Positions 1 through 64,000 are shown, counted from the first letter of the stretch. The stretch is 64,000 nt of DNA from Blastocladiella emersonii ATCC 22665 (GCA_025594325.1 JANHCV010000002.1:930001-994000), one strand, 5' to 3'. Made by a program: numbers and translations. The notes: generated by a model not told the origin, from the letters alone.

Positions 1-361
1 CGGCGCACTCGCTCGCCCTCGCCCGCTTGCGCACTTGCGCGTTTTGCGAACCACCCCCTTCCTCCCTCCCTCCCTCCCTTTGTACAGTGATTTCCCTCCC
101 CTACAGTCGATATAAATGGCCCTCCGTTTTGTCAGCACGCCTTACTCGCCTCCCGAATCAGCGCTTCCATCACGTCACGTCGTCGTCGCGTCGCGTCGCG
201 TTTCAGCCCGCTCTCGAACGCACGCGACCTTCGGCGCTTGTGGCTTGCCTTCCGCGTCACACATCGTCGGACTTGCCACGCGGCGAGTTGCGGGCTATAA
301 GAAGCCTTCGTCCCGTCGTCCGCGCTCCCGCTCTCGGCCCCCAACACCGCTAGACCTTGCC

Positions 362-1076
362 ATGTATCACTCGCGCTCCCTCACCATCGCACTCGTCTGT
401 GTGATCTTCGCCGCCGCCATGACCCTCGCTTCCGCCACCAACCACGCCGGCTCGCCGGCCGCCGCTGCCGCTGCCGCTGCCAAGCCCAAGGATGTCTACG
501 CTTTCAACCCTGAGGGTATGTTTGTGCCGCGGAGTAGCGCGCGCGCACGAACCCTCCGCTGACGCCGTGTGTGCGCGTCTAGCCGCCGAGGCCTCGCCCT
601 TTGCGCCGTTCCCCGCGACCTTCACGCTCGTCACCAAGGGCAGCACAGGCGCCGCGCTCGGCTCCGTGACGCTGTTCCCCGGCGGCAAGGCCGAGACCAC
701 GTCCGCCGCTTCCGCCTCAACCGCTACCACGTCAACGCTGTTCCACGACGCCGCCGCCGCCTCGGCGGGCTCCGCCGACTCGTTCACCGCCCCGTCTGCC
801 CCCGCCACCGCCGCGGCTCCGCGCGCGGGGATGTGGAGCGTGGTCGACGAGATCAAGCTGCCCGCCGGCGCCAACCCGGGCATGATGTACCTCGCGTTCC
901 GACCCACGGCTGCCGCGCCGGGCAAGGGCAAGATCGCGCAGCCGCAGGTCTTCGCCATTGACACGTTCACCGAGGACTACCCGTCGTCGCGCATCTCGCT
1001 CCGCGAGGTGGTCGCCGGCGAGGGAGGCGCGCGGTGGGTGCCCGCGGGCGTCGTCGGGTTCCGCCGGACGCGGTAG
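362..1076 (+). CDS. Secreted protein of unknown family (family A, copy 1); 2 exons, intron 516-582
   Basis: ATG 362 gives a hydrophobic signal peptide (MYHSRSLTIALVCVIFAAAMTLASA). A GTATGT...GCTGAC...CTAG intron joins ORF 116-562 to ORF 492-1076 in frame. It shares motifs (Y-A-F-x-x-x-G, G-x-W-S, QPQVF, TEDYPSS, RW-x-P) with the two downstream paralogs. Confidence 0.8.
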
Positions 1077-1610
1077 TTGATTCGTTCTGTATATATTTAG
1101 TTCCCGGCGATCCTATCTAGTGCTCGTTGTCGGGAGGGAGGTCTCGGAGGTCAGGGCTGCACGCTGAGCGGTGAACGCGCAGGTGAACGCGTCGACCAAC
1201 CAGCGTGACAAGTTCTTTCCAGCGAGCCTTCGCGTGCAGCTTCTCCCTCAAGACGCCAACCATGATGAGAAACTGATGGAGCTACTTGTCGCAACGGAGT
1301 CTAACGGCCCAAATACGCTTGCTCTATGAGCTGTTCGAGAGAATCTTCATCCAAGACGTTTCCGCGCGACCCTCGCGGTGTCGACCCGCTTCCGCTCTTG
1401 TACGCCGCTTCGGGCCTCGACCGACTGTGCCGGGCGGGCCGTGTTGCGCGTCGACTGCCCTGGCGCCTCCCTCGCCACGTCCTGTTACTACGTGTGAGGT
1501 AGCGCTCCTGCCGAGACGATGGTTCGAACAGCGCACCACCGAGCTTGCTGTACGCCGTCCGCGCGTGTCGAACTTGCTTGCGAGTCAGTCGACGCTATGC
1601 GTGGCTCCTC

Positions 1611-2585
1611 GACTGCGCCACCCGTTCATGACGGACGCGTCGTGTTCCATCGCGCTCGGCCGATTTCTATTCCGAGTGCAGTTTCTGCCGCAGTCCCTGA
1701 TCAAGAACAACCCTCGATGAACCTAACCCCCCGCACCGTACAAAAGCCGGGTCGCGTCCCCGGCGCAGCTCTTGCTCTCACACAAGCTCATCGCTGATTC
1801 ATCGCAATATGACTATCCCTGCTGCTTCGACTGACGCATATGCTTTCGACGCGCAAGGTGCGCTCAACGACGACGGCGACTTCGTGCCGATTCCGCAGTT
1901 GTTGACGACCCGGTCCCTTCGCCTAGTCGCTAAGCGATGCGACTTTGCCAACGGCGTGGAGCTCGGCAACGACGCGTTCCCCGCCAAGTTCCGCGTGCTC
2001 TCTGGCGAGACGACTCTCGGCTTCGTAAAGCTACTCGGGGACGGGACGGCTGAGACCACGGTCGCCGCTCCCTCGGGATTCTCTTCCGCTGACGTGGTCG
2101 TCCGCAAGGGGACGTGGAGCATCGTCAAAAAGCGCGTGCTGCCGCAAGGCGTGCTCTGCGGCGACCCGTACATTGCGTTCCGCAGCGTCCCGCCAACCGA
2201 GGGCGAGATCGCGCAGCCGCAGGTGTTTACCGTCACCGAGTGCACCGAGGACTACCCGTCGTCGCAGCTCATGGTCAAGGAGGTGCTCGCGAGCGGCGAC
2301 GGCGCGCGGTGGCTCCCGCAGAACGTGACTGAGCTCAATCGTTGCTGAGATGTTCAATGAATCGTGTTCCAGTACTCATTCGACGTCATGATACAGGAAG
2401 AGAGTCTGCAGCGACAGATCCAGCCGTCCACGTTCAAGAACCCGCCGCGACCTCAAGTCGTGCGCGCGCGACTGCGCCACCCGCCCATGAAGAACGCGTC
2501 GTCTTCCACCCTTTCCGGGCCACTTCTATTTCCGAGCCTTGTTTCGACTGCAGTCCCTGGGAGAGGACCATCCCTTGATGAGCCC
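1611..2585 (+). repeat. Duplicated upstream non-coding block (about 1611-1730 and 2470-2585) of the family A tandem duplication
   Basis: GACTGCGCCACCCG...ACGCGTCGT...TTCTATT...GCAGTCCCTG...GATGA occurs before both copy 2 and copy 3. The 3' block GCTGAGATGTTCAATGAATCGTGTT also follows both copies. Confidence 0.8.
1809..2348 (+). CDS. Family A copy 2, no signal peptide; probable in-frame 69-nt intron 1858-1926
   Basis: Clear paralog of 362-1076 (DAYAFDAQG, KGTWSIV, EGEIAQPQVF, TEDYPSS). A GTGCGC...TTGAC...CTAG intron lies at the same phase-1 position as in copy 1. Confidence 0.8.
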   Translation: MTIPAASTDAYAFDAQGALNDDGDFVPIPQLLTTRSLRLVAKRCDFANGVELGNDAFPAKFRVLSGETTLGFVKLLGDGTAETTVAAPSGFSSADVVVRKGTWSIVKKRVLPQGVLCGDPYIAFRSVPPTEGEIAQPQVFTVTECTEDYPSSQLMVKEVLASGDGARWLPQNVTELNRC

Positions 2586-2673
2586 AACTCGCGCACCGCA
2601 TAAAACCCATGTCGCGCTCTTGCGCAGCGCTCTCCCTCCCTGGCCCTCGCCCACATCACTTATTCATCACAAC

Positions 2674-3249
2674 ATGACCCTCCCCGTTGATAGCAAGCCG
2701 GCTGCGGCGGCTGACATCTATGCCTTTGACGCACAAGGTACGTCCGATCACGACAATCTCGCGCTACTTCAGCAGTTCCTGACCGCCCGTTCGATCCGCA
2801 TAGTTGCTGAGGAGAGCGAGTTTGCTGAGGTCGCTGAGCGTGACGACGGCGAAATGTTCACCGTGTTCCCCGCCACGTTCAACATCCTCGCTCGCGGCAC
2901 CAATCTCGGCACCGTGACTCTGTTCGGCGACGGCACGGCCGAGACCACGGTTCCCGCTCCCTCGGGATCTCCTTCCGCTGACGTGGTTCGCAAGGGGACG
3001 TGGAGCATCGTCAACGAGCTCGTGCTGCCGCGCGGCGTGCCCCGCGGCGTGCCCCGCGGTGGGCCGTACATTGCGTTCCGCAGCGCCCCGCCGACCGAGG
3101 GCGAGATCGGGCAACCGCAGGTGTTCGGCGTGGGCGAATGCACCGAGGACTACCCGTCGTCGCGCATCTCGGTGCGCGAGTCGCTCGCGAGCAGCGACGG
3201 GACGCGGTGGCTCCCGCGCGAAGTGACCAGGTTTGATCGCTGCGAGTAG
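2674..3249 (+). CDS. Family A copy 3, no signal peptide; probable in-frame 66-nt intron 2738-2803
   Basis: Paralog (DIYAFDAQG, KGTWSIV, EGEIGQPQVF, TEDYPSSRIS) with a GTACGT...CCTGAC...ATAG intron at the homologous position. Confidence 0.8.
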   Translation: MTLPVDSKPAAAADIYAFDAQGTSDHDNLALLQQFLTARSIRIVAEESEFAEVAERDDGEMFTVFPATFNILARGTNLGTVTLFGDGTAETTVPAPSGSPSADVVRKGTWSIVNELVLPRGVPRGVPRGGPYIAFRSAPPTEGEIGQPQVFGVGECTEDYPSSRISVRESLASSDGTRWLPREVTRFDRCE

Positions 3250-3300
3250 CGACGGGACGCGGTGGCTTCCGCGCGGCGAGACCATGTTCGATCGTTGCTG
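3193..3300 (+). repeat. About 55-bp tandem duplication of the last codons of family A copy 3
   Basis: AGCGACGGGACGCGGTGGCT(C/T)CCGCGCG occurs at 3193-3220 and 3248-3275. The second copy reads RWLPRGETMFDRC* downstream of the used stop. Confidence 0.8.
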
Positions 3301-3338
3301 AGATGTTCAATGAATCGTGTTGCGGTTGCTCTTCGACA

Positions 3339-4521
3339 TCATGGTGCAGGGGGAGAGCTCGTAGCGGCGGCAGGGTGCAGGACGAGGTGGATCCATCCGT
3401 CGACGGTGACGAGGTGGCGGTACACCCACGACAGCGGCGTGTCCGGGTGGACCGCGAGGCCATGAACGACCGCGGTTGGTGGTGGACCCAAGTCAGTCGC
3501 CGCCGCGACGCGCGGGTGAGCGAGGAGGTCGGCGACGGTCGAGTACTCGGCGGGCGGGAGGAACAGCTGAAAGTATGGTGGCGCAGAGGGGCCCGCGGCG
3601 GCGGGCGGGTATACGCGGATGGGCCATGCGCGCGCGACGGGGTCCGTGTGGAATAGCGTGTTGATGACGGGCTCGCCGGTGCTCAGGTTGTCTACGGTTG
3701 AGGGGTCAGTGATGCGATCATTCGAGGGTGAGCGAGGCAACGTACTGTCAACGACGGCGCGCCACAGCTGCTCGGACGTGTCCTTGGGTAGCGACATGAT
3801 CTTCTTGACGGAGCCGTAGCGCATGAACTCGGCCTAGATCAGGGTGTGTGTGAGAATCTCGCGAGCGAGGCAAGGACGAACCAGACGCACCTCCTTGACC
3901 GTGTTGGTGAACATGGCCTCGAGCCCGTCGATGCCCGGATACGGTAGGCCGAGCGCAGAGTCGAGGTTCTCGTCGCGGTTAACGCTCACGCGGATCCGCC
4001 ACGGCACCTTGCGGCGCTCGTCGGCATCGAGAGGGTGCGGCAGCGCGCGGAGATCGGCGAGCAAGCCTATTGGAAAGTGCCTAGACCGCACAGGACCGCG
4101 TCAGCGTCAGCGTCAAATCCTTACGCTCCAGAGACGGCAACGGCAAGCACCATCGTATCAACGATCCCGACACGTCGTCGCGGAACACGAGGTCGGGGAT
4201 CGCGCCCACGTCGACGGCGTTGCCGCCGCCTTGCCCCCCTGCCGCCTTGGCGAAGACATCGAGCGTGCCGAGGTACGGGACCGATGCGAGGACAATGTGC
4301 AGGTACGAGTTGCGCGGCGCGTTGACGTAGACGGGGGCCGGCGCGCCGTCCACGACAAACGCCACGGGTATGGACGCGTGGAAGATGGACTCGACCACGG
4401 CCAGGTCAGCCGTCCACCCGACCTGCGTGCCGGCCGTCGTCGCAGCGGCCACGGGCGTCGGCGGCGCCGGCGCCACAGGTGATCCCGGGACCGCGATGGA
4501 GGGCGTTCTCGGGAGTGACAT
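3339..4521 (-). CDS. ATG5: Autophagy protein 5 (multi-exon)
   Basis: Spliced W-HFPIGLLAD, TVKEAEFMRYG (conjugation-Lys region) and C-terminal VVHGLAVHPDTPLSWVYRHLVTVDGWIHLVL match Atg5 motifs. Canonical introns link ORFs 4081-4521, 3834-4091 and 3339-3824. Confidence 0.88.
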
Positions 4522-4867
4522 GGGTTCACTGATACCGGTCAGTTATCCGGGTGCGTTGCATGGAGCGCCGTAGCGCGAGTCAGGTCAGATCTTTCGACTT
4601 GCGGGAGCGCAAAGGCGCAACCGGCCGAGCGGCCAAGCGACGCGACTGCGAGCGGTGGCGCCACATCAGCTTATCGTTCGCCGCGCACGCGTCTCATTTC
4701 GCGCCCTCGCCCTCGCCGCCGTGGCCCACGCCGCTCCCCCTCTCTCTTGCGCACCAAGGGCGTCGTTGTCTCGATAGCCCAACGACTAGCCGCACCCGTA
4801 CCATGTAAGCTGTCTCCGCCATGCACCGACGCCGTGAGCTCGACTAACGCTGAGCCACGACAGCGAC

Positions 4868-5478
4868 ATGCCGTCCCCGAAGAAGGCTCCCTCTACCGCG
4901 GTCTCCGCCACGACGACCGCGACGCCGGCGCCCGCACCCGCTACCGAGGTCAAGAAGCGCAGCATTTTCGCCAAGAAGGACATCCTGCCACCACGCCGCG
5001 AGATGCCGCCCGCCAAGCCGTTCGAGATCACCATGTGCGTGTCCCTGCCGCGGCGCCCTTGCGGGACCCTGAACTCACTCGCTCGAGTACCTCATGTCTA
5101 GCAACGTGATCGTCAAGTTCATCGTCTTCTCCATCCTGCTCGTCGTCGTGCCGCTGTGGACCTACTACAAGTCGCTCGCGGACTGGTTCAAGGGTGCGTC
5201 TTCATTCGCCGCACCGATGGCGTGATTCTGACCCGTACTTTTCGGGAGTAGACGATACCTCGGTCAGCGCGCTCGCCGCCGTGGCCGCCGCTAACCTCGT
5301 CGTGCTGCTGTACGTCGTCGTCGCCGTGTTCGAGGGCGACACGGACGGCTCGTTCCCCAAGCCCAAGGACGACGACAAGGCGATCCCGGCCAAGACCGCC
5401 GACGACGTCGCGGCCGCTCTCGCGGGGACCGACGGCAGCGACACGACCAAGGCCGAGGAGCCCAAGAAGACCAAGTAA
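4868..5478 (+). CDS. VMA21: V-ATPase assembly factor Vma21; introns 5035-5101 and about 5194-5251
   Basis: Two TM helices (VIVKFIVFSILLVVVPLWTYY; SALAAVAAANLVVLLYVVVAVFE) and a C-terminal KKxx ER-retrieval signal (KKTK). Confidence 0.8.
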
Positions 5479-5555
5479 TTCTCACGTCGGTGACCGTTCG
5501 TGTGGGTGAGATATACACAACTAAGATATGTATTGCTAGCTTACGAGCTCATGCC

Positions 5556-7367
5556 TTAGAAAGCGGGAAGCGTGGGGACCGCCTTGGACGCGGCCGCGGC
5601 GGCGGTGCGAGTAGCGGTCGCAGCGGGCTCAAAGACGGCGACCGTGGTCGAGGGCGCGGCCGTCGTGGTCGCGGTCGCCGTGGGGGCAGCGGCGGCCTCG
5701 AACGTGGCGGTCTCAGCGACAGCAGTCGTCTTGGCCGCGGGCGCAAGGCAGATGCCGCAGAACTTGCACTGGATATCAGCCTTGGCCTTGGACCACAGCT
5801 TGTACTCGGCGGGCTTCGGGTCGCCGCCGGCCGTGATGCTGGACGTGATTTCGTGGGCCGAGAAGATGGCGAGCGAGGTGCCGTCGAGGCGGCCGGCGCA
5901 CTGCGGCGCGTTGGCCGTCACGCCAAGACCGACCGTGTTGTCGAACTTCGTGTCAATGTTGAACTCGCCGGCGAACAGCACGTTGCCGCGAAGGACGAGG
6001 CGCGGGGCGAGGTGCGCGGCAATGTCGGCGCCGACGTTGGACGGCAGGCCCTTGGGCATGTGCGGGTTGACGACGGGCTTGGAGCGCGCGGCGAACTTGG
6101 GCTTGGACTTGAAGCCCGTGGCCGTCATGGTCAGGTCAAAGGGGACGGTCGCGTCGAAACCGGCCGTGACGCCGAACCCGGCCCCGTTCTCGGTGGCGAT
6201 CTGGTACGAGACACCGGCCTCGAGCGAGAGCTCGGGCTCGAGGCGGAAGATCTTCTTGATGGAGATCGGGTGGACGGCGATCTTCTTGAGCGGGGCCGTG
6301 ACGAGGGCCTGCTGGCCGTTGGACGACGGCGTGGTCACCTCGAAGTCCATGTTGGTCTTGAGCGAGCCCTCGACGCCGACGGTGAAGTTCATGACCTTGA
6401 ACGGGTTGCCCTTGAGCGACATGAGCATGCCAATCTCGCCCGCGGCGTAGCAGTTGACGCACGCCGCCTCGACCTGCGGAACGCCCGCGAGCTTGACGCG
6501 CGGCGTCACGACGTTGCTGGTCTTGGGGTCGTAGTTGAGCCCGACGGCGAGCTTGTTGCCCGTGATGCCCGTCTTGAGGAAGTCCCACAGGCCACGCTTC
6601 GACAGCTTGGTCTCGCCCGCGGGCGCGGCCATCTGCGACACCTCGATGTCGTACTCGGCAATCAGGTCGGCGCGCGACTCGGCCTCGGTCGCGATCTCGA
6701 CCGTCTTGGCGCCCGTCTGCGTCACCTTGACCACGGCGCGCGCCAGGCTGTCGCCGCACGACTCGATGCCCGGCACACCCTGCATCAGCAGCGCCATGTC
6801 CTTGGCGGCCGCCGACCACGCCTTGGTGATCTCGGCCGCGGCCTTCTCGGTGGCCGCCTCGACGATCACGGCGCTCGCGCTCGGGCACCGCACGGTCTTG
6901 ATCTGGCCGGCGTAGTTGGCCAGGTTGACGGCGGGCTTGGTCGTGCGGAACGTGCAGTCGGCCTTGACGACCACGGGCGCAGCCGCGGGCTCGCCGGGCG
7001 CGGGCTTGGCGGGCACGACGTGCTCGGCGTACACGGCCTTGACCTCCTTGACGGGCGCGTAGCCGACACGCGGGACGGGGATCGGCTGCAGCTTGATGGG
7101 CTCGGGGCGGACGTAGGCGGCGGCAGGCTGTGAAGGTGGAAAGTGGCCCGCGTGGGCAGCGAGATGTCAGATCAAGTTGTTCGCGAGCGGCTGCACGAAC
7201 AATCGTCGCCGCGGCAGAGAGGAGAACATGGAACGCACCTGCTCGGTCACGGCCTTGGGCGCAGTCGAGTAGCCGGCCTTCTTGTGGCACTTGCGGGTGG
7301 CATCGGCCGAGCCGGCGAGGATGACCTGCACCAGGGCGACGAGGGCGAGGAGGCGGAGGTTGGCCAT
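5556..7367 (-). CDS. Secreted beta-rich protein with Thr/Ala-rich tail; intron 7238-7128
   Basis: Signal peptide MANLRLLALVALVQVILAGSADA is spliced to the 492-aa ORF. It has paired Cys (CVNC, CKFCGIC). It may be a DUF7029/DUF7223-type fungal protein, from weak recollection only. Confidence 0.7.
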
Positions 7368-8267
7368 GGTGGTGGATCGGGAGCGGTCTATCTAGTGTGG
7401 TCTATGGAGAGGAGGTCGTGATGGCCGTGGCCGCGGGGGTATGGTCGATGGTCGGCACGAGCTCGCTCTTGACGAACGACCGTGCGGGTGACGGGGGCCG
7501 CGGCCGTATTTGAAGGGCCGGGTCCTCTGTGCGGGGGCGGCGCCAGCGATGCGCGCTGGTGTGCGCGCGGCGCCATCTTTTTTCATATGCGTCTGAAGTG
7601 CACGCGAGTCCGTTTGCGTTTGGTTCATTAGCGGAGCGGGGCGCGTTTCACTGCTGCTCGGCTGACCCCCTTGAAACACTGCTCCGCCACAAGGCATCAC
7701 GACCTGCGGGACCTGCACGCGATGCACTGCGATGTCCCGCAAGGAACCGTGAAAACCGTCGCGAGCAGTTGCAAGGCACTCGATGTTGACGGCCGTGGGA
7801 CATGCTGACGGCCGTGGTCGCCGAGGATCTCAGACCCTCCTCCCCACCCGCGAGGGCTGGCGCGACCATGGCCACGGTCGATGGTCGTCATACCTGGCCA
7901 TCCATCATCCGCGCCAATCGCTTGTGGCCATCCTTGGACACGCGCGCCAATCGTGCGGGGGAGTTGTGGGGCACGAGCGCACGCAACGTTGCGCGACGTT
8001 GCCCCAACTAACGTCTTTAGACTGCACGTAGCGGCTATACTGCGTGCGAAGGCGCGCGCGCGACTATTTGCGTCGCGTTGCACGCGCTCTGATGGAGAAA
8101 GTGATCGGCAAAACCGCGGCCGTCAGGGCCATCGTGGTCCATGTGATGCTGGTGCAGGCGGGTTTTCGAGCTGCTCAGCCTCAAACTCACCACACAAGGC
8201 AAACCGAACATCAAATCGTGAGGGTGTATCAATCACGCAGCACCTGCGATCCTCCCCACTCGTTGCA

Positions 8268-9280
8268 ATGTTGTGGAGCGCCCGGTCGCTTCTCCTTCGT
8301 GTACGGCGGACGCCCACGAACATGTTATCAAGAACTAGCCGCCGGCGCTCCGGATTCCGCGAGGGCGGCCCCATGGATCACATCGGCTGACCGCGATCCC
8401 CATGCGGTTTCCGCATCCCTGCCTCGTATAGCCGACGTCGACGGTCGCGCAGGCCACGACTGCGCGGTGCCTCGCCACCGTGGCCGCCACGGTCGCGCCC
8501 ACGGCGGCCGCTGCCGCCGCCGAGAGCGCGAGCGCGCCCAAGGGCCGGCGCCAGGTCAAGTTCCCGAACCACACGTACGCGTACCCGGCTAAGGGCGCGC
8601 GCGACGCTGCGCTGAACTGGAAGGCGGTCGGCGAGCCCGTGTGCGAGATCCAGGTGAACGGCTACGTGCTGCACCAGGTCAACTTCTTCAGCAAGTTCAT
8701 CCAGCGCGCCGCGCACCACATGGAGATGCCGATCCGCGGGCCCGTGGCGCTCGAGCCGCACGTGCGCCGGTGGACGGTGCTCACGTCGCCCTTCAAGTAC
8801 AAGAAGTTCCAGGAGACGTTCGAGCGCAAGACGTACAAGCGCCTCGTCACCGTCTACGCCTCGTCCAACGACGCCGTCGACAAGTTCATGCACTACCTCG
8901 TCCAGGTCGCCCCCGCCGGCGTCGGCCTCCGCGTCATCCGCTACGAGCGCGAGACCCCCGGCGTCGCCGACCGCATGAAGGCCGCCGCCGAGTCTATCCT
9001 CGCCGACGGCGGCAAGGTCCAGCTCCCGCGCACCGTCTACTCGCCCAAGGTCGACTTCTACGAGATGCTGTCCGAGGGCGCCAAGGGCTACGCGCTCAAG
9101 CAGAAGCTGGCCGGTGAGGCTGCCGCGTCGGCCGCTGCCGCCAAGCTCGAGGCTGCCGCGCCCGCTGAGGGCGACGCTGCCTCCGAAGCCGCGCCGGCCG
9201 AGCCCAAGGCCGCCGAGGCCGCCGCTGCTGCGCCCGCGGAGTCCTCTCCATCTGCTGCCGCCGCGCCCGCTGCCAACTAG
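8268..9280 (+). CDS. RSM10: Mitochondrial ribosomal protein uS10m; intron 8301-8431
   Basis: S10 signature GPVALEPHVRRWTVLTSPFKYKKFQETFERKTYKRL. The Arg-rich presequence MLWSARSLLLR splices in frame. Confidence 0.88.
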
Positions 9281-9596
9281 GCTCCGGTTGCGCCGTTTGA
9301 TTATGTTCTCATCTAATGCCCTACAGTACTTTTTGATATGCCCTCTCTCTCTCGTCCACACGTGCGGCCTGCAGCACCCGCAGAAACGATCAACACGCGG
9401 TCGCTGCTGCGCCTCGTCGGTCGTTCAGAGTTGTCCGATCTCTCGGACGCGCCATCTCTACCGCCGCGTCGCTGCTCCCCATCGTCAACACGCACACCAC
9501 GAAAATGTAAGCTTGAACCCATGTAACATGTCGCAATGGATGCATGAATGAACGACTGACGACGCTGCAGCGTCTCCCGTCGTCTCCAGTCCCACC

Positions 9597-10017
9597 ATGT
9601 CCTTCCTCAACCGCATCCTGGGCGGCACCCGCCTCGAGGTCTTCAAGGTACACCGTTGACGGTTGACGGAGGGCGACCCGAGCCGAACCTGACCCTCGCC
9701 GTCCTCCAGTTCGGCTTCTACGTCTTCTCGCCCATCGTCGTCATGTACTTGACGGGCATCCCCGAGTTTGTCGAAAAGGAGGTGAACCCGCTGCGCGTCA
9801 AGCTGTTCCGTCTCAACGACGAGACCTACGTACGTCTCTATTCGGCCACTCCGATCTCGCCATGTGTAGCTCACGACTGCGCCGACTGTAGCACCCGCCC
9901 GCCAACTCGGAGGAGATTGGCGAGTACATGCAGCTGCTGCGCACGCGCAAGGAGCGCCTGACCGCGTCGAACGCCGCCGCTGCGGCAGCCGAGGGCGCCG
10001 AGCCCAAGGCCGCGTAA
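9597..10017 (+). CDS. PET100: Cytochrome c oxidase assembly factor Pet100 (3 exons)
   Basis: Spliced product RLEVFK-FGFYVFSPIVVMY matches the Pet100 N-terminal motif; small single-TM protein. Confidence 0.8.
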
Positions 10018-10121
10018 GGACATGCTCCCTGCGCCGAGTACCTCACCATTGTATACAGATCCCTCGTTCCTAGTTCGCTACGGTATGATGTATCATGCAA
10101 GGGCGCCACCCGCGCCCCGCG

Positions 10122-13100
10122 CTAGTTGCCGCCAGCATGCGACCTCGAACTGCGCCGCGTCGACACGGGCACGTCCTCGTCCGGCCTTGCCCCGCCGTTC
10201 CCGCTGATCTCGTTCACGTCGTCGTGCACCGAGCGCACCTGGAGCGACGCGCCGAGCGAGCGCATGCTCAGCGGGCTGCTCAGCGGCGGCGAGCCGAACC
10301 CGAGCCCCGTTGGCGAGATCTCGGGCCCGGGGAGCCGCACTGACAGCGAGAGCCGCGGCGCCGCGCCGTGCACCGGCCGTCCGGCGCCCGACGCGCGGCG
10401 GTCGGTGAGCGATCCGAGCTCGCTGACGGGCAGGTCGGTCGGCGGGAGCAGGCTCGTGAACATGGCGGCCCACCGGTCGTACTCGGCCGTGGTCGGGAAC
10501 TGGATCAGCCAGTACCGCGGCGCGCGGATCGCGTTGACGCGGATGCACTTGTCGAACCCAGGGACGACCGTCGCGGCCAGGGTGGGCGTCAGCGGCAGGA
10601 TCACGTCGCCGTCGTGCGCGGCGCGGCTGTTCGGGTGCATGGTCAGGATCCCCTGGACCGTGCACAGCGCGACGCGGTGCATCTTCCACGTCGTCAGCAG
10701 CGTGTCGCCGCGCTTGACGGGGAAGGTGCCGACGAGGTGGTGCCGCTGGCGGTTCGACGACTTGTTCTGCTCGAGCGTGGACCATTGCGACGACGCGGTC
10801 GTGAGGATCGTGTGCGGCTCGAACTGCGTCGACCGGCCCGCGACGCTCGGCGACTTGTTGTCGGCGAGCCGGATCATGAGCGCGATGCGCCCGACCAGCG
10901 CGTAGAAGGTGAACACGACGCCGTACACGAGCAGCACGAGCGTGATCCACATGGCCTGCATCTTCTGGGTCCCGAAATCGAACAGGTTGAACGGGATCAG
11001 CGCCGACGCGAGGATCAGCACGTTCTGCGCGCTGTACAGCAGCCAGATACTCTCGCCGTACGCCGTGTGCACCTTGCGCGTGCGGTACGCGAGGAACACG
11101 AGGAGCAGCAGCAGCGAACCCATGAAGAACACGAGCACGCCCATCATCGAGTAGTGCCACACGGGCGGCCCGCGCGAGAAGCACCGGTACGTGTAGTGCG
11201 TGATGCTGTCGATGCGCTCCGCCTGCAGCGGCCACACCCCGAACCACACGCTGAGAATCAGCGTCTGCACCGCGAGCGCGCACACCACGCCGCGGAACAG
11301 GTCCTTGTTGGTGATCCGCCGCGTCAGGCCCATGGCCGCGTTGTCGAAGATGCTCCAAATCTACACATGGGCGTCAGGTGAGCGGAAACTGACCACGGCC
11401 GAGGCGGAGCAGCAGGGCCGTACGCGGTACGCCTTGGCCACGGAGCAGGTGAGCACAATGTTGCCGCCCGTCACCATCAGCCAGACCTCGGCCACGCACA
11501 TGCCCGACGTCGGCACGTCGATGAACAGAAACAGGCTGGCCAGCATCAGCACGCAGCCAAAGTTGATGAGCATCAGGAAGCTGAACGTGAGCTGTCGGAC
11601 GAGCGCGAGGTGCCGGTTGACGAAGAGGTAGGCGCCGGCCGCGATGAAGGCGATGATGAGGAGCGCCATGAAAATGCCGAAGGCCATGACGCCCATGTCC
11701 GACCACATCAAGATCAGCGGTACGGGCGTGGGTCGGTCGGCCGGGATCATCGAGGAGCCCGAGAAGAAGCGCGGCTCGTTGAGCATCAGCTGCGAGTGGT
11801 CGGGGAAGATCTGGTACACGGGCGTCGCGACACCGTCGCGGAAGTTGTTGACCTGGAACGTACTGGAAGAAGCGCAATGGTTAGTACCGCGTGAAACCAC
11901 GCTGCAAGGGACGAACGCACCCGAGCCGGTTTCCGTTCGAGTCGATGGCCACCGTGCCCGTGGTCCCCGGGAATGACGAGAAGAAGTCGGCGAGGGTCAC
12001 GTTCGGGTACATGTGCTGCGACGCGTTCGCGTAGCCGACCTTGTCCGCGAGCTACACGCGCAGCTCGAGGGACGTCAGCGTATGACCCACGACGGTCCGA
12101 TCGAGCAAATCGTACCCGGATGAGCCCACGCGCGAGCGCCACGGCACAGTCGTAGTAAAAGTGCGCGTAGGGCGGGATCGACTCGCCGGGATACAGCGCC
12201 GTGTATCTCCCCTCGAACTCGGCGGTCCGCGTGGTGCGCTGCAACCCGGGGAAGATGTACATGAGCCCCTGCGTCGCCTCGGTGAGCTTGGCCGTGGTCG
12301 CCGCGTCGAGCTCGCGCAGGAAGAGATCGACGAGCGACTCGGGCCCGACCCAGGCATAGTCAGGGCCGACGATGCCTTCCTTTCTACGCGACGCGGGGAC
12401 GGTTACTCGACGCGGTGGTGAGGCTGACGATGGTCACGGCACGTACCTCGCCTGGATCAGGAGCGCCGTCCCGCCCTCAGGATTCCCGAGCAGAAGGATG
12501 ACTCGAGCGGCCGTCTGCTTGACGGCGGCGATCTGCGCGCCAAACTGGGTCGTCGTGATGTCGAAAAACTGTTTGGTTGCAATCGTGATGTTGTACGACG
12601 CGGCATTCGCGAAGAACGCCGCCGAGACTAGGCGGGCGAGGATCATCAGCGAAAGAGATGGAGAGTAAGCGGGAGTTCGACGCACTGCTTTGGCCATACG
12701 AGTCTTGCGAGGCAAAGACGGCAACGTAGGACCAGCCCATGTTGCGGATGAAGGCGCCGAGGACGACGCCCTGCTGTGGATCATCCTACGCGTCGAGGAG
12801 GTGAGCCACATCGATGCCGACGGAGCGAGGAAGCGTACGGGAATCGAGCGAAAGAACGTCGGGTAGTTGGCCTTGTCCGAGAGCAGGTCGGACGTGGCGG
12901 ACCCGCTGCACATGAAGGTGCGAAAGCGGCCGCCGATCGCGAGCGCCTGCGGAAACGTGAGCGACGACGTGAGGTCACCGACGATGGCGTGGACGCCGGA
13001 ATCGAGCACGCTCCCGAGCGTGGCCTGCACGGCCCCGACCTGCACGTCGCTCGTGGCCGTGAAGACGAGCGTGAAGTTGAAGCGCGAGTCGAGCGAGTTG

Positions 13101-13440
13101 AGCAGCGTCGGGTCCGCTTCAAATATCTTGAGGGTATTCACGATACCCGTGACCCACGTCCCGAAGCCTACGTGGACGGACTCGGTGAGGTCATGGTCGC
13201 GGCGGCAAGGATCCGAGCCACAGTACTTGTAGAGGTGAACGGTACGTTCACGCCTATCCGGAACACGTCGCGAGCTTCGACGCGGGCTTGGCTCGGAACC
13301 AGTGCAATCACGCAGAGGATGCATGCGGCGAGTGTTTGCACGAGGACGACGATGAAGGGATGACAGCGGCCGCGACTTCGACTTCGCCTCGCGAACGCGT
13401 CGTTCGTCTCCTCGCATGCCCGCGTCACCGGCGAGTTCAT
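10122..13440 (-). CDS. Class C (GABA-B-like) GPCR: Venus-flytrap/ANF receptor domain + 7TM + PH-like tail; about 7-8 exons
   Basis: VFT motifs (AIVGDLTSS, SGSATSDLLSDKANYPTFFRSIP, GWSYVAVF, WVGPE, YAHFYYDCA). 7tm_3 motifs (LAYRTRKVHTAYGESIW, VAKAYR-IWSIF). No cysteine-rich domain. The start codon is uncertain. Confidence 0.88.
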
Positions 13441-13900
13441 CCATGTCAGCAAGAGGAGTGATTGGCGTTGCATGGCAGGAGGTGTGACGTTGCATCCGGT
13501 CTTGCGCCAAGAGTGGTCATGGTACATGCTCGGGATTGCTCCGCGGACCGGTTCTCGCAGGCACAGACACCGTCCGTTGGGTTCGCTCACCGCACCGTGC
13601 GCGAGCCGGTGGGTCTCCCGCGCGCTGGAATAACAGTGGTCAACACTTCTCGCACCGGTTCCCCGCCGAGTGGCGGTGGCAGAGCGTGGCGCGACGCGTC
13701 TCGCACCTGCGCCTCGCGCTCGCGTCTCGCGTCTTTCATCATCACGTGTTTTGAGTAACGCGCTTTCACCCTCTCTCCTGCGGCTCACCATGGTCTTCTC
13801 CTCAACCGCACGGCTTTTGAGTGTTCCTCACAAGTCGGAGCGATTCAAGGAAAAAAACGAGAGTATTATTGCCAGCGAGGAAGGCAACAAGTGCCTCTGC

Positions 13901-14519
13901 TTAGTCAGAGGTCACCTGTGCTGGTGCTGCGGTATGCAGCTCAATGTTGAATGAGCCTGGACAGGGCAGCAAGTGAGTTGTCGAGGAAGCTCCGTCAACC
14001 GCACATCTACGTACCAGCAACCGTGTACTGGTCGGCGTAGCCGGCCAGGAGCTCGAGCGTGAAGGAAGCGGGGATCGAGCCGCGCGGGTTGTACTGCACC
14101 TTGAGCTTGACGGTCCAGTGGTTGCATAACGTCGCCGAGTCCCAGCAGCGGATGAAGCTGGCCTCGAGCGCGCCGTGTTGGCTGTCCTTGCAGCGGCGGA
14201 GCAGGCAGAGCTGGAGGAAGGTCGGGAACTCGTGGTCGAAGGGCAGCGCGAGGACGAGGTCGACTTGGTGCGTGAAGGTCGGCGTCACCTTGGCACGAGC
14301 GCGTAGCGCCGTTCGCATGAACGACAGCTTGCGCTTCGCCGCCAGCTCGACGCCCGAGAAGGCCACGCCGTCGCCGTCGCCGTCGCCGGCACTGAACGGC
14401 GCACGCGAACCCCACAGACGCCACGAGCGGTCCTTGAGGGCGACGGCGTGCGGTGGGAGCTCACCGAACTCGAGCGTCACGCCGTCAACGTGGTCGATCT
14501 TGTGGAAGCGAGGCTGCAT
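13901..14519 (-). CDS. Unknown beta-rich protein (family B, short form 1); intron 14014-13957
   Basis: ATG 14519. A GTACGT...CCAG phase-1 intron yields ...TVAG-SFNIELHT.... It aligns by eye with the four other family B genes. Confidence 0.7.
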
Positions 14520-14950
14520 CGTGTTGGCAGTTCGGTGGCGCGCGTCAAAGACTGCGACGAAGACGAGAAGAGGTGCGGGCGACCGAGTCGAAAGATGACA
14601 CGGCGAGGAGAACACTGTGCGAGAGCGAGGATCGACGGCGCGGGAAACCTCTCACTTTGACAGCAGCTGCCCACTCTGCCAACCCTCGCGCCTCGTTTGC
14701 ACGCACTTTGCCCGAAAGGGCGACGAGCGGAAATTGCGGCCACGCGGGCCACCCGCACACTCGTGGCGGCGCTCGCCGTGGCACGCGTGATCGCATCACT
14801 GATCTGCTGATTCCTCGCGATTCAACTCAACTAGAACGAGCGACACAAGAAAGCTTCACAAAAAGTTTACATATTTACTGACTCCATCACGAACGGATAC
14901 CAATGTTGGCGCCTCTAGCAAGGAAAGCCGCTGCCACGCGTGACTTATAG

Positions 14951-15672
14951 TCAGTCAGCGCGGGCGTGCGAGCCTCCTGCTTGGTTCTGGGTCTCTTGGG
15001 CGGCCGCCTCTTTGGCGAGCTGCGCAATGTACCGGCGAATGGTACGAGCAGTGAGCGCCTCGAAGCGTAGCTCGGCTACAAGTCGTGTTAAGCACCAGTC
15101 AGTGGCAGTGGCGAGTGAGAGACAGCCGTGGAACAGTAAGCACACGTACTGCCAGCCCCGCCACATATGGCGACGAGGACAAACTCGGTGGCGGCCCCTT
15201 GGGCCGCTTGGAAGACACCCTCGAGGGTGAAGGACCACTGGGGGCTGGCCGGCGGCCCAAGGTTCTGCACGTCGCGGATCCGCCAGTACGACGAGAGCTT
15301 GGGCGAGCCGTTGGCGACATACACAATGCCGTCCATGTTGTAGCCCGGCGGCGCCTCGACCGTCAGCACGACCTCGTGGGCCACCTTGACCTCGGAGCCG
15401 CTGAAGAGAGCGTGCCCGTTCTTGAGCTCGCGCGCCTTGAAGGAGTGGTCGGGCCGCTTCTCGGCCAGTCGGTTGCCAGCCGGGACGCCAGAGGACGCGC
15501 CATTGAGCGTCCAGCCACGAAGAGATGAAGGATGGAGGCGCTGGAAAGGAACCCCACCAAAAATGAAGCTGGCGGGAGCCTGCTGCACGTTTGAAGAGTT
15601 GAACCAGGGCGAGGTTGCACAGAGCGCCGTAGTGGCCGGGTCCACGATCGCTGACGCGGTGCCAGAGTTCAT
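14951..15672 (-). CDS. Unknown beta-rich protein (family B, short form 2); intron 15149-15076
   Basis: ATG 15672. A GTACGT...CTGAC...GTAG phase-1 intron yields ...AICGGAG-TELRFEALTART.... Confidence 0.65.
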
Positions 15673-15955
15673 GGTCGAGTACGAGCGTAGCACTTTTCGG
15701 GTGAGGGTGTCCAACTAGTTGCGTCGAGGTGCGGAGCAGCGGGCGGGGAGAGCGAGGATCGGAGGGGCGAGCGAGGCGCTTTTGTAGGCGAAGAGTCCGC
15801 CGAGCACAACGTGGCCGCACGTGGTGGCTGAGCGCGTGAAGTTTCAAGTCGCCCTCACCTCACCAACGCCGAAGCGTACGAAGACCGACTCATGAATAGA
15901 AAGCGTCATTACTGTTCTTAGGTTTCGAGAGCCGTCTGCTTAGCAGCACGTTCTC

Positions 15956-16627
15956 TCAGGTGAAAGCTGGCGATGCCGGCTTGGTGTTGGTCTTGTTCTT
16001 GCGCGGGCGGCGCTTGCGCTCGCTGTAGAGCTTGAACTCGAGCTTGTCCGAGCCTAGACGGTGGCAGTAAGTCCATGATCAACACCTAATGCGAGCGAGA
16101 GATGCGTGCTGATGATAGTGTTGTTACATTCGCACATTCTGACCTCGATGCCGAACTTCGCGGGCGTCGTGGTGCGGCGGCAGTAGTAGCGGACCGAGAA
16201 GTCGATGTACCACGTCCACAACCCATCGAACGCAAGACAGGTCGGCTCGGCGACGAGCTCGGCTGTCCATGTACCCGGCCTCGTGTCACAGAGCGGCGTG
16301 ATGGTTGGTTGCCTTGATCCAGACGAGCCGCTCGAGCTCGCCCTGGCGCGAAGGCAGCAGTGGCGTCGGAACGAGGGTTATTTAAGTCGGCCGTGTACTC
16401 GATGGGCAGCGCCTTCTCGCCCGCGCCCTTTGCGCGCTTAGCCGCGGCCTTGACGGCGTTGCGGTCGACAAAGTCGCCGGCGAACCCGCGCGTATGGTCC
16501 GTGTCCAGCAGCGGACGCTGCTCGTCGGAATCGTCCTTGTTGTTGATGCAGCGGCATGATCAAACTCGGAGATGGCGAACCAGTTGGTCGGAGAGCGTGG
16601 ACGAGGTCGCGCGATGGCAGCATCCAT
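15956..16627 (-). pseudogene. Frameshifted family B copy (about 3 frameshifts, GC-type donor at 16109)
   Basis: Family-like segments lie in three frames: NWFAISEF..., ...ALPIEYTADL, ITLVPTPLL...ELERLVWIK, WTWYIDFSVRYYCRRTTTPAKFGIEV, and last exon SDKLEFKLYSERKRRPRK. Breaks occur near 16500, 16382 and 16288. Confidence 0.6.
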
Positions 16628-16798
16628 GAAGCGGTGCTTGGCTCAGCCAACAACTCCCCTCCCGCAGCCAACGAACGGTAAGTTTACGAACATTGATATA
16701 GGTAACAGTGAAGAACAGAGACGCGAGCCAAAACTTGACAAGTACAGCAACAATGACAAAAAAGTGACTCCAGCGAGCGCGACGCACACCACCGCCGC

Positions 16799-18738
16799 TT
16801 AGCGGCGACCGCCACGGCCACGGCCGCGACCGCGCATCGCCTGTCCGGGGTTCGGCTGCTGCGACTGCGGGTTCTTGACCGTCTCGTCGATGGAGAGGAT
16901 GAGGCAGGCGGCCTCGGTAGCGGCGGAGAGGGCGTTGATCTTGACGACGGCGGGCTCCCACACGAACTTGGCGAGGTTGTCGGCGATCGACTCCTCGGCG
17001 ACGTCGACGCCATACCAGGTACCCTTGGGGTCCATGGCGTGCTTCTGGCGCAGCTTGTTGAGGATGTCGGTAGCGTCGAACCCGGCGTTGTCGCACAGCG
17101 TGCGCGGGATCACCTCGAGCGCCTTGGCAAACTGCTGCACAATGATCTGCTGCTTGCCCTCGATCTTGCGCGCCTCCTCGCGCAGGTACTTGGACAGCTC
17201 CATCTCGATGGCGCCGCCGCCGGCGACCACCTCCTTGTTCTTGATGGCGCGGCGCACGATCATGATGGCGTCGTGCAGCGACCGCTCGACCTCGGCAATG
17301 AACTGCTCGGCGCCGCCGCGCAGGATGAGGGTGCACGTCTTGGCCGAGGTGCAGCCCGTGAACAGGTTGAAGCGCTCGCCGCCGATCTGGCGCTCGTTGA
17401 AGGCGGCGCACCGGCCGAGGTGGTGCGGCTTGAGGTCGTTGACCGACGACTGGACCGACGCGCCCGTGGCCTTGCACACGCGGAGGAGGTCGTCGGCGGG
17501 GACGCGGCCGGCGCAGAAGATGTCGCGGTCGGCAAAGTACTGGGTGGCGAGGTCGCCGATGGGGAGCTTGGACAGGATGACCTTGGCGCCCGTGGCGACG
17601 ATCTTCTCGAGCTTTTCGTAGATGATGGACCACTCGGCATCGACGATGCGCTGGTACTCGTCCACGGCCTCGACGCGGACCTCGGCGTTGTCGCGCTCGG
17701 CCTTGAGCTCGAGCTCGACGTTGAGGGCGAGGATGGCGGGGTTCTCGAACGACTTGGGCTGCTGCTCGAAGCCGGCGTACGAGAAGGTCTTCTTGAAGGC
17801 GACGCCGTCGACGAGGAACGAGTCCTGGATGCCGCCGCCCTGGATGCGCTTCATGCCGATGAGCGACTCGTTGAGGGCGTCGTCGGCGTCGAGGCGCAGC
17901 ACGGCGTCGACGACCATGGCGGAGAAGAACCCCTTGTGCGAGTGGATGATCTTGGACGACATGGCGGTGCCGGCGCACTTGAGGAGCAGCGAGCGCATGT
18001 CCTCCTCCTTGCTGGGCCCGCCGTTCTCGAGCGAGACGGCGAGGCGGCGCACGTGGGCGACGGCGAGCACCGAGGCGCGGCGCAGGCCCTTGACGATGAC
18101 CTGCGGGTTGACGCCCTCCTCGATGAGCGACTTGATCGACTTGAGGATCTCGCCGGCGAGCAGCACGACGGACGTGGTGCCGTCGCCGACCTCGGCGTCC
18201 TGGGCGCGCGCAATGTCGACGAGGACCTTGGCGGCGGGGTGGACAATGTCGAGCAGCTTCATGATGGTGGCGCCGTCGTTGGAGATGGTCACGTTGCCGC
18301 GGCCGTCGACCATGAGCTTGTCCATGCCGCGCGGGCCGAGCGTCGAGCGCACCATGTCGACGACGGCGACGACCGCCGTGATGTTACTCAGGACCTGGCC
18401 CTTGCCCTGCGAGGTGTCGGTGCCTTCCTTGAGCAGAATCACCTGCGGGGTCTGGAGAGGGGGTAGGAGCGGCGTGTCAGTTCGTTCAAGGAAGAGGGGG
18501 TGAGAACCGAGGGCCGAGGCAGGGCTGCCGCGACGACAGATTCTCTTGATCCCGCGTCGCGACGAGCGGGTCGCCAAAGATCAAAGACGCGTGTAGGACG
18601 ACAGCGAGGCGATCCACGAGCGCGGGAGGACCTCCAAGACGCGAGAACCCCTCGCGGAACGTTGCCCGCGTCGCGCAGCCCTGTCCTGCGCCCTCGGTGG
18701 CGGATGGGGGCCGCACGCACCATCATGGAGGGCATCAT
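16799..18738 (-). CDS. CCT7: T-complex protein 1 subunit eta; 18-nt first exon, intron 18720-18452
   Basis: [42 protein letters not shown] and [18 protein letters not shown] are CCT-eta signatures. Confidence 0.97.
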
Positions 18739-19061
18739 CTTGGGCAAATGGGTTGTTGATACGTTGCAGGAGGTGTGACGCCCCGGTGCCGGATTTGGGC
18801 TGGGAGGGGGAGAGGGGCGGGCGGCAGAGGAGGGCGGCGCGCTGGCGGAGGGTCGCGGCGCACACACGCCCGGGCGCACGCGGGGAACGCGGTCCCACGC
18901 CCCCTTCCGCGATCAGAGCAGAAGGATTGACGCGTCAGGTGGAATGCACGTGACCCGCCCTGTCTCGCAGACGCGTCTCCGCCTCGCGCCTCTTTGTCTT
19001 CACGCGTCAAATCAGGTACATGTGCAAAGAGTGCTATTCATACATGGAAACCAACCCGCCA

Positions 19062-22000
19062 TCACGCCGCCAGGTCGATCCCGAGCCCGAGCAGCACGAT
19101 CATGAACTTGGTCATGTACTGGTGTGCGTAGCTCGACATGTAAAACTCATGGTCGGCGTTATGCGGCCCGACGTGGTTGTGCCCGAGCTCGTGCGCAAAC
19201 ACCATGTACCAGTACGTGTAGACGGCCGACGAGAGCTGCCCGGCGGTCGCCACGGCCCCACCGCGGTTGCGCGACGGCGAGTACCGCGCCGCGTTGAAGA
19301 AGAGCGCGCGCGCCCGGTTGAACGCCACCGACGTCGCCGCCTCGTCGTAGTACACGTGCACCGACCCGCGCGGCAGCCCAAACACGTCCGCGATCTGCAG
19401 CAGCACGCCGACAAACTCGACGAGCCGCGTCCGCATCGCGTCGCTCGCAAACTCGCCCGCGGCGTGCCCGCGCCCGCGGTACAGCTTGAGCGGCAGGTAC
19501 GTCACCTCGCTCACCTCGACCAGATCGTGCCCGCCCGACACCACGTCGCAGAACGTCGCCTGTGCCTGCGCGAGCTGCGGCGGGCTCGTGATCGCTGCCG
19601 GCGCGGGGGACGCACCGCCCGTCGACCGGATCGCCGCGTCGAGCGTGCGACGCAGCTGCGCCTCGAACTCGGGCGTGCCCTCGCGCAGCATCGTCGTGCC
19701 CGGCGGCGGCGGCGTGGACGGTGACGGGCCCATGACCTGGGGGCCGGCGAGCGGTGACGATGGAGCCCCGTTCGACTTGCTGCTGCTGCTACTGCTGCTG
19801 AACCCGAGCGCGCTGGCGATACCCGACAGCGACCCGCGCGTCGACCCGCGCCGCGACGAGTTGAACTTGCCCGGCAGCATCGGGCTCGCGTTGACGCTGC
19901 CCGTGCTCCCACTGCTGCCGGCGCGCGGGAGCTGCTGCTGCGTTGGCGGCGTCGCGGGAACCCGTGCGGGACCCGTCGCGTCGTCGTACGACGGCGGCAG
20001 CGTCTCAGTCGAGCCAGGGGTGCCGTTCTTGGGCGGGAGCGACGGCTGGTGCTGCTGCTTCTCGGGCGTCATGGACGGGAGCGCGGGGGCCGCAGCGGGT
20101 GCGATGGCGGGCGAGGCCGTCGCCGCAGCGGGAGCGGGGCTCGGCGACGCACGGCTCGTGGAAGCCGCTGCTGCACCCGCCGGCGACGCAGGCGGCGTGG
20201 ACGCGACCGAGGCCGAGGCCACGGTGCGTTTCTGCTTGAGCGTGATCTTGAGGATGCGGTCAACGGGGAAGCCTGCACGAATCACAAAACGTCAGCACCT
20301 CGCACCCACGAAACCTACAACAGAGCCCGTACCCTTCTGCCGCAGCGCCTCGAGCGGCGTGCTCAGCAGCGTGCTGAGGAGCAGCTGGTCATTGAGCCGC
20401 GCGCGCTTGAAGATGATCCAGCTGAGACTGCGCGCCACGTCAAAGTAGTCCACGTCCTCGCCCACCGCGGTCGCCGCCGACACGAGCAGCGTCTGGCGCT
20501 CGGCCATGCACGCGCTCACGGCCTGCGTGTGCTGCTGCTTGGTCGGCGCGAAGCTGCGGACCAGGTGGATCGCCGCCACCTCCTCGACGCGCACCGCGTT
20601 GAGCACGTCGAGCGCGTTCGGTACAAAGTTGGGCCCGCCGCTGTTGTTGAGGTCGTAGACGAGCAGCGGCGCGCGCTCGCGGATCCGCGCCTGGAGCGCC
20701 GCCGCGCGCGGCGCGTTCGCGGTGCGCTGGCCTTCGACCTCGAACCGCCGGTGGATCACCGAGTTGAGCCACCGCGCGCCGAGCGTCTCATAAAAAGTCT
20801 CGAGGACCGGGTCCATCGGGCACGTCACGGGCGTGAACACGTTCTGCAGGACCGGGTCGTCGACGAGGAACACGTTCTGCGCGTCGACGAGCATCTGCTC
20901 CGCGCCGCGGAACCCGACGAGCACGCGGGCGGCGGCGAGCCGGCGCAGCAGGTCGCGGTGCGGGCGCAGTGCCGACACCTGGAACGCGATCTTGGTCAGG
21001 ATCTCGAGGTATTCGGTCGGCTTGTCGCCGTACACAGCGGGCCCGGCCCCCGATAGCAGCCACTCGGCCATCTCGACGGGCGACGGCTCGTCCTTGACGC
21101 CGCACAGCCGCAGGAACGTGTTGGCCGTCTCGCCGTAGTCGACGTGGTCGAGCAGCGGGAACGGCTTGAGGTACACCTGGTGCGGCGCGCGCAGCGGGCC
21201 CGCGGGCGTCGGGATGAACGCCATGGCCGCGAGCGCCGCCACATCGCGCGACCCGAACTCGCCGGCGCGCGACGCGAGGTACTCGAGCGCGGCCTTGGCT
21301 GTCGCCGCCGTGAGCGGGACCCGCTGCAGCTGCGCGAGGAGGTCGCGGACGGGCGGCTTCTCGACGACGCCGAGCGCCTCGGCGACGGGCACGAGGCGCG
21401 GGTGCAGCAGGGTGAACCCGAGGATGCTTGCCGCCTCTTCGGTGAACAGCGCGGCGGGCGGCGCAAGCGGCGTGCCTTTACCGGCCGGCGGCAGGATCGC
21501 CGCGCTGGTCCCGCGCAGCTCCATCTTCTGCGCCGCCGCGTACTCGAGCAGCTTGAACCGGAGCTCGGCGTCGGTCGCGGGATCAGCCGCCGTCTGGATC
21601 ACGTACGGCAGATCAAGCTTCTGCTGGATACCGAGGCGGACGAGGAACCGGTGCTCGCGCGAGCCAGCACGGATCGGGTGCGTCTCGGGGGTGTCGAGCT
21701 GGAGCACGTCGAACGCGTCGAGCTCGGGCGCGGGCACGAGGAGCTCCGACGCGGCGTACTTGGCGTCGGGGACGATGGCGCCGCGGCGGCGCGCCGAGAA
21801 GATCTTGGACTTGGCGAGCTTGGCGATATCGACGTCGTCAAGCTTCTCGCGCGACAGGTATTGAAGCAGCTGCGCGGGCGTCCACTGCAGCGTGTCGAGG
21901 CGCGCCATGAGCAGCTGCGGGTCGATGTGGTCGCGGACGCCGAGTTGCTTGAGGAACTTGTCGCTGACCTTGACCGAGACCACGGGCAGGTCGCCGAACA

Positions 22001-24192
22001 GCTCCGACGACACGTACGCGTCGCGCGGCTTCTGCATGCCCTGCGTCGTCGGCAGGCACTCCATCTCGCCGAGGATGCTGAGTACAACGGCAGCCTGGTT
22101 GGCGGGCAGGTTCGGCATCGCGCGCGCAAACACGCCGAGCGCGTCGGCCCACGCCTCGGGCGTCGGCAGCAGGTTGGGCGTGTCGCGGACGTGCGCGGCC
22201 CAGTCGGCGACCGTGAACTCGGTGAACCCGAGCCACCGCAGCGTCGAGTCGTCAAACTTCTTGCTGATGGCGAGCGGCAGCACGTCCGTCGGGAACGCGA
22301 CCGACGGCGGGAACCAGCGCTGCGCGGCCCACCGCGCGTACGGCAGCTTGGACCGCAGCGTCGCGAGGTGGTGGTGCGCGAGCGAGCCGCGGTTCGCCGT
22401 CGCCCACTGCAGTACCGCGACCATTTTGTCCTCATCGACGAACATGTCGGGCAGCGCCTGGAACACGTCGGCGACGGCGATGCGGCGCAGCATCTTGGCC
22501 TCGAGCAGCAGGTCAAAGAAGGGCTTGGCCGCCGTGTACACGTCGTTGGCGAGCATCGGCAGGGCGTCGGGCGCGAGGAAGGCGGCGACGGGCTCGTCGA
22601 ACATGCGGACCTCGGACACGAGCCGCACGCCGGCGGTGCTGAGCACGCACACCTCGCGCTGCGACGAGAGGAAGAAGGCGCGCGAGACGAGCTGCGACAC
22701 GGTCGCGGCGGGCGTCGACTGGCGGCACGCGAACACGTTGACGAGGTGCGTGTACTGGTCGGGCGAGATGCGCGCGCCGGGGCTGACCTCGTTGTCGAAC
22801 AGGACGCGGCACAGCGCGCCGCCCATGGACAGCAGCTCGCGGTTCCAGTGCGCGAGCGTCGGGTCGACAAAGTCCATGTTCTCGCGCTCGACGGTCGGGA
22901 TGAAGTGGCCGGCGAGGTGCACCGAGCAGCCCGTGGTCTGGTGGGTGCGGAACCCGATGAAGACGTTGCCCTGGTCGGGGAACGGGACGAGGTCGGCGAA
23001 CACGGACGAGTCGGCGGCGAGCTCCTGGCTGATCTTGTACTCGTCGGCCGTGTTGTAGACGAGGTTGAGGCGGACGACGGCGGGCACGCGCTTCTTGGTC
23101 GTGCGCTCCATCTGCATCTGCAGCTGCTCGGTCGCGTGCACGTTGACGGCGGCGCGCGCGACGCGCAGGAAGATGCTGCACGCGACCCATTTGTACTCGC
23201 GCTGCTTGGGCGGCTTCGGCTTCGCGACACCGAACCAAAAAGCGACCTTGGACGCGAGCCCCTCCTCCTCCTTCTCCTCGACCTCCTGCAGCACCTTGGC
23301 CGTCATCTGGACGTTGCGCATCTCGACGTCGCGCAGCGTGAAGAGGCTCTGCGGCGACTTGCGGTTGGTGTGGCCGGGCACGTCGAGCGGGAACTCGGGC
23401 GACACGGTCTTGGAGATGGCGATGACGTGGTGGTCGTCGAACAGCACGTCGATGGACATGAGGTTCTCGGTGAAGGACAGGCACGCGGCGAGGAAGCGGC
23501 TGAAGTCGTTGATGCGCGGCACCTCCATGGTCTCGCGCAGGTTGATGAGGAACGAGGTCCACTTGCGCTCCTCGGCCGTGACCGAGTCGGGGACCGCGGC
23601 GTGCTTGGAGAAGAGCTGGTCGCCGCGCCAGAAGAAGCCGAGGCAGTAGTCGCCCGACGTGATGAAGGGCTCCTCGCACACGCTGAACAGCGAGTAGGCG
23701 CCGACGCCAAAGAAGCCGGTGGTCTCGCCCGGGTTGCCCTCGGCGATGCTGGTGATGCGGTGCCAGTCCTCCTCGCGGAACGGCACGCCATTGTTCTTGT
23801 AGGTGATGGAGGTGCAGTGCGTCGGGAGCGAGCCGGGCTTGGCGTCGGGCGGGAGCGGCGCGCACTTGAACTCGATGCGCACCTTTGAGGCGCCCGCGTC
23901 GTTACTGTTCTGTGCAAGCTCGCGGTAGATCGTGTACTGATCGATCGGAGACGACATGATTAGTTCCTGTAAAATCGCGTCCGATTAGGAGGAAAGCGCA
24001 CCTCGGCCGAGTAGCTGCAGGTTAGGGCGCGTCCGTGTGAAGGAGAAGTCAGCCCGCCGGCGTCGTGAACGCACGGATGATAAACGAGACGTCGTACCGA
24101 GCCAGGATCTTGTCAATGAGATGGCGCTGGTTCACCGAGACGCCGGAGACGACGCCATTGGCGAGCAGCGTGTCGCGGAGCTGGCTGTCCAT
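19062..24192 (-). CDS. Sacsin-like GHKL (HATPase) protein of the fungal DUF3684 type with C-terminal HExxH motif; includes 13-nt micro-exon 24014-24002
   Basis: Spliced N-terminus HLIDKILAR-YSAE-YTIYRELAQNSNDAG, plus NNG..F, EGNP and FGVG GHKL boxes. The last exon (19062-about 20275) ends with FAHELGHN...HNADHEFY. Confidence 0.85.
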
Positions 24193-25287
24193 GGCTGCAG
24201 CGAGTGGCGGGCGCGGCGAGAGTGTCTAGACCCGCGGAGACGATTGCATGGGCTTTGCAAGTTGCATGGAGGCTGGTTAGGCCGTTCGATGATGACAAAG
24301 CGTCGGAAGGGAGGGCGAGAACGGCGACCTTCCCTCCGCCGCGGCGCGGTCGCGAGGCGCCCGGCCTTGCGCCACCCTCACGTGAGCCACCACTCCATGA
24401 ACGACGCGACGCGATCCGTGCGTTCCGCCAGCTCCGTCCACCTTTCGCCGTTCGCCTTCAACTCGCTCGGCCGGCCCGTTGAGACGCGTTGCGAAATGAC
24501 GTGACCGCCACGCGAACCTGGTACATGAACCGCGAGACGCTTTCCCACCGGGCCGCTTCGCTCACGCTCTCACATCTCATGCGACTCCGCGGACACGGAT
24601 GCAAGCAAATGGAAGGCGACTGGATGCAACGAGCCGAGCTCCGCAGCAGACACGCGTGGCTCCGCAGAAGTGGACCCTGCCCTCGCGCCGGCGTCCCAAC
24701 GTGCCGCAGGCGCAGCACCCGGATCTCGCGCGGTGACTAGAGCTGGCCTCTAAATCATGCCGTGTTCTCCTGTCGATCTTTCGGGAAGGTGTCGTCTAGC
24801 TCCCAACGCCAGCTGGCGAGGGAGCCAAGCTGCACGCGTGGCCGCGATCGGGATCGCATCGCTGCCGCACGGGAACCGGATCTAGCGCGCCGATTGGAGT
24901 CGGCAGCTCAATCCTTCGGCGGTGTGTCCCCTCCATTGCTGCGGCAGCAGCGAGATCCGCCCTCGATCGGAACGGGAGGCAAGCTGCCTACGCGGCTCCC
25001 GTTCGTGGCCGCGGAAGTGGATCCACGCGCTCCCTTGCTTCTCGTCGCACACCGCGCTCTTCTCGCTGCCTTCGACGCTGACTCCCGACCCGCGCGCGTG
25101 GCAGAAGCTCACTGTCGCCGCCTCCGCCCTCGCCGTCCCCACTCTCGACCCGTCCCGCCGATACATAGCGGCCGCCGCCCCGCATCCCTCCCTCTCGATT
25201 CGACCGCGAGCACCTCCCAGTTCTCTCTCCCCTCACTTGCACCCTTGCACACCTTCCCCTCCTCACAACCCATCCCCCTTCTTCACC

Positions 25288-25560
25288 ATGACCGGCTACG
25301 GCTACGGCGGCGACTCGTACGGCAGCTACGACTCGGGCTACTACGGTGACGACTCGGGCTACGGCTCCTACGACTCGGGCTACTACGGCGACGATTCGTA
25401 CGGCTCCTACGACTCGGGCTACTACGGCAACGATTCGTACGGCTCAGGTCGGTTTCCACGGCAAAGCTTGAGATCAAGAGAAGGGCGCGGTCCATTCTGC
25501 GCAACCTTTCGCCCTCGGGACTCGGGACAACGATATACATGGACCAATGTGACTTTGTGA
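25288..25560 (+). CDS. Small Gly/Tyr/Ser/Asp repeat protein (3' end uncertain)
   Basis: ATG in CACC context after a pyrimidine-rich leader. Three GC3-biased YGSYDSGYYG(D/N)DS repeats. A possible donor (GTCGGT) follows the repeats. Confidence 0.5.
   Translation: MTGYGYGGDSYGSYDSGYYGDDSGYGSYDSGYYGDDSYGSYDSGYYGNDSYGSGRFPRQSLRSREGRGPFCATFRPRDSGQRYTWTNVTL
25309..25447 (+). repeat. 3 x about 39-42 nt coding tandem repeat (YGSYDSGYYGDDS)
   Basis: TACGACTCGGGCTACTACGG(T/C)(G/A)ACGA(C/T)TCG is directly visible three times. Confidence 0.9.
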
Positions 25561-26489
25561 TCATGGGCTTGGAGCGATGGATTCGCGTGATTTAGTGGGG
25601 TGAGAATCGACGGCGGCTGGGATCTGCAGCGTTGAGCCGGAGCATGACCATCTTCTTCAAGGACGACGCGTGGCCGCTCGCGCCGACCTGACCTACCGCG
25701 ACGGCGCTGATCCTCGGCTCTCGGCCACGACCACGACGCGTGCTCACTTTGTGCAACCTCGCGCCCTGGCGCGTCGGCGTGGCGGGCCGGCCTGATCAGC
25801 GGGCGTACTTCTTCCCTCGGGTCTCCGCGGCGACCCGACACACCGACCCGAGAAGCGGCCGGGTCGCCAACCGGCGCGAACGTTTCTCTTCCTTCACGGC
25901 GCGGAACGGAGTTGGTCGTAGTGAGCGAGAAGACCTTGACGACGATGCGATCCACGGCCGTTCCATCACGACCATGGCCATGGCCGCGGCCACGATGATC
26001 GGCCTCAACGCGTCGCGGCGCTCACGCGGCGGCGGCTGGCCCGTCCGTTGTTCGCCATCTCGCGCGCACTCTGTGATCCGCACGCACGTGCAGGCTGTCC
26101 CCCGAGGTCATGTGCTTCGCTGCACGACGGATTAATCGCAGCAAAACATCACGATCACGGTCGCAGGGGGGAAGGGAGACACTGTTTCCCGCCGCTTGCG
26201 GCTTGAACTGTATCCCAAACCGCTCGCCCACCTTTTTTTTTTCACGACAACAAGGCGACTGGCAGGAACATGTACCACGGCGCTGCTGGCCACTCGGCCG
26301 GCCGGGGTGCGCTGGGTGCAGGCCGGCCGGCTGTCCCCTCCCTCCCGCCCGCTCGCTCGCTGCCCCCGCGGACCCCCCAACCATGTCCAAGTTCGAGGAC
26401 GCGGTCTGAGTTGCGTGGGGCGTCTTGGTCGCACGGCGCGAGAGAAGCTACTGTGTTGCGCGCCAGCCTTCAATTTCGCGAGCCTCGGC

Positions 26490-27257
26490 TAGCTCGCACG
26501 TTGACAATGGCCTCGTCGCGCAGCTCGTCGCGCGTTCTGAGAAATTGCGTCTTGAATGTGACGATCGTATCGTCATCAGGTCAAGATGAGCTTTCAATAT
26601 AACCAACAGCTGCAACTTCCGCGTCTATATTCTTTGTGCGCAACTCTAGCGCGTGCTGGGGCTGACGTGAGCGGAGAACGGGGCAGATCACAGAAATGTG
26701 ACGCTGAGCTCAAGTCCTGGGACCATGCAACAAGGTCATCGTCGACTAGGCCTCAGCGTCAAGCCAAACTCGAACCGTCCCGCTTCGCTTCGCGTCCGCC
26801 ACGAGGGCGCGATCGTGACGAACTTGGCGCCGACCGAGCGCGCCATACCGGCGATCAAGTCAACGGCTTCAGCCGAGGCCACGTCGGCGCGGAACACGAG
26901 CTTCTCGAGCTGGCGGTAGGCGCCGCGAGTGCCGTCTGGACCGAGCTGCGCGGAACTGAGTCCCTCTATGTTGAAGGTCAGGAAGTCGAGACCTGACACG
27001 ATCTTCCTGTTCGCGCGAACCGTGCGGGCGCCGAGCTCGCGGACGGACGCCCTTGTGGCCGTCGAGAAGCAGCGCCTTGCACGTGTCGCAGCTAGATAGT
27101 AGTGCAACTCATTAGCGGGCAATTCCGCAAAGCGGGTCGACCGTTGACAACGTGCTGGCGCCGCGAATTGAGGCACATGGCGTAGGAGCAGAGTTCGCGG
27201 CCCAGACGGCGCGAGACGAGCGCGTTGCGCCTCACCGACCTCCACGGCAACACACAC
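26490..27257 (-). pseudogene. Possible decayed coding sequence
   Basis: A 173-codon ORF lacks a good ATG and is followed by coding-like segments broken by stops. No recognisable family. Confidence 0.25.
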
Positions 27258-27340
27258 GTGGGTGGCGCAGGCGGCCCCGCATCTCCTTGCCGATCCGTCT
27301 CGCGGCCCGCTCCCTCTCCCCCCTCCACCAAACCACTACC

Positions 27341-27988
27341 ATGGAACCCTACACTTTAACCGCCGGCCCCTTCACCATCGAGCTGACGGAGCGCACCGAC
27401 ACGCAACACCACGGGACGACCGTGTGGCCCGCGGGCGAGACGCTCGCGCACTACTTCACGTCACTGGCGGGCAAGTCTCGCACTTCCTCGGTCCAGGGCA
27501 AGCGCGTGCTCGAGTTCGGGTCCGGGACAGGGATCCTGGCCGTGGTCCTGGGCCTGCTGGGTGCCGAGGTCACGGCGACGGACCAAGACGTCCCGGTGAT
27601 CCTGGCCAACCTGCGCGCGAACGTGGAGCGCAACCGGCCGCCCGCCGGGTACGACGTCACGGTGCTGCCGCACAACTGGGGCACGCCGCTGTCTGCCGAG
27701 ATCACCGAGGGCGGACCGTGGGACTACATCATCGCTGCGGACTGCGTGTACACGCCCGAGCCGCTGCCACTGCTCATGGCGTCGATCGACGCGGCGGCGG
27801 GTCCGCGGACGACAGTGCTGGTCGCCATGGAGCGCCGCGACCCGTACGTGACGGGCCTGTGCGTGCAGACGGCCAAGGAGCTCGGGTTTGACGTGAGCAA
27901 GGTGCCGCGGAACAAGCTCAACCGCGACGTGGCGCACGAGAGCATGGAGGTCTATAAGATGGTGCGCCGGAGGGCGCCGCGTGCCTAG
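27341..27988 (+). CDS. METTL21/Efm-type protein-lysine methyltransferase (Methyltransf_16)
   Basis: GTTVWPAG, RVLEFGSGTGI, VTATD, HNWG and DYIIAADCVY motifs; intronless. Confidence 0.9.
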   Translation: MEPYTLTAGPFTIELTERTDTQHHGTTVWPAGETLAHYFTSLAGKSRTSSVQGKRVLEFGSGTGILAVVLGLLGAEVTATDQDVPVILANLRANVERNRPPAGYDVTVLPHNWGTPLSAEITEGGPWDYIIAADCVYTPEPLPLLMASIDAAAGPRTTVLVAMERRDPYVTGLCVQTAKELGFDVSKVPRNKLNRDVAHESMEVYKMVRRRAPRA

Positions 27989-28032
27989 GTTGCGCACTGC
28001 AAGGAGAATCGCTAGTTTATAAACAGTATCGC

Positions 28033-29604
28033 TCACTCGTCGTTGTCGTCGTCCAGTCTCTGCTTCTTGGCCGCAGCCGCCGCGCCGTCAGCCGCCTCGG
28101 CCTCCTCCTGGCGGCGCTTCTTGGACTCGAGCTTCTCGGTCTTGACGCCGACCGTGTCGCACCGGTTGCGCGAGAGGAGCGGGAGGTGCTTCTTGCCCTT
28201 CTTGTGGGTCGACACGACGGGGAAGAGGGCGCCGTTGACGCCCCACGGCAGCGTGTCCATGGCGAGGAGCGGGTACACGTCAGCAAAGGGGACGAGGTCT
28301 CCGTCGGTGCGGCCCTCGCGCAGTGCCGCAATCGACTCACGCGAGAGGCCCGACGAGGTCTTGGCGGCGGGCACGGGGACCGACTGGGCCATGAGGTTCT
28401 TGAGGAGCAGGTCGATGGCGAGGGTCTGGATGCGGTGCGTCTCGTACATGGTGACGAGGTGCTTGACGAGGCCCGAGAAGGCGTGGAGCGGGTCGGCGGG
28501 CGAGTCCGAGTACCGCCACTGGACGCCGGGGAACCCGACCTCCCACAGGACGAGCGGGAGTTCGGGCGCGAGGTCGTACTGGGGCTTGGCCGGGTGCTTG
28601 GTGACGTCGAGCAGGTCCGCGATCAGGCTCGGCTTCTCGGACCCCTGGCCGACGAGCAGCAGCACGTGCACCATGCACCGGATCTGGTGCCACAGGAACG
28701 CGGTGCCGCGGATCGTCAGCGTGTACCAGTGGTGCGGGAGCGCGGGCGACGGGTGCGTCGCGGCCGCGTCGCCCATGGTCGGCGCCGTGGCGCCCTCGGT
28801 CTCAGGCTCGATGGACGCGTGCAGTACGGTGCGCTCGTAGTTGCGCACGGGTTTCGCGGGGTCGATCTTGCAGAAGTTGCGGAAGTCGTGCGGACCGACG
28901 AACGCGGCGGCGGCCTCTCGCATCGCAGCAATGTCGAGACCGAGGGCCGGGAAAAAATACTTGTAGGTGCGGTGGCTGCACGAGAAGCGCGCCGTGAAGT
29001 CGTCGGGGACGGGCGCCCACGCGAGCACGCGGATGTGCGCCGGCAGCGTGCGGTTGAGCATGGTCACGTACGGCAGCTCGTTGCTGTCGTCGGTCTGGCC
29101 CGGCTGCACGCGCGACCGCACGATCAGCGACACGGCGTTGCCCGTGGCGCTCACGCCCTTGTCGGTGCGCCCGCACCGCGAGTAGTCGGCCTGCGTGATG
29201 TCGTCGACGAGCCGCGTGGTGCGCAGCGCCTCGAACAGGTGGTGCTCGACCGTGTTGGTGGTGTGCGCCTGCGCCGCGAAGCCCTGGTACGGCCACCCAA
29301 AGTACGACAGCAGGAAGGCGACGCGCCGCTTCGGGTGCAGCGCGAAGTCGAACTCGCGGTTGCCCTTGGCGAGCTTCTTGATGCGGCGCGTCTTCTTGGG
29401 GTCGATTTCGGTCACATCGGCCGCGGCTGCGGCGGCGGGAGCCGGCTCGGCTGCTGTTGGTGCGGTAGCAGCAGCGGGCGCTGGTGGTACGGCCGCCGTC
29501 AGCGCAGTAGCAGGGGCCTTGGCGGCCTCGAGCTGGCGGATGCGCGCGACGAGGTCTTCCTTGGACCACGCCTCGTAGTTGTTGTTGTTCTTTGGCTGAT
29601 CCAT
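28033..29604 (-). CDS. PUS3: tRNA pseudouridine 38/39 synthase (TruA family)
   Basis: YEAWSKEDLVARIRQLE, FDF...KRRVAF, SRCGRTDKGVSA (catalytic Asp), HDFRNFCKID and GTAFLWHQIRCM are typical of Deg1/Pus3. Confidence 0.93.
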   Translation of the reverse strand: MDQPKNNNNYEAWSKEDLVARIRQLEAAKAPATALTAAVPPAPAAATAPTAAEPAPAAAAAADVTEIDPKKTRRIKKLAKGNREFDFALHPKRRVAFLLSYFGWPYQGFAAQAHTTNTVEHHLFEALRTTRLVDDITQADYSRCGRTDKGVSATGNAVSLIVRSRVQPGQTDDSNELPYVTMLNRTLPAHIRVLAWAPVPDDFTARFSCSHRTYKYFFPALGLDIAAMREAAAAFVGPHDFRNFCKIDPAKPVRNYERTVLHASIEPETEGATAPTMGDAAATHPSPALPHHWYTLTIRGTAFLWHQIRCMVHVLLLVGQGSEKPSLIADLLDVTKHPAKPQYDLAPELPLVLWEVGFPGVQWRYSDSPADPLHAFSGLVKHLVTMYETHRIQTLAIDLLLKNLMAQSVPVPAAKTSSGLSRESIAALREGRTDGDLVPFADVYPLLAMDTLPWGVNGALFPVVSTHKKGKKHLPLLSRNRCDTVGVKTEKLESKKRRQEEAEAADGAAAAAKKQRLDDDNDE

Positions 29605-29956
29605 TGCGTTACATGGGCTCCCGGGGGAGACGGCCAGAAGTGGGCGTGGTCGCGGCGGCGAGGGACCCTTGCGCACGTAGTGCGGGCGGTAGAAGACGCG
29701 GTGCAGGTGGACGAAGGCCGACGATGCGCGGTGGTGGACGGGCCGGGCGACGACTACGGCAGCGACCGTGGCCGTGGCCGCGACGAGCGAAAGCGGTGTC
29801 GATCGCCACATGTGGTGCGCACGTGTGGTGTCGCCACGCGTCTCGAGAGAGAAGAAGCGCCACGCCGGCCGCGCCCGCGATTTGACGTCCTCGCTCGGCC
29901 ACTTGCAACGCATCAACCACGCCAACACAACCCGCAACGCACCGACGCACCACACC

Positions 29957-30361
29957 ATGTTCCTCGGGCTGTGGATCATCAACAAGGCGGGCGGACTGAT
30001 CTTCCAGCGCGATTTCGGCGAGTCGCTGGCGCGGCTGTCGACCAACGACTACCTGGTGCTGGCGGGCACCTTCCACAGCGTGCACGCGATCGCGTCGCGC
30101 ATCTCGCCGGTGCCCGGGTCGTCGGGCATCGAGACGCTCGAGACTGACACGTTCACGCTGACGTGCCACCAGACGCCGACGGGGATCAAGTTCCTGGTCG
30201 TGACCTCGCCCGGCCACGCCAACATCGCGGGCCTGGTGCGCCAGGTGTACGACCTGTACGCCGACTACGTCATGAAGAACCCCTTCTACACGCCCGAGAT
30301 GCCCGTGCGCTGCGAGCAGTTTGACGCCAACCTGCTCAAGCTCGTCAAGGCCGTCAACTGA
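29957..30361 (+). CDS. TRS23: TRAPP complex subunit Trs23/TRAPPC4
   Basis: IINKAGGLIF, LSTNDYLVLAGTFHS, YADYVMKNPFY.PEMPVRCEQFD. Confidence 0.95.
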   Translation: MFLGLWIINKAGGLIFQRDFGESLARLSTNDYLVLAGTFHSVHAIASRISPVPGSSGIETLETDTFTLTCHQTPTGIKFLVVTSPGHANIAGLVRQVYDLYADYVMKNPFYTPEMPVRCEQFDANLLKLVKAVN

Positions 30362-30549
30362 GCTTTTTGACCGACACGCAACCTGTAAATATACGCCCCC
30401 CTCGATACTTGTGTGATGATGAACAAGAACCGCGAGTATGTTTGAACTGGAATCGGATAGGGCACAAATTGACACAAACGACAACAACGACGACGACGGC
30501 CAGGACCGGGTGGCCACGGGCGACCGCGACCGCGACCACGACCACGGGC

Positions 30550-31391
30550 TTAGCAGCACGACCCCGAGGCGGCCGCGGGCTTGGCGCCGCCGCCGGTAAT
30601 GTCGATCTTCTTGTCGTCGTCGGCGGGGCCCTGGGTGTCGATGAGGCGCTTCTTGATGTCCTTGGCGAGCGAGAAGAAGGCCTCCTCGACGCCGATATTG
30701 GACTTGGCCGAGGTCTCGATGAACTTGACGCCAAACTCGTCGGCGAGCTCCTGGCCCTGCTCCTTGGAGATGACCTTCTTCTCGGTCACGTCGCACTTGT
30801 TGCCGACCAGGATCTTGTTGACGCCGACCGACGCGTGCTGCTCAATGTTACGGATCCAGTTGCGGATGTTGTTGAAGGACCGCTCGTCCGTCACGTCGTA
30901 GATGAGCAGGATCCCCATGGCGCCACGGTAGTAGGCCGTGGTGATGGTGCGGAACCGCTCCTGCCCCGCCGTGTCCCAGATCTGCAGCTTGATGCGCTTG
31001 CCGTCCAGCTCGATGGTCCGGATCTTGAAGTCGATCCCGATCGTCGTGATGAACGACGGCGTGAACGAGTCGTCCGTGAACCGCAGCAGCAGGCACGACT
31101 TGCCGACGCCTGCGATTCGTTGATGTCCGTGAGACACACATACACGGCGAGGCGAGGCGATGCGGGCGGCCGCGACGGTGAGTATCATGCCCGAATGCTC
31201 GCTGTGCTGCTGCTCCTGCTGCGAGGCGCGCGCGCCGCGACAAGTGCTGCCCCGCCATCACCGTGGCTCCACTTGCGCACGCGCGCGCCCCGCCCGCCTC
31301 GCAGCACGACACGCGCTCACACGCACGCACCAGAGTCGCCGATGAGCAGGAGCTTGATCAGGTGGTCGTATGTGGACGACTTGGCCGCCAT
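30550..31391 (-). CDS. SEC4: Rab GTPase of the Sec4/Ypt2/Rab8 group; intron 31330-31110
   Basis: [65 protein letters not shown], and C-terminal CC prenylation motif. Confidence 0.92.
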
Positions 31392-32134
31392 GGTGGTGGA
31401 CAGAGTGGGTGGGGGGAACGGGTTGATGGGGAGATGCGAGGTCGACAGAGGACCGTCGTAGAGCGTGTGTGTGTGGGATGCGTGCAATCACCGAGCAGGG
31501 CGGGCCGGTGTCGGCGAGGAGCGGGGAGAGGGACCGTCGAGGGAGGGTCGCGCGCAGGTCAAAGTGGCGTCGTCAAGCCGGAGGGAGCGAGCGCGTCGGT
31601 CTTTCGTCGGCGGCGGTGTCGCTGGTGGCGGCGGTGCGTGATGCGTCAAGTTGCGTTGCTACGTGGACGTGTCCTAGCGAGGCACGATTTTGGGGGAGGC
31701 GAGCTGAGCGCAAGGGGGAGCGAGCGCCGAGCTGCGCGCCGCGGCGCCGCCCCAGCTGGAAAACGACGCGCGCGCGAGAACGAAGCCGCGGAACAAGAAG
31801 GCAAAAATCGATCACGCTCGCGCACCTGACCGCGTCTTCCGCGCGCTGTCTCGCGTCTCGCACCGCTGCCCCTCGCATGTCTCGCACGCTCGAGCTCGCG
31901 GCGCGTCGACTGGTTCGGCAGCAAGCGTCGGGAGGCGCCAAAATTATCCTCGAGAACCGCAAGAAGACAACGAGGCCGCGATCAGGTCGGTCGATGATGA
32001 TACACTTGTATAGGAGGGTAGAAAGGGGTAGCCATGACGGAGGGACAAACGAGAGGAGCGGTAGGTCGGGAGAAAGACTGGGGAGGACGAAAAAGGGCGC
32101 CCGGCGCGCCCGCGTCAGAACACGGCGACGACGC

Positions 32135-33277
32135 TCACAGGTCGGACCCGATGCCGAATAGCACCTTGCACGCCTCGTAGGTCCAGAACGAGACCATGGA
32201 CATGGGCACGACCTTGACATAGCCGATCGACAGCCCGACAAAGAACCCGCGCAGCCCGTGCAGCGAGTAGATGTGGCGCGCCGTCTCGGCCGTGGTGCGG
32301 TACACGCGCGCCTCGTACGACTCGACGTGGTAGTGCCCGCCGACCTGCATGCGCCGCCGGATCACCTCGAGCGGGTACGACACGGTCTGCGAGATGGCCC
32401 CCGCGAGCCCGCCCGCGACCAGGTGCACCGCCGACGGCGACCACTCGGGCGCGACCCCGTGCAGCCGCTGCTTGGCCAGGTCGTACACCATGAACGACAC
32501 GCCCGCGTACGGGATCATCCCGTACACGGTCGGCAGGAACCCGCGGTAGAAGTTGCTCAGCTGCCCGAGCACGGGCAGGTGCGCGCCCACGTGCGGCCGC
32601 TCCCGGTACATTTTGCCCAGCAGCGCCCGCAGCGAGTGCGGGTCGTTGCTGAACGCCAGCCGCACCCGGACCACCTCGAGCGGGTACGTCATGAACACGG
32701 ACGTGACGCCCGCGAGCGAGCCCGCTGCGAACCGCAGTAGTGGCGACGGCTTGCTGCCGTCCTTGGGGAACAGGAGCTACGCGCGTGCGTGCGAACGTCA
32801 GTCTCGAATCGCCCGACCAGCATCGAGAAGAGGACATACGTGGTTGTACTGCTCGACCGCCATAAACTTGATCGCGGCGTACGGGAAGATGCGGATGAGC
32901 GTGGCCGAGTGGCCCTGGAACAGGCCGTACACGCCGTGCCGCGCCTTGATCTCGCCCGCCGCGCGCAGCATGCCCTGGAACGACCCGCGGTGGTGCGCAA
33001 ACGCCGGCGAGTTGGTCTGGAACAGGATCTTGACCCGGTCCAGCGGCGCCACTACCGACTTGGCCGCGCACCCGGCGATCCCGCCCGCCGCAAAGCTCTT
33101 CCACGCAAAGTCGAGCGACATGGGGTTCGTGTTGGTCTTGCCATGGCCGCCGCTTGCGTGTTCAAGTGGTGGTGGCGAGTGCGCGACGACGGGGACGGGG
33201 ACGGTGGGGAGGAGAGCGGGGCGAGCGGCAGGCGGCACCGGTGAACTCGATGGCGGCGCAGCGTGCAGGGTCGTCAT
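32135..33277 (-). CDS. LEU5: Mitochondrial carrier, Leu5/SLC25A16/A42 (CoA carrier) type; 2 introns
   Basis: Three Px(D/E)xx(K/R) repeats (APLDRVKILFQT, YPLEVVRVRLA, YPLEVIRRRMQV) and GHSATLIRIFPYAAIKF. Confidence 0.85.
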
Positions 33278-33700
33278 TCAAAGCGGATGAGGGTGCCGGG
33301 GAGGTCGGGCGGCGATCGGAACGGGGAGAGGTGGGTCGGGTCGGGTCGTGTGTGCCGATCGAAAGTGGGCGTGGAGGGGGCGACGACGCAAGGCGGTATG
33401 GCGTCGGCGAAGGGTGGGCACAGTGAGTGCGGCTAGTGGTTGTCGATGCGTCTTGGTCTTTGGGGCGTATGCTGCATACAAGTGCGTTAACGGGAGAGAG
33501 AGGAGCGACGCCGGCGCTGATGGCAGGGCTCCGGCGGGCGCGGCTAAGCACGGCCGAGAACTGCGACGCACCGGCTGACCGTGCCGCCACAGCGACTGGC
33601 GTGAATCCCTGTGATCTGAAAACCCCTCGTTCGCGAGAGAGAGAAGGATGGATGGACACGCCCAAGGACTATATTCTGACACAAGAGGAGGGGAGACAAT

Positions 33701-34524
33701 TTACATCATCGAGTCGATGAGCGAGTCGCGCATGTCGGTGACAATGGCCTGCGACCCGGCGTCGTGCAGCTTGAAGATGGACTCGATGACCGACATCTCG
33801 GTACCCGTCGTGTCGTAGCCGACGAAAGACGCCCAGTCGTTGACGATGAGGCCGCCGCCGAGCACGTCGGAACCGCGGTTCACGGTCCCGGCGACCAATG
33901 GCACCTGCAGCAGCGACGACAGCTCCTCCTGGTCCTGGACCGTGGTGCGCGGGTGCACCATGCCGCCCTGGTTCGACAGCACCGCGTAGCTGCCGACCAG
34001 CACGTTGTCGGCGACCGTGTGGCGGAACACCTCGACCTGCAGCACGTCGGCGATCAGCTCCTCGGTCTCGCGGTCAATGTCCGGGTGCACCAGCGCCACG
34101 TAGTCGTTGCACGCAATCACGTTGCCCAGCGCCGACAGCCGCTCCTCGACGCGCTGCACGGCCACCGCGTCGGGCAGCGAGTTGCGCAGGTGCTGCAGCT
34201 CCTGGTCCGTCGTCGTGTTGGGCAGCAGCAGGCCGTGGCGGTTGCCCGCCGTCAGGCGACCCACAATCCGCGTGCCGGCGACCGAGCAGTGCACCACGGG
34301 GATCACGTCGCCGAGCTCGGCCTCGAACACCGAGTAAAAGTTCTCGGACCCGCCAATCGATACGAGGCAGTACGAGTTGGTCAGGCGCGCAAACACGCCA
34401 ATGTCGTTGGAGTTCTCGAACTGAGCGCCTGTGGGAGAGGAATAGCGGGGGTTTCGTCAGGGTCTCGGTTCATCCATCACATGCATCATCAAGAGGCAGC
34501 CAACCGATACTTACGGACAGCCAT
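33701..34524 (-). CDS. TIF6: Translation initiation factor 6; 10-nt first exon
   Basis: [42 protein letters not shown]-like motif ([13 protein letters not shown]). Confidence 0.97.
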
Positions 34525-35077
34525 AGTGGTAGCGGGGAAGGGAGCGGTGGTCGCAGCAGCGGTCGTTTTGGCAGAGGACGAAGGACTTGGAGGCGGATGC
34601 ACCAAGTCTAGACTTGATTCGTGATGCTGTTGCAGCAAGTGTTGCAGGGTGCCCGTCGCTTTTGTAGTCGACGCGAGAGAGTTGAGTCGGCGGCGACCTC
34701 GAAGGCGCGAGGCCAGCGGCGAAGGCGAAGTGGCGCAGCGACCTGTTCGAGCTCTCGGTTGAGTCAGGACCTGTTCGGTTGAGTCAGCGGCTATTTGTCT
34801 CGCACCCCGCGCGCGCGGCCCACGTGTGTCTCCTGCAAATCCGACGCGTCCGCGCACGTCGACGCGTCGCGGACCTCCTGATCGACCGTCTTTGAAGAAC
34901 GCTTCATCTCTCGGGGCCGCTCTTTGACGCGAGCGTTCGCGGACGCTCTTGCGTCGCAACAGTCGCGCGGACGCGTCGTCGCGAGCTCGCGAGGGAGGGG
35001 ACCGATAAGATGAGGGCCGCCGCCGGAACCCAGGCATGCTCCCGCAACACGAAGACTCTATAGACACGACTAGAACC

Positions 35078-36466
35078 ATGATGACTTTCACTGGGCTGTT
35101 CAAACACACGCAGACGGCGGCCGCGCGCCTCGCCGCGGGCCAGCGCCACCGCCACTTCTCGCTCCTCAAGTTCGCCATGCCGTTCGCCGGCAACCGGCCG
35201 TGCGACATCTACAAGTCGGTCAAGTCGAGCCAAGTCAAGCACCTCGTGCCCCACGTGCGCGAGCAGTTCCCGAGTTTGCCGTTCTCCGGGTCGGCCAGCG
35301 AGACGGTGTGGCTCGCCGGGTTCGCGTCGGCGATCGAGGTCATCAACGCGAACGCCGGCCGGCGTTCGTGGGCCCATGCGATCCAGGAAGCGAGTACATT
35401 CTTCGACCGACGTCCAACCTGACGGACGAGAAGCTGACAGTCTCGTGTGTACGTAGTTCACCGGGGCAACGAGCGGCCGCGCGAGCGCCTGTCGATCCCG
35501 CGTCCGGGCAGCCCTGTCCCGTCGTCGTCGCTCGCGGGCGGTCTTCTCCGCAGCTCAACGGCGGCTGACGACAGCGACGGCGAGCTCGGCCTCGCGCGCG
35601 ACTTCCACACGGGCCACCCGATGCTGCCACCGATCTCGGCGTTGCTGCCGTTCAAGCAGCCTGCTACCGGTACCCTTGACGACCACCACCACATTGACCA
35701 GGCGCGGCTCGCGGAGCTGGGGGCCGTGCTCGGCATGCACGACGCAGAAGCGCTGTACCGTTCCGTGCAGCTGTCGCGCGACCCCGTCTCGATGACCAAC
35801 GCGCACAACAAGTCGCTGACGGGCGAGGCCAACATCCAGGGCTACACGGCGTCGATGCTGCGCGTCCTTTGCCCCGAGTACACGGTGTCGACGGAGCAGC
35901 GCGTCTACTCGCGCAACTTCGGGTCCAGCGGGTACGGCCGGTGCGACATTGTCATGTCCATGGACGCGGCCAAGTTCGCGGCCCTGCCGCCGAGCGAGCG
36001 CGGCGTCGGCATGCTCGTGTGCGAGGTCAAGCCGAACGAGACCGATAGCACGAAGGCCATGTCCCAGGCGTTCAGCTACCTCATGAGCGACACAGCGCGC
36101 GAGCACCTCAAGGTCCAGCACCACATGTGCGCCATGACGGACGAGTTCCCCGTGTGCGGCGCCGTCATGTGGGTCGCCGGCGGGAGCGTGCACATCCTCG
36201 TGGTGCCGTACCTCGAGATAGTCCGCATGCGCGAGCACGCCATCAACTGCACGACGCCCGCGGTGCCGATCCGCATGATCTCGCTCACGGCGCCCGCGGC
36301 CGTGGCGTCGGGCGACCCGCGCGCGCTGTTCGAGTCGACCGTCACGCACTCGGGGGGCTTCTTCAACCTCGTCGGGCTGTACGAGCCCCTGAACCGGGTC
36401 CGCAACCTCAACTTTTCGCCGGCCGACCGCGCGATGCTGTGCGAGCCCATCCGGGCCATGAAGTAA
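35078..36466 (+). CDS. Putative Bro-N/KilA-N-like domain + PD-(D/E)xK nuclease-fold protein; intron 35394-35456
   Basis: The GTACAT...CTGAC...GTAG intron joins ORF 35036-35422 to ORF 35447-36466 in frame. The C-terminal region has the nuclease pattern E(x)n-GRCDIV-(x)n-VCEVK-(x)n-QAFSY. The alternative start is 35036. Confidence 0.65.
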
Positions 36467-36841
36467 GCACTTGATACACACTGTACCTGACTTGAACAAT
36501 TGCGACATGTGTGCTCCGCTGTGAGGCGAGTGACGGTGACCCATCTCATTCGGCCAGTTGCGACTGGTTCGCCGTTTTCGAAAGACAACTCGCATGAGCA
36601 CAATGCCTCGCCCGATGCGCGATCGACGGCAGGGCTGATGTGGCGGAACGCGTGAGCTCAGCCACAGCGTGACCGCGGCGTGCGCTGAGTGGTCGCGGTC
36701 CGACTGTCTCGCATCATGTCTCGCACGCCACTCCGCAGCACCAATCAGTCGGCAGTCAGTCGCACTCCACGAATGCATTTTGCGCTGACTCCGCGAGGGA
36801 GGCATGCATCCCTGCCGCGCGGCAGTGAGCGGGACTGACCC

Positions 36842-36847
36842 TATAAA
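36842..36847 (+). promoter_or_regulatory. TATA box of the Gln/Ala repeat gene
   Basis: TATAAA in a GC-rich context, 88 nt upstream of ATG 36930 and followed by a pyrimidine-rich leader. Confidence 0.55.
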
Positions 36848-36929
36848 GATCGGGCCCGCCTCGCCCTCTCAACCCCTTCTTCACTCTTGCATCTCAAGAA
36901 GCATCAAGTCTCTCCTCATCATCTCCAAC

Positions 36930-38099
36930 ATGGGTCGCACTCAGATCAACTCCGCCCAGCGCCAGGCTGTTCACCAGCAGCAGGCCCAGGCCGCGAACGC
37001 CAAGTCCACGCAGGCGCCCGCCGCCGCCGCTAAGTCGCAGCAGCAGCAGGCCGCTCCGGCCCGCGCTCAGTCGCCCCAGGCCAAGCAGCTGCAGCAGGCT
37101 CCTCAGCAGCAGCAGGCTCGCGCGCAGTCGGCCCAGCCCAAGCAGGCCGCTGCCGCTCCCCAGCAGCAGCTCAAGGCTGCCGCCCCGCAGCAGCAGCAGA
37201 AGGCCGCGCCCGCCCAGGCCCGTGCCCAGTCGCCTCAGCTCAAGCAGGCGCAGGCTGCTCCTCATCAGGCCGCCACCGCCCGCGCCCAGTCGGCGCAGCC
37301 CAAGCAGCAGGCCGCCGCGGCCGCGCAGGTGTACCGCGCGTCGCCCGTCCGCGAGCACCCCGACGACGCGTTCCTCTCGGGCGCGTGGATGTTCGACGAG
37401 GCCCGCGTCCCGCAGTGGATGGCGCCGCAGCTGCCCAAGCAGCAGGCTCGCACGCAGCAGGCCGCAGCGCCCGTCCAGCGCGCCCAGTCGGCGCAAGTCA
37501 AGCAGGCCGCTCCCGCCCAGATCAAGCAGGCCCCGGCCCAGCAGACACAGCAGCAGCAGGCCGCTCCCGCTCGTGATCAGACCCTGATCCGTGCGCAGCT
37601 CCCGCAGGCGAAGCAGCAGCAGCAGTCGGCCGCTCCTCGCGCGCAGTCGGCTCAGCCCAAGCAGGCTGCCGCCGCTCCCCAGCAGCAGAAGGCCGCTTCC
37701 GCTCAGGCCCGCACGCAGTCGCCGCAGCTCAAGCAGGCCGCTCCCGCTCAGCAGCAGCAGGCTCGCGCTCAGTCGGCACAGCCCCAGCTCAAGCAGCAGC
37801 AGCAGGCCGCCGCGGCGCGCCCGCTCTCGCCGCAGTCGAAGCAGGCTGCTCCCGCCGCCAAGCAGGCGCCTGCTCAGCAGCAGCAGCGCGCTCAGTCGCC
37901 GCAGCTCAAGCAGGCCGCCGCGCCCGCTCATCAGCAGCAGCAGCGTGCGCAGTCGCCCCAGGCCAAGCAGGTCCCGGCCGCGGCCCAGACCAAGCAGGCT
38001 GCTCCCGCTCAGCAGAAGCAGGCTCCGGCCCAACAGCAGAAGCAGCAGCAGGACCAGCGCCGCCCTCAGTCGCCGACGCGTGGTAACAAGCGCTCGTAA
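36930..38099 (+). CDS. Gln/Ala/Pro-rich repeat protein (about 12-13 RAQS(P/A)Q-x-KQ units)
   Basis: Intronless ORF with strong GC3 bias (CAG, GCC, AAG), AACATG start and an upstream TATA box. Confidence 0.8.
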   Translation: MGRTQINSAQRQAVHQQQAQAANAKSTQAPAAAAKSQQQQAAPARAQSPQAKQLQQAPQQQQARAQSAQPKQAAAAPQQQLKAAAPQQQQKAAPAQARAQSPQLKQAQAAPHQAATARAQSAQPKQQAAAAAQVYRASPVREHPDDAFLSGAWMFDEARVPQWMAPQLPKQQARTQQAAAPVQRAQSAQVKQAAPAQIKQAPAQQTQQQQAAPARDQTLIRAQLPQAKQQQQSAAPRAQSAQPKQAAAAPQQQKAASAQARTQSPQLKQAAPAQQQQARAQSAQPQLKQQQQAAAARPLSPQSKQAAPAAKQAPAQQQQRAQSPQLKQAAAPAHQQQQRAQSPQAKQVPAAAQTKQAAPAQQKQAPAQQQKQQQDQRRPQSPTRGNKRS

Positions 38100-38317
38100 G
38101 CTCGGGCGCGCAGCGGTGATGCCTATACCCTCACCCGCTGCATATTCGGTGTGAATACAAACCATTCCTCGTGTAACATCTCGATCGTGGTTGAGAGGAG
38201 CGCGACGTGCCTAACGACGCGCCCACGTGAGGTGAGACAGTGCGAGACAACACTCCTCTCGTCGCCGCTCGGCGATCCCATCCCATCAACGCACTTATTT
38301 ACTGCAACGTATCAATC

Positions 38318-39412
38318 ATGGCAAAAGGAAAGAAAAAGACGCCGGTCGTCTCCCGCAAACCGCCGTCGTCCGCGGGCCACGCCGCCGCCGCCGCGAGCTC
38401 CTCCGCCGACGCAGCGCCCGGCCGCATGCCGTCGCTGCCGCGCAAGAACAAGGCGCGGCGCGCCATCACGCGGTTCCACGCCGAGACGAAGCTGCGCCTC
38501 GCGGCCGCGGCGACCGCCGATGCCGCGGGCGGCCCGGTGCTCGACACGCTGCAGGTGGACTCGGCGGCGCTGGCGCAGTACCAGCAGGCGTCGATGAAGA
38601 TCCAGAGCACAAAGTACCCGAGCGAGCTGCTGGTCGCGCTGCTCGGCGAGATCTTCCCGTCGGCGGCCGACGCCGTCGCCCGCAAGGCCGCCGCGAAGCT
38701 GCTGGGCGGCGACCCCGCGGCGTTCCTCGTGGACGCGGCGACGCTGCGGACATCATCATCCCGCTCGGACAGCGACCCCGACGCGCCGCCGGGCCTCCGC
38801 CTGCTGGACGTGGGCGCGCTCGAGGGCCCCGTGGCGTACCAGCGCAGCGCGCGCGCGGGGACGTTTGCATCAGTCGTCTCGATCGACCTGCACCCGCAGT
38901 CGCCCGCGGTGCAGGCGGGCGACTTCTTCCACTACCCGGACCCGAGCGGGTGCGACTGGACCGCGTACGCGGCGCAGCCCGTGGCGCCCGCGGCGTGGAA
39001 GGCGCTCGACCCGATGCCCGTGTTCGACGTGGTGTCGCTGTCGCTCGTCGTCAACTTTCTGCCGACGGCCAACGCGCGCGGCGCGATGCTCGCGAAGGCC
39101 GCGGCGCACCTCGACCCGGACGGCGCGCGGCTCGTGTGGCTGGTCCTCCCGCGCGCGTGCGTCGACAATGCGCGGTACATGACGCGCGACCACCTCGTGA
39201 GCGCGGTCATGGGCCGCGGGGTCGGCGCCGTGGTGGTCGCGGAGCGGTGGTCGGCCAAGCTGTGGTGTGGCCTGTTCCAGGTCAGCCGCGCGTGGGCGGG
39301 GCCCGCGGCGGCGGCGCGGCGCGGCGGCAAGGTCGCGGGGAGCGGCGACGTGGTCAAGAAGAGCTTGGTGAACGACGGCAAGGGGCGCAACAATTTCAGT
39401 ATCGTCGTGTAA
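38318..39412 (+). CDS. BMT2: 25S rRNA adenine-N1 methyltransferase Bmt2
   Basis: LRLLDVGAL, SIDL, DFF, FDVVSLSLVVNFLP...RGAML, LVLPRACVDNARYM and KGRNNFSIV match the Bmt2/SAMTOR family. Confidence 0.88.
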   Translation: MAKGKKKTPVVSRKPPSSAGHAAAAASSSADAAPGRMPSLPRKNKARRAITRFHAETKLRLAAAATADAAGGPVLDTLQVDSAALAQYQQASMKIQSTKYPSELLVALLGEIFPSAADAVARKAAAKLLGGDPAAFLVDAATLRTSSSRSDSDPDAPPGLRLLDVGALEGPVAYQRSARAGTFASVVSIDLHPQSPAVQAGDFFHYPDPSGCDWTAYAAQPVAPAAWKALDPMPVFDVVSLSLVVNFLPTANARGAMLAKAAAHLDPDGARLVWLVLPRACVDNARYMTRDHLVSAVMGRGVGAVVVAERWSAKLWCGLFQVSRAWAGPAAAARRGGKVAGSGDVVKKSLVNDGKGRNNFSIVV

Positions 39413-39447
39413 GTGTAGATAGATATATTCACAAAACTCTTTCTCGG

Positions 39448-40168
39448 CTACTGCTCGTGCGTCGGTGCGGACGCGGTCGCGGCGTTGAGCGCGGTTTGGC
39501 TGCCGTGGAGCAGCGTGGCGGTCGCGACGACGGGGGGCGAGGTGGGCGGCGCGTCGGCGGGGGCGGGGGCCTTGACGACGGTGACGGGGTACGGCAGGTG
39601 CTCGACGCAGTACTGCGACACGGACGCGTACAGCATCTTTTTGAGCCCCTGGTGGTTGTGGGTGCCGATGACGACGAGGTCGCACTCGGGCACGTTGTCG
39701 GCGAGGTACCGCTCGATCAGCGGGCCCACGTCGCCCTCGCCCTCGACCTCGACAAGCTCGTAGTCAACCAGGTCGTCGAACTGGCGCAGGTACGCCTTGC
39801 ACTCGTTGATGGCGGCGCGCGACTCGTCCTGGATCTCGAGGTTGTACGCCTTGTCGAGGTGGTCGCTAGCGCGGGCGGGGGATGGGTTAGCTCGGGGCGG
39901 TCTCACTGGACGACGGTGGCAGCCAAGCTCACACGGCCTGGCTCGCGACCACGCCGCCCTGAAGCGGCAGAGCAGCGTACAAGTAGGGGAACCGACTAGT
40001 CTTGTTGAGCGCGGTGCAGTGGATGACGACGAGGCGGTACTCGGCGAGGCGCGCGACGAGGCGCGCGGCCGCGTCAAAGGCGTGGAGCGACGGGACCGAC
40101 GAGTCGACGGCGACGACGACCGTGTAGACGCTGCTGCTGCTGGCTGCGGACATGTCGATGCGCTGCAT
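39448..40168 (-). CDS. Universal stress protein (USP/UspA domain); intron 39980-39866
   Basis: VVVAVDSS.PSLHAF; DLVVIGTHNHQGLKKMLYASVSQYCVEHLPYPVTVVK. Confidence 0.9.
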
Positions 40169-40414
40169 GGATGGGCTTTGGGGGATAGAGAGCGAGGATG
40201 GCCCACGAGCGGCCCGCTCTCGAAAGAGCGAGCGCCGAGCGGCGCAACGCGGTCGGGAACGCCGCACGTGACGCGGCGAGAAACTCTGCCGCGTGGTGGC
40301 GCGCGCCGCGCCGAGCCGTGCCGGCCTGCCCGCCGACCCGGAAGCTTCTCTCCTCTCTCTCTCGCTCGCGCGATCCTGCAACGCCACCTCTGCACATATA
40401 TACGGATCAACACC

Positions 40415-42049
40415 ATGGCATCGACCGCCCTGCGCCTGCGCCTGGCCCCGGCGATCGGGCGTCAGGCCCGCCCCGCCCTCATCGCGTCGGCGACGGCTGC
40501 TCGGGCCTCGGCCGCCACCGCCACCACGGCGCGCCGCTTCCTGTCCTCGGCTCCCGCGACCAAGCCGGCCATCCGTGCCCAGTCGACCGCTGCCGCCGCC
40601 GCGACCCCGGCCGCACCAGCCCTGACGGTCGCCGCGGACCACGTCGCCGTGTCGCTCCCGGGCAGCGCCGCCGCGCCGACGCCGGCCGTCTTCCACCACG
40701 TGTGGCTGCGCGACAACTGCCCGTGCCCCGCGTGCGTGCACCCGTCGACGCGCCAGAAGCTGCACGCCTCGGGCGACATTCCCGTGGCCATCCAGCCCAA
40801 GTCGGCGCGCTGGGTCCGCTCCACCACGCCCGCCACGGCGTCCGCGACCGCCGAGCCCATCATGTTCGCCGCCAAGGACGCTGCCGCGGAGTGGGTCCTG
40901 GAGATCGAGTGGCCGGGGTTCGCGTTCGCGTCGCGCGGCAAGGCCGCGGGCAACACGGATGCGGCGGCGGCGGCCGGTGTCCCCGAAAAGGACCACACGT
41001 CGCGGTACCCGGCGTCGTTCCTGCGCCGGTGGAACTACTCGCACCCGTCGACGGCCGCGGACCTGCGCCCCGAGGGGTACCTCGAGCCCCTCGCCGTGCC
41101 GTGGAGCGCGAGCGACGTGGACGCCCGGGGCCACCTGCACGTCGACTACCGCGACCTGCCGTCACTCGAGTCGCTGCTGGCGACCGCGGGCCACACGGTG
41201 ACCGCGGCCAAGCGTACGGGCACCCTCGCGGAGCGCACGCGCGACCTGCCGCTGCCCGCTGTCGGGACCGTGCCGCGCGCGGTGCTCGAGCAGGTGGCGT
41301 CGCACGGGCTCGTCTTCTTCCACCACGTGCCGACGGACCGCGGCGAGGACTACGTCGAGACGCTGGCCAAGCGGTTCGGGCACGCGCTGCGGCATACCTT
41401 CTACGGGCCGTCGTGGGACGTCAAGTCCGTGGCCAACTCGACCAACATCGCCTACACGAACCTGTTCCTCGGCCTGCACATGGACCTCATGTACTTTGAG
41501 GCCCCGCCGGGCCTGCAGTTCCTGCACATGCTGCGCAAGTCGGTGCGCGGCGGCGCCTCGCTGTTCCTCGACATGCACCACGCGTGGGACGCGTTCGTCG
41601 CCTCGCACCCGCGCGACCTCGTCGACGCACTCACCTCGACCCCCGTCTCGTACCACTACGCGCACGCGCACCACGCCGGCAGCAACGACCCGCACTGGCT
41701 GCACCGCCACCACCCGCTCGCGTCGGGTCCCAGCACCGCCCCGCGCATGTTCTACGCGCCGCCGTTCCAGGGCCCGTTGCGGCCCGCGGGCCGGCCCGAC
41801 GCCGTGGTGCCGTGGTACCGCGCCATGGCCGCGTGGGAGAACCACATGCGCGCGCAGCCCATGGTGTCCATTGACCTGGTCCCCGGCGACGCGGTGCTGT
41901 TCCACAACCGGCGCGTGCTGCACGGGCGCACCGCGTTCGAGGTCGGCCCGCACGGCGAGGGCGAGGGTGGCGTCCGCCACCTCCGCGGCACGTATGTCGA
42001 CTGGGACGAGTTTGCGGACCGGTGGCGCGTCGCGCAGTACCGCAAGTGA
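40415..42049 (+). CDS. Mitochondrial gamma-butyrobetaine dioxygenase-family 2OG/Fe(II) oxygenase (GBBH-N + TauD)
   Basis: Presequence (...ARRFLSS), Zn site WLRDNCPCPACVHPSTRQKL, NIAYT.LFLGLHMDLMYFEAPPGLQFLH (HxD) and FHNRRVLHGR. Confidence 0.92.
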   Translation: MASTALRLRLAPAIGRQARPALIASATAARASAATATTARRFLSSAPATKPAIRAQSTAAAAATPAAPALTVAADHVAVSLPGSAAAPTPAVFHHVWLRDNCPCPACVHPSTRQKLHASGDIPVAIQPKSARWVRSTTPATASATAEPIMFAAKDAAAEWVLEIEWPGFAFASRGKAAGNTDAAAAAGVPEKDHTSRYPASFLRRWNYSHPSTAADLRPEGYLEPLAVPWSASDVDARGHLHVDYRDLPSLESLLATAGHTVTAAKRTGTLAERTRDLPLPAVGTVPRAVLEQVASHGLVFFHHVPTDRGEDYVETLAKRFGHALRHTFYGPSWDVKSVANSTNIAYTNLFLGLHMDLMYFEAPPGLQFLHMLRKSVRGGASLFLDMHHAWDAFVASHPRDLVDALTSTPVSYHYAHAHHAGSNDPHWLHRHHPLASGPSTAPRMFYAPPFQGPLRPAGRPDAVVPWYRAMAAWENHMRAQPMVSIDLVPGDAVLFHNRRVLHGRTAFEVGPHGEGEGGVRHLRGTYVDWDEFADRWRVAQYRK

Positions 42050-42095
42050 TGACGATTAGAAGCAACTGATATATATATCTACGTTTTGCATAAAC

Positions 42096-43292
42096 CTACT
42101 CGCGAACCGAGAGCGTCCACGGGATCGTCTCGCCGGCGAGGAACGGGACCACCTCGACGGGCGTCTTGCCGTCCTGCGCCACGAGCTTGTCGATGACGAG
42201 GGCCTCGGGGATCTTGGTCCCCGCCGCCGCCTCGGGCGTGTACGTCAGAGTGACGCGGCGGTCGGTCGGCACGGGGAGGCCGTAGAACTTGCGGCCGTAG
42301 ACGCAGGCAAAGTTCTCGAGCTTGTCGAGCATGTTGAGCTTGTGGAAGAGGTGGGCGAGGTAGGGGAGCGGGTGGAGGGACGTGAAGAGGCCCGCGGGCG
42401 CCTTGGCCGACTCCTTGGCGTGGCGCGGGTGCGGGGCCGAGTCGGTGCCGAGGAAGAAGCGCGGGTGGCCCGACGCGATCACCTCGCGCAGGGCGGCGCG
42501 GTCGGCAAACGTCTTGGCCACGGGCTTGCAGAAACCGTGCGGGAGGCCCGCCCAGTCCTCGACCGTCAGGAACAGGTGGTGCACCGTGATGCTGCACGCG
42601 ACCGTGTCGCCGAGCGACTTGACCATGGCCACGGCGTCGGCGGTGGTCGCGTGCTCGAGCACGATGCGCAGCTTCGGGAACGCGGCGTGGATCTTGGCCA
42701 GGTGGCGCAGGAACTTGGCCTCGGCGTTGAGGATGGTGATGTTGTGCTCCTCGGACGACGGGCACTCGCCGTGCAGGTTCAGGATCATGCCCGCCTCCTC
42801 CATGGCGGCAAACACCGGGTAGTAGGTCTCGTAGTTCTCGACGCCGCCGTCCGAGTTGGTCGTGACGCCGCGCGGGTAGCTCTTGACGCCCGTGATCCCG
42901 GCCGCCGCCGCGGCCCGCACCTCGTCGGGCGTCAGCTGCGGGCTCAGGTACAGCGTCATGAGGAAGTTGAGCCCCGGCGCCAGCGCCTGCAGCTGCTCGC
43001 GGTACGCGACCGCCATGGCCGTCGTCGTCAGCGGCGGGATCAGGTTCGGCATGACCAGGTACGTGTCGACGCCCGTCCCCGGAAGCTGCTTGGTCACGGC
43101 TTCGCACATGGCGCCCTGCCGAAGGTGCACGTGCATGTCGGCGGCCATGGGCAGCGACAGCGTCGTCGGCGCGGCGGTCGTGGTCGTGGTGTTGGACATG
43201 TTCAGGTGGCCGATCTGGGTCGAGCAGCCGCGGCGGGCAATGGTGGTGGCGAGAGGGCGGCGGATCGAGTGTGCGGCGAGGCGCGCTAGCAT
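42096..43292 (-). CDS. URA4: Dihydroorotase, type II (PyrC/Ura4); two candidate starts, 43292 and 43199
   Basis: DMHVHLRQG, VMPNL.PP, GVKSYPRGVTTNS, LNLHGE, EHATT, CKPVAK, FFLGTDSAPH. Confidence 0.95.
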   Translation of the reverse strand: MLARLAAHSIRRPLATTIARRGCSTQIGHLNMSNTTTTTAAPTTLSLPMAADMHVHLRQGAMCEAVTKQLPGTGVDTYLVMPNLIPPLTTTAMAVAYREQLQALAPGLNFLMTLYLSPQLTPDEVRAAAAAGITGVKSYPRGVTTNSDGGVENYETYYPVFAAMEEAGMILNLHGECPSSEEHNITILNAEAKFLRHLAKIHAAFPKLRIVLEHATTADAVAMVKSLGDTVACSITVHHLFLTVEDWAGLPHGFCKPVAKTFADRAALREVIASGHPRFFLGTDSAPHPRHAKESAKAPAGLFTSLHPLPYLAHLFHKLNMLDKLENFACVYGRKFYGLPVPTDRRVTLTYTPEAAAGTKIPEALVIDKLVAQDGKTPVEVVPFLAGETIPWTLSVRE

Positions 43293-43753
43293 GGTACGTT
43301 CGCTGTCCACGGCGAAAGAGAGCGGGGACGCGCGCGATAGCCGCTCGTCGCGTCGTACCGCTTGCGCGAAGACCCATCGGGGCCACCCGGAACCGTTCCG
43401 GGCAAGCCCGGTCACCGGTCGCAGCTGCCACGCGGGTCGGGCGCGCCGCAACTCCCCGCGTGCCATCAGCTGATGCCTGAAAACACGATCGCCCCGCCCT
43501 GTGGTGCGCGCCCACCGCCGCCGCCGTCGTCGACGTGGCCGCCGCGTGCCGCCGCCGCGCGCGCGCGCGTCGACCTTACCAGCACGAGCTTGCATGGAGA
43601 GCCCCTGCAGAAGACGAACGCACTACGCATCGACGACTCGCCGCCACCGCAGCCGCCGCCTGATCTGCTGAACCACCACCGACGGATCGCACATCCACGC
43701 CCCTCGCGCTCGCTCGTTCCACACCGACGAACCCCCGCACACCAACCTCCATC

Positions 43754-45022
43754 ATGTCGATGCTCAACATTGGTGGCGACAAGGACGATCTGTTCTACCG
43801 TTACAAGATGCCCCCCATCCAGTCCAAGGTGGAGGGCAAGGGTAACGGTATCAAGACGGTGATCCCGAACATGAACGACATTGGCAAGGCGCTCAACCGC
43901 CCGCCCATGTACCCGTGCAAGTACTTTGGTACCGAGCTCGGCGCGCAGACCAAGCACGAGCCCAAGAACGACCGCTATATTGTCAACGGCGCGCACGACG
44001 CGGCGCGGTTGCAGGAGCTGCTGACGGGCTTCATCGAGAAGTTTGTGCTGTGCGGCGCGTGCGGCAACCCGGAGACGGACCTCAAGTTTGTCGACGGCAT
44101 GATCGAGCGCGCGTGCCTCGCGTGCGGCAAGATCACCCCGATCGACATGCGCCACAAGCTCACCAACTTCATCCTCAACAACCCGCCCGCCGGCGCCGTG
44201 GTGTCGGGCGGCAAGAAGAAGGGCAAGCGCGGCAAGAACGCCGCCGCCAAGTCCAAGGACCAGACCCCGCGCGACTCGGCCGACGAGGAGGACGCCTCGG
44301 GCGACGAGCTGCACAAGCAGATCATGGCCGAGGCCAAGCACCTCGGCGACTCGCAGATGAAGGACGACGACTGGTCCGTCGACCTCGGCAAGGACGCCCA
44401 GAAGCAGCGCCAGGCCGACCTGCTCAAGGGCGTCGAGCAGCTCGCCGTCGACGAGAAGAAGAAGGCCGGCAAGAAGGCCGCTGGCAAGGGCAAGAAGGCC
44501 GCCGCCGCGTCCGACGACGAGGACGACGACTTTGCCGAGGACGACCCGCTCGACGCCCTCGCCACCTTCGTCGCCAACAAGCCCAAGGCGACCGCGGCCG
44601 TGATCCTCGCCGAGGTCAAGGAGTCGGGCATCCCCGCGCACCTGGCCACCCACGTGCTCGCGCAGGTCCTGATCCGCCCCGACACGCTGTCGGCCGACAT
44701 CAAGGCGCGCGCGCCCGTCTTCGCCAAGCTCAACAAGGGCAACGCGCGCGCGCAAAAGTACTTCCTCGGCGGGCTCGAGCGCCTCGTCGCCACCAACGAC
44801 GCGTTCAAGAAGGTGCCCGTCATGCTCAAGAACATCTACGAGCTCGACCTCGTCGACGAGGCCGCCATCCTCGCCTGGGGCGCCCGCGCTACCAAGAAGT
44901 GGACCGGCAAGAAGGCCCTGTCCCAGCAGGTCCGCGACGCCGCCGAGGCCTTCCTCAACTGGCTCAAGGAGGCCGAGGAGGACGACTCCGAGGAGGAGGA
45001 CTCGGAGGAGGACGACGAGTAA
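43754..45022 (+). CDS. TIF5: Translation initiation factor 5
   Basis: DLFYRYKMP...EGKGNGIKTVIPN, KYFGTELGAQT, Zn ribbon CGACGNPET...CLACG, and a W2 domain with an acidic tail. Confidence 0.97.
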   Translation: MSMLNIGGDKDDLFYRYKMPPIQSKVEGKGNGIKTVIPNMNDIGKALNRPPMYPCKYFGTELGAQTKHEPKNDRYIVNGAHDAARLQELLTGFIEKFVLCGACGNPETDLKFVDGMIERACLACGKITPIDMRHKLTNFILNNPPAGAVVSGGKKKGKRGKNAAAKSKDQTPRDSADEEDASGDELHKQIMAEAKHLGDSQMKDDDWSVDLGKDAQKQRQADLLKGVEQLAVDEKKKAGKKAAGKGKKAAAASDDEDDDFAEDDPLDALATFVANKPKATAAVILAEVKESGIPAHLATHVLAQVLIRPDTLSADIKARAPVFAKLNKGNARAQKYFLGGLERLVATNDAFKKVPVMLKNIYELDLVDEAAILAWGARATKKWTGKKALSQQVRDAAEAFLNWLKEAEEDDSEEEDSEEDDE

Positions 45023-45340
45023 GTTTGGCGGACCCCCGCACCGTTTTGTCACTTTTGTTATTTTGGACCACCCACCACCACCACCAACACGTAGTAAACC
45101 CTACAACCACGCTAGTATGAGAGGATCCAGAGTGACGGTAGCGACCGACCATGTGAGGGCGAGTGAGCGGTGCAGCTGCGCGGCGCCGCCTCGAACGACT
45201 TGAGCCACATCGGCCCTCCCATCGCTGCTCCTCCTCTTCTGACCCTGACGGAACCACATGTAACTTCGCCTACCATGCAACCACTCGATGCAACGCGCTC
45301 ACACGGACTGGCCATCTAGCTCTCCATCATCACCAGCAGT

Positions 45341-45930
45341 ATGACCCAGGTCGACCTCGACGTCTCCGAGCTCCTCGCGTGCGCGCGGTACGGCGAGCTC
45401 GACGAGCTCAAGGAGGAGGTGGCGCGGATGCAGGCCGAGCATCCCGGGCTCACGGCCACGTCGATCCTCGGCCGCGCCAACGACAGCGGGAACACGGCGC
45501 TGCACATGGCGAGCGCCAACGGGCACTCGGGTGCGTTTCCCACCTCGCTTCTACCCTCTCAGGCAAGACACTAAGTTACCTGGGTGTAGACATCGTGGCG
45601 TACCTGCTCGAGCACCTGCTCGCCGCACACATCGACGCGGTCAACGCGCAGGGCAACACGCCGCTGCACTGGTGCGCGCTCAACGGGCACGTCGAGGTGG
45701 CGCAGCTGCTGATCAAGGCGGGCGCCGACCTGGCCATCGTCAACTCGTCGCAGCACACGCCGCTCATCGAGGCCCAGGACGCCGGCCACGAGAAGATGGC
45801 CGTCGAGCTGCTCAAGCACATGGACCCCGACATGGACGAGGGCGCCGAGGATGCCGCCGAGGCCGGATCGCGCGAGGATGTCACAGCGCAGACTGAGGCG
45901 GGGGCGTCCTCGTCGTCGCCGACCGCGTGA
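45341..45930 (+). CDS. YAR1: Ankyrin-repeat protein Yar1-like; intron 45531-45589
   Basis: ELLACARYGELDEL, SGNTALHMASANGH and QGNTPLHWCALNGH ankyrin repeats with an acidic tail. Confidence 0.82.
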
Positions 45931-45975
45931 GTGAGAACAGCAAAGGGTATATATATATTCACAATCGTAGCGACT

Positions 45976-47723
45976 TTACACCGACTCTTGTTCGCCGTGC
46001 TTCAAGTCGTCGCCGTCGTCGCTGTCGAGCGAGTCCTCGGCATTCACGCGCTCGAGCGCGCGGCGCACCTCGCGGCGCCAGTCGATGCGCAGCGTCACGT
46101 ACGCGAGGAGCAGGACGTAGCAGAGCCCCTGGGTCCCGGCGAGCGCGTACCACGTCCCATGGAGCTGGAACCCGGCGAGGAACGTGAGGACCATGGCGAG
46201 CGGCAGCCCGACCACGTAGTACGACACGAGGCTGAACGCCGCCCCCACGGCCTGCTTGCCGCACCCGCGCAGGATGCCGCCGAGCACGCACACGCCGCCG
46301 TCGGCGAACTGGAACACGGCGACGATGGGCAGCACGGACGCGACGAGGCGCACGACGTCCGGATCGCTGGTGAAGATATTCGCCCACCGCGTGCGCGCGG
46401 CCAGAAGCACCGTCATCGTCACGGACGACACGAGCAGGGCGAGGAGGACCGAGACCTGGGCGGCGTGGCGCGCCGCGTTCGGCATCGCGGCGCCCAGCAG
46501 GTTGCCGACGCGGTTCGAGGTGACGACGGCGAGCCCGAGGAACAGGTTGTACAGCAGCACCGTCGTGTCGAGGATCACCGACTGCGCGGCCAGCGGGACC
46601 GCGCCGAACAGGCCCGCGACGAGCGCGACGAGCTCGAACACCCACCATTCGGAAATCACCATCACCATGCCGCCGAGCCCGAGCCGGATGAACGGGCCCC
46701 AATCGCGCACGGCCGCGCGAGACCACGGCGTCCACGCCTCGTGCCCGCGCACGAACCGCGCGTACGCGATGAGCAGAAGGAGCGACAGCCACTCGGCGAT
46801 GCAGGTGCCGGCGGCTGCGCCGTAGTAGCCCATGCGGAACGGCGAGTCGACGTACACGAAAAAGTACTGCAGCGCTGCGTTCACGGGGAGCACGACCGAC
46901 GACACGAGGAGCTGAGCCTTCATGAGCTGCTGGGCCTGGAGATACTTGGCGATTCCGTTGGCTACGACCGACGGGAACAGCGACGGCAGCAGATAACGGA
47001 TGTAGCTGCCCGCGAGGTGGCACAGGTCGGGTTCCTGGCCGACGAGCAGCAGCAGCGGCTCGGCGAACAGCCACAGCACCGCGATGGGCAGTGTCATGGC
47101 CAGGTTGATCAGGATCGCGCGCTGCAGGAACACGCCGGCCTGGCGCGGGTTGCTCGCGCCCGTCATGGCCTGCGACGCCAGCGTGTCGAGCGCCGTGGTC
47201 AGGCCCAGCGTGAACGAGTAGCCGAGCACGTTGGTGTACTACGCAACGCGCGTGTTAGTGTCGGGAGAGGCGCATCGCGGGGCAAGCGGCGTACCATGAC
47301 AGCGAGCGTCGACGACGCCAGCTCGGCCGCACCGAGATGCCCGACGACGACGGTGACGACCATGCGGTTGGCGAACGAGAGCATGGACCCGCCAATCGAC
47401 GGCACCGCGAGCCGCATCATGGTCTTCATCTCGTTGACCGTGATCTGCTTGGTGAGCCGCTCGCCGTCGTCATCGGCGCGCGCGGTCAGCGACGACGTGA
47501 CCGAGTCGGCGCGCGGGCGGCGGCCACCACGGTGGCGGCGATGGCGCAGCGACGAGTAGTCGGGCGCGTCGTCGTCGTGGATCGACAACGCTGAGTCGGC
47601 GTGGGCCGTGGGGCTCCGCGCGGTGGCAGCGGGCGCCGCGAGCGGCCGGGTCTCGGGGCTGCCGTTAGCCGCGAGGACGGGGCGGGCGGCGGCGGTGGAC
47701 GCCAGGATTTCGTCTCCGGTCAT
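45976..47723 (-). CDS. MATE family efflux transporter; intron about 47294-47238
   Basis: VVGHLGAAELAS, LGLTTALDTLASQA, GIAKYLQAQ, EWWVFE, SNRVGNLLGA, GILRGCGKQ. Confidence 0.95.
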
Positions 47724-48543
47724 GGTGCAGCGAGTCGAGCGAGGGGCGAGGGCGCACAGCGGGGTCGGCAAAGGTGGCCATAGGGGAACATAGTCGGAGA
47801 GGGGAGAGAAGGGGCCAGACTTTTGAAGGTCGACGGCGAGCGAGCACGGCGCAGTCTAGATCCGGTTGCGATGACTACGCGCGCAGCCCGGAAGAACCGT
47901 GGAAGATCTCCCGAACAACGGAGCGTCGCTCATTTTGGAACACGGTCCTGCAGCTCGCCGTCGCCTGCCGCCGCGAGCGAGGCTTGGGGCGGGAACTGAG
48001 GACGACGTCGGCAGCGACGAGAACGTGCTCGGTGGCCGTGACGGCGTCGGCGACACCACAGGAGCTGGACCGGGCACGATGGCCCATCGCGCGTGACGCG
48101 ACGCGGCGCGACGCGAGGGCGGCGGGCAGCGCGACGCAGTCCCGAAACCGTCTCCCGCGGGGTCCCTGCCGCGGGCGGAGCGCGTTGCATCAAGTATACA
48201 TGGCGTGTCTCCCGTCGTGCATTCGCAGAAGCCGGGAGGAAGCGGGCGAAGAATCGCGTGCGCTCGGGAACGCGAGACATTCAGGCGCCCGGCCCCACGT
48301 GATGTCTCGCACCCGACGCGTCGCGCGTCGCACTCGCACCCTGCACCCGCCCGGCGACGTGAATCGGCAGCCCGCGCGGGGTTTGTCCGATGGAACGAGG
48401 GAAGGGCGGTTTGTCAGCGTCGCTCTGCCTCTCTGGCAACTTGGAGCTCATGAAATCTGCCTGTTCTATGCCCTGCAACTAGCGGCAGTCGCATCCAGGC
48501 TCCTCTTGCCATCTTCTGCGTGACCCGGATCGACGTGAGCAAC

Positions 48544-50730
48544 ATGAAAGACATCAGCGTCACGGCCATCTCGCCGCCCGTGCCGTCCAACCTGGAGAAA
48601 GGGCCGGTGGTCGCACCAGGTAACGCATGATCGCCCTCGTATCCCGCTTTCCGCCGAGTCCTGACCTGCGTCGATCGAATTCTGCGCGTAGATGCGACTG
48701 TCGATATGGAGGCCTCCCACGCCACCGTGCTCAAGGCCCAGAAGCTGCTCCTGCGGCTCACCAAGGCGCTGTTCGCGTTTGGCGCACCGCTCTACCGAGT
48801 CGAGAGTACGCTCACTCTACGTCATCGGCATCGACTCCACTCACTCGTACTCTCTTCATGTAGTGCGCGTCCAGGCCGCCGCCGACGAGCTCGGCCTCCC
48901 GCTCTCGATCCTGTCGCTGCCCAACGCCGTCGTCCTCGCGTTCGGCGACGGCACCCCGCTCATCTGGCCGCAGACCTACATCGTCAAGGGCTTTCAGGGC
49001 CAGAACATGGGCAAGCTGCAGGACGTCGACATCTGGTCCAAGAAGCTCACGCTCAGCTGCGAGATGGCCATCGCCGCGCGCAAGCTGCAGCTCGAACAGC
49101 CGGCGACGGCGGGAACGGCCGAGACGGCCACGGGTGCGCCCGCCGACACCCGCAAGACGGGCCGGATCCAGGTCTCGCCGACCAAGCCGGGGACGTTCGT
49201 GATCGGCGAGGATAGCGATGATGATGTGCCGCAGAAGGACGGCGAGGACGAGAACCTGATCCAGGACGGCAAGAAGGGCGGCAGCAAGGGCGATAAGAAC
49301 GCGATTCGGCTCGAGCCCGTCACACGAGGTACGCGTCTTTTCGCCCGGATCCATGGCACGAATCTCACCGCCCACCGCCGTGTAGACTCAGCCAAGACCG
49401 CCGCCCCCGCCGTGCCGGGCATGGAACTCGTGTCGCCGCTCTCGCCGACACTGCCCGGCACTCCCGGCTCGCCGTCCAAGGGGCCCAAGAAGGTCCCCGT
49501 CTCGAACCTGGCCCAGGTCGGCACCGTCGACTCGGTGCAGAAGGCGCGGCTGGCAGCGCGGCGACCGCTGCTCGCGCTCACGGACCACGACCTCGACCGG
49601 TTCCTCGACGAGCTGGACCGCGTCGTCAATACCAACACGGAGCTGCACTACGGGATCCGTATCCTGTGCACGGCGACGACGAGTATGCTCATGGTCCTCA
49701 TGATGTACGTCGCGATGACCGCGTGCTTCCGAATGGACTGCTGACGGACTCGGCCGCGATGTGTAGGAACCCGTGCACATGGCAGGACCTCGTCGTGAGC
49801 TTCATCCTCGGTTTCCTCAACGGCGTGCTGACGCACTACGGCGAGAAGAACAAGATCAACGCGCTCGAGGTGCTGGTGCCCATGGCGCTCAGCGTCGTCG
49901 GCAAGCTGTTCGAGTACATTTTCATGGACACGATGTGCTTCGGCATGGTGGCCATGCTCGCGTGCTTCAACTACTTCCCGGGCGTGCTGATGACGCTGTC
50001 CATGGTCGAGCTCGCGTCGCGCAACCTCGTGTCGGGCACCGTCCGCATGTTCTACTCGTTCATCCGCTCGCTCAAGCTCGGGTTCGGCCTGGCCATCGGG
50101 TCCCGCCTCGTCACCTGGCTCAACTCGGTCGGCCTGCCCGGCATCGCGGTCCCGAGCGGCAACGCCATGTGCATGGACAAGACGTCGCGGCCCAACACCA
50201 TCTCGGTCAAGGACAACATCTGGCTCATGGTCCTCGTGTTCCTGCCCATGTCCGTCTGCATCAACATTGTCCTGCGCGGCCACCCGCGCCAGTGGGCCGG
50301 CATGTGCGTCGCGAGTGCCATGGGGCTCTTCAGTACGCTGCTCCTCCCGGTCTGACTCGCGTCGTCTGTCCATCCGCTCACACTCTCGCGCGTCGTCCGT
50401 GTAGCGCTGACGCTGGCCTCGACCGTGTTCAACAAGGACGCTGCGGCGGCGCAGGCGGCGTTCGTGATCGGGATCGTGAGCCACCTGCAGGCGCGGCGCA
50501 AGAACGACATTGCGATTGCGAGCATCCTGGCCGGCGTGTTCTGGCTCGCGCCGGGGCAGATCGGCGTGCGCGGCGCGGCCATGCTCATGTCTGACGACCT
50601 CAAGGGCAGCACGTCGTTCGCCATCGACATGCTCGTGCGTGCGCTCAACGTAAGCATCGGCCTCTATGTGTCGGGTCTCCTGCTGTTCCCCATGATCCGC
50701 AAGTCCAAGATTTCGATCTTGTCGCTGTGA
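48544..50730 (+). CDS. ThrE/ThrE_2 (Prm10-like) membrane exporter; about 5 introns
   Basis: LLRLTKALFAFGAPLYRVE, NMGKLQDV, FPGVLMTLSMVELASRNLVSGTVRMFY, FWLAPGQIGVRG. Confidence 0.85.
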
Positions 50731-50828
50731 TGGATCAACAACGTTTTATATGTATGACGAGACAAATACAGCACTGTTCACTTCGAGTCGAGTCAAGTCG
50801 AGTCTGCCCGCGGGCCAGCGCAGCGCGT

Positions 50829-51718
50829 CTAGTCCTTGTACACGGGCTCGCGGCGCTTGCCGTACACGACGCCCGAGGCGTTGGCGCCGCCCGTGAAGCC
50901 GGACGTGTGCTGCGAGGGGAGGTTGGGCGCGACCGACTCGCCGAGGCGCGGGTCCACGATCTGGCGCGGGATGCCGAAGCCGAGACCCGTCTCCTGCTTG
51001 GGCTACACAAGGCGGCGCAAGATGTCAGCGATGACGAGTTCGAGCGTGTGATCCGTGTAGGGTTTCGGCGTACGTTCATGCCGCCGGTCTGGGCCGAGGG
51101 AATGAACTTGCCGGCGTTGAGCTGCTCGTCGCTAAAGTTGACCTCCTACACGGACGTCGCGCGGGCGGGGGTCAGCGAGACAGGTCGGGAGACGCGCAGA
51201 ATCGAACCACGACGTACATGCTTGTCGTTGAGCTTGGGCCCGAGCAGCGGCACGTCGGCGCCCGACTTCTGCGCGTGGCGCGCAAACGAGAAGAGCGCAA
51301 TGATGACCTGTCCGAAATTCTTGTCCTCGAACAGGTCGATGGTCTGGAACAGCTCGAACTTGGGGCACCCGAGCTTCTCGGCGCCGAGCAGGAACTGGCT
51401 GACGTTCTCCATCTGCTTGAAGGGCATGTTGGAGCGCTGGATCTTGACCGTCTGCCCCGTCACCTTGGCCAGCAGCTCGAGCAGCAGCGTGCCGTCCTTG
51501 AGCGTCGGCTGGTCGAGCACGGGCACGTCGCGCCCGAGGACCGCCTGGATCCACACGCGGGCTACACGAGGGGCGAGCGTAAGGCGGTGCATGTCCCTGA
51601 GCGAACGCTGCGCGGCGGAGGGCTCCCTACCGTCCTCGATCTGCTCGGGCGAGAGCTTCGAGTCGAGCTTGCGCTTGATCTCCTTGTCGATGCCGTAGAT
51701 GGGGACCTCGGACGCCAT
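50829..51718 (-). CDS. SCP1: Transgelin/calponin-family actin-binding protein (CH domain + calponin repeats); 3 introns
   Basis: YGIDKEIKRKL, LKDGTLL, MPFKQMENVSQFL, FQTIDLFEDKN, GPKL, and C-terminal ANASGVVYGKRR repeats. Confidence 0.88.
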
Positions 51719-51969
51719 GGTTTTCAGAGTGTGATACGTTGCAATAAGAGGGGCTTGTTGGGGAGCGTGGGCCGCGGACGGGCGGGGCGACGCTTCAAGG
51801 TTCGGCTTGCGCCCGCTCGCGCGACGCGTGGGCCACTTTGGAGTTGAGCACGTGTGCGACCTGGAGACATTCTGCCACCGGCGTGGCGCAGCACCCGTCG
51901 TTGACCTCCGGCGCGACTCGCTCTCCGATACTTCCTCCTTGTTAAGCACGTAAACGACGGAGACACCTC

Positions 51970-52329
51970 ATGCAACACGGTCACAGCTACCCGAAGTACT
52001 CGGATCTCCGCTCCACCGAAGCCGCGTGGCGCCGGGACTTCAGCCAAGTCGCGGTTGAGATCCAGTACGCGCTTCAGGCGTGCGCCCCCGTGGACCCCGA
52101 GATTGAGCGCCCGGACTACTCGACTGCCGACGGCGTGTTTGACTTCATCGACGCCATGTGGGCCGCCCTGTTCGACAAGGCCGCTGAGACTCTCCCCGAC
52201 CTTCGCGCGCGGGCGGCGATCGGCAAGCTGGGCGATCTCATCACGATGCCGCACGACGCCGTCTTCGCCATCGTGTCACCGCACCTCGACGACTTGCGCC
52301 GCTGCCTTCCGCCCAAGTACCACCCCTAG
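51970..52329 (+). CDS. Small helical orphan protein (family C, copy 1)
   Basis: 119-aa intronless ORF, colinear paralog of 52604-52969. Confidence 0.75.
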   Translation: MQHGHSYPKYSDLRSTEAAWRRDFSQVAVEIQYALQACAPVDPEIERPDYSTADGVFDFIDAMWAALFDKAAETLPDLRARAAIGKLGDLITMPHDAVFAIVSPHLDDLRRCLPPKYHP

Positions 52330-52603
52330 GTCTTTTCGCGATCAGGAGCGAGACCCGCTTGTCACAGCATCCCAATGTACACGTAGCGCTATCTATCACC
52401 GCTCTCATAGTCATGGTTGGTCAAACCGCTGGCCGACAGGTTCATCCATGGATGTGCGTGGTCGCCATCGGCACCGAGGCGGCCGTGGCGCAGGAGGTGG
52501 CGCAGCACCGAGTCTTCGCTGTCGTCCGTCACCGACCTTCAAGTACATGCATTCGCTCTCTCCCGCCGCTCCCGCACACCCTCACAACACTCACGTCAAC
52601 ATC

Positions 52604-52969
52604 ATGCAAAGTGTCTACGGCGGACCCCAGCAGGAGCCCTCGACCAGCGCCGCCCGCGAGGCCGCGTGGCGCCGCGACTTCACGCACGTCTCGCTCGAGA
52701 TCATGCACGCCATCGAGGCGTGCGCGCCCGTGTGGCCGTCCATCGAGAACCCGGACTACACTTCGGTGCAGGGCGTCTACGAGTTCATGGACGCGCTGTG
52801 GGTCGCCCTGTTCGGCACCGCCTCCGAGGTCCACCCCGACTACATCGCGCGGGCCGGCATCGAGAAGCTCGGCGACCTCACCATGATGTCGCCCGAGGCC
52901 GTCCATGCCATCGCGTCGCCGTACCTCGACATGTTCCGCCGCTGCCTCCCGCCCAAGTACCACCCGTGA
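52604..52969 (+). CDS. Small helical orphan protein (family C, copy 2)
   Basis: 121-aa ORF from ATG 52604. It shares EAAWRRDF, PDY, KLGDL and the terminal RRCLPPKYHP with copy 1. Confidence 0.75.
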   Translation: MQSVYGGPQQEPSTSAAREAAWRRDFTHVSLEIMHAIEACAPVWPSIENPDYTSVQGVYEFMDALWVALFGTASEVHPDYIARAGIEKLGDLTMMSPEAVHAIASPYLDMFRRCLPPKYHP

Positions 52970-53470
52970 GTGCGCTCGCCGAGCGAGGGAAGCCCGCCCG
53001 CCCGCGGGGGCGTCAATGTACACGTTGGCTTCTCTCCCTTGACGCTCTCAGCGGACATCCTTGAGGCATCAGCTGAGCGTGTCTCGCCGCGCGCGCGTCG
53101 TTGTCGTTGTCCGCAGCCAGGGACTCTGCCGCGGCCGCCATCAGGGATGCCCGATGTGGGCTTGCACAGTAAAGCTCGATGCCGACGTGAGGATCTGCGC
53201 TGCCATCACGCGAGAGATCATTGGTTGGAGGGCCAACATGGCCCGATTCCCATGATTTCGCGGCGGCGAGACAAGGGCGGTGCTGCGGAGCCTCGCGCGT
53301 GCGTGCGAGTGCCAAGTCGTGGCTGATGGTCGGGCCCTTCAAAAGCAGGCGCGCCCCCGCCGCCGATCCTCGCTCTCTGCTCCCAAGCGCGTCTTCGTAA
53401 CGACACCATTCTGTGGCGACCTTCGTCCATTGTATCGTTTCAACTCGCGCATCGCCCGACGGCCATCAAC

Positions 53471-55550
53471 ATGGACTACTCGGCCTTCTGCGACATGCTC
53501 GGCCTCGCCGCTCCCGGCCTGCCCGCCCCTGCTCAACCGTTCCTCGGCCTGCCCGCTCCAGCTCAACCGCTCGCCCCTCTCGCTCTCGACGACGCCCTTC
53601 GCGAGCTCGACGACCTTCTGGCCTCCCCGATGCCGCCCACGACTCCGATGCCCAACATTCGCGACGGGCTCGGCACGAACTCGCGCTCGGCGCCCACGTC
53701 CGCGCCCGTGTCCGCGCTCACGGTCTCGCACCCTTCCTCCCACCCATCTTCCCTCGGGTCGCGCGGCATTGCGCCCGCGCCCGAGGCTCTCTCCGCGTCC
53801 TCGCCCGGCTCTCAGCCCGCAGGCGCCTCGCCCACCCACTCGCTCGCTGCCGACGGCCACGACACCTCGATCTCCATGACCGCCACGCAGTCCTCGATCC
53901 CCGACTCGCGCAAGTTTGACGCTTCCACTGCCAGCTACGCGTCCGGCGTCGGCCAGGCCTCGCCCGCCCCTGCACCCGGTGATCTCGCTGTCCAGGCCTC
54001 GCTCGGCTTCGGCCCCGCCTCGCTCGTCCGCGCCGTGCCTGTTCTCGCTCTCAGTGACCCGATTGCGCCCGTGGTCGTGCCCGTACCCATCGTCCATGAC
54101 CACGTCCTGCACGCCGACGAGGTCCTGCACTCGACCTACCAGTGCATTATTTGCCAGTTCTACTTTCTCTACCTGCGCTACCTGCACGACCTGGTCTACC
54201 CGTCGTCGCCGCAGCTCGCCTACCAGCTCATGGACATGGTCATGCCGACGACGGTCAGTCAGATCCTGCTCGAGATCCGCAACTTGTCCGCTCGCGGCCT
54301 GCCGACCATGGCCGACTACCTTCTTGTCGCCGGCCTGCTGACCGTGGCCGACTACGCGCGCGTCGCTGATCTGCCCTCTCCCACGGCCGCACATCTGCGC
54401 GCTGCCGGCTTGCCTTCCCCCACGCCCGCCCAGCTGCTCGCTGCTGGCCTGCCCTCGCCCTTGATCAACGGCCTGCCCTCCACCGTACCTCTCTCGCTCA
54501 CGCCCTCGGCCAACCACTCGCTCGCCGTTGGCCTTCCCTCGCCCTCGCACTCGGCCGACCTCCCCTCGCCCTCGCACTCGGCCGACCTCCCCTCGCCCTC
54601 GCACTCGGCCGACCTCCCCTCGTACTCGTACTCGGCCAGCCTCCCCTCGCCCTCGCCCTCGCACTCAGCCGATCCCCTACACGCTGCCGGCGGGCCCTCG
54701 CCCTCGCCCACGGCCGCCACCCTGCTCGTCGCCAACCAGTCGTCGCCCTCGCCCAACGCCACCAACCTCGCCAACCTCGAGCACCAGGACGGCGACGCGG
54801 CCGAGAAGTGGGGCATGATGGGCAAGCTGCCCGCCGGTTACGACGTCGCCCTCGACAAGCAGGTCCACTACGAGTCGTCGTTTGAGTTTTGCGCGACTAC
54901 CGACAAGTACGGCGAGGACGTCGCCTACAAGCACAAGGGCCACTTCATGATCGTCCCGCCGCCGCTCGACGTCACCGACCCGGCGACCGAGCTCGTGCTG
55001 TGGGTCGCCATGGACCCCAACAAGCCGGTCGACCTGCACCCCACGCTTCACCATGGGTCGCCGGCGGATGGTTTGGCCACGTCGCGGAACTGCTACGTCA
55101 AGCTCGGCTGCAACTTCAACAGCTACGAGCGGGCGTCGCCGCGCATCGAGATTGAGGGCACGGCCATCTCTAACGGCTCCAAGACCATGGGTGCGTCACG
55201 TCCTCCCGTCCACTCAAACGCCCCCACGCGCGTACGCTGACCACCGCTTTGCCCGTCCGCTAGGTACCTTTGAAGTCCAGATGATGAGCGCCCGTGGCTC
55301 GCGCGCCAGGACTCACAACAAGGGCAAGGGCAAGGACAAGGACACGGACAAGGACAAGGACAAGAAAGTGGCCAAGCTGACCTCGCTGGACGGGCCCATG
55401 CTCACCAAGCCCGCCCCCTGTTCCATGGTCGGCAAGGCCAAGGCCCAGCCCCTGCGCAAGGCCTACTTCAAGTTCAACGTCAAGACCAAGCAGCTCATCG
55501 AGCGGCAGATCTTTGACACGCAGACTCCCACCCCCGACGCACATGCTTGA
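53471..55550 (+). CDS. Family B long form 1 (low-complexity N-terminus + beta-rich domain + basic tail); intron 55191-55263
   Basis: A GTGCGT...CTGAC...CTAG phase-1 intron yields SKTMG-TFEVQMMSARGSRAR followed by a K/D-rich stretch. Confidence 0.75.
54536..54674 (+). repeat. 27-bp coding minisatellite (PSPSHSADL): 3 perfect and 2 degenerate units
   Basis: CCCTCGCCCTCGCACTCGGCCGACCTC at 54536, 54563 and 54590. Confidence 0.95.
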
Positions 55551-55955
55551 CCACGACGTCATCAGTGCAACGATTCGCTCACGGAGGCACCCTCCAAGAG
55601 TGTTTGCGGGATGGTTGATCATCAGTTATACATGTTTGTCCCTTCGATCTCTTCGCTGCTCCCTGATCCGCGAGTGCCTCGGGCTCGAGGTTGAGGCCGC
55701 ACGCGTCGCGCCACGAGAAGATCCTCGAGCGGAGCGCTGCGGTGGCTGAAGGCCGGCCGGAGGTCGGCGCCCTCAAAAGCACCTGCCCGCCCGCCACCCA
55801 TCCGCGCTCTCCCTTTGTCAACATCAAACACAAAGCTTGCTGTGCCAACACCACGCTCACCGCCCTTGCACCTCGCCAGCGTGTACTCTGAAGAGAAGCC
55901 CACGACGTTTCTTATCGTCCGGCTGTCCCTTTCGATCGCGCATCAACTCTCCAAC

Positions 55956-57657
55956 ATGACCTGTTCCGCCTACCACACGGCCGCGCTGCTCGCTGCTGCT
56001 CCGCCGCCTCTCGGCCCGCCAGATGCCTTCGCTCCCGCCATCTCCTCGCCCACCACCGACGTGTTCCTCGGCTCGCTGGCAAGCCCGCACGACGATGACG
56101 ACGACGGCAAGCTGTTCCCGTTCCAGAAGCGTCGTATCGACCTCGACACCCCGCATCCCTCCAACCTCTCGCACCTCGAGTCGCGCGACACTGCGTCCGC
56201 GCTCGAGCCTGCCTCCTCGCCGCCTGGCAGCCGGCCTGGATCCGAGATGACTGGCACCGGCCGTCTCTCGCCCAGCACCCCGTACCTCAACCACACCCAG
56301 TCCTCGTTCGGCCGCGATGCGCCCGTCGATCAAGTCGAGGCCGTCGGCGCCTTCGCCAGTGGCGCCCGCATCCTGACCGAGTCGCTGTACGACGACCACG
56401 ACGACTCGCCCTTCTACTCGGCCGAGTACGCGCTCAACCACGCTTCGTCTGCTCGCCACTTCTCCGCTGGTGGCGACACTTCCCTCGGCAACACGCAGAC
56501 GGTCTTGGGCCAGCCCATGGTCGACGACACGCTCGCCGCGGGCCCGCACACGTTCGCCACCACGCTCGACTGTGTCGCTGCTTCGCGCGAGTCGCCGCTC
56601 GACGATGCTCGCGTCCAAGCTGCGGATCTGGAGGACGGTGTCGCTGCTGTCTCCATCGTCGGCGTGCAGCACGCCGCGCTCATGGCCGCCGTCGACCGTG
56701 TCCCCGCCGCTGCCCAGGTCCTCGCGAACCAAGCTTACTCGGCCAGCAACCCGATCCCGTTCCCGATCCCGGCCACGTACCCGCTCGGCTTCGTTCCGCG
56801 CACGCCGGACCTCTCCGGCAACGTGTACCTCTCGGCCGAGTCGCCTTGCGCGCCGCTGCTGCCCATCCTGCCGCCCGCCGCCGCACCCTTCGCCACAGTC
56901 AACGTCGAGTCGATGCCCACGCCGCCCATTACCAACATCGAGCCCTCGCTCGCGGCCGACGGCACCGGGGCCCTGCTCGCCTTCACCTACACCATCGCGC
57001 CTTCCTCGGCCCCCAAATTTGACGGTCTGCCCAACAAGTTCGGCATGGCGGGCGCGCTTCCCCACGGCAAGCGCGGCAATCTCAACACGATCCTGACCGA
57101 CACGTCGCTCAAGTTCTGCGCGACGGCGACGCCCCCGCGCGGCTCCGAGTACAAGCACGCCACGGACTTCATCATCGTCCCGCCGCAGCGGGTCTCGTCC
57201 ACGCCCGCGCAGCTCGACGTCGTGTTCTCGCCCGTCAAGGATAGCCAGGTGAAGCTGGTGCATGCGCTTTGTCGCGGCCCGCTCATCGGCTATCCTCCGC
57301 ACCTCGAGTTCGACTACATCCTGGTCCGCGCCGAGTTCAACAGCCGCAACCACGCGTCGTGCCAGGTCGCGATCGACCTCACCTACACGTGCGACGCCGT
57401 CAAGATCGACGGTACGGTCCGCAGCCGCTCTCGCTCTGCCCTCGACTTCGTACTGACTTGACCTTGCTCCCTTACTTCTAGCCACGTTCAACGTCAAGCT
57501 GCAGACCTCGCGCCGCGGCCGCGCGACCACCGCGGCCACGACCCGCTCGACGGCCGGAAAGCGCGCGGCCAAGCCCAAGCTGCCGACGACGGCGGAGCTC
57601 AACGCGATGGCAGCGACCATGGCCATGGAGCAGTTTACTCCGACTCACTCCCCCTGA
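55956..57657 (+). CDS. Family B long form 2; intron 57412-57481 (3' end uncertain)
   Basis: A GTACGG...CTGAC...CTAG phase-1 intron yields KID-ATFNVKLQTSRRGR. It is paralogous to 53471-55550 (SLKFCAT vs SFEFCAT; YKHATDFIIVPP vs YKHKGHFMIVPP). Confidence 0.75.
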
Positions 57658-58067
57658 CGCACTTGCTTGACACAGGCACCAGTGCGCCAGTTCGGATCAC
57701 TCGCGGAATCACGTTCCACGAGTGCGCGGGATGTGGGTCTTCATTTAAACATACTCGATGGTCTTCGTTCTGTTCACTAGTTCGTGTCCTTCGCGTCTCG
57801 GGGCGCTGAGTTCAGTGAAGGTCGGTGGACGCGTTGCGCCACATCCGCTCCGAGTCGTTCCTCCCGCTCGTCGGCCTGAGCGGGTACCCGCTGCAGTCGA
57901 GAATTGACCGCCATCGCCACCGTGGCCAAGCTCAAGGTTGCTCCGCGTCTCTCGGACTGCATGTGCCTCGAAGCGTCCAAAATTTGCCGGTGTATGTTCA
58001 CATCGACTCGCTGCCCCACCACGGGGCAGCACCATCACCTCACCTCACCACATCCCACCGCCTCACC

Positions 58068-60215
58068 TCACAGCTTAGCCTTATCCGCGAAGAGTTCGGG
58101 GTACGCGAGCCTTCCGACCAACTCGCGCGGTACGGGCACCGTGATCGAGCTGAGCAGGACCTGCGCGTACGTCTTGCCCTGGCGGTCGATGTGCAGGGAC
58201 GCAAGCCCGCCGCCGCCGAGCGCCTGCGTCAGGACAAAGTTGAGCGCGTGTGAGCCGGGCAGCGTGAAGCGGTCGACGCGGCCCGCGACGAGGTGCTTCA
58301 TGTGAGCATGCACGCGCTACGGGAGGGGATCGAGGTGAGAACGAGAAGCTGAGAGGGATGAGGGAAGGGCGGGCGAACGTCGGCCGTGAGGTACTCGCAC
58401 AGCAGCGGGTAGAAGGCGGGATCGCGCGCGAGGATCCCAATGTTGCTCACGTCGCCCTTGTCGCCGGACCGGCCGACCGCGAGGCAGATGAGCGGGACGT
58501 GGATCGTGTCGCCCGCAGCGGCGGCATCGGCGGGCGCCGTGTGCAGCTCAAGGTGAACCACGTCCGTCACGACCGCGGCCGAACGCGGCTCGGCGAACGG
58601 TACCGCGCACGGCGACCGGGACGCGACGTGGTACTCGGGCCGCACCGCCGACCTGGGGACGAGCGCGCTGATATGGCGCAGCTGGCGCGACGGCCGCGGC
58701 CGGCCGGATCCGGCGCCCGTGATTCCTGGCGCCATGCATGTCGCCGACTACCGCCGCACAAGCGTCAGTCATCGCTCACCGATCATTTGAAACGCGAAGC
58801 GTACCGGCGCAAGCTCCATGGCGAGCAGCCCGAGCGCGCGTCGATCTGGGTGCGCGGCCGTGAGCCGCAGCACGACTTCACGCGCGCCCGCGAGCCGGTC
58901 GCGGCGGTGCGGGCCGTAGAGCTCCTCGGATCCGAGACACTCGATGCGGACGCGGGTGATGGGTTCGCGGACGCCGAGCGTGGTTAGGAGCAGGCGGTTG
59001 GTACGCGCGACGATCGCATTCCCGACGGCCTCGGCCTTGCGGCGCGCGTCGTGCCCGGCAATCAGGAGCTCGGCCGTCATGGTGAAGTCGCCCGCGGTGA
59101 TGGCCGAGACCTTGAGCGTATCCGTCGGCGGGAACCCGCGGGCGCCCGTGACGCGCACGCGGTCGGGCGCGGTCTCGGTGAGCACGACGTCAGCGAGGTC
59201 GAGCGTCACGTCCGGGAGGAGGTACTTTCGCGGGTCGAGGACCTCGTAGACCATCTGCTCGCCGACCGAGAGCCGCGACACGACGCCGCCGGTGCCCGGG
59301 AGCTTGGTGATGGTGGCGTCGCCGCGCGCGTCGACCTCGGCGATCGGGTACCCCATGTTGCTCCAGCCGGGCGCCGAGAGCTGCCAGTCGGTGAAGTTGC
59401 CGCCGGTCGCCTGGCATCCGCACTCGAGCAGGTGGCCGACGAGCGAGCCCGCGGCCAGCTGGTCGTAGTCGTGCGCGGCCCACCCGTACTCGCTGATCAG
59501 CGGGCCCACGACGAGCGCGCTGTCGACGACGCGGCCCGTCACGACAATGGTCGCGCCGGCGTCGAGGGCGCGCGCGACGGGAAAGGCGCCAGTGTATGCG
59601 TTGATCTATGCGGGCTGGAGGTCAGCGCGCGGCGTTCGGCAAAGCTATGGCGAGAACGCGCACCGAAACGAGCTCGTCGTGCGCCGGGATCGCGTCGGCG
59701 AACATGCCGTCGTTGGTGGGCGAGAACGGGAGAAGGTTGGCGGGCGGCGCGCCCTTGACGCCCATGAGGTTGTCGCCCGTGACGGCGGCGACCACGACCT
59801 TGTCGGCGAGCCCCGCGGCCTCGGCGGCCTCCTCGATGGCGATCTTGAGGCCGACGGGGTCGAGGCCGCCGGCGTTGGTCACGATGCGGATCTTATTCTT
59901 GACGATGGTGGGCAGCAGCGGCTGGATGACGAAGCGGACAAACTCGTCGACGTAGCCCGGCGCGTTGCGCGCCATGCGCTTGGCCAGGATGCCCATGGTG
60001 ACCTCGGCGAGGTAGTCGGCCTGGCGGGTGACGGGTCAGCGCTGACGGGTGCATCGTGCTGCCGTGGGAGGGCGGCGACGTACGACGACGTAGTCGAGCG
60101 GCGCGACCGTGTGCGGCGTGCGGATGAGCTGGGCGGCGGCAGCGACCGAGTCGCCCCAGAACGCCGAGTAGCACCCGATGCGGACGGGCGAGGTTCGCTT
60201 CTTCATTGGCTCCAT
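58068..60215 (-). CDS. AtuA/DUF1446 family protein (acyclic terpene utilisation-like); about 5 introns
   Basis: VRIGCYSAFWGDS, DYLAEVTMGIL, RIVTNAGGLDP, NAYTG, VTGRVVDSAL, GHLLECGCQATGGNF, GRSGDKGDVSNIG, GGGGLASLHIDRQGKTYAQ. Confidence 0.92.
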
Positions 60216-60548
60216 GATCATTCGTGAGGGAGGGAGGGGAAGAGAGCGAGGACCGAGGCGAGCGAGCGAAGCGGCCAAAGAGTCGAACGCGTCGCGGCGC
60301 CGGTCCGGCTGCCACGCCTGTCATCCGTTGCGGCCGCCACTCAGCCGCCACTCTCGGGCCTCCGCCACCTTGTCGGCGCCGCGCGCTTCCTCTCCCCCTC
60401 CCCTTCCCTGTGAATGCATCAATTGGACGCGATCCTCATCGCGCACACGTATCAAACCACTTGCAACACACCGGCCGATCCTTAGAGGCCGCCCGCCTAC
60501 CCGCTGCTGCTGCCCTCACGAATCGAGCCCTACCCGACCCGACCCGTC

Positions 60549-62976
60549 ATGTCGACCATGGAGCGGCGCAAGCAGGAGCTCGAGCTCAAGCGCCAGAAGC
60601 TCGAGGAGCTGCGCCGCGCCCGCGAGCAGCGCCGCCAGGCCTCGACGCACGCCAGCGACGGCGCCGCTGCGTCGTCCTCGTCGACCAGCTCGGCGTCGCG
60701 CCGCGCCAACTCCAACATCGACGACCTCGTCAACTCGGTCCTCCAGGAGCGCCCCTCGTCGCGCACCAGCTCGCGCGACGGCGAGGGCCAGGGGCTCGCC
60801 AGCGGTCTCTCGCCCGAGCTCGGGTCGCGCAACCTCACCTTCTCGCCCGTCCCCGTCGATCCCGTCGCCTCCGCGGCGGCGGCACCGGCGGCGAGTGCTG
60901 CTCCTGTTGCTGCTCCTCGGTATGGCAACCTACGCATGGGAGAGCGGACTCGACGCTGACGGCAAATCCCCGTCTAGCCCGACGCTGCAGCTGCAGGCCT
61001 CCGAGGTCGTCGTGCTCGACATGGCGCCCGTGGTACGCCACCCTCACCTTCGGACCTGGACCTCGAGTCCACTCACCCACCTCCCGACGCGTACAGGAAA
61101 AGGTCTACTACAGCAAGGAGCTGCAGACCGACGACGTGTGGATGCCGACCGAAGAGGAGGCGCGCGCCCCGCTCGCCAACAACGGCGTGGGCAGTGAGAC
61201 CCACGAGGTGACGGCCGCCAACCACGCCGCCACGGCTGCGGCCGAGGACGCCGCGGCGGCAGCGAACCAGACCGAGCCCGATGAGGAGCAGGCGCCGCGC
61301 GAGATCCCCGAGGAGATCAAGAAGGCCATTGTCGGGTCCGAGCCGTTCCTCGAGTTCTTTGACCACTCGTCGCGCATCATCGAGAAGGCGCTCAATGCCG
61401 CCGACACGTTCGACTTTCTGCGCGACTATTCCATCAGCGCTGACTATGTCGGGTTCGTGGGAGTCGAGTGCACGCGCTCGATCGCCTTCTGTTGACCACT
61501 GAGTGCATCTAGCAACGAGATTGACCAGTCCCCCGTCAAGCTCCTCAACCACGCCTTCAACGACCACTACACCAAGGGCCGCACCGTCGCCTCGATTGCG
61601 TGGAACCCTCGCGTACGCTCTCGCCCTCGGACACTCGTACTACTCGGTACTAACCCTCGAACAACTAGTTCCCCGAGCTGTACGTGGCGTCGTACACCAA
61701 GTCGACCCTGCCGACGACCGAGGCCGACGGCCTGGTGCTCGTGTGGAACGTGCTGATGCCGACGCGGCCCGAGTTTGTGTTCACTTGCCAGTCCGAGGTG
61801 CTGACGACGCGGTTCAGCGAGTTCCACCCGCACCTGGTGATTGGCGGCACCTACTCTGGCCAGATCGTCCTGTGGGACACGCGCACCAAGTCGAGCAGCC
61901 CGATCCTCAAGACGCCGCTGTCGGCGGCGGGCCACACGCACCCGGTGACGAGCTGCGCGCTGGTCGGCAGCGAGCACGCGCACCAGCTGGTCACGGCGTC
62001 GAGCGACGGCACGCTGTGCGCGTGGCAGCTCGACATGCTCGCGCAGCCGCAGGAGGTGCTGGAGCTCGTGGTCCCGCCCGCGCTCGCCGCCGTGTCGCGG
62101 CACCCGGGCACCGGCGGTAGCAGCTCCGCCGCCGCTGCCATCTCGGCGGCCGCCGCGGGTCCCGCCGAGGTCGGCGTCACCTGCTTCGCGTTCCCCGCCA
62201 ACGAGGCCGCCGCGCTCTGGGTCGGCACCGAGCAGGGCACCGTCATGCACGTGTCGCGGTACGACCGCGCCGCCGCCAAGGCCGGCGTCGCCGACTGCTA
62301 CGTCGGCCACTACGGCATGGTCACGGGGCTCGCGTTCCACCCGTCCCACGCCGCCGCCGACCACTCGGACCTGTTCCTCACCAGCAGCGTCGACTGGACC
62401 GTCAAGCTGTGGCGCACGCGCAAGTCGGCGCCCCCGACCGCCGCGTCGGGCGCCGCGGGGGCCGGCGGTTCGTCGGGCTCCGCGGCCGGCGCCAACGGCA
62501 GCGCGGGCAACATCAACGGACCCTCGTCGGGCACGACCGCGAGCGGCGCGCCGACGAGCCCCGTGTCGGCGCCGGGCGCCGGGCTCACGCACGTGACGCC
62601 GCTGTACTCGTTCCTGGAGGCGGGCGACTACGTGTTCGACGTGGCGTGGTCGCCGACGCACCCGGCCGTGTTTGCGGCGGTCGACGGGTCGGGGCACCTC
62701 GACCTGTGGAACCTCAACGAGGACACGGAGCTGTACGTGTGCCGCGTCAAGGTCGCGCCGCGCGCCCTCAACAAGGTGGCGTTCGCGCCCGACGGCCGCC
62801 GCGTCGCGGTCGGCGCCGCCGACGGCCACGTCTACCTGTACGACCTCGCCGAGGCCGCCTTCGCGCCCCGCGAGGACGACTGGGTCAAGTTCCAGCGCAC
62901 GCTCGTCGACATGGAGGCGCTCGAGATGGAGCGCCGGATCACCATGAGCGCGGCGGCGACGGCGACGGGCGTGTGA
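60549..62976 (+). CDS. DYNC1I: Cytoplasmic dynein 1 intermediate chain (WD40); about 4 introns
   Basis: N-terminal coiled coil RRKQELELKRQKLEELRR, light-chain-site-like YSKELQT, FFDHSSRIIEKAL, GGTYSGQIVLWD, FLTSSVDWTVKLW, WSPTHPAVF. Confidence 0.93.
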
Positions 62977-63472
62977 GGAGGCGAGCAGATCGGGGTTGTG
63001 TACCGTACCGAGCGAAGTTTTGATGGATTGATTGATGTGATTCCCCGTTCTCCTGCTGATGCCGGGTCTGATGCAACGCAGCGCAAATGAAGGTCGCGCG
63101 AACTTCATGCATGCGCGCCGCCGTGCAACGCGCGCGCGACGCGACGTGCTGCCGCAGCAGCGCCACAGCGGCGTCGGCGTCGGATCGGAAAGCGGCCGCG
63201 TGACGATGAGCCGAGGCGGCGAGGAGGCGCTCAAGTGCGTGGGCCAGCTGGCAGGCCAGCTGGTGACGCCGCCGCCCCGCTGCCCGCCGACCTCGATCGA
63301 GCGCTTCTCCTCCTCCCACGCTCCCACTCCTCCGAGACGAACGCAACGTAGAGAAGACGAAGACGAAGATCATAGACCGAATCTCCATGTATGCCACCAC
63401 CACCATGAACCCTCGCCAGCGTCGCCGCAGCGCTGACCCGCCCGCTACGCTCGCTAGACCCGACCCTCCAAG

Positions 63473-64000
63473 ATGGGCGCCTTCATCAAGATTCTCTTGA
63501 TCCTGCTCGTCCTTTTCTTCGTGGCGCTGTGCGTACTCAAGCAGGTGATGCGCAAGTCGGGCAAGGCGCACGAGGCCGAGGCCGCGAAACCCTCCTCGGC
63601 CGCCGCGGGGCCGTCCAACGACCACGCCCTCGACGCCGTGTACCCGCAGGACGTGCCCGCCAACGCCGCCGCCGGGTACGCCGCCACGCCTGCCGCCCTC
63701 ATCAACAACGCCGCCCACGCCCAGCCCCTGCCGCCGCCGCCCGCGTACAGCGGCCACGTCCAGCAGCCGTACGGCGCGGGTCCCCCGCAGCAGTCGCCCT
63801 ACGGCCAGCAGCCGCCCCAGCACCACATGCAGATGCCGTACGGCGGCGGCAACATTGCCCCGCAGCCGACGGGCAGCTCGATCCACAGCTACGGCGGCGC
63901 GCCGAACCAGGGCTACGCCGCGCCCGCGGGGTACCTCGCCCCGCAGCCGCAGTACGGCCAGCCGCCCGCGCACCTCGGCCCGCAGCACACGGGTTCATCG
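63473..64000 (+). CDS. Single-TM protein with Pro/Tyr/Gln-rich cytosolic tail (PPAY motif); truncated by window end
   Basis: MGAFIKILLILLVLFFVALCVLKQ followed by a PY-rich tail with PPPPAY. A possible upstream intron at 63389-63457 could extend the N-terminus. Confidence 0.7.
   Translation, partial: MGAFIKILLILLVLFFVALCVLKQVMRKSGKAHEAEAAKPSSAAAGPSNDHALDAVYPQDVPANAAAGYAATPAALINNAAHAQPLPPPPAYSGHVQQPYGAGPPQQSPYGQQPPQHHMQMPYGGGNIAPQPTGSSIHSYGGAPNQGYAAPAGYLAPQPQYGQPPAHLGPQHTGSS

Follow-up and report, generated by a model that had tools for sequence, protein, structure and literature searches.

The window analysed here is a 64-kb stretch of contig JANHCV010000002.1 in the assembly GCA_025594325.1 of Blastocladiella emersonii ATCC 22665. 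At 13.9-16.6 kb of the window lie three genes, termed A, B and C, which form a separate tandem group of coding-like sequence about 40 kb from two further genes, D and E. Gene models were spliced from the raw sequence, with A and B on the minus strand and D and E on the plus strand, and the following features were obtained.

13901..14519, minus strand: gene A, exons 14519..14015 and 13956..13901, 186 aa, intact.
14014..13957, minus strand: intron of gene A, 58 nt, GT-AG, phase 1.
14951..15672, minus strand: gene B, exons 15672..15150 and 15075..14951, 215 aa, intact.
15149..15076, minus strand: intron of gene B, 74 nt, GT-AG, phase 1.
15956..16559, minus strand: gene C, a pseudogene.
53471..55190, plus strand: exon 1 of gene D, 573 codons plus 1 nt, encoding a Pro/Ser/Ala-rich, repeat-containing N-terminal region and, from about 54770, the predicted beta domain common to D and E.
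55191..55263, plus strand: intron of gene D, 73 nt, GT..AG, phase 1, within the last predicted beta strand.
55264..55550, plus strand: exon 2 of gene D, encoding the last strand (TFEVQMM), then a basic tail rich in Lys, Asp and Gly, and an extension at the C-terminus.
55956..57411, plus strand: exon 1 of gene E (H9P43_002263), encoding a disordered N-terminal region and then the beta domain shared with D, which begins at about 57010.
57412..57481, plus strand: intron of gene E, 70 nt, phase 1, at an aligned codon identical to that of gene D.
57482..57657, plus strand: exon 2 of gene E, encoding the last strand (TFNVKLQT) and a tail rich in Arg and Lys that contains the NLS-like KRAAKPK.

The spliced models of D and E agree letter for letter with annotated proteins, the 668-aa product of D with P0002 and the 543-aa product of E with P0001, which is described as [quoted passage not shown]. 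A single GT-AG intron interrupts each of the genes A, B, D and E; these introns measure 58-74 nt, are in phase 1 and have a CTNAC-type branch site. GC content at the third codon position in the proposed frames was found to be 0.89 for A, 0.81 for B (0.90-0.94 across 15500-15275) and 0.87-0.93 for D/E, where D has 0.88 as a whole and 0.93 within its domain; for comparison, the adjacent CCT7 gene shows 0.96, and intergenic and flanking DNA about 0.5-0.7 in all frames. Because this third-position signal is frame-specific and coding-like, A and B are probably real predicted genes. A word-index search of the protein database with exon 1 of A and exon 1 of B, covering proteins of 0.55-1.75 times the query length, gave no match, their own genes included. 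Neither gene appears to be represented among the public proteins of the assembly, which do include D and E of that contig; the published annotation was made ab initio with funannotate and holds 10,031 genes (PMC9730499).

Gene C is a pseudogene. Its coding remnants occupy three frames (16559-16383, 16381-16289 and 16287-16141) and resume at 16051-15959 past an intron-like stretch of about 90 nt, with third-position GC of 0.77-0.90 in the fragments. A stop codon interrupts the frame, an in-frame ATG is absent, and exon 1 cannot be joined in frame to exon 2 via a GT donor. Since the assembly was built from PacBio HiFi reads and polished with Illumina reads using Pilon (PMC9730499), and since the neighbouring genes are intact, the multiple indels within 600 nt are unlikely to be assembly errors.

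Upstream of the ATG by 30-160 nt, and in the orientation of the gene, a pyrimidine-rich motif C[CG][AG]TCCTCGCTCTC was observed, with copies located as follows.

14621..14634, minus strand: the 14-mer CGATCCTCGCTCTC, about 100 nt ahead of the ATG of gene A.
15748-15761, minus strand: exact copy of the 14-mer CGATCCTCGCTCTC, ahead of gene B.
53364-53377, plus strand: exact copy of the 14-mer CGATCCTCGCTCTC, ahead of gene D.
55798-55811, plus strand: degenerate copy of CGATCCTCGCTCTC, ahead of gene E.
16591-16601, minus strand: degenerate copy of CGATCCTCGCTCTC, ahead of gene C.
60242-60255 and 40188-40201, minus strand: copies upstream of unrelated genes, namely AtuA and another near 40.15 kb.
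43318-43328, minus strand: a further copy.

With up to 1 mismatch allowed, the 11-mer of the motif occurs 16 times against 2.7 expected. The 14-mer was considered as a mark of a gene family and ruled out, because it also stands upstream of unrelated genes; for the same reason it is probably a core-promoter or start-site element used generally in B. emersonii. A CAAAAG box was also noticed about 20-25 nt farther upstream than the motif in A, B, D and E.

Judged from their sequences, D and E are tandem paralogues. BLASTP between the two aligned about 141-148 residues with 31-32% identity (E = 7e-10 and 3e-12), the Smith-Waterman score stands at z = 20 against shuffles, and the alignment contains 48 invariant columns. 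The conserved part is a C-terminal domain of about 150 aa, situated between a long region rich in Pro, Ser and Ala and a tail rich in Lys and Arg. The N-terminal regions consist of 12-14% Pro, 10-15% Ser and 15-16% Ala, with Lys nearly absent, and are net acidic, while the tails past the domain are rich in Lys and Arg and NLS-like in composition; neither protein has a signal peptide. Tandem repeats were found in the N-terminal region of D at 53508-54666. One of these, at 54532-54661 on the plus strand, is a 27-nt repeat in 4.8 copies with 90% matches, encoding LPSPSHSAD units of the disordered region, and additional repeats of 30-39 nt are located at 53508-53572 and 54295-54460. Just past the last beta strand of D, at 55318-55364 on the plus strand, the hexanucleotide ACAAGG is reiterated 7.8 times and encodes the (K/D/G)-rich tail.

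Relatives of the D/E domain were sought by running the D/E profile through HMMER exhaustively against a set of 1.84 billion representative proteins, and five matches were returned, namely D, E and three others. P0003 was rejected as a relative: its 1556 aa are the translation of a tandemly repeated DNA sequence with units of about 60 aa, and its E = 3e-33 is the sum of 24 weak stretches. This protein shows that repeat-driven false positives are possible in the representative set. The remaining two, giants composed of He_PIG (PF05345) Ig repeats, were rejected as well, their scores being summed over many weak repeats; one-to-one BLASTP of these giants with D/E gave E = 0.026 per repeat, and hhalign of D/E against the repeat-unit alignment gave 0.2% probability. 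A word-index protein search with E returned only E itself, and two scans of metagenomes, queried with the D/E alignment and A, gave no match. Zero families were found by hmmscan of Pfam-A at E up to 10 with D, E and exon translations that included exon 1 of A and exon 1 of B, and a profile search of PDB sequences, also at E up to 10, gave zero matches. Because the exhaustive profile search yielded only D, E and repeat artefacts, the domain appears on present data to be confined to Blastocladiella emersonii, and D and E are an orphan pair for which no relative from any other species is on record.

Whether A, B and C belong with D and E is a separate question. All peptide blocks (1 to 3) quoted in the first-pass annotation were found in the sequence at their places. 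Its claim that the five genes align over about 150 aa holds for D and E; for A, B and C, however, none of the tests (BLASTP, hhalign, an HMM against decoys, phmmer and leave-one-out profiles) lifted the comparison clearly above background. BLASTP of A, B and C against D/E and one another gave E values of at least 0.3, and when the D/E alignment was compared with A or B by hhalign, the probability was below 1%. Under the D/E HMM, neither A nor B rose above 860 decoy segments taken from all six frames of the window, phmmer queries with A, B and C brought no fellow member above the decoys, and leave-one-out profiles placed A 27th, B 319th and C 8th among about 850 decoys. Furthermore, the addition of A, B and C to the profile resulted in poorer detection of D and E. 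The best marginal pairs, uncorrected for the 10 pairs compared, are A-B with z = 3.4, in a register other than that drawn by eye earlier, and A-E with z = 3.1; A-D gave z = -0.2, despite D being the paralogue of E. Profile scores among the five, which the first-pass annotation had named as evidence against the family should they fall to background, are at background for A, B and C. No additional copy was found by tblastn across the 64-kb window. A five-member family is doubtful, and the lesson is that block alignments of beta-rich proteins made by eye may persuade and yet score at background.

Gene structure provides a different line of evidence. A phase-1 intron just before block 3 had been claimed for all five genes. 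Phase 1 was confirmed for A, B, D and E, and in A, D and E the introns fall at the identical aligned codon, the split codon being followed by [ST]-F-[NE]-[VI]; but the intron of B is shifted by about 8 codons with respect to the blocks, and that of C is shifted too and requires a frameshift or a donor other than GT. In the best local alignment of A with E, which covers 49 residues of blocks 2-3 with one gap, both phase-1 introns stand on one column. As the genome averages about 1.9 introns per gene (PMC9730499), an exact match of site and phase between A and E is unlikely by chance. Blocks 1 and 2 are spaced 53 residues apart in A and 55-56 in E and D, and A has no basic tail. Of about 850 decoys, none outranked block 2 of C against a profile of A, D and E, though its E value was 2.6. 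Based on the identical intron site in A, the co-linear blocks and the similar block spacing, a case can be made for offshoots of the D/E domain: A is somewhat more probably than otherwise a distant relative of D/E, and for C the chances that it represents a very diverged offshoot are evenly divided. For B, whose membership has gene structure and position as its sole basis, inclusion is doubtful and would be the less expected outcome.

The fold of the D/E domain was modelled with AlphaFold2 on the two-sequence alignment, once with E first and once with D first. The best model, with E first, is an all-beta Ig-like sandwich of low confidence (mean pLDDT 55.7, pTM 0.53); the other four models reached a pLDDT of 47.5 or lower, and the D-first model (pLDDT 41.8) has the same strand order. 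Long strands span residues 49-57, 68-75, 82-90, 101-111, 117-128 and 131-143 of the E-first model, and the predicted strands coincide with block 1, both halves of block 2 and block 3, with the intron inside the last strand. A beta sandwich is thus far weakly supported by the models, and a six- to eight-stranded Ig-like sandwich would be the likely fold of the domain. A structure search with the low-confidence E-first model matched generic Ig-like folds, and none of p53, Rel, Runt, CSL, NDT80 and T-box was among the top structural matches listed.

A p53/CSL-like Ig-fold DNA-binding domain had been proposed for the five genes before these analyses. Part of the proposal is borne out, since D and E are predicted to be all-beta, the blocks lie on strands and the ESM-Atlas search gave leads at 0.75-0.85; kinship by sequence is not supported, no match being present in Pfam or PDB sequences. 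The comparison of folds with p53-like classes was likewise divided, as the best D/E model (pLDDT 55.7) is an Ig-like sandwich but no p53-like factor is among its top matches listed. In the ESM-Atlas feature search, D pointed to LAG1-DNAbind, COE1_DBD, SPT23_MGA2_DBD, P53 and DG1062_N clusters at 0.75-0.85, and E to SPT23_MGA2_DBD, COE1_DBD and DG1062_N at 0.76-0.79, with 6 of the 10 best named matches of E in the clan of the top match. These values are to be read against the tool's line of 0.9 for more than a lead and against the one third of shuffled proteins that reach 0.8. That one structural class keeps recurring is noteworthy, but the lists of D and E are not independent, because the two proteins are homologous. 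As for DG1062, a neighbour family in the Atlas, only an instrument model number was found in the literature.

The preferred explanation, to which an even chance is given, is that D and E are orphan nuclear regulators with an Ig-like domain, that A and C are possible diverged offshoots, and that B is doubtful. From their composition, D and E would be lineage-specific nuclear regulators in which the Ig-like sandwich together with the basic tail serves as the binding module and the disordered N-terminus as the effector part. That the module binds DNA is a tentative proposal, and the proposal that it binds a protein or chromatin partner instead is about equally tentative. A rather unlikely alternative holds that A, B and C have no kinship with D/E, being independent fast-evolving or recently arisen small genes, one of them dead, whose likeness to D/E stems from generic beta alternation and chance intron placement. 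This would fit the statistical tests, all at background, the failure of the marginal A-B and A-E pairs after correction for 10 comparisons and the negative A-D score in spite of the paralogy of D with E, as well as the low language-model "recognition" of A (1096) and the absence of A and B from the protein database. It is opposed, however, by the observations that the intron of A agrees exactly in site and phase with those of D/E and is followed by the same [ST]-F-[NE]-[VI], that the blocks 1 and 2 are spaced alike (53 in A versus 55-56 in E and D), that the A+D+E profile puts block 2 of C first among decoys, and that A, B and C stand in tandem in one orientation, each with a single intron near its 3' end.

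The opposite alternative, that all five genes constitute one family with a new p53/CSL/Spt23-type Ig-fold DNA-binding domain, in which the short A, B and C compete with D and E, is improbable. It draws on the LAG1-DNAbind, COE1_DBD, SPT23_MGA2_DBD and P53 clusters named by the Atlas features of D and E, on the all-beta prediction, on the transcription-factor-like architecture of D/E with basic tails, and on the phase-1 intron between block 2 and block 3 in the gene set. The Atlas values of 0.75-0.85, however, lie under the 0.9 line in a range where a third of shuffled proteins reach 0.8, the Pfam and PDB sequence searches are blank at E = 10, p53-like factors are absent from the top structural matches listed, and A, B and C are at background against D/E; C is moreover a pseudogene, and A is without a basic tail. 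The idea that short copies act as competitors or dominant negatives is unsupported, one of these copies being a pseudogene and the other two apparently unannotated. A narrower version, that D and E, perhaps joined by A and the dead C, represent a Blastocladiella-restricted new branch of the p53/CSL/COE/Spt23-type superfamily, beyond sequence recognition and carried by lineage-specific transcription factors, would likewise be a long shot.

If the orphan-regulator explanation is the right one and the module does bind DNA, an early-diverging fungus would possess a private beta-sandwich transcription-factor family, providing a data point on the diversification of the p53-like superfamily and on the origin of lineage-specific regulators. 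At present, the yield is more limited: a well-defined pair of orphan paralogues that probably carry an Ig-like domain, one pseudogene, and two small genes that appear to lack annotation.

Among known systems, He_PIG (PF05345) accounts for two of the three non-self matches of the D/E profile, which is an artefact and not kinship. Generic Ig-like/E-set sandwiches were matched by the structural model, including the GH123 N-terminal domain, PapD/ASH/MSP, pilin, cadherin-like and GAE ear folds, with scores at the tool's level for unrelated common arrangements and sequence identities to D/E of 3-15%. These proteins are mostly extracellular or bacterial, whereas D and E are without a signal peptide and have the make-up of intracellular regulators. 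The p53-like superfamily (LAG1-DNAbind/CSL, COE1_DBD, SPT23_MGA2_DBD and P53) differs from D/E in that it gave no sequence or profile match and is not represented among the top structural matches listed, and the confidently placed core of D/E is smaller, with only about 95 residues and six long strands. Nevertheless, the same superfamily tops the named language-model feature neighbours of both D and E, and it resembles them in the combination of a beta sandwich, as predicted for D/E, with long disordered regions and a basic tail.
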